DNA of 52,230 nt from Macrostomum lignano (GCA_002269645.1 NIVC01003249.1:1-52230), one strand, 5' to 3'; shown: positions 1-52,230, numbered from the stretch's first letter. Notes: generated from the letters alone by a model not told the origin. Program-made: numbers and translations.

Positions 1-2
1 TC

Positions 3-8943
<8,941 letters not shown>

Positions 8944-9596
8944 GATTCTGACTGAACCTGATACCTGACTGACACCTGCACAGAACGTGTGTTAAAATAA
9001 CTTAAAGTGCTTTCATGCTTTAGCAGAAACATCAGATGCTTCATGTTTTACATATACGCGTACTTCTCATTTCTCCAAACTCGGTATTTCAGTTCTGATT
9101 ATGCCATGCCATTGTATAATTTGTTAAAACAAAATGAAGTCAACTCTTGGACAACAGTGCACTTTATGCTTTAAGTGAACGTACTTATAATGAATACATT
9201 CAATATCTATTCGAAAGTAGTTTAAAAGTAGCAAGTTTTAAACAACCTTTAAAAATCTTGTAGAAAAACAAATTATGGAATGTGAAAGGAGAAAGGTTAG
9301 TACTTACTAGTATAAACGAAAAGCATTACTGTTAGTCAAGCTTAAAGATCGAATGTTTAAATTCCTTAACTTTGAAATTTTATTTAAAACAATATGTTCT
9401 TAGTGCGCTGTTGTCCGACAACATTCCTACTTCGATTTTGTTCATCACTTCGCTACTCTTTCAATACCAAAAACAATAAATAAAAGTAAATTTTGTTTGT
9501 TCTTCAAACTAATCTCGTAGCTACTGATTTTGTCAGCTCGCCGATTAAGTAACATCCAAATTAAAGTTCAGTGAAAGCGCTGCCTACCAACTAATT

Positions 9597-12500
9597 CTAA
9601 CGTAAATACGAGCATAAACGAGCATAAGCGTAGAACTTCTGTCTTCTTCTTCTAGGCCTGTCTTAATCACTCCATAAATTGGAATTATGCCCTCTTTCCC
9701 TGCTCCTCTCTCCCTGCCACTCTCCCCTGACCCTCTCCCCTGCCCTTTCCCCTGCCCCTCTCCCCCTGCCCCTTTCCCTTGCCCCTCTCCCCCTGCCTCT
9801 TTCCCCTGCCCCTTTCCCCTGCCCCTCTCCCCCTGCCCCTTTCCCTTGCCCCTCTCCCCTGCCCCTCTCCCCTGCCCCTCTCCCCTGCCCCTCTCCCCCT
9901 GCCCCTCTCCCCTGCCCCTCTCCCCCTGCCCCTTTCCCCTGCCCCTCTCCCCTGCCCCTTTCCCCTGCCCCTCTCCCCCTGCCCCTTTCCTTTGCCCCTC
10001 TCCCCCTGCCCCTCTCCCCTGCCCCTCTCCCCTGCCCCTCTCCCCCTGCCCCTCTCCACTGCCCCTCTCCCCTACCTCTCTATCGCTGACCCTCTTTGTG
10101 AGTCATGGCAAGAGCATCAAAAGGAAATGTAAGTGAAGTGCCAGCATAAAAATTAGGAAAATGGGAGTGGAGGTACGAGCGTATTTAAATGATTGTCAAG
10201 AGTAGAAACATCAGAACATGTTGAGGGAGGCCAAGGGGAGAGAAATGGTAAATATTTGGGGGGAATGAAGAGAAGTTAAAATGACGCATTCGAATAACTA
10301 TAACATTAATTTTGTCATATTTTAGTTTTGTTTTGTCCTCATCACCACAGCTGCATGTTGTTACCTTTTTGTGAATGGTGGCAGCGTCTTTAAAAAACTT
10401 TCGAGTTTCTGCTTGCGCTCCCCTCTACCTGCGTCATGTCTTTCTCTAACGTGCCTGCCCAGGTCTCGGCCTCTGATTCTGGCTCCTTGCTCCTGCGTCT
10501 CTTGCTGCGGCTCAGCGGTCCCTGCGGCGCCTGCGGCTGGGTTCGTCTCGGGACTCGCAACGACTGTCGCATTGACACGGCTCATTGCTGAAACTGCATT
10601 GAGCAGTGGATTTAAAATAACTTGAGCGTCAGTGCTTCATCTTGACGAGCTTTGGCAGTGTCTCATGTTTCATTTTTTCTGTCTAAGGCTCCTTGAAATG
10701 GCGCTTAAAATGGAGAAATGGCGCTAGGGGGCGCCATTTCATTTGAGGGGCGCCATCTAGTCTGAGGGGTACCAGTTAGTCCGAGGGGGGCGCTAGTTAG
10801 TCTGAGGGGGTCCCAGTTAGTGGGACAGAGCGCCATATCTATATTTTTTCAGCCAATATTGGGGGGGGGGGAGAGAGAGTCTACCTACGCCCTTGGTGAC
10901 TACCTATTGGTCACTGGCAAATGCTTCTGGTTGAATGGTGATAAAAGATGAACAACCTGGCCTGCTATTTGGAATAATCTGCATTGTGGCATCGAAAACC
11001 GCTGTGATCATGGATAATTGAGTGTCATCCCGCTCGAAGCCAGCATCGGAGTCTGAAAATTTTATCGCAGGTGTAAAAAACATTCGAGCTGCATCAGTGC
11101 TCGGGCCAGAATTACAGTTCACATGACTACCTACCGAGCTCGCTGTCGGATGGCCAGTACCGTCGGTACCAACCATCCAAGTCCAAGTCAGGGTCGGCAT
11201 CAACCGATGGAGCCATTCGGTAGCTGTCAACTGTAAGTTTTAAAGAAATAAAGCTTGAGTAAATGTTGGCGTCTGAATTTTAGACCTTACTCAATTTTAA
11301 AATATTGTTTGCATTTTCATACTAAACGTAAAAAACTTTCCATTTGCAAATTAACCTATCGTGGTAAAGCCGTTAAATATGACTATTAATATGAAGCAAT
11401 GTTGCCTACTAACTTTATGAAGTTTAAAAAGCAGAATAATTTCATATTTAGCGCTGAAAAAAAGTGACAAACCTCACTTGAGCATTTCCGCATGAGCAAC
11501 TGATCCTATAAGAGTCCGTTAGCTTACCTGATAGCTGAGATGAGTCCGAGTCGCTGTCGCTGTCCATCCGCTGATCTGAGTATCCGAGAGCATAGGAGGA
11601 TGTTTTTGGATTAGCGTACGGATATTCTAAGGCGCATCGTGTTCTAGGCCAGTCTTATTAACGTGTTGGTTGCTTGGTAAGCATCTTTGGGTGTGTCATC
11701 CCATCTGACACGCCACTTCATTTGAATGGGTGTCATTCCATCTTTGGTGACGCCACTTCATTTGGTTGAGTGCCATTCCATCTGAGGTGACGCCACTTCA
11801 TTTTGATGAGTGCCATTCCATCTGAGGTGACGCCACTTCATTTGGGTGAGTGTCATTCCATCTGAGGTGACGCCACTTCATTTTGGTGAGTGCCATTCCA
11901 TATGACGTGACGCCACTTCATTTTGGTGAGTGCCATTCCATCTGAAGTGACGGCACTTCATTTAGGTGAGTGTCATTCCATCTGATGTGACGCCGCTTCA
12001 TTTGCGTGAGTGTCATCCCATCTGAGGTGACGCCACTTCATTTGGATGGGTGTCATTCCATCTGAGGTGACGCCACTTCATTTAGGTGAGTGTCATTCCA
12101 TCTGAGGTGACGCCACTTCATTTGGATGGGTGTCATTCCATCTGAGGTGACGCCACTTCATTTGCGTGAGTGTCATCCCATCTGAGGTGACGCCACTTCA
12201 TTTGGATGGGTGTCATTCCATCTGAGGTGACGCCACTTCATTTAGGTGAGTGTCATTCCATCTGAGGTGACGCCACTTCATTTTGGTGAGTGCCATTCCA
12301 TATGACGTGACGCCACTTCATTTAGGTGAGTGTCATTCCATCTGATGTGACGCCACTTCATTTGGGTGAGTGTCATTCCATCTGATGTGACGCCACTTCA
12401 TTTGGGTGAGTGTCATTCCATCTGAGGTGACGCCACTTCATTTGCGTGAGTGTCATCCCATCTGATGTGACGCCACTTCATTTTGGTGAGTGCTATTCCA

Positions 12501-15500
12501 TCTGATGTGACGCCACTTCATTTAGGTGAGTCTCATTCCATCTGAGGTGACGCCACTTCATTTGGGTGAGTGTCATCCCATCTGAGGTGACGGCACTTCA
12601 TTTAGGTGAGTGTCATCCCATCTGATGTGACGCCACTTCATTTGGGTGAGTCTCATTCCATCTGAGGTGACGCCACTTCATTTAGGTGAGTGCCATTCCA
12701 TCTGAGGTGGCGCCGCTTCATTTGGGTGAGTGTCATTCCATCTGAGGTGGCGCCGCTTCATTTGGGTGAGTGCCATTCCATCTGAGGTGGCGCCGCTTCA
12801 TTTGGGTGAGTGCCATTCCATCTGAGGTGGCGCCGCTTCATTTGGGTGAGTGCCATTCCATCTGAGGTGACGCCACTTCATTTTGATGAGTGCCATTCCA
12901 TCTGACGTGACGCCACTTCACTTGGGTGAGTGTCATTCCATCTGAGGTGACGCCACTTCATTTGGGTGAGTGTCATTCCATCTGAGGTGACGCCACTTCA
13001 TTTTGATGAGTGCCATTCCATATGACGTGACGCCACTTCATTTAGGTGAGTCTCATTCCATCTGAGGTGACGCCACTTCATTTGGGTGAGTGTCATCCCA
13101 TCTGAGGTGACGGCACTTCATTTAGGTGAGTGTCATCCCATCTGATGTGACGCCACTTCATTTGGGTGAGTCTCATTCCATCTGAGGTGACGCCACTTCA
13201 TTTAGGTGAGTGCCATTCCATCTGAGGTGGCGCCGCTTCATTTGGGTGAGTGTCATTCCATCTGAGGTGGCGCCGCTTCATTTGGGTGAGTGCCATTCCA
13301 TCTGAGGTGGCGCCGCTTCATTTGGGTGAGTGCCATTCCATCTGAGGTGGCGCCGCTTCATTTGGGTGAGTGCCATTCCATCTGAGGTGACGCCACTTCA
13401 TTTTGATGAGTGCCATTCCATCTGACGTGACGCCACTTCACTTGGGTGAGTGTCATTCCATCTGAGGTGACGCCACTTCATTTGGGTGAGTGTCATTCCA
13501 TCTGAGGTGACGCCACTTCATTTTGATGAGTGCCATTCCATATGACGTGACGCCACTTCATTTTGGTGAGTGCCATTCCATCTGAAGTGACGGCACTTCA
13601 TTTAGGTGAGTGTCATTCCATCTGATGTGACGCCGCTTCATTTGCGTGAGTGTCATCCCATCTGAGGTGACGGCACTTCATTTAGGTGAGTGTCATTCTA
13701 ACTGAGGTGACGCTGATTTATTTGGTATTGAGATATTCGATCAACTCAGTGTATTTTTGCAGGCAGACTTATATTTTCTGTTTTGCATCTCTAAAGTCAA
13801 AAGATCTAAGTAGCAAATGCATTAGCAATTAAAATATGCTAATACCTCGCTTAGTATTATCGTCCAGCGGCATTCCTTGGAACCGTCCGGATGGTGCATT
13901 CCTTGGCTGTGTTGGATTCTGGTCTCCTTCTACCGGCAATCTTTCGGCTGAAGTTGGCCGGCGACCTCTTTGACCGCTGAAACGTCGACTGTTTGGCGGT
14001 TCACGCGAAGTTTGCGACCTGTGGCGGGGCGCAGGAGCCAGAGTGATTTCTTAGAACTCGCGGGCAGTTCAGTCAGTCAGTCAGTTACCGTGCACACAAG
14101 CTCAAATGAATCGAACCAAGGGTCGTGAGCCCGATTCAAAACGCTTTTATACCTCCGAGCTGCTCATGCCCCATCATTCTACATTAATGTTTCTATTTAA
14201 ATGACTCAATGCACTTGAATTCCGATATTGCTCACCCTGTAGCGTCAGAAACCCCATTATTGCTTCTGGTTCCTGAAATTTCGGTTACAAAGCCAGCAAA
14301 AGGAATTATTGAAAATTCTCTGCACGGTCTGAAAAGGAAATCTTTTCAGAAGAATATCGATGTAATCACCTGGTTCGGCTTTTAAAATTGTCAAAGTTCC
14401 GCTTGGCGGGTTTCTTTGTATGACTTTTATTGTTTTCGTTTCCTTCTGAATGAGCTGGGGCTGCGGGTATACGCCTGAAAACGATGGAATGAGAAAAGGA
14501 AGCCGGTATGAGGATAGTTGCGTATGAGCAGTTGGTATACGATAAAAGATCCAAATAAATGAAGCTTTGTAAAATGGAAAATGTACATACTGATTGTTTG
14601 GTTGCTTGAAAATTCCGACCTGGAAGAAACCAACGAAAATTATTCACGTTAGTACGAGTAGAACGAGAAGGTATCGAGTTAGTATCCAATTGTCCAATTG
14701 TAAAAAACAAATCATTCAAAACAAAATCAATACCTGGTGAAATCCAGGCCACTTGAGCTAGCAGTAATCCTTCTGCTGGTCCCAGAAATATCTGCAAAAG
14801 AACGATCGGATATCTAGATAGAAAGCAGTCGCCAAAACTGTTTTGTATTCAAGTACTGTAGCTAGGTAGCCAAGCCTAGCAAGTTAGTAGGTAGATGGAC
14901 AGTTCTCAGATTCAAAAACATGGTTACAGCTCTACTTTTAGATCTATCGTTAGCATTCCGAGAAAGGGCCACTGCAAAAACGCTTTTTTAATTCATTGAC
15001 ATTTTTCTTAGAAACTTAACGTCCAAGATTTTGAGTAATGTCTTTTATTCAGAAAATACGAGCCAATTTATAATAAAGTAATTAACTGTATTTAGACTCA
15101 CCTCTGTTGCTTCGGTTCGGGTGCTCGCTTTCACTGTTTCTGCTTTTTCTACCGTTGCTAGTTTTAGTTGTTTTTTCCTTGCATTTTCCGTCTTCGCTGC
15201 TGCTGCTCCTTGTGCTAATGCTTATGATACGGCTTTCGCTTGGGCTTCTGCTTCTGCTAAAACTTCTGCTTTGGTTTCTGCTTCTCCTAGGGCTTCTGCT
15301 TCTGCTTCTGCTTCTGCTTCGACTTCTGCTTCTGCTAAAACTTATGCTTTGGTTTCTGCTTCTTCTAGGGCTTCTGCTTCTGCTTCTGCTTCTGATTTGA
15401 CTTCTGCTTCTGCTAAAGCTTCTGCTTTGGTTTCTGCTTCTTCTAGAACTTCTGCTTCTTCTAGGGCTTCTGCTTCTTCTAGGGCTTCTGCTTCTGCTAA

Positions 15501-18500
15501 AGCTTCTACTTCGACTTGAGCTTCTGCTGAAGCTTCTGCTTTGGTTTCTGCTTCTTCTAGGGCTTCTGCTTCTGCTAAAGCTTCTGCTTCGACTTCTGCT
15601 TCTTGTGCTTCTGCTGAGGCTTCTGTTAAGGTTTCTGCCAAGGAAGCCTCTATGTTTGCTTCGCTCCTTGTAGTGAACAGGAGCGAAGCGAACATTGAGT
15701 CTTCCTTGGTTGCTGCTAAGGCTTCTGCTTTTGCTTCGGTTTCTACTTTGGCTTCTGCTTCTGATGTCGCTTCTGCTGTTGTCGCTTCTGTTTCTACTTC
15801 TGCCGCTCTTGTCATTTTGTTTCTTGCTGTTCATATTTTTGATTCCGCTACTTCTTTTGGTTTTGTCACGGCTGTCTTTAAATTCAGTTTCGTTTCTAAA
15901 ACCATGCGCGCTCGAGCCTTCGTTTTTTGCGCTGCTGTTTCTGCTTCTTGTTCCACCGCTCCTGGGTTCTACATGTCTGCTTTCTCTGCGGCTCTCAGTG
16001 TTTCCTGTTGAGTTTACGGATTCTCGATTGTCCCTGTTAGGCCCTGCAGAGGCAGGCGAAGGCTGCAGGCCGCCAGATCGAGACGAGGGCGGTGGTCGCT
16101 TGCGGGTCGCTCTACTAGAAGCTGGAATTTATGAAAGTTTGGCATAATTGAAGCCTCTACTATTATCCAAAACTTTATTACCGAAAATAGCAAAAAGTCA
16201 TCAGAGAAACCAGCAACAGGGGTGCCAGCCACGGAATCTCAGCAACTCTCCACTTGACCCATGACATCTCAGCAACTCTCCACTTGCCCCATGACATCTC
16301 AGAAACTCTCCACTTGACCCATGACATCTCAGCAACTCTCCAATTGACCCATGACATCTCAGAAACTCTCAAATCGACCCATGACATCTCAGAAACTCTC
16401 AAATCGACCCATGACATCTCAGCAACTCTCCACTTGACCCATGACATCTCAGCAACTCTCCACTTGCCCCATGACATCTCAGCAACTCTCCACTTGACCC
16501 ATGACATCTCAGCAACTCTCCACTTGACCTATGACATCTCAGCAACTCTCCAATTGACCAATGACATCTCAGAAACTCTCAAATCGACCCATGACATCTC
16601 AGCAACTCTCCACTTGCCCCATGACATCTCAGCAACTCTCCACTTGACCCATGATCTCAGCAACTCTCCACTTGACCTATGACATCTCAGCAACTCTCCA
16701 ATTGACCCATGACATCTCAGCAACTCTCCAATTGACCCATGACATCTCAGAAACTCTCAAATCGACCCATGACATCTCAGCAACTCTCCACTTGACCCAT
16801 GACATCTCAGCAACTCCCTCTTGAGCTCTATGGCATCTCAGTCAGCAGCTCCCTCTTGAGCTCTATGGCATCTCAGCAACTCCCTCTTGAGCTCTATGGC
16901 ATCTCAGCAACTCCCTCTTGAGCTCTATGGCATCTCAGCAACTCCCTCTTGAGCTCTATGGCATCTCAGCAACTCCCTCTTGAGCTCTATGGCATCTCAG
17001 CAACTCCCTCTTGAGCTCTATGGCATCTCAGCAACTCCCTCTTGAGCTCTATGGCATCTCAGCAACTCCCTCTTGAGCTCTATGGCATCTCAGCAACTCC
17101 CTCTTGAGCTCTATGGCATCTCAGTCAGCAGCTCCCTCTTGAGCTCTATGGCATCTCAGCAACTCCCTATTGAGCTGTATGGCATCTCAGCAACTTCCTC
17201 TCGAGCTCTATGGCATCTCAGCAGCTCCCTCTTGAGCTCTATGGCATCTCAGTCAGCAGCTCCCTCTTGAGCTCTATGGCATCTCAGCAACTCCCTATTG
17301 AGCTGTATGGCATCTCAGCAACTTCCTCTCGAGCTCTATGGCATCTCAGCAGCTCCCTCTTGAGCTCTATGGCATCTCAGCAACTCCCTCTTGAGCTCTA
17401 TGGCATCTCAGTCAGCAGCTCCCTCTTGAGCTCTATGGCATCTCAGCAACTCCCTCTTGAGCTCTATGGTATCTCAGCAAATCCCTCTTGAGCTCTATGG
17501 CATCTCAGCAGCTCCCTCTTGACCTCTATGGCATCTCAGCAACTCCCTCTTGAGCTCTATGGCATCTCAGCAACTCCCTCATGGGCTCTATGGCATCTCA
17601 GCAACTCCCTCTTGAGCTCTATGGCATCTCAGCAACTCCCTCTTGAGCTCTATGGCATCTCAGCAACTCCCTCATGGGCTCTATGGCATCTCAGCAACTC
17701 CCTCTCGAGCCATGTCATCTCAGAAACTCCCCCCCGATATCTCAGCTATTACCCTTTATTACTCTTGAGAGCCCTGGCCTAACCCAAACCCTAGCTTCTT
17801 GATTAGTACACTCTTATTTTACTCACTGGTTGTCGTTCTTGTACGGAATCAAACAAGCATCAAACAAACTTACCTAATTGTCTGTTTCTACCGCGAGGTG
17901 GCTGTTGTCGATTTGGTTCGATAACTAAAATACGTCGCAAGGTTTCATATGATCACTTGTGCACTGAACATCATCACGGTATTTGTGAAAAATATCTAAA
18001 ATGCCACTTACAGACAGGCTGTGGCACCGGTATTTTAGCTCTATCGAGTTTCTTAGCTGTCAATGAAAAGATGAAAGCAAACGTTTTTGGTAGAATTTTT
18101 TATGATGCAAAATAATTAGGAACTGAAAAAACTGATAGGAACAGTTTTGACTGCTATAAGGACAAAACTGTGTTCCTATAAAATGCCTCTCTGGATACGA
18201 TAACTTTAGCAATTAAAAACCGAATACTAAGCTTTAACAGTCGACAATTAACCAGTAAGAAGCAGTGTCTTGAAGTGGGAAAATCGGGACATACAAATGC
18301 ACTACACTTCGTCATTGCTTACAACAGGGGTTGGCTGATTTTTTTACCTGTTTTTTTGGTCATGGGTCAATTTTTTTGGCCAAATGATGAAACCAGCTAA
18401 TGGCGCGGGCCAGATGAGAGAAGAAAGGAGAGGGAATACGAGAGGAGAGTGGAGAGAAGAGAGAGGGAGAGAGGAGAGGAGAGGGAAGAGGGGGAAGAGG

Positions 18501-19633
18501 AGAGGGGGGAAGAGATGGGGAGAAACGAGAGGGTGGGAGGAGAGGAGAGAAGAAGGCGAAAGAAGAGAGGAGAGACACGTTCGTACGTGTAAAGCTTTCT
18601 CAATGATTGAACAAACGTGCGCAGAAACTCCTCTGCCGAGGACCGTACCTTTCCTTGTGCATTCGCTAATAGCCGACTCGATAAGTTTTTTTGCGGGCAC
18701 GGTTACAATGGCATTCGCTCTGCAGTTCTCCTGCAGATACTGAATCGGGGTTTTCCCAAAACTGTCCCTAATTCGAGGATCGGTGCCGCTATTCAGCAGC
18801 ATCGCCTGCAATTTGCCGCTTTGCTCAACCTTGACGATGTACCGTTGGCACAGGTAAAGCGTGTGCAAAGGTGTTCTGCCATACCTGTCAATCTTGTTCA
18901 CACTTGCACCTTTTCGGCGAACCAAGTCGGCCATGTCTGCAATCTCCTCAGTGCTGTAGTAGCATGAAGACAGGAGATGAAGAGCTGTAAAGCCATCCCC
19001 TTTTCTCATCACCATCTGAAAGTCAAAATCCGACCAGTGCTCCATCAGGACCTCCAGAACCTGCTTCGGGCTGTAGCAGCGCAGCTCTTCTTTCATTTTG
19101 CGCCTCGACATCTGCTGCAGCCCAAGAAACAGCAGCTGGAAAGAGTTGCAGCCTTGCGAGTTGACTACGTCCTTGACAATGAAGCCTTCTAGAGCTGACT
19201 GATGCCGAACAACTTCTGCGTCACCCATCCAGCAAGCCGTGAGAAACTTGAATTTATTGAATTCGCCAGCAGCATCCTCCTCATATAAGAATTCAATTAG
19301 CATTTTACGAAACTCTCTTTTGCACCTGCTCAATAAGCCAAGATCCTCGGCTAAGTAAGTGGGATCGCCGCCAAACTCGAGTATTAACTTCCCAGCCTCT
19401 GTCTTGTTGTACCTGGCAGCAAGAATTAGCATTGTCCAGCCCAGGTGGTTCACGGGTTTGTTCACTATTCCTGGGTTGGCTTCCAACTTTTTCCTAATAT
19501 TGTTTAAAAAGGTGGTGTTGATGTATTCTCCGTCTTGACTTCGGGTTATCCAATCTATGAGACTGCGAGCCACTTCAAAAGAAATTGAGTCATTGTCTCC
19601 TTCCCGCTGATTTTGGTCTCTGGCGCTTATCAT
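9597..19633 (-). CDS. Ankyrin-repeat protein with long disordered RS (Arg/Ser) domain; exons 19633-18649, 17924-17874, 16121-15102, 14791-14734, [14619-14591], 14474-14370, 14018 (or 13947)-13846, 11653-11528, 11230-11135, 11052-10957, 10587-10365, 9657-9597
   Basis: ATG 19633 is directly preceded by an in-frame TGA. Ankyrin motifs [69 protein letters not shown]. The 1020-nt exon 16121-15102 is stop-free in the RS frame ([20 protein letters not shown] repeats). All listed junctions are GT..AG and phase-consistent, giving 2994 nt (997 aa) or 2952 nt (983 aa). Some sites are weak (AAG acceptor at 11654, GTTGT donor at 10956), so the distal exons are less certain than the ankyrin and RS exons. 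Confidence 0.65.
9690..10077. repeat. C-rich simple repeat (CCCCTG/CCCCTCT units), G-rich on the minus strand
   Basis: Almost pure pyrimidine tract on +; lies in the last modelled intron of the ankyrin/RS gene. Confidence 0.95.
11690..13712. repeat. 40-bp minisatellite, about 50 copies
   Basis: Consensus TCTGAGGTGACGCCACTTCATTTGGGTGAGTGTCATTCCA; stays in 40-bp register; no spacers; stops are hit in all frames. Confidence 0.97.
16236..17725. repeat. Compound 30-bp then 31-bp minisatellite
   Basis: ATGACATCTCAGCAACTCTCCACTTGACCC (30 bp) to about 16810, then CTCTATGGCATCTCAGCAACTCCCTCTTGAG (31 bp); shared core CATCTCAGCAACTC; intronic. Confidence 0.95.
18416..18576. repeat. GA-rich low-complexity tract
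   Basis: Nearly all purines on +; inside the first modelled intron of the ankyrin gene, which explains the SLLS/PLLS tail of the ORF-track protein. Confidence 0.85.
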
Positions 19634-21153
19634 TCAGACGGCTGGGACCTGAGTTCCTTTGTACGCTCCTGCGATCAAGAATTGAGAGGAACTGCTGACT
19701 CAGGCGAAGTAATTGGCGTATTAGTAACGTTGCAGACAAAAAGTACGACAACACGCAGTAAAATTTATTAACAATACTTACCAAACTCTTGAAAAATCAA
19801 ATTTGCTACTTTCCAAAAACAAAAGCGATTATGACTGTGCAGGACTAATCAAATAAACGACTCGATAAGCACTGCCAGTGCTCAGTGTTTTAGCTTGATG
19901 GACTCAACGAGATAAGGTTTTTATTTTATTCTGCATCCTGCTGCATGACGAAATGAATTTTGCTTTCTATAGCTATGTCCACAGGTCTCTCCCACCCTAC
20001 GTCGGCTTACAAGTGCATACGAGCTAGCATGAATATGCAAATATGCACAATATTAAACGAAGATCCGTACTACATTAGCACTTTGTACCTTAATGACGAC
20101 GTTCTGTACGCGCCTGCCCACCCCAACTCCACAGAAGCAGCTGGTGCTTCGGTGGGGTGCAAAAGTACTGCATTATGCAGCTTACGAGCGAAACTGACAA
20201 CAATAGCAACGCAACGAGCTGAATGCATTTATGAAAAGCAAAGGCAAGAAGCCCCCGCATTTCTGAGTGTACTGTGCAAAGAGAATTAATAATTATTAGA
20301 TCATAGCGCGTACTCTCTGAGACTCTTTGAAGGCTGACCACCAGAGGTTGCGCTCTCCGCGTCCGCGAATTAGGGTAGAATTAAAAGGAATAAAATTAAA
20401 GGCATAGTGTAATTGAATTCCGAATTGCTTAACAATTTCCAAACTAGGGTGACTCTACATGTATTGCACTGCAGTTTCCACGCCCAGGTCTAGTCCCAAC
20501 CGAGCTGTCTATCCTTAATAGGCCCTCATTCAATGTCTTGGCACATCCGGCCGTGCCACAACTAAACTATACATGTGTACATGTAGTTTTGGAGAAGGAA
20601 ACTGGGCGTAAAGGATGCAGCTGCTTTTTTTCAGTCGATTCAGGGGCCACCAGCAGACTGTCCTTACAGACTAGCTATGATTCAACATGCATGCACTGTC
20701 TTTCGCTGGAAGAAATACAATATTATATTGTAGCCATAAAATAATCAAGCAATCTTGTAAGTCAGATTTGCAGCAACTCCGTAGTACTCGTACAACCTTC
20801 CGAGACGAGACGTCCGCCGACCAATCAAAATGCACTCGCGAATCTGCATGTATGACAAATGGAGAATGCTGTACGTGTCCCTGTAAAAGTATAATGTACA
20901 AGATCAAACTGACAGACGTACAGCATGTACATCATGTGGTAGTGCAATAACCAAGGACCACTGTATATAACTGTTATATACAGTGTTCCCTTGGCACAAA
21001 CTTAAATACATAATACATGCACATGTGTAAAGGGTTAAAAATTTATTAAAGCGTCACAATTAAATCCCAACGCTGATTCCACCGATTGTAAAAGGCTTAA
21101 AATTAAACAGACTTGACGGCTTGGATACCAAATCCCACCGTTGCTACACCAAA

Positions 21154-23270
21154 TGTAGAAGGTCTTAAATTTATTAAACTTGACGTTGTTAATTGTTAAA
21201 CCCAGCACGATACTTATTACTAACGAGTAGTACTTCACGGACCAGCGATCTGATACTCGAGGGAATTGGGCTAATCGTCTCGCCCGTTCTAGAATTCCGC
21301 CGGGCTATTTGTCTCACTAGGAGTCTAGATTTCCGCTGGGCTATTTGTCTCACTAGGAGTCTAGATTTCCGCTGGGCTATTTGTCTCACTAGGAGTCTAG
21401 ATTTCCGCTGGGCTATTTGTCTCACTAGGAGTCTAGATTTCCGCTGGGCTATTTGTCTCACTAGGAGTCTAGATTTCCGCTGGGCTATTTGTCTCACTAG
21501 GAGTCTAGATTTCCGCTGGGCTATTTGTCTCACTAGGAGTCTAGATTTCCGCTGGGCTATTTGTCTCACTAGGAGTCTAGATTTTCGCTGGGCTATTTGT
21601 CTCACTAGGAGTCTAGATTTTCGCTGGGCTATTTGTCTCACTAGGAGTCTAGATTTCCGCTGGGCTATTTGTCTCACTAGGAGTCTAGATTTCCGCTGGG
21701 CTATTTGTCTCACTAGGAGGCTAGATTTCCGCTGGGCTATTTGTCTCACTAGGAGGCTAGATTTCCGCTGGGCTATTTGTCTCACTAGGAGTCTAGATTT
21801 TCGCTGGGCTATTTGTCTCACTAGGAGTCTAGATTTCCGCTGGGCTATTTGTCTCACTAGGAGTCTAGATTTCCGCTGGGCTATTTGTCTCACTAGGAGT
21901 CTAGATTTCCGCTGGGCTATTTGTCTCACTAGGAGTCTAGATTTCCGCTGGGCTATTTGTCTCACTAGGAGTCTAGATTTCCGCTGGGCTATTTGTCTCA
22001 CTAGGAGTCTAGATTTCCGCTGGGCTATTTGTCTCACTAGGAGTCTAGATTTCCGCTGGGCTATTTGTCTCACTAGGAGTCTAGATTTCCGCTGGGCTAT
22101 TTGTCTCACTAGGAGGCTAGATTTCCGCTGGGCTATTTGTCTCACTAGGAGGCTAGATTTCCGCTGGGCTATTTGTCTCACTAGGAGGCTAGATTTCCGC
22201 TGGGCTATCTGTCTCACTAGGAGGCTAGATTTCCGCTGGGCTATTTGTCTCACTAGGAGGCTAGATTTCCGCTGGGCTATTTGTCTCACTAGGAGGCTAG
22301 ATTTCCGCTGGGCTATTTGTCTCACTAGGAGGCTAGATTTCCGCTGGGCTATTTGTCTCACTAGGAGTCTAGATTTCCGCTGGGCTATTTGTCTCACTAG
22401 GAGTCTAGATTTCCGCTGGGCTATTTGTCTCACTAGGAGGCTAGATTTCCGCTGGGCTATTTGTCTCACTAGGAGGCTAGATTTCCGCTGGGCTATTTGT
22501 CTCACTAGGAGGCTAGATTTCCGCTGGGCTATTTGTCTCACTAGGAGGCTAGATTTCCGCTGGGCTATTTGTCTCACTAGGAGTCTAGATTTCCGCTGGG
22601 CTATTTGTCTCACTAGGAGGCTAGATTTCCGCTGGGCTATTTGTCTCACTAGGAGGCTAGATTTCCGCTGGGCTATTTGTCTCACGGGTTTTTTGTCCAA
22701 CAACAGGCTAATAGTATAAGTCACCCTGGACTCTTAACCGGTGATGACTCAGCGTCTGGCTCGGATTAATTGGGCTAATTGTCCGCGAACTCTTAATTTG
22801 CTGAGTGAGCGGTTCCTCTATTTCCGCTGACAAATATCCCAAATAACTTAGAATAACGGTAGCTGCGATGACAGGGTCTAATTAGGGCTAAAATTTTTAT
22901 CTTGCACCAGCCGAGAAGAGCGGTACCCTGAGATGGTCTGATAGCGTGCGACCAATAAATTTCTTGATAATTTGCGCGCCCTCCCGAATCGGTGATTAAT
23001 CCCAATTCTATTATATATTTCACGGAAGGTAATTCGCTGCCACCAATCGAAGCTATAGTTAAAATTGACTGAGACAAGTCGCTTGAATTAAGAATTTAAT
23101 TAGTTGGAACGTAATAAATTGGAAATAGCTTCAGATTAGTAATTAACAAATATAATTATCAAAACTGATTAATTAGCTAGAGCACAAGCAGAACAAAGAG
23201 TAATAAAAACTTAACATTGAATAATTAACAATTATTATTAATAATCAATAATTAATAAGTAAGATCTACA
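21154..23270 (-). mobile_element. LTR-like segment (Gypsy-type ends) inflated by an internal 36-bp array
   Basis: On the minus strand it begins TGTAGA (23270) and ends TCTACA (21154), a 6-bp inverted repeat. AATAAA lies about 15-20 nt before the end. GAGAAGAAG precedes it (PPT-like) and TT-TGGTGTAGCAACGGTGGGATT follows it (PBS-like, resembles a tRNA-Leu 3' end). No TSD, no gag/pol. Confidence 0.45.
21297..22685. repeat. 36-bp minisatellite, about 38 copies
   Basis: AG(T/G)CTAGATTTCCGCTGGGCTATTTGTCTCACTAGG head-to-tail, no spacers, no visible indels. Confidence 0.97.
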
Positions 23271-23846
23271 ACTTCTTCTCAATAGTTAAAAATTTCGAGA
23301 TCCTCTTACTCATGTCGAGTATTCGTAACTAGATCTATCACTCACTGATTATATTTATGCACCAATTGGCCGGGCTTCACACAAGCCAATATTAATTACG
23401 GGCGGGAACTTCCGCAACAAAGACTAGGCGGACCGTCGCAACAAGGGCAAACCAGGGCAGAGCGGGCGCCCTTCAAATTGGTGCGCGCGGTATATTTATA
23501 CCAATTAATCTGGTGCATTTTAACAAAGATAAAGTTATACTTGTCGCGCAGTTCTTGTACATTATTCCTAGCGCTTGTGCATGAAATCCAGTGAATTACT
23601 TGAATGTATTAGTAAACTTATTTCATTATTAGTAATTTTGCATTATTACGGATTTTCCAAGGAGCCATGTCACACATGTACGATTACTTCGATCGTATTT
23701 TAATAATAATGTATTTTCACGTGATTTGTTTCAAATTTGGTCTGTATATCTTGCATCCGAACATACTGAGACATCATCAGTAAAGTGTACGGTAGTCGTA
23801 GAAGCACAAGCTACATATGTTACGTACAGTATTGTACTCGTATTTT

Positions 23847-24152
23847 CAGGGGCGTCGCCATGGATATTATGGCGGGGGACAAAGCCAAGAATTCAACTTG
23901 TACATATGTACATGACTAAATTTCTAAATTTCTATTATTTTGAGAATCGTGTTGTCAGAGCCCTCATTTTGGCGCAGCAGGTACTCATTTTAGCGCCACA
24001 GGCACTCATTTTGGCGCCCTGAAAAAAATTTATTGATTTACCACAACGAGTCACAAGGTGGGGTGGGGGGACAACATTGGCATGTCCCCCCATAGCTTTT
24101 ACTGGCCGGGGGGGACATGTCTCTCCTGCCCCCCCCGGTGGCGACGCACCTG
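23847..24152. mobile_element. hAT-like MITE (306 bp)
   Basis: TIR CAGGGGCGTCGCCA / TGGCGACGCACCTG (1 mismatch in 14); flanks CGTATTTT and CATATTTT (8-bp TSD, 1 mismatch); internal CTCATTTT(G/A)GCGC x3. Confidence 0.75.
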
Positions 24153-25489
24153 CATATTTTACCTGCACACGTACATTTGCCAACTGACTTTTGATAGACG
24201 TGATCGAGAATTGTCAGCCCAAGGAAACCAGTGAAACACTTTAAAGCATTTGACCACTTTATAAAACTACTGCATGAAGTCAGCCCTGCGTCGCACATAC
24301 ATTATCCATGTCCAATTTTTAATGAAAGTCCTTTCATTTGCACCTTGCACATTGCTGGCCATTAGGCATATGATTGACCTCGATGTAAACGTGTCGTAAC
24401 TTTTTTTGGGAAACTGCCAGATCATCACTCTTCGGCTAGCTGTTTTTATTTAAAGCAAGTAAAAACGTTAAAATATGTAAAAAATATTCTCTAAACGTTT
24501 ATTTGGGTTAAACTGTTTGTTATAACTACTAGTTTAAAATACTAAAAAAGAAGAAATTAAATTATTCTTCATAATAAGATTCATGAATGATCATCATCAG
24601 GACATCAAACATCGTCATGACATTAGCGCTCTTGGATGCTTGGTTGTTCATATTCCTTTGTTGAATACATAGTCAAAATAGAGCCTAGAGCTAATAGCTT
24701 CTACAACGTAGAAAAAAATTGTAAAGAAACTAATCGAAACACAAACAGCACAGCAACTGTAATCATAATCATAGGGCCTACTTGTTTGAAACAGAACATT
24801 CAGGACTCAGGACAGGTGGGTGGGCTAACGTAAGTTTATATTATAGCATCTGTATTAAAATATGACTAAAAAGTGCTTATACAAACCACCCGAACAGTCC
24901 GTGTAGGCCTACATAGATGATGATCATAGATTTATGCACACGAGCCCGGGCATCTCGAAAAATATGTTGCTAAAAGGAATGCAGCCCAGCTGGGCTAGCA
25001 TTAGGCCTAGCTAGAGACACAGGCTGGTCTAGCACGACTACCACTAAATTCCTTGCTTCTCTGGCTGCGCTGACCTAGCAGATCAACAGTGCTAGTTTAT
25101 TAGATTAGGCCTAGGCCCTACCCTAGTAGGCTAGTCCCATGCCATATAGTAGTCCCTAGGCCATAGGAAGTATTATGTGTTGTACTTTATAGCACATGTA
25201 GCTAGCCATTGTAATGCCTATTTGTTGCATGATTTGGGAAGACAGGTAGGGCCAATAGAATATAGGGCCTATAATGGAAATTTCTATTATATACAATTCC
25301 TTCCACAGATTAGAAACAATCCATACTAAATTAAAATAAAACAATGTTATATCTATTGTATTGCAATTGTTTTATAAACTCATCAAAAAGCAAATGGTAG
25401 GCCTAAGTCTAAGAGGCTAGGGCTAGGCCTATAATAGGCCCCCCTAGCCCTAGGCAAGTAACAAGCCTATAAGCCTACTTGTATCTTAG

Positions 25490-26039
25490 CCATAGTCCGG
25501 ATCATGCTGGACTTATGCCAGAGGAAAAATCCAACATTTTTGGCACTTACGCTAGACTTACGCCAACCAAAAAAAGGTCCCTCTGACTTATGCCACCCAA
25601 AAAAAGGTCCCTCACAATTTGGTGATTAATTAAATTCAGAAGTTGCAACTTTAAAAATCTCACAAGTTGCAAATTCTGAATCAAGAATCAAAGTAAGCAT
25701 CTTGAACCTAAAAAAAACTTTTGCTATCCTACAATAGATATTCTGCTATCTCATTTATATAAACTGCAATGTTTTAATGAACTTTGTTTTAATGCTGCTC
25801 TTTAACATCATAATTAACGCAAATGTGTAATGTTTTATAGATAGTGATACATTTGATTGTGAATGATCTCATTTGTGCCAACATTTACGCTACTTGATTT
25901 ATGCCATGTACTTACGCCAAGCACTTATGCCAAGGCACATTTTGGCCTATACTTATGCCAAGCACTTACGCCAGCCTCTGATCCCAAACCAGATTTACGC
26001 CGGAGATTTCTGGCATAAACAACATGATCCAGAGTATGG
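25490..26039. mobile_element. MITE with perfect 8-bp TSD (hAT- or P-type), 550 bp
   Basis: TSD TATCTTAG at 25482-25489 and 26040-26047. Imperfect ~33-bp TIR: left CCATAGTCCGGATCATGCTGGACTTATGCCAGA, right (reverse complement) CCATACTCTGGATCATGTTGTTTATGCCAGA. Many subterminal ACTTA(C/T)GCCA motifs near both ends. Confidence 0.85.
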
Positions 26040-28021
26040 TATCTTAGGGCTTACCCTACTTCTATCTTAATGAATGATTCTTTAGCTATCACTAGCTATA
26101 ATAGTGGGCCTATATATTGTTCTGTCTATTTAAATATTCTAAAATCTGCCACTAAGTTGTAATAGGTCTAACTTTCTATTTAATTAATCCTATTGTTGTA
26201 TTTTACTTTTTCAATCTTAGTATAAGTTTAGTAGCATCCCTAATACTAATAGTGTTCTTGGTAGCATCCTTAGTAGCATTTTTATATAAATCTAGTAGTG
26301 TTTATGTTATCTTGGCCTGAGTGTTCTTACTAGTATATATACTATTCTACAGTCTAAGCATTACCAAGATTAGAGGGTCAAAGTGCTTAGTCTAAACATG
26401 TATTCTCTTTGTATGTACTCCTGAATTTCTCCAAATGCTTCTTAGAATCTCTTACTGTAAAATGATTGGCAATTTAGTGTAGGCCTATGGCAATGTATAT
26501 GAGAATGTTCAATTAATCTCTTTAATATGAGAACAAAAAATGAAAAAAAAATTAGTTAACATGTTTAGAAGCTTAGGCATATAGCAAGTAAATAAGTTGG
26601 TCTCTTTCCTTTAAACTTTACTCTTAGTCTTTTTTATACTAAGTTGATCACATATTTAAAACAAACATCAAATATTAAGAATATTTTGCAAATTAAAACA
26701 GATATATAATTTTTGTATAGATTCTAAAACTAGAGTTTTGTAGTAGAAGGGTTTATTCCAAGCAGTTTTGCTACTTTTAATGAAGGTCTTGCTAGTTGAA
26801 TTCCTATTTGTCTAGAGGAAATTCTTTGAAAGATTAAAATTACAAAAAAGCAGTTTTGCTTTTATGCTACTAACAGTAGTTCAGCCCCAGGGAAGTAATA
26901 GAAGTCAGGGGAAATTTAGAAACAGCAAGTTTGTCTACTAATATAGAGCTATTGAGCTCTAGGAAAAGTATCCATTGGGACAAATTTGTGACATTGTATT
27001 TCAAGTGAATATAAAAGGAAGTCTTTCCTTGAATAGAAAGATATAAAATAAGAACTTTCCTTCTGAAAATCCTAGGGAATAGGGTAAGTTTAGTATAAGA
27101 ATAGGGAGGCTAAAAGGTGTTTACATACCATTTAGTCTAAATAAGGGACAGAGTCTACTTGAACTTATACTAAGAAACCAACATTTTCTTAATTGTGCTC
27201 AATTCTTTGCATGCTAAGGTCATGAAATAAAATATTTTCCTTTGTTTATTAAAAGTTAAAATTGACTTGTATCTTACTTATTTTAATTTAACATTAAAAG
27301 GTATAGGAACATACGATTAGTAGCAACAATCTACCAAATATAAGAAAGAATTAATAAAGTAGAAAGAATAGCCAGTAGCCTAGACTGCAAAGACCCCCTA
27401 GTCCAGTTTCTAAGAAATGATAACCACTTCTACACTTAAGCTAAATAAAAATTAACTATGACTAAGTTTTATTATAGCTTATTGCCCCTATATAACTAAC
27501 AATTTATATTATGATTATATTTTAAGACATTCAAAGAATATTGGAAATATTAAGAAAGATCCCATAATCAGATTGTCAACTAGCATTTTATCAACTGGGG
27601 AGCCATTGCCCTCAGGTCACATCATCAACTAGTCAATCAGTGGATCTCTAAATGTTGTCACTTCATCAACTGAGCATTAATTATTTCAATATATAATGTA
27701 GTGCAGTATTGTATACATACATATTCATGGCTATATCTGTGCCAAGAATTGTTCTATTAACTCTCTTATATGAATGAAGCAGGTGAAGCAGGTTAATCAA
27801 TTTTGAAGTGCAACATACTGCATTGCATTGCCGAGCATTGGAACATATTTGATATTGTTTCTAAATTATTCAAATTCAACATTGAATTGCAACAAAGTAA
27901 AAGGTATTTTAAAAAGAATTTAAAATACTTATACTAAGTTATATAATACTTATTCAGTTGAATAAAATTTTATTCAACTTGGTTAACTGTGACACTTATA
28001 GCATGATGGTTGTAAATGTAG

Positions 28022-30295
28022 TCTTTGATGTTAGTAGTCAGTGAAGTTCACAAAATTGGAGTGCAACCACACCTGACTGGGACTATATATCATAACATGG
28101 ACCCACATGGAGCTGAAGTCTATGGCTATCTGTAAGCAATCTTTATTTCAATCATGGCTCATTTGCATATTGCTTGAGTGCTGGTGACTGTTAAGTTAAT
28201 AATATCAAATTGCATCAAATCATAGCTCATTCTGGATTAGTCTGGACAGAGATTGCAGGTCCTACAATAGACAATGAACTAGATCGCACTGATTATACTT
28301 GTTCAGGGCCTGCAACTCCACTTGCTTCCTAGTTAATTTTGGATTTGGGATATCTCAATTTTGAGTAAATAGCAAGAGAAACTATAATTGTATTAATGCT
28401 AAATGCCTTGCCATCTAATTAGTACTATATGAATATTACTTTTATGTTTTTTTCAATTGCCAAAGGCCTATGAAACACCTTGAAACGAAATTTTACTATA
28501 TAAAAGTTATGTATAATTTGTTATTCATAGCAAATATTATATAATTTTGTTTTGTTATTTCAGATCTTACAACAATCACTGCAAAATAGAATTCAACAAT
28601 TGTCATGCATCTCATGGCCTTCAACTTATGGGCATGGGCTCACTATGCTCTTTCGATGGAGTTACATTGCTGGATACCAGGGTAAGTGCTTTTTCCTTTG
28701 CTGCTTTACTTTTTACAGTTTCTACAATTTATTAAATTCAGCAAAGTAAGCTTTGAATTAAAAGTTGCATTTTAATGCAATCTCATAATTAAACCAGCCA
28801 AATAATTTTGGTTCATCATTTATATTTGCAAGTAGTTATGTTCAATTTAATTTCTTATAGAATTTACTTCTTGGTTTTCTAAAATTAAAATCTCTAAGTT
28901 AAGTAGTAATTGTCTTGAGTAAACCTAGTCTCAAGCATGGTTTCCTATATTACAATTAAATAAATTATTTAAGGGCTTAACTATTACTTGTGCATCTGAA
29001 TCTGACTTCAGAACAAGGTGATCCCAATTTTACAAGCCCAACATTTCGTTGCTTAACTTGATAAAATTTTTTTTTCAATCATCTAGAGACTTTTTGCACT
29101 GTCTCTTGCACCCAAATCCTCAGTTGCTGGGCCAGCCTCTTAGAGAGTCAGTTGCTGGGCCAGCCTCTTAGAGAGTCAGTTGCTGGGCCAGCCTCCCAGA
29201 TCCCCAGTTGCTAGGCCAATCTCAGATCCTCAGTTGCTGGGCCAGCCTCCCAGAGTGTCAGTTTCTGGGCCAATCTCAGATCCCCAGTTGCTAGGCCAAT
29301 CTCAGATCCCCAGTTGCTAAGCCAGTCTCCCAGATCGTCAGTTGCTGGGCCAGCCTCCCAGTTCCCAGTTGTGGGGCCAGCCTCCCAGATCCCCAGTTGC
29401 GAGGCCAGCCTCCCAGATCCTCAGTTGCTGGGCCAGCCTCCCAGATCCTCAGTTTCTGGGCCAGCCTCCCAGATCCTCAGTTGCTGGGCCAGCCTCCCAG
29501 ATCCTCAGTTTCTGGGCCAGCCTCCCAGATCCTCAGTTGCTGGGCCAGCCTCCCAGAGTGTCAGTTTCTGGGCCAATCTCAGATCCCCAGTTGCTAGGCC
29601 AATCTCAGATCCCCAGTTGCTAAGCCAGTCTCCCAGATCGTCAGTTTCTGGGCCAGCCTCCCAGTTCCCAGTTGCGGGGCCAGCCTCCCAGATCCCCAGT
29701 TGCGAGGCCAGCCTCCCAGATCCTCAGTTGCTGGGCCAGCCTCCCAGATCCTCAGTTGCTGGGCTAGCCTCCCAGATCCTCAGTTTCTGGGCCAGCCTCC
29801 CAGATCCTCAGTTTCTGGGCCAGCCTCCCAGATCCTCAGTTTCTGGGCCAGCCTCCCAGATCCTTAGTTTCTGGGCCAGCCTCCCAGATCCTCAGTTGCT
29901 GGGCCAGCCTCCCAGATCCTCAGTTTCTGGGCCAGCCTCACAAATCCCCACTTGCTTAATAGTCAGAGTTAAGTAGGCATTACGTTCTTAGCGATTTGTC
30001 ACCTAGGTTTCTTTTTTCGTTGCAATTCTGTAACCAGAGTCCCAGTTACAGTTGCAAATGAAAATTTATTATTGTAATTTTGCAACATCAGAATTGCTTT
30101 CAAAAATGAACCCATCCAACTTTCAGATTGTTCGTTATTTTTTTACAGGTGTTTCGTTTCACTTCTTCAAGCGCAGAAGCCTGGCAAATGGCAATTGAGG
30201 GCTTTTCGTTTTCTTTCGCACCTTATAGCAATGATTGCCAATTTGCCTGCTCTGTTTCGGCTCTCGAGCGGCCCAGTTTATTTTTAACATTCTGA
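28022..30295 (+). CDS. Hypothetical ~123-aa protein; candidate exons 28022-28131, 28564-28681, 30149-30295
   Basis: Phase-consistent junctions: CT|GTAAGC..TTATTTCAG|A (phase 2) and AGG|GTAAGT..TTTTTTACAG|GTG (phase 0). Spliced frame is open from ATG 28028 (MLVVSEVHKIGVQPHLTGTIYHNMDPHGAEVYGYLSYNNHCKIEF...) to TGA 30293-30295. No family recognised. Confidence 0.35.
29112..29940. repeat. 28-bp minisatellite with ~300-bp higher-order duplication
   Basis: CCAGCCTCCCAGATCCTCAGTT(G/T)CTGGG; the variant block CAGAGTGTCAGTTTCTGGGCCAATCTCAGATCCCC recurs at about 29250 and 29555. Confidence 0.93.
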
Positions 30296-30529
30296 GGGCT
30301 CCGCCCACACGACCGCTGCCGCCTCAGTTCACGCGATTCGATCGCTATTGAGTGCGGAATCTTTTGCCACTCAAAAAGGCTTGGATCTACTATACACTTT
30401 CTGTTTTAGGATTTCATGCGATTGCTTATAGGAAATACTCAGTGCATAGATGTTTACTTGTTGCCAATTGGGAATCATCTTTAAACTTTCATTAAACAGA
30501 AGTCTTTACCAGTGATCTTTTTATTCCAG

Positions 30530-31160
30530 CTTACCGCAGTTTCACTCCCGCTTCCCACAGTTTCACTCCCGCTTCCCACAGTTTCACTCCCGCTTACCAC
30601 AGTTTCACTCCCGCTTCCCACAGTTTCACTCCCACCCCACAGATTCACTCCCGCTTACCACAGTTTCACTCCCGCTTACCACAGTTTCACTCACTCCCAT
30701 TTCCCACAGTTTCACTCCGGCTTCCCACAGTTTCACTCCCGCTTCCCACAGTTTCACTCCCGCTTACCACAGTTTCACTCACTCCCGCTTCCCACAGTTT
30801 CACTCCCGCTTCCCACAGTTTCACTCCCGCTTACCACAGTTTCACTCCCGCTTACCACAGTTTCACTCCCGCTTCCCACAGTTTCACTCCCGCTTACCAC
30901 AGTTTCACTCCCTCCCGCTTCCCACAGTTTCACTCCCTCGAACTTCCCGCAGTTTCACTCACTCCAACTTCCCACAGTTTCACTCCCTCGAACTTCCCGC
31001 AGTTTCACTCACTCCAACTTCCCACAGTTTCACTCCCTCGAACTTCCCGCAGTTTCACTCACTCCAACTTCCCGCAGTTTCACTCACTCCAACTTCTCGC
31101 AGTTTCAACCGCTTACCACAGTTTCACTCCCAGTTTCACTCCCGCCTCCCGCAGTTTCAT
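30530..31160. repeat. ~21-bp minisatellite
   Basis: CAGTTTCACTCCCGCTT(C/A)CCA; source of ORF 30512-31198. Confidence 0.93.
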
Positions 31161-31604
31161 TTATTTTCATTCCAAATCTTACAAATAGTACTTTTTGAGA
31201 ATCGATCAAAGGAATATTTTGCATTTAATGGTATTTTTGCACCTATCTTAATGCTAGCTAATTCACCTGTGATATCTTTAGTACCCAATTAGCACAGTCA
31301 GGGTATGCTGTCTCACAATGTACAACTTTTTCATTAGATTAATTAAAGTGTTTGCTCAAACTTTTCCACTCTGGCAAATTTCTGTGTTCTTAACTCAACC
31401 ACTTTCCAATTCGATTAGTATTGTTTAACTGTGTCTTTGTGCGGCCCATTGTTCAATAAACCGGGTTTGCTGTTACCAAGGGATCTGCATTGATTTGTCT
31501 AGAAGCATTTTCATCATAATTTCTTTTTTATTTGCCAATGTGTGCTTAAAGGTTGTTTCAATCTGGTGTTGATTCATAAAGTTTAAACACTTTTACCGTG
31601 CCAA

Positions 31605-33650
31605 TAGGAATCTCACTTGAGATTTTTAATAATCTGCTTTTAACAGAATATCCATAAGAATCTCACAAGAGATTTTCTAAGAATCTGCTATTATCAGAAT
31701 ATCTATAAGAATCTCACATGAGATTTTCTAAGAATCTGCTGTTATCAAAATATCTATAAGAATCTCACATGAGATTTTCTAAGAATCTGCTGTTATCAGA
31801 ATATCCATAAGAATCTCACATGAGATTTTCTAAGAATCTGCTGTTATCAGAATATCCACAAGAATCTCACATGAGATTTTCTAAGAATCTGCTGTTATCA
31901 GAATATCAATAAGAATCTCACATGAGATTTTCTAAGAATCTGCTGCTATCAGAATATCAACAAGAATCTCACATGAGATTTTCTAAGAATCTGCTGTTAT
32001 CAGAATATCAATAAGAATCTCACATGAGATTTTCTAAGAATCTGCTGTTATCAGAATATCAACAAGAATCTCACATGAGATTTCTAATAATCTGCTCTTA
32101 TCAGAATATCAACAAGAATCTCACATGAGATTTTCTAAGAATCTGCTGCTATCAGAATATCCACAAGAATCTCATATGAGATTTTCTAAGAATCTGCTGT
32201 TATCAGAATATCTATAAGAATCTCACATGAGATTTTCTAAGAATCTGCTGTTATCAGAATATCCATAAGAATCTCACATGAGATTTTCTAAGAATCTGCT
32301 GTTATCAGAATATCCACAAGAATCTCACATGAGATTTTCTAAGAATCTGCTGCTATCAGAATATCAACAAGAATCTCACATGAGATTTTCTAAGAATCTG
32401 CTGTTATCAGAATATCAATAAGAATCTCACATGAGATTTCTAAGAATCTGCTGTTATCAGAATATCAACAAGAATCTCACATGAGATTTCTAATAATCTG
32501 CTGTTATCAGAATATCAACAAGAATCTCACATGAGATTTTCTAAGAATCTGCTGTTATCAGAATATCCACAAGAATCTCATATGAGATTTTCTAAGAATC
32601 TGCTGCTATCAGAATATCAACAAGAATCTCACATGAGATTTTCTAAGAATCTGCTGTTATCAGAATATCAACAAGAATCTCACATGAGATTTCTAATAAT
32701 CTGCTTTTAGCAGAATATCAATAAGAATCTCTGCTATTATCAGAATATCTATAAGAATCTCACATAAGATCTTCTAAGAATCTGCTGTTATCAGAATATC
32801 CACAAGAATCTCATATGAGATTTTCTAAGAATCTGCTGTTATCAGAATATCTATAAGAATCTCACATGAGATTTTCTAAGAATCTGCTGTTATCAGAATA
32901 TCAACAAGAATCTCACATGAGATTTCTAATAATCTGCTTTTAGCAGAATATCAATAAGAATCTCTGCTATTATCAGAATATCTATAAGAATCTCACATGA
33001 GATTTTCTAAGAATCTGCTGTTATCAGAATATCCACAAGAATCTCATATGAGATTTTCTAAGAATCTGCTGTTATCAGAATATCTATAAGAATCTCACAT
33101 GAGATTTTCTAAGAATCTGCTGTTATCAGAATATCCATAAGAATCTCACATGAGATTTTCTAAGAATCTGCTGTTATCAGAATATCCACAAGAATCTCAC
33201 ATGAGATTTTCTAAGAATCTGCTGCTATCAGAATATCAACAAGAATCTCACATGAGATTTCTAAGAATCTGCTGTTATCAGAATATCAACAAGAATCTCA
33301 CATGAGATTTCTAATAATCTGCTGTTATCAGAGTATCAACAAGAATCTCACATGAGATTTTCTAAGAATCTGCTGTTATCAGAATATCCACAAGAATCTC
33401 ATATGAGATTTTCTAAGAATCTGCTGCTATCAGAATATCAACAAGAATCTCACATGAGATTTTCTAAGAATCTGCTGTTATCAGAATATCAACAAGAATC
33501 TCACATGAGATTTCTAATAATCTGCTTTTAGCAGAATATCAATAAGAATCTCTGCTATTATCAGAATATCTATAAGAATCTCACATGAGATTTTCTAAGA
33601 ATCTGCTGTTATCAGAATATCCATAAGAATCTCACGTGAGATTTTCTCAG
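31605..33650. repeat. ~51-bp minisatellite with internal palindrome, about 40 copies
   Basis: TAAGAATCTCACATGAGATTTTCTAAGAATCTGCTGTTATCAGAATATC(C/T/A)A; each unit has AATCTCA-CA-TGAGATT. Confidence 0.96.
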
Positions 33651-33868
33651 AATTTATCAAGTATCCATAGGAGTAAGAATCTTCTGTTCAAAGTTTCTCC
33701 TTTTCTGGTAAATTTTTTAAATTCTATATAAATACCCTCTATAGAGACTGTCACTTTAATTACGAGTAATCTTAAATGATCCGTAAGGTAAGACGTGACA
33801 TACAGAACAGAATCAATCAAATGGATCGATACCTAGATAGAGACAGTTCACTTTTAGTACATAGGAAG

Positions 33869-34815
33869 GAAGGAATGGCATACAGACAGGGCATACAGAC
33901 AGGGCATACAGACACTGCATACAGACATGGCATACAGACACTGCGTACAGACAGTGCGTACAGACAGGGCATACAGACAGGGCATACAGACAGGGGATAC
34001 AGACAGGGCATACAGACAGGGCATACAGACAGGGCATACAGACAAGGCATACAGACAGGGCATACAGACAGGGCATACAGACAGGGGATACAGACAGGGC
34101 ATACAGACACTGCATACAGACACTGCATACAGACAGAGCATACAGACATGGCATACAGACACTGCGTACAGACAGGGCATACAGACAGGGCATACAGACA
34201 GGGGATACAGACAGGGCATACAGACACTGCATACAGACAGGGCATACAGACAGGGCATACAGACACTGCATACAGACAGGGCATACAGACAGGGCATACA
34301 GACACTGCATACAGACACTGCATACAGACAGGGCATACAGACAGGGCATGCAGACATGGCATACAGACACTACATACAGACAGGGCATACAGACAGGGCA
34401 TGCAGACACTGCATACAGACAGGGCATACAGACAGGGCATACAGACGGGATACAGACAGGGCATACAGACACTGCACACAGACAGGGCATACAGACAGGG
34501 CATGCAGACACTGCATACAGACAGGGCATACAGACAGGGCATGCAGACATGGCATACAGACAGGGCATACAGACAGGGCATGCAGACACTGCATACAGAC
34601 AGGGCATACAGACAGGGCATGCAGACACTGCATACAGACAGGGCATACAGACAGGGCATACAGACAGGGCATGCAGACACTGCATACAGACAGGGCATAC
34701 AGACAGGGCATACAGACAGGGCATGCAGACATGGCATACAGACACTGCATACAGACACTGCATACAGACAGGGCATACAGACAGGGCATACAGACAGGGG
34801 ATACAGACAGGGCAC
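33869..34815. repeat. 13-bp CA-rich minisatellite
   Basis: CATACAGACAGGG / CATACAGACACTG, about 70 units, ending about 55 nt before a TTTTTCAG acceptor (34865-34872) upstream of the hnRNP L-like ATG. Confidence 0.95.
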
Positions 34816-34982
34816 TTTCCCCATATAGTTAAGTATAACAATTTTAATGTTACTAATTAATGCATTTTTCAGTTACTGTCAGCTCAGTGCAGCTTCAGTC
34901 TATCAGTTCAAATCAGTTCCAATAATCAAGTAATAAACAATAATCTATTGTCAGCCCGAACTACTAATTAGCTAAAATAATC

Positions 34983-40869
<5,887 letters not shown>

Positions 40870-40990
40870 AATTTTAGCCGCTGAATGGTCGCTAAGCTGG
40901 GATTCACCTGCGACGGCAAAGGGTGGCTGACTGTCTTTACAGATTTGACTTTGTGCAGTGCTTTTGGTTTGACTGACTAGTGTCATTTTT

Positions 40991-41512
40991 ATGGATCCCA
41001 CCTCATGGATCCCATCGATCCGATGGATCCCACCCCTTGGATCCCACCCCATGGATCCCACCCCATGGATCCCACCCCATGGATCCCACCCTATGGACCC
41101 CACCCGATGGAGGATCCCACTCAATGAATCCCACCCCATGAATCCCACCCCATGGATCCCACCCCATAGATCCCACCCGATGGAGGATCCCACCCCATGA
41201 ATCCCACCCCATGGATCCCACCCCATGGACCCCACCCGATGTTGGATCCCATCCGTATATCCCACCCTTTGAATCCCACCTTTTGGATCCCACCCTATAA
41301 ATCCCATCCTATGGATCCCACCCATATCCCATCCTTTGAATCCCATTCTTTGAATCCCATTCTTTGAATCCCATTCTATGGATCCCACCCTATGAATCCC
41401 ACCCTATGAATCCCACCCCATGGATCCCACCCATTGGATCCCGCTCAATGGATCCCATCCAGATCCCACCTAATGGATCCCGTCCTATAGATCTCGCCCA
41501 ATGGATCGCATC
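40991..41512. repeat. 14-bp minisatellite downstream of the HNRNPL stop
   Basis: ATG(G/A)ATCCCACCCC units. Confidence 0.92.
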
Positions 41513-42242
41513 CAACAACTGTTATTCCACCCGTCACGTATTTTTTAGTATCTGGCATCAAAATTGTCTCTGAATTTTTAATAACTTCGCATTTCATCTG
41601 CCCCGTGTATATTCGATAAAGCAAGTTTTGTTGCTTTCTTAGTAAGAAACAGGCAACTTTAGTCGGGAATGAATTTTCCAAGTTAAAAATGCAGCAGGAA
41701 ACGATAAACCAGTCCGTCTTGGGAATATCTTGTTTTTTAGGTATCATTTAATTTTCTATACTATATTACAACTTATATGTACCTTTATTGTCTGCTGTAT
41801 ACTTTTAGTAGTGCATGCTGTTACTATTATTGTAATATTAGTTGAAAAAGTAACCAGTCCGAATTAGTAAAGCTTACTATGTCAGATAAAATGCTGTTCA
41901 AAAATAATTTTTGTTCGATTTCAACATTGCGCTGTACATTTAAAAAAGACGTTTTTTACTTCTTTTTTCAGTCGCTTGTCGCCGTTGTTTTATTGGTTTC
42001 GTTTAACCGCGTCGCGTGTTTAATCTCTATCTGATCAGCAAATAAACTAGCAAAATGCCCCCCCCCCATTTAAACAGTTTGTCAACTGACTTCATTGAAG
42101 TTTGACGTTTTTTCGGGCCGTATGGACTATTTTATTTAGTTAAACTTGATTAAGAATAAAAGTTCTAGTATGTAAATTATTGGTATTGGGATACTTATAA
42201 AGGTTGCTTCGATAGGGTACATGCATTATCAAAAATCCTACT

Positions 42243-42427
42243 TAAGACGATATGTATCGAAAGCTATAATTAGACGATATGTATCGAAACCTATATTTAG
42301 ACGATATGTATCGAATGCTATATTTAGCCGATATGTATCGAAGGCTATATTTAGACGTTATGTAATGTATCGAAATTTATTTCTAACCGATATGTATTGA
42401 AAGGTATATTTGGCCAATACGTATCGT
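42243..42427. repeat. Short array (~6 x ~28 bp) of the quasi-palindrome CGATA-TG-TATCG upstream of ECH1
   Basis: TTAGACGATATGTATCGAA..CTATA repeated; single copies recur in both ECH1 introns. Confidence 0.8.
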
Positions 42428-42452
42428 AAAGTTCATCACACTACTCCCGCAG

Positions 42453-44066
42453 GCTGCCGCCCCTCGCCTCCTCGCCAGTGTCCGAGCACTAGCTGCCAGC
42501 GCATCCCGTCGGCGACACCTGTGCTCCAGTGCCGGCAGCGCCATGCCCGACCCGGCCGCCGTGTTTGGCCAGCTCACCCATGTCCGGGTGACTCAACCGT
42601 CCGAATTTGTCCGACACATTGTGCTGTGCCGGCCTGATCGACTCAACTCCATGACCTGGGCTTTTTTCGACGAAATCGGCCGCTGCTTTGACGCAATCGG
42701 CGAAGATCCCGACTGTCGGGTTGCGGTGCTGTCAGCTGAAGGCAAGCATTTTACGGCCGGACTTGACCTGGTCGATGCGGCCCAAATGTTGGGTGGCTCT
42801 AATCCGGATCAGGTGGGTGTTAAATCTACTGGGTGTAAATTTTTAACACTGCTATTGACACGATTCTAATCCGATATGTAGTGATAAAAACTCTGTAAAG
42901 CAAAAAACGATTGGCTTTATTACGAGTATTCATTGGTACTGAGGTGATGCGTCAGTATTTTGCTTTAGTGGTCCTGGGTTCGAATCTCAATGGTCATTAT
43001 GATATTTCCTTCAAGAGGTTTTACTGACCTAATCAATGGTTTACCGACTACCGCTGCCAAAGCTAAATTAAACATTACGCTCGTAGCAACGCCATTTAAT
43101 ACGCAAAGATTTATTATAGCCGATATGTAGCGAAGTAAACTTTATAAAGCAAAAATCAGTACTGCAATTCCTAAACCACAGGACCCAGCACGCAAGGCGG
43201 CTGAAATTCGCCGGACGCTGTTCCGCCTACAGGCGGGTCTCTCAGCGCTGGAGCGCTGTAGCAAGCCCGTGATTGCGGCAATTCACGGCGGCTGCATCGG
43301 TGGCGGAGTTGATCTGGTAGCGGCTGCCGACATTCGCTATTGCAGTTCCGATGCGTTCTTCTCGGTTAAAGAGGTGCGTGTTTTTTATTTGTAAATATTT
43401 CGATGCATATTGTCCCGACTTAAAAGTCAGTTTAAAGTTCTTTTGGTTATTAAAAATCACGTTAGATAAACATTCTGTAATTCTTTTGACTTTTGTAATT
43501 ATAATTTTTTCGATACATATCGGCATAAAATGTTCTGTTATTGAAGCAAAAAATGCTTTGCAATATGTTATTTCGATACATATAACTACTCTGTCATCAG
43601 CTCAGAGTTCGGTGATTGATCCGTCAAAAACTATTTTTTCGATACATATCGTCACTAAAATATATTCTAAATTACCCAGGTAGACCTGGGCCTGGCAGCG
43701 GATCTGGGCTCCCTGCAGCGGCTCCCAAAGCTGCTCGGCAGCGCCAGCCTGCTAGCCGAACTCACCTTCACCGGGCGTCGTCTGCCAGCTGAGGAGGCGC
43801 ACCGGGTCGGCCTGGTTAGTCGCGTCCTGGACGATCGCGACCGGCTGCTGGCGGCCGCCCTGTCCCTGGCCAGCGACATCGCCGCCAAGAGCCCGGTGGC
43901 TGTACAGGCCGCCAAACGGTCCCTACTGTTCGCCCGCGATCATCCGGTGGCCGAAGGTCTGGCGCAGATTGCCGCGGAGAATGCCGCCATGCTGCAGAGC
44001 GAAGACGTGGCCAGAGCGGTGGCCGCCTCGCTTAGCAAAGAGAAGCCCAGCTTTGCTAAGCTTTGA
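42453..44066 (+). CDS. ECH1: Delta(3,5)-Delta(2,4)-dienoyl-CoA isomerase (crotonase family); exons 42453 (first genomic ATG 42543)-42812, 43182-43373, 43680-44066
   Basis: LCRPDRLNSM, GKHFTAGLDL, KPVIAAIHGGCIGGGVDL, VKEVDLGLAADLGSLQRLPK (catalytic Glu and Asp positions conserved), KSPVAVQ, RDHPVAEGL; C-terminal AKL (PTS1). Two phase-0 GT..AG introns. Confidence 0.95.
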
Positions 44067-44653
44067 TTTTTGTGTAAATGAATACTACTTATATTGACAG
44101 GTTTTGAGTAGTACGTCAATTTTATGATTTTTAAAAATTTTAATGACAATTTTTGTGGAAGTGATTGCTAATAAAATTTCATCCAGAAACCAATTAATTA
44201 CTGTGAAATTAAAAAAATAAAAATCATTTATTTGTTATGCTACCAAGTCACTTTATTTTTTTCTGGAATTAATTATTCAGACGCCTAGAGACAACTCATT
44301 TTAGAACTGCAACTAAAGTGCACAGTGTACTACTCATATTCACCATCCGTATTGAATGGGTAGGGAGAGAAAGTTACTGTATCGCCGCCATTCTCAACAC
44401 ATGAAATCCTACATGTAAGTGATTCCTATCCTAATGGAACTACTTTATAGAATGTCAGTAGCGTGAGTAGCATTTTTAGTTATTATTTCGTAAATTAGTC
44501 TTAAAAAGGACTATTTTGAGAAATATAACAATTCGTCGAGTTCCTGCCTGAGACAACGGTATAAAATGTAGTAAATCAGTAGGAATGTAATTTTGTAATA
44601 TTGAAGTATAGTATGTATATATCTGGGGAACTAAAAATAATATAAAAAATCCT

Positions 44654-44735
44654 CGACGAGGATGGGATTCGAACTCACGCGGGGAAACCCCAATGGATTA
44701 GCAGTCCATCGCCATAACCACTCGGCCACCGCGTC
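44654..44735 (-). tRNA. tRNA-Ser-GCT: tRNA-Ser(GCT), 82 nt, with two stem mismatches
   Basis: GACGCGGTGGCCGAGTGGTTATGGCGATGGACTGCTAATCCATTGGGGTTTCCCCGCGTGAGTTCGAATCCCATCCTCGTCG: A and B boxes, anticodon stem ATGGA/TCCAT with loop CTGCTAA, long variable arm, TTTTTT terminator 4 nt downstream. Confidence 0.9.
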
Positions 44736-45569
44736 TGCTATCAGTAGCCCGGGCCGCGCGTAAAATAATTTGTCTGCATGAGCCACGTGCGCACGGCTGC
44801 GTGAAGTTGAGATAAGATTTGAATCGGTTTTTATTAATTTAATGTACTTTATAGCCAACTTTATTGCTCAGTTAAAAAAATTAGAATATGATCCAAGAGA
44901 ACTTAAACTACATGTGTGCTGACTGACGCGGGGTTTTGGCATTGGCACTCGACGAGGCCCCTTGACTTTCTAATCACGCACACTTTCTGTGCCTTACGTT
45001 TGCCGTCATGACTGTGAAAATCATTGATTGTTTTTAAATCAAGACACTGAAACTCTCTTACCATTAAAACTAGCTCATACACCAGCTGTGCATTCACTGA
45101 AGAGCATTATTGATTTATTTTACTAGACTGAGGCGTACAGCGAGTTTATAAAATAATAAAACAAGTAGGCACACTCTGTGCAGGTGCGCGCCTATTAGTA
45201 GTCATGAGAACGCGTTGCTATAAAATTCAAATCAGCCAGACAGATGCAGACAAGACTCCCCGTTAGTTAAAGCGGAATATAATTTCTGATATATCGAAAT
45301 CAACAAATTATAGAAGAGGCAAATATATCTGTTAGAATATAGAAGCGGTATTTGAAAGCCTGAAAATATGAATTAATTAATTTTTTAGGCAATTTAGCAA
45401 CGCACAGAGCAATTGAAACTTTCTGCAAGTGCAGTGACAAATGGCGCACATAACCGCTACTATTTACACGTTAAGCTCTTAAGCAAAGACATACAGTTTT
45501 CTTTTGCAAATGGAAAGTAAAACATCATAAAATGAAAATGTGGTTACCTAAAGCCGGGGTACTCTGGGG

Positions 45570-46595
45570 GAGAGAGTGTACATCTGAGGGGTGGGCTGGG
45601 AGGAGTGTACATCTGAGGGGTAGGCTGGGGGAGAGAATGTACATCTGAGGGGTAGGCTGAGGGAGAGAATGTACATCTGAGGGGTAGGCTGGGGGAGAGA
45701 ATGTAGATCTGAAGGCTAGGCTGGGGGGAGAATGTACATCTGAGGGGTAGGCTGGGAGACTGTACATCTAAATGGTAGGCTGGGGGAGAATGTACATCTG
45801 AGGGGTAGGCTGGGGGACAGTGTACATCTAAAGGGTACGCTGGGGGAGAGTGTACATCTGAGGGGTAGGCTGGGGAGAGTGTACATCTGAAGGGTAGGCT
45901 GGGGGAGAGAATGTACATCTGAGGGGTAGGCTGAGGGAGAGAATGTAGATCTGAAGGCTAGGCTGGGGGAGAGAATGTACATCTGAGGGGTGGGCTGGGG
46001 GGAGTGTACATCTGAGGGGTAGGCTGGGGGACAGTGTACATCTAAAGAGTAGGCTGGGGGAGAGTGTACATCTGAGGGGTAGGCTGGGGAGAGTGTAAAT
46101 CTGAGGGGTAGGCTGGGGGAGTGTACATCTGAGGGGTAGGCTGGGGAGAGTGTACATCTGAGGGGTAGGCTGGGGAGAGTGTACATCTGAGGGTAGGCTA
46201 TGGGAGAGAATGTACATCTGAAAGCTAGGCTTGGGGAGAGAGTGCACATCTGAAGGCTAGGGGGGAGAGAGTGCACATCTGAAGGCTAGGGGGGAGAGAG
46301 TGCACATCTGAAGGCTAGGGGGAGAGAGTGCACATCTGAAGGCTAGGGGGGAGAGAGTGCACATCTGAAGGCTAGGGGGAGAGAGTGCACATCTGAAGGC
46401 TAGGGGGGAGAGAGTGCACATCTGAAGGCTAGGGGGGAGAGAGTGCACATCTGAAGGCTAGGGGGGAGAGAGTGCACATCTGAAGGCTAGGGGGAGAGAG
46501 TGCACATCTGAAGGCTAGGGGGGAGAGAGTGCACATCTGAAGGCTAGGGGGAGAGAGTGCACATCTGAAGGCTAGGGGGGAGAGAGTGTACATCT
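45570..46595. repeat. Compound G-rich minisatellite (~33-bp then ~29-bp units)
   Basis: GTACATCTGAGGGGTAGGCTGGGGGAGAGAAT changing at about 46240 to GTGCACATCTGAAGGCTAGGGGGGAGAGA. Confidence 0.93.
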
Positions 46596-47004
46596 GTGTA
46601 CAACTGGCAATATATTTTATTATAACTCTAATCACGCGAGCATCAATAATTTACTGAACGAAAATTATCTTCATTATAGGATCATAGAATCTGATGTACA
46701 TGGATAATCTGATATACACAGAGATAAGAACAAACTAAAAATGAAACCTATGAATCGGATAAAGCAGTGAGCACGCTCGACACGGCTGAAAGACCGGAAG
46801 CTGCATTACAAAAATAACATTAGGAGACGAACGCGACAAAAAAGCACAACGCCAAAGACAGGCGCATTTTTTTAATTCTATCAATAAGCTATCAGTAAAT
46901 AAATAATATATATAATATATATGGATATACGCACACCACAAACTACAGCTCAACGTGGCATTTATTAGTGGAAAGTACAGAATAAGAAACTTATCTAACA
47001 CGAT

Positions 47005-47560
47005 GTCTATGGCCAATACTGCCCGACCCTGGATCCTGAGCAACACACAACCTCCAGCTGTCTATGGCCAATACTGCCCGACCCTGGATCCTAAGCAACA
47101 CACAACCTCCAGCTGTCTATGGCCAATACTGCCCGACCCTGGATCCTGAGCAACACACAACCTCCAGCTGTCTGGCCAATACTGCCCGACCCTGGATCCT
47201 GAGCAACACACAACCTCCAGCTGTCTATGGCCAATACTGCCCGACCCTGGATCCTGAGCAACACACAACCTCCAGCTGTCTATGGCCAATACTGCTCGAC
47301 TCTGGATCCTGAGCAACACACAACCTCCAGCTGTCTATGGCCAATACTGCCCGACCCTGGATCCTGAGCAACACACAACCTCTAGCTGTCTATGGCCAAT
47401 ACTGCCCGACCCTGGATACTGAGCAACACACAACCTCCAGCTGTCTATGGCCAATACTGCCCGACCCTGGATCCTGAGCAATACACAACCTCCAGCTGTC
47501 TATGGCCAATACTGCCCGACCCTGGATCCTGAGCAATACACAACCTCCAGCTGTCTATGG
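47005..47560. repeat. 55-bp minisatellite, about 10 copies, just past the PTEN stop
   Basis: TCTATGGCCAATACTGCCCGACCCTGGATCCTGAGCAACACACAACCTCCAGCTG. Confidence 0.95.
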
Positions 47561-47675
47561 TCAATTCTCAGCTGCCTGAACAGTACCCAGCAGAGGTAAA
47601 GGCACAAGCTGCCAATCTCAATCCAAATCTTCGTCACCACAGCAGCCTGGCTCCAGCTCTATCCGAGGCCGTGAA

Positions 47676-50497
47676 TCAGTTCCATTGCCATCCACCGGGC
47701 AGTTGCCCCCCCAGGAGTCGGACCGGAATCGACGACGACGAAGCCGACAGCGGGCCGGAGGCGACGCGGGTGTCGACGAGAGCTCCGGCGCAGATTGGTG
47801 ATGACGCAGTCGCAGCAGCTGTGGAGCAGCCGGCGCTGGACGAGGCGGGTGCGGAGCAGTAGGAGAAGGGCCGGTAGAGCCCGTCAGTCGGGTTGTCCTC
47901 GTCCGAGCTGTTCGGATCCGGCAGCTCGAATTGGAGGGTCACCTGGTTGCGGGCCGGGTTTGGGAGAGGATTAGGATACGACTGCGGTGGGATGGGCGTC
48001 CATCTGGGAACAAGTGCCCATCCTGACCTCTGCTCTCCCTCTCTATCCCCCACTCTCCCTCTCTATCCCCCACTCTTCCTCTCTATCCCCCACTCTCCCT
48101 CTCCTACACCCACTCTTCCTCTCTATCCCCCACTCTCCCTCTCCTACTCCCACTCTCCCTCTCTACCCCCCACTCTCCCTCTCCTACTCCCACTCTCCCT
48201 CTCTACCCCCCACTCTCCCTCTCTACCCCCCTCTCCCTCTCTACCCCCACTCTCCCTCTCTACCCCCACTCTCCCTCTCTACCCCCCACTCTCCCTCTCT
48301 ACCCCCACTCTCCTCTCTCCTACCCCCACTCTCCCTCTCCTACCCCACTCTCCCTCTCCTACCCCCACTCTCCCTCTCCTACCCCCACTCTCCCTCTCCT
48401 ACCCCCACTCTCCCTCTCTACCCCCACTCTCTCTCTCCTACCCCCACTCTCCCTCTCTACCCCCCACTCTCCCTCTCTACCCCCCACTCTCCCTCTCCTA
48501 CTCCCACTCTCCTCTCTACCCCCACTCTCTCTCTCCTACCCCCACTCTCCCTCTCCTACTCCCACTCTCCCTCTCTACCCCCACTCTCCCTCTCCTACCC
48601 CCACTCTCCCTCTCCTACCCCCACTCTCCCTCTCTACCCCCACTCTCTCTCTCCTACCCCCACTCTCCCTCTCTACCCCCCACTCTCCCTCTCTACCCCC
48701 CACTCTCCCTCTCCTACTCCCACTCTCCCTCTCTACCCCCACTCTCCCTCTCTACCCCCCACTCTCCTCTCTATTCCCCACACTCCCTCTCTATCCCTTC
48801 ACTCTCCCTCTCTATCCCCCACTCTCCCTCTCCTACCCCCACTCTCCCTCTCCTACCCCCACTCTCTCTCTCCTACCCCCACTCTCCCTCTCCTACCCCA
48901 CTCTCCCTCTCTACCTCCACTCTCTCTCTCCTACCCCACTCTCCCTCTCTACCCCCCACTCTCCCTCTCTACCCCCACTCTCCCTCTCCTACTCCCACTC
49001 CCTCTCTACCCCCACTCTCCCTCTCTACCCCCCACTCTCCCTCTCTATTCCCACACTCCTCTCTATCCCTTCACTCTCCCTCTCTATCCCCACTCTCCCT
49101 CTCTATCCCCACTCTCTCTCTCCTACCCCACTCTCCCTCTCTATCCCCCACTCTCCCTCTCCTACTCCCACTCTCCCTCTCTACTCCCCACTCTCCCTCT
49201 CCTACCCCCACTCTCCCTCTCTACCCCACTCTCCCTCTCTACCCCCACTCTCCCTCTCCTACCCCCACTCTCCCTCTCTACCCCACTCTCTCTCTCCTAC
49301 CCCCACTCTCTCTCTCCTACCCCCCACTCTCCCTCTCTACTCCCCACTCTCTCTCTCCTACCCCCCACTCTCCTCTCCTACTCCCCACTCTCCCTCTCTA
49401 CCCCCACTCTCTCTCTCCTACTCCCCACTCTCCCTCTCCTACTCCCCACTCTCCCTCTCCTACTCCCACTCTCCCTCTACCCCCACTCTCCCTCTCCTAC
49501 TCTCTCCTCTCTACTCCCTCTCCCTCTCCTACTCCCCACTCTCCCTCTCTACCCCCACTCTCCTCTCCTACTCCCACTCTCCCTCTCTACTCACCCCCAC
49601 TCTCTCTCCTACCCCCACTCTCCCTCTCCTACTCCCACTCTCTCTCTCCTACCCCACTCTCCTCTCCTACTCCCACTCTCCCTCTCTACCCCCACTCTCC
49701 TCTCCTACTCCCACTCTCTCTCTCCTACCCCCACTCTCCTCTCCTACTCCCACTCTCCCTCTCTATCCCCACTCTCCCTCTCTATCCCCACTCTCCCTCT
49801 CTATCCCCACTCTCCCTCTCTATCCCCACTCTCCCTCTCTATCCCCCACTCCCCCTCTCCATCCCCACTCTCCCTCTCTATCCCCAATCTCTCCCTCTCT
49901 ACCCCCCTACTCTCCCCCAGAAGAGAGCACTCAGCGCAGAGCTCACGCAGAAGGTGTCGGGGAACATTTTATCCTTGCAGGCCTTGTCCAGCTCAGACTT
50001 AGTCAGCGTCAAGTACAGATATTTGTCATCCTGCTCGTCCGGCGCCAGGCCAGCGGCCTCTCGTTTCCGACTTCGCCAGAGCGCACCCGGAGTGTCTTGC
50101 GGCTGGTTCAAGACAAAGAAGGTGTTGAACCAGCAGTGAAACAGCTCCTCGCACAGGGCCAACACTTTGCTCCGATTGTAGAAGACAATCTTCACGTCGC
50201 CGTTGACTTTAATTGGCGCGGACATTGGGATGATGGCTGACTGCTGGCCCCGCTTCGGCTCGCACATTTCCGACTCCCGATGGGCCGGTGAGCGCTACGG
50301 TTGTCCTGGTGGAAGTCGCGGACCAGCTTCTGGCAGCGGAAGAACAGGCAGCAGCCTCCGCTAGGCGGGTAGGAGGGCAGGCCGCCCTCTACGCTGACCG
50401 AGCGAAGCACCAAGGGGCAGGACTCAACCACCAGGTTGTGCCGGAGCACGTGCGCGTAATAGTACACGTAGCGTCGCTGGGACGGGATGGTGACGCC
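47676..50497 (-). CDS. PTEN: PTEN-like phosphatase, 3' part only (end of phosphatase domain, C2 domain, tail); exons 50497-49947 and 47942-47676; apparent frameshift near 50276-50278
   Basis: GVTIPSQRRYVYYY, GDVKIVF, LFHCWFNTFFV, YLYLTLTKSELDKACKD match PTEN. The acceptor before GVTIPSQ and the junction FC|VTLQF match human PTEN intron positions. The HCKAGKGR P-loop exon was not found and is presumably beyond 52230. Confidence 0.9.
48030..49918. repeat. ~19-bp CT-rich minisatellite in the last PTEN intron (G-rich on the PTEN sense strand)
   Basis: CCCCACTCTCCCTCT(C)CTA units over about 1.9 kb; source of the 748-aa and 671-aa Pro/Leu/Ser ORFs. Confidence 0.95.
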
Positions 50498-50569
50498 CTG
50501 CGGAGCCAGAGGGTGGATTTGATTTTTAGAAAAATCGAAGGCAATAGTCCGCAGGAGGGGACGGTGTCA

Positions 50570-50946
50570 GAAGCTCGATACTTCTCAAGCTCGAAACCCT
50601 ACAAGCTCGAAACTCCACAAGCTCGAAACCCTACAAGCTCGAAACCCTACAAGCTCGAAACTCTACAAGCTCGAAACTCCACAAGCTCGAAACTCTACAA
50701 GCTCGAAACTCCACAAGCTCGAAACTCCACAAACTCGAAACTCCACAAGCTCGAAACTCCACAAGCTCGAAACTCACAAGCTCGAAACTCCACAAACTCG
50801 AAACTCCACAAGCTCGAAACCACAACAACTCGAAACTCCACAAGCTCGAAACTCCACAAACTCGAAACTCCACAAACTCGAAACTCCACAAGCTCGAAAC
50901 TCCACAAACTCGAAACTCTACAAACTTGAAACTCTACAAGCTCGAA
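50570..50946. repeat. 16-bp minisatellite in a PTEN intron
   Basis: (G/A)CTCGAAACTCCACAA units. Confidence 0.93.
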
Positions 50947-51404
50947 TCTCATGAATCTCATAGAATCAATAGTACAGAGAAGGTCGACATTGTCAGCTCG
51001 GAGAAAAGTTCGGCAAATGGGGAGACAGATTCCTAAACTAAATATAGAATCTGTGAGAAGACAGGGAGAGACGGGGACAGCGTGACACTGACAGTACAGT
51101 CGCACTTGTACAAGCTGAGAGCGGCACTGGATGCCCGAATTAGAGTGCAGCCCCACACTTTTTTATCTTGGTGAAAGTAGATTGCGAGCTAAGGCTAACA
51201 TGGTGTGGATAGAACTGAGACAGACAAGATTTCGATACTTCAGAGAGGGCAGACCCGAAAGGGAAAAAGGATTATTAGCTGGGACAGAAATAGGCAATTC
51301 GAGTTCAAACTGCGTTAACAGAATAATACATACTGTAGTCACAGAATTCTAACAAATTTTCCAGCAATAAAATTCATCGAGTCTAAGGGCGATTATCACA
51401 GTTA

Positions 51405-52230
51405 AGCTCCTATAGGCGATTCTCAAAGTCTATGGGCGATTCTTATAGTCTATGGGCGATTCTTATAGTCTATGGGCGATTCTTATAGTCTATGGGCGAT
51501 TCTTATAGTCTATGGGCGATTCTTGTAGTCTATGGGCGATTCTTATAGTCTATGGGCGATTCTCATAGTCTATGGGCGATTCTCATAGTCTATGGGCGAT
51601 TCTTTTAGTCTATGGGCGATCCTCATAGTCTATGGGCGATTCTTATAGTCTATGGGCGATTCTCATAGTCTATGGGCGATTTTCATAGTCTATGGCGATT
51701 CTTTTAGTCTATGGGCGATCCTCATAGTCTATGGGCGATTCTTATAGTCTATGGGCGATTCTCATAGTCTCTGGGCGATTCTTATAGTCTATGGGCGATC
51801 CTCATAGTTTATGGGCGATTCTTATAGTCTATGGGCGATTCTCATAGTCTCTGGGCGATCCTCATAGTCTATGGGCGATTCTTATAGTCTATGGGCGATT
51901 CTCATAGTCTCTGGGCGATTTTCATAGTCTATGGGCGATTCTTATAGTCTATGGACGATCCTCATAGTCTATGGCGATTCTTATAGTCTATGGGCGATCC
52001 TCATAGTTTATGGGCGATTCTCATAGTCTATGGGTGATTCTTATAGCCTACGGGCAATTCTCATAGTCTATGGGCGATTCTTATAGCCTACGGGCGATTC
52101 TCATAGTCTATGGGCGATTCTCATAGTCTATGGCGATTCTTATAGCCTACGGGCGATTCTCATAGTCTGGGCGATTCTCATAGTCTATGGGCGATTCTTA
52201 TAGCCTACGGCAATTCTCATAGTCTAAAGG
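51405..52230. repeat. 20-bp minisatellite running off the window end
   Basis: ATAGTCTATGGGCGATTCT(T/C), about 40 copies. Confidence 0.96.

What the first reader, a model, noticed from the sequence alone, without database searches (positions are those of the whole stretch)
42384..42545. ECH1 mitochondrial presequence lacks a genomic ATG: start codon probably donated by the spliced leader, giving splicing-controlled dual targeting
Seen: after the acceptor CTACTCCCGCAG (42451-42452 = AG) the frame reads AAAPRLLASVRALAASASRRRHLCSSAGSA and then the first ATG (42543, MPDP...). These 30 codons are Arg/Ala/Ser/Leu-rich with no acidic residue, a typical mitochondrial presequence with an R-2/R-3-like RRRHLC/S site. 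In frame upstream there is no ATG before TAA 42384-42386, and I found no convincing upstream coding exon. The junction is phase 0. Known: flatworm spliced leaders end in AUG, which can act as initiator Met, and mammalian ECH1 has both a presequence and PTS1. Inference: SL addition yields M-AAAPRLL... (mitochondrial), while non-trans-spliced or leaky-scanned mRNA starts at 42543 and goes to peroxisomes via AKL. Trans-splicing would then be an organelle-targeting switch.
Basis: partly seen in the sequence, partly recalled or inferred. Interest (0 to 1): 0.8.

Follow-up and report, generated by a model that had tools for sequence, protein, structure and literature searches.

The report
Spliced-leader-donated start codon for flatworm ECH1
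In the flatworm Macrostomum lignano, this copy of the fatty-acid enzyme gene ECH1 has no start codon of its own for its mitochondrial targeting peptide and almost certainly borrows the AUG at the end of the trans-spliced leader, a mechanism already known in flatworms; the proposed "targeting switch" remains untested.

Summary
The window is Macrostomum lignano contig NIVC01003249.1. The gene is a three-exon ECH1 (dienoyl-CoA isomerase) ending in the PTS1 AKL.

GenBank annotates its CDS as 5'-partial, starting exactly at 42453, the first base after the CAG acceptor. The M. lignano spliced leader ends in ATG.

The 30 codons before the first genomic ATG look coding. They are 73% GC against about 30% in all flanking non-coding DNA. 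They also contain the conserved metazoan ECH1 presequence-end motif (SVRALAASA scores 13.2 bits; 3 of 20,000 shuffles reach this).

No upstream in-frame ATG or credible cis exon exists. In a second genomic copy the three bases CAG read ATG at the same position. That is either a real homeologue difference or an artefact of polishing the assembly with RNA-seq reads. Either reading implies mRNA carrying AUG|GCUGCC.

So the core inference, that the spliced leader donates the initiator Met, is well supported, though indirectly. It is a new example of a mechanism known since 2006.

The claim that trans-splicing acts as an organelle switch has no support. An unspliced leader would carry many upstream ATGs, and the gene may lie downstream in a polycistron. 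Leaky scanning to AUG 42543 is the only plausible route to a peroxisome-only form.

The parts
40665..40869 (+). Last coding exon and TGA stop (40867-40869) of the upstream same-strand RRM-protein gene (start ATG at 34983). The exon start coordinate is approximate.
42041..42160 (+). The only two AATAAA hexamers (42041, 42155) between the RRM stop and the ECH1 acceptor. They are candidate poly(A) signals of the upstream gene, 290-410 nt before the acceptor.
   Evidence: inference; poly(A) site not verified
42245..42431 (+). 27-nt tandem array (AGACGATATGTATCGAAAGCTATATTT) in the outron, rich in ATG triplets.
42384..42386 (+). In-frame TAA closing the reading frame upstream of the acceptor.
42441..42452 (+). 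Pyrimidine-rich tract plus CAG: the inferred SL trans-splice acceptor (AG = 42451-42452). CAG 42450-42452 reads ATG in paralog L002.
   Evidence: acceptor motif [T/C]TNCAG from PMC8629364
42453..42542 (+). 30 codons of N-terminal presequence with no genomic start codon. 73% GC.
42477..42503 (+). SVRALAASA, the best match (13.2 bits) to the conserved ECH1 presequence-end motif [A/S]-[V/L]-R-A-[M/L]-S-S-S-[A/G]. It resembles an R-3 cleavage site.
42507..42533 (+). RRRHLCSSA, a second and weaker copy of the same motif (4.4 bits). Compare QRRHLCSAS in ortholog P0025.
42543..42545 (+). First genomic ATG (context GCC ATG C). Candidate internal start giving a 282-aa form that lacks the presequence.
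42453..42812 (+). ECH1 exon 1 (donor GTGGGT).
   Evidence: identical to GenBank PAA52397.1
43182..43373 (+). ECH1 exon 2.
43680..44066 (+). ECH1 exon 3. PTS1 A-K-L codons 44055-44063, TGA 44064-44066.

Best explanation
The window copy of M. lignano ECH1 (delta3,5-delta2,4-dienoyl-CoA isomerase) starts with a spliced-leader trans-splice acceptor at 42451-42452. The mature mRNA is the 35-nt SL (CGGTCTCTTACTGCGAAGACTCAATTTATTGCATG) joined directly to GCTGCCGCC... The SL's terminal AUG is therefore in phase 0 with exon 1 and is the only available initiator for the first 30 codons.

Translation from it gives a 313-aa precursor, M-AAAPRLLASVRALAASASRRRHLCSSAGSA-MPDP...AKL. This carries an N-terminal mitochondrial-type presequence and a C-terminal PTS1, the signal pair typical of animal ECH1.

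Shown here: the sequence anatomy, the 5'-partial CDS annotated at the acceptor, homology of the extension to ortholog presequences, the absence of a cis start codon, and ATG at the same position in a paralog.

Inferred: that SL reads actually end at 42453, that the SL AUG is the initiator used, and where the protein goes.

The SL AUG has U at -3 and no other AUG lies before 42543. Some leaky scanning to AUG 42543 (context GCCAUGC) could therefore also make a presequence-less, peroxisome-only form. That part is speculative.
For: (1) Organism and SL. The protein is 100% identical to M. lignano PAA52397.1 on NIVC01003249.1, and window coordinates equal contig coordinates. The SL ends in ATG, and about 30% of M. 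lignano genes are trans-spliced (PMC8629364).

(2) The GenBank CDS is 'partial' and begins at 42453, the base after CAG. The same holds in paralog PAA50481.1. The annotation pipeline cut transcript 5' ends at peaks of SL-containing reads (PMC5730564).

(3) GC is 73% in 42453-42542, against 33% in the outron, 29-37% in introns and 30% in the 3' flank. Codon log-likelihood is best in frame 0 (+3.1, -2.2 and -12.8 bits for the three frames).

(4) A position-specific scoring matrix (PSSM) was built from the aligned N-termini of 93 full-length orthologs. SVRALAASA scores 13.2 bits, inside the ortholog interquartile range of 8.9-18.5. This score is reached by 108 of 20,000 permutations and 3 of 20,000 nucleotide-shuffle translations. 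The other two frames score below zero against an earlier version of this matrix.

(5) With the SL Met the protein is 313 aa, with 41 residues before the conserved core. Long ortholog forms are 300-315 aa. Starting at M31 would leave 10 residues.

(6) No in-frame ATG lies between TAA 42384 and 42543. None of the 30 ATG...|GT phase-0 candidates in 40870-42452 has a GT[A/G]AG donor.

(7) Paralog L002 reads CCCGATGGCTGCC where the window and L003 read CCCGCAGGCTGCC, giving an intact 313-aa ORF beginning MAAAPRLL....

(8) Precedent: the flatworm SL AUG serves as initiator (Cheng et al. 2006, as cited in PMC9851317, PMC12582326 and PMC3510090).
Against: No RNA read, cDNA or peptide could be examined, so use of the acceptor rests on the annotation and on inference. 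The acceptor (CCGCAG) only partly fits the reported [T/C]TNCAG motif. Presequence-like composition is partly a by-product of GC richness (17% of shuffles are acid-free with at least 5 R/K). No targeting predictor could be run. The paralog ATG may be an assembly-polishing artefact (Pilon with RNA-seq reads). An older ML2 gene model (P0008) joins upstream RRM exons to this exon.
Confidence: 0.8

Rival explanations
1. The 90 nt after the acceptor are merely a 5' UTR. The real protein starts at ATG 42543 (282 aa, PTS1 only, peroxisomal), and the presequence-like reading is a GC-composition accident.
For: The open frame and the acid-free, Arg-rich composition are not rare for 73%-GC sequence. Short 281-287-aa 'isoform X2' ECH1 proteins are annotated in many animals. 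AUG 42543 has a good context.
Against: The motif match to ortholog presequences is significant. The other transcribed non-coding parts of this gene are about 30% GC, not 73%. If the SL is added here, its AUG is the first AUG, in frame and with no stop, so the extension would be translated anyway. Paralog L002 places an ATG exactly at the start of the extension.
Confidence: 0.07
2. A cis-spliced upstream exon supplies the ATG through the same acceptor. This could be a small undetected 5' exon, or exons of the upstream RRM gene read through as a fusion.
For: ML2 model P0008 (UniRef A0A1I8FP37) strings together RRM last-exon sequence (window 39578-39625 and 40688-40751) and ECH1 exon 1. Sharing of acceptors between cis- and trans-splicing is reported in parasitic flatworms (PMC12582326).
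Against: P0008 is full of frameshifts and reads the RRM exons out of frame. The newer annotation ends the RRM CDS at a stop (40869) and starts ECH1 at the acceptor as a separate gene in the two copies where its full CDS is annotated. No ATG exon with a consensus donor exists in the spacer. The spacer is 33% GC and repeat-filled.
Confidence: 0.07
3. The window copy, with its near-twin L003, has lost its start codon (ATG to CAG) and is a decaying duplicate. The functional gene is the L002 homeologue with a genuine genomic ATG.
For: L002 as assembled has a complete ATG-initiated ORF. L003 carries a 2-bp deletion at the end of exon 2. With only two lineages the polarity of CAG versus ATG is undetermined.
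Against: The window ORF is intact over 312 codons. At least one derived-looking replacement sits in L002: F310S in the conserved P-x-F-[S/A]-K-L tail. S177F is also L002-specific. CAG preceded by a pyrimidine run is a working acceptor, and the annotated CDS begins exactly there. The L002 ATG may itself be an artefact.
Confidence: 0.05

Closest known systems
[quoted passage not shown]
   Same: The SL ends in AUG. The AUG is in frame with the ORF. The conserved N-terminus can only be made if the SL AUG is the start. PMC9851317 reports that more than 40 S. mansoni cDNAs need it. PMC3510090 found 143 of 187 E. granulosus SL clusters full-length only with it.
   Different: This host is a free-living macrostomid. 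The donated Met heads an organelle presequence of a dual-signal enzyme. No experimental read or translation evidence was obtained here. The M. lignano papers read here do not discuss use of the SL AUG as a start.
Echinococcus granulosus thioredoxin glutathione reductase: alternative trans-spliced mRNAs encoding mitochondrial and cytosolic variants (Agorio et al. 2003, J Biol Chem 278:12920; PMC2873472)
   Same: It is a flatworm case where trans-spliced mRNAs from one gene differ in having an N-terminal mitochondrial leader, so SL processing is tied to compartment choice.
   Different: There, both variants carry the SL and arise from two transcription starts and two acceptors. Here only one acceptor is evident and no second isoform has been seen.
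Mammalian ECH1 / rat delta3,5-delta2,4-dienoyl-CoA isomerase (PDB 1DCI, 2VRE, 8SK6; Filppula et al. 1998, J Biol Chem 273:349)
   Same: Best structural-sequence hits, E = 3.6e-84 to 9.5e-83 over the whole crotonase core. N-terminal presequence plus C-terminal PTS1 (SKL there, AKL here). Dual mitochondrial and peroxisomal location of the rat enzyme is from my own knowledge of the cited paper.
   Different: The mammalian start codon is genome-encoded. The M. lignano presequence has Leu where most orthologs have the conserved Met of R-A-M-S-S-S.
Alternative trans-splicing that adds or removes targeting signals in Trypanosoma brucei (Nilsson et al. 2010, cited in PMC9851317; isoleucyl-tRNA synthetase case, from my own knowledge)
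   Same: SL site choice determines whether an N-terminal targeting peptide is encoded (cites 'alteration of signal peptides').
   Different: The trypanosome SL does not donate the AUG. The choice there is between two acceptors flanking a genomic AUG.
Alanine-glyoxylate aminotransferase: alternative transcription and translation starts giving mitochondrial (MTS) or peroxisomal (PTS1) forms
   Same: It is a peroxisome/mitochondrion enzyme in which inclusion of the first AUG decides the compartment (PMC8919083). This is the model for the proposed two-AUG scheme.
   Different: No trans-splicing is involved, and both AUGs are genomic.

Membership tests
SL-AUG-initiated ORFs of flatworms | The host's spliced leader ends in AUG | tested here: met
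   The M. lignano SL is ...TTATTGCATG (PMC8629364). Host identity.
SL-AUG-initiated ORFs of flatworms | The gene's 5' end is an SL acceptor actually used (SL-bearing reads or cDNA) | not testable with these tools
   Indirect only. The GenBank 5'-partial CDS starts at the base after CAG in two copies, and the pipeline sets 5' ends at SL-read peaks. The junction scan of metagenome contigs found nothing.
SL-AUG-initiated ORFs of flatworms | The SL AUG is in frame with the main ORF with no intervening stop | tested here: met
   Phase-0 junction, 312 sense codons to TGA.
SL-AUG-initiated ORFs of flatworms | The conserved N-terminus cannot be made from any genomic AUG | tested here: met
   No in-frame ATG lies between TAA 42384 and 42543. 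The conserved presequence motif lies at 42477-42533, upstream of 42543. No credible cis exon exists.
SL-AUG-initiated ORFs of flatworms | Translation demonstrably initiates at the SL AUG | not testable with these tools
   Needs ribosome profiling, N-terminomics or reporter constructs.
ECH1 / delta3,5-delta2,4-dienoyl-CoA isomerase (crotonase superfamily) | Crotonase fold domain, with dienoyl-CoA isomerases as closest relatives | tested here: met
   Pfam ECH_1, 1.1e-40. Top PDB hits are 1DCI, 8SK6 and 2VRE. 49-56% identity to metazoan ECH1. GGGVDL and KEVDLGLAAD motifs are conserved in the alignment.
ECH1 / delta3,5-delta2,4-dienoyl-CoA isomerase (crotonase superfamily) | C-terminal PTS1 tripeptide | tested here: met
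   -AKL at 44055-44063. Orthologs end in SKL or AKL.
ECH1 / delta3,5-delta2,4-dienoyl-CoA isomerase (crotonase superfamily) | N-terminal mitochondrial presequence | tested here: inconclusive
   Composition and hydrophobic moment fall within the ortholog range, and the conserved motif is present. No targeting predictor or localisation experiment was available.
Dual targeting by alternative (trans-)splicing or alternative initiation | Two mRNA or protein isoforms differing in the presequence | not tested
   No transcript or protein data were available. There is only one candidate acceptor, and one internal AUG with a good context.
Downstream gene of an SL-resolved operon | A same-strand upstream gene at short (repeat-adjusted under 1 kb) distance, and a polycistronic precursor | tested here: inconclusive
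   The RRM gene stop is at 40869, 1,583 nt upstream. About 700 nt of that is tandem repeat. AATAAA lies 290-410 nt before the acceptor. A fused ML2 model exists. The poly(A) site and the precursor were not verified.

The most novel reading that the evidence does not exclude
The CAG/ATG difference between homeologous ECH1 copies is real. One copy would encode its initiator Met in the genome, and the other would have converted the same three nucleotides into a trans-splice acceptor, outsourcing the Met to the spliced leader. A viable one-step intermediate exists (ATG <-> AAG <-> CAG). In the SL-dependent copy, the weak-context SL AUG and the strong-context AUG31 would split the enzyme between mitochondria and peroxisomes.
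Probability: 0.3. Interest if true: 0.6.

Novelty: new member of a known kind. Interest (0 to 1): 0.35.

Why it matters
This is a clean, checkable example of a gene whose conserved N-terminus exists only after trans-splicing. It is in the one flatworm where stable transgenesis allows a direct test.

It also has a practical consequence. Genome annotations that strip the spliced leader label such genes '5' partial' and lose the initiator Met and, with it, the start of the targeting-peptide reading frame. Organelle proteomes predicted for M. lignano and other SL-using animals will therefore be systematically wrong for this class of genes.

If the paralog ATG is genuine, the locus would show how a start codon can move between the genome and the spliced leader without changing the protein. 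If it is an artefact, it flags a specific error mode of polishing assemblies with RNA-seq reads at trans-splice sites.

Tried and rejected
- Searched supplementary files of PMC5730564 and the paper library for the gene id (Mlig022011). Nothing found.
- Scanned JGI metagenome contigs for the SL-exon junction TTGCATGGCTGCCGCCCCTCGCC. No matches, which is uninformative because the collection is unlikely to hold this animal.
- Searched with only the N-terminal 70 aa to surface short transcript-derived fragments. The word index returned 5 candidates and none scored, so the search was a technical failure.
- Looked up contigs for orthologs with similar presequences. P0025 was not on record. P0022 is an intronless gene on an unidentified ENA contig and gave no useful outgroup.
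- Checked my recollection that S. mansoni phytochelatin synthase gets a mitochondrial Met from the SL. It was wrong: the paper found no trans-splicing.
- Looked for other NAG/ATG swaps among the three copies, to test for a systematic polishing artefact. Found only chance hits in repeats and AT-rich DNA. The only other annotated CDS start that could be checked (RRM gene) is a conventional ATG in all copies. The artefact question therefore stays open.
[quoted passage not shown] Absent. Rfam found only the tRNA.
- Rejected ORF openness and Arg/Ala richness as standalone evidence, because shuffles reproduce them often.

Full report
**What is in the sequence**

- 42441-42452 is CTACTCCCGCAG.
- The next 90 nt (42453-42542) read AAAPRLLASVRALAASASRRRHLCSSAGSA in frame with ATG 42543.
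- The frame is closed upstream by TAA 42384-42386, with no in-frame ATG in between.
- There is no ATG in any frame between the acceptor and 42543.

Joining 42453-42812, 43182-43373 and 43680-44066 uses GT...AG introns with phase-0 junctions. It gives 312 codons ending A-K-L-stop.

**Identity**

The product has a crotonase domain (Pfam ECH_1, 1.1e-40). Its best solved relatives are rat and human delta3,5-delta2,4-dienoyl-CoA isomerase (1DCI, 8SK6, 2VRE; E about 1e-83).

It is 100% identical over its full length to GenBank PAA52397.1, 'hypothetical protein BOX15_Mlig022011g1, partial [Macrostomum lignano]'. That gene sits at 42453-44066 of contig NIVC01003249.1, so the window is the first 52,230 bases of that contig. 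The flatworm guess was right.

**Is the acceptor a spliced-leader site?**

I could not see reads, so the evidence is indirect.
- M. lignano has a single 35-nt SL, CGGTCTCTTACTGCGAAGACTCAATTTATTGCATG. It ends in ATG and is attached to about 30% of genes. The enriched acceptor motif is [T/C]TNCAG (PMC8629364).
- The Mlig_3_7 annotation set mRNA 5' ends at peaks of SL-containing reads, after trimming the SL, and then called ORFs with TransDecoder (PMC5730564).
- A CDS flagged 5'-partial whose first base is the base after CAG is what that pipeline produces for an SL-spliced mRNA whose only start codon was trimmed away with the SL. This is seen both in this copy and in paralog PAA50481.1.

**Are the 30 codons really coding?**

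Open-frame status and Arg/Ala/Ser richness are weak evidence. Of shuffles of these 90 nt, 69% are stop-free. Of those, 17% are acid-free with at least 5 basic residues. Three other observations are stronger.

1. Composition. The segment is 73% GC, like the rest of the CDS (63%). The outron is 33%, the introns 29-37% and the 3' flank 30%, and the change occurs exactly at 42452/42453. Codon log-likelihood also favours frame 0.

2. Homology to ortholog presequences.
- I aligned the N-termini of 93 full-length metazoan ECH1 proteins. They share a motif at the end of the presequence, roughly [A/S]-[V/L]-R-A-[M/L]-S-S-S-[A/G] (R in 67 of 92, M in 74 of 93).
- A position-specific scoring matrix (PSSM) built only from the orthologs scores M. 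lignano SVRALAASA (42477-42503) at 13.2 bits. That is within the ortholog interquartile range of 8.9-18.5.
- Only 108 of 20,000 permutations of the same residues and 3 of 20,000 translated nucleotide shuffles reach this score.
- A second, weaker copy is RRRHLCSSA (42507-42533). Ortholog P0025 has QRRHLCSAS.

3. Length. With one added Met the protein is 313 aa, with 41 residues before the conserved core, like long ortholog forms of 300-315 aa. Starting at 42543 leaves 10 residues.

**Could a cis exon supply the ATG?**

The upstream neighbour on the same strand is an RRM-domain gene. Its ATG is at 34983 and its stop ends at 40869. The 1,583-nt spacer is 33% GC and is largely a 14-nt and a 27-nt tandem array.

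Of 30 ATG-to-GT phase-0 segments in the spacer, none has the GT[A/G]AG donor typical of this genome.

An older ML2 model (P0008) does string RRM last-exon sequence to ECH1 exon 1. However, it reads the RRM exons out of frame and is full of frameshifts. I treat it as a hint of a polycistronic precursor rather than a real fusion protein.

**The paralogs**

The assembly holds three copies.
- The window and L003 (NIVC01000230.1) read CCCG-CAG-GCTGCC.
- L002 (NIVC01003626.1) reads CCCG-ATG-GCTGCC. The three acceptor bases are replaced by a start codon in the same phase, giving an intact genome-encoded ORF MAAAPRLL...SSAKL of 313 aa.
- The 90-nt extension is identical in all three copies.
- All seven exonic differences (4 replacement, 3 silent) are L002-specific. 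They include F310S in the otherwise conserved P-x-F-[S/A]-K-L tail.
- L003 has a 2-bp deletion at the end of exon 2.

Adjacent double substitutions in unique sequence are rare here, about five per 16 kb aligned. One landing on this dinucleotide and producing AT is not a chance event. Two explanations remain.
- (a) A genuine homeologue difference. The site may be constrained to be either an acceptor or a start codon, and ATG <-> AAG <-> CAG is a path with viable intermediates.
- (b) An artefact. The assembly was polished with Pilon using RNA-seq reads mapped by STAR, and the authors used end-to-end mapping elsewhere. Reads beginning with the last two or three SL bases could overwrite CA with AT in the copy that is uniquely mappable through the SNP at 42546.

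I cannot decide between them and rate it roughly even. Either way the data imply mRNAs with AUG immediately 5' of GCUGCC, which is what the SL hypothesis predicts.

**Mechanism and its limits**

The best-supported reading has three steps.
1. SL trans-splicing occurs at 42452|42453.
2. The SL AUG initiates translation.
3. The product is a 313-aa precursor with an N-terminal presequence and a C-terminal PTS1.

The 'switch' part of the finding is not supported.
- An untrans-spliced leader would contain 7 ATGs in its last 200 nt and 43 in the spacer, so it would be a poor mRNA for AUG 42543.
- The only AATAAA hexamers after the RRM stop lie 290-410 nt before the acceptor. This is consistent with ECH1 being the downstream gene of an SL-resolved polycistron, in which case trans-splicing would be obligatory rather than regulatory.
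- From my own knowledge, animal ECH1 is dual-localised as a single polypeptide carrying both signals (Filppula et al. 1998; one search retrieved only its reference entry).

Leaky scanning is still possible. The SL AUG has U at -3. The next AUG is 42543, in the context GCCAUGC, and no AUG intervenes.

The Met of the R-A-M-S-S-S motif is conserved in 74 of 93 orthologs. Fish 'isoform X2' proteins start exactly at it. So a presequence-less second isoform may be an old feature of the family.

**Comparison with what is known**

- Use of the flatworm SL's terminal AUG as initiator was shown by Cheng et al. 2006. It has been surveyed in S. mansoni and E. granulosus.
- Trans-spliced mitochondrial and cytosolic variants of E. 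granulosus TGR are a compartment-related precedent.
- AGT is the classic two-start mitochondrion/peroxisome enzyme.
- The M. lignano trans-splicing paper does not discuss the SL AUG as a start.
- GenBank labels this gene partial.

This is therefore a new, well-defined member of a known class rather than a new mechanism.

**Verdict**

The core interpretation, an SL-donated initiator for the presequence, is supported at about 0.8. The targeting-switch claim is unsupported. Interest is moderate to low, and would rise if the CAG/ATG homeologue swap proves real.

Noticed in passing
L002 9998-10000 (NIVC01003626.1:38905-38907), equivalent to window 42450-42452: The paralogous ECH1 copy reads ATG where the window and the third copy read CAG. 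This gives a complete genome-encoded MAAAPRLL... ORF. It is either a real acceptor/start-codon swap between homeologues or a Pilon/RNA-seq polishing artefact carrying the last SL bases.
   Followed up: partly
window 42248-43651: The 14-mer CGATATGTATCGAA (up to 2 mismatches) occurs 10 times against 0.14 expected. All hits lie inside the ECH1 locus: a 27-nt tandem array in the outron (+), intron 1 (+), and intron 2 (inverted). Its function or origin is unknown (local satellite or MITE fragment?).
   Followed up: partly
L003 near 9720 (equivalent to window 43372-43373): The third ECH1 copy lacks the last two bases (AG) of exon 2, which would shift the frame. Only exon 3 is called as a gene there. 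It is either a pseudogenised duplicate or an assembly indel.
   Followed up: no
ortholog alignment; window equivalent 42477-42545: Metazoan ECH1 presequences end in a conserved R-A-M-S-S-S motif, with Met in 74 of 93 sequences. NCBI 'isoform X2' proteins of several fish begin exactly at that Met. This suggests a widespread alternative start producing a PTS1-only isoform. M. lignano has Leu there and a Met 8-18 residues later.
   Followed up: partly
window 34983-40869 (+): A multi-RRM protein gene (Pfam RRM_1, RRM_5, RRM_10) lies upstream on the same strand, with introns packed with tandem repeats. An old ML2 gene model fuses its last exons to ECH1, hinting at a shared primary transcript.
   Followed up: partly
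window 345-5831 and 6082-8274 (+): Two very long open frames encode 12 MAM domains and 10 LDL-receptor class A domains. This is a giant, almost intron-free MAM/LDLa repeat protein, cut off by the start of the contig.
   Followed up: no
window 44654-44735 (-): tRNA-Ser(GCT) gene about 590 nt downstream of the ECH1 stop, on the opposite strand (ARAGORN and Rfam agree).
   Followed up: yes
window 18344-19633 (-): A 429-aa open frame with ankyrin repeats, not examined further.
   Followed up: no
window 34000-41514 and 45556-50000: Very dense short-period tandem arrays (13, 22-24, 4, 14 and 32 nt units). One stretch at 48-50 kb has a GC skew of -0.95. Copy number differs between the three paralogous loci.
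   Followed up: no
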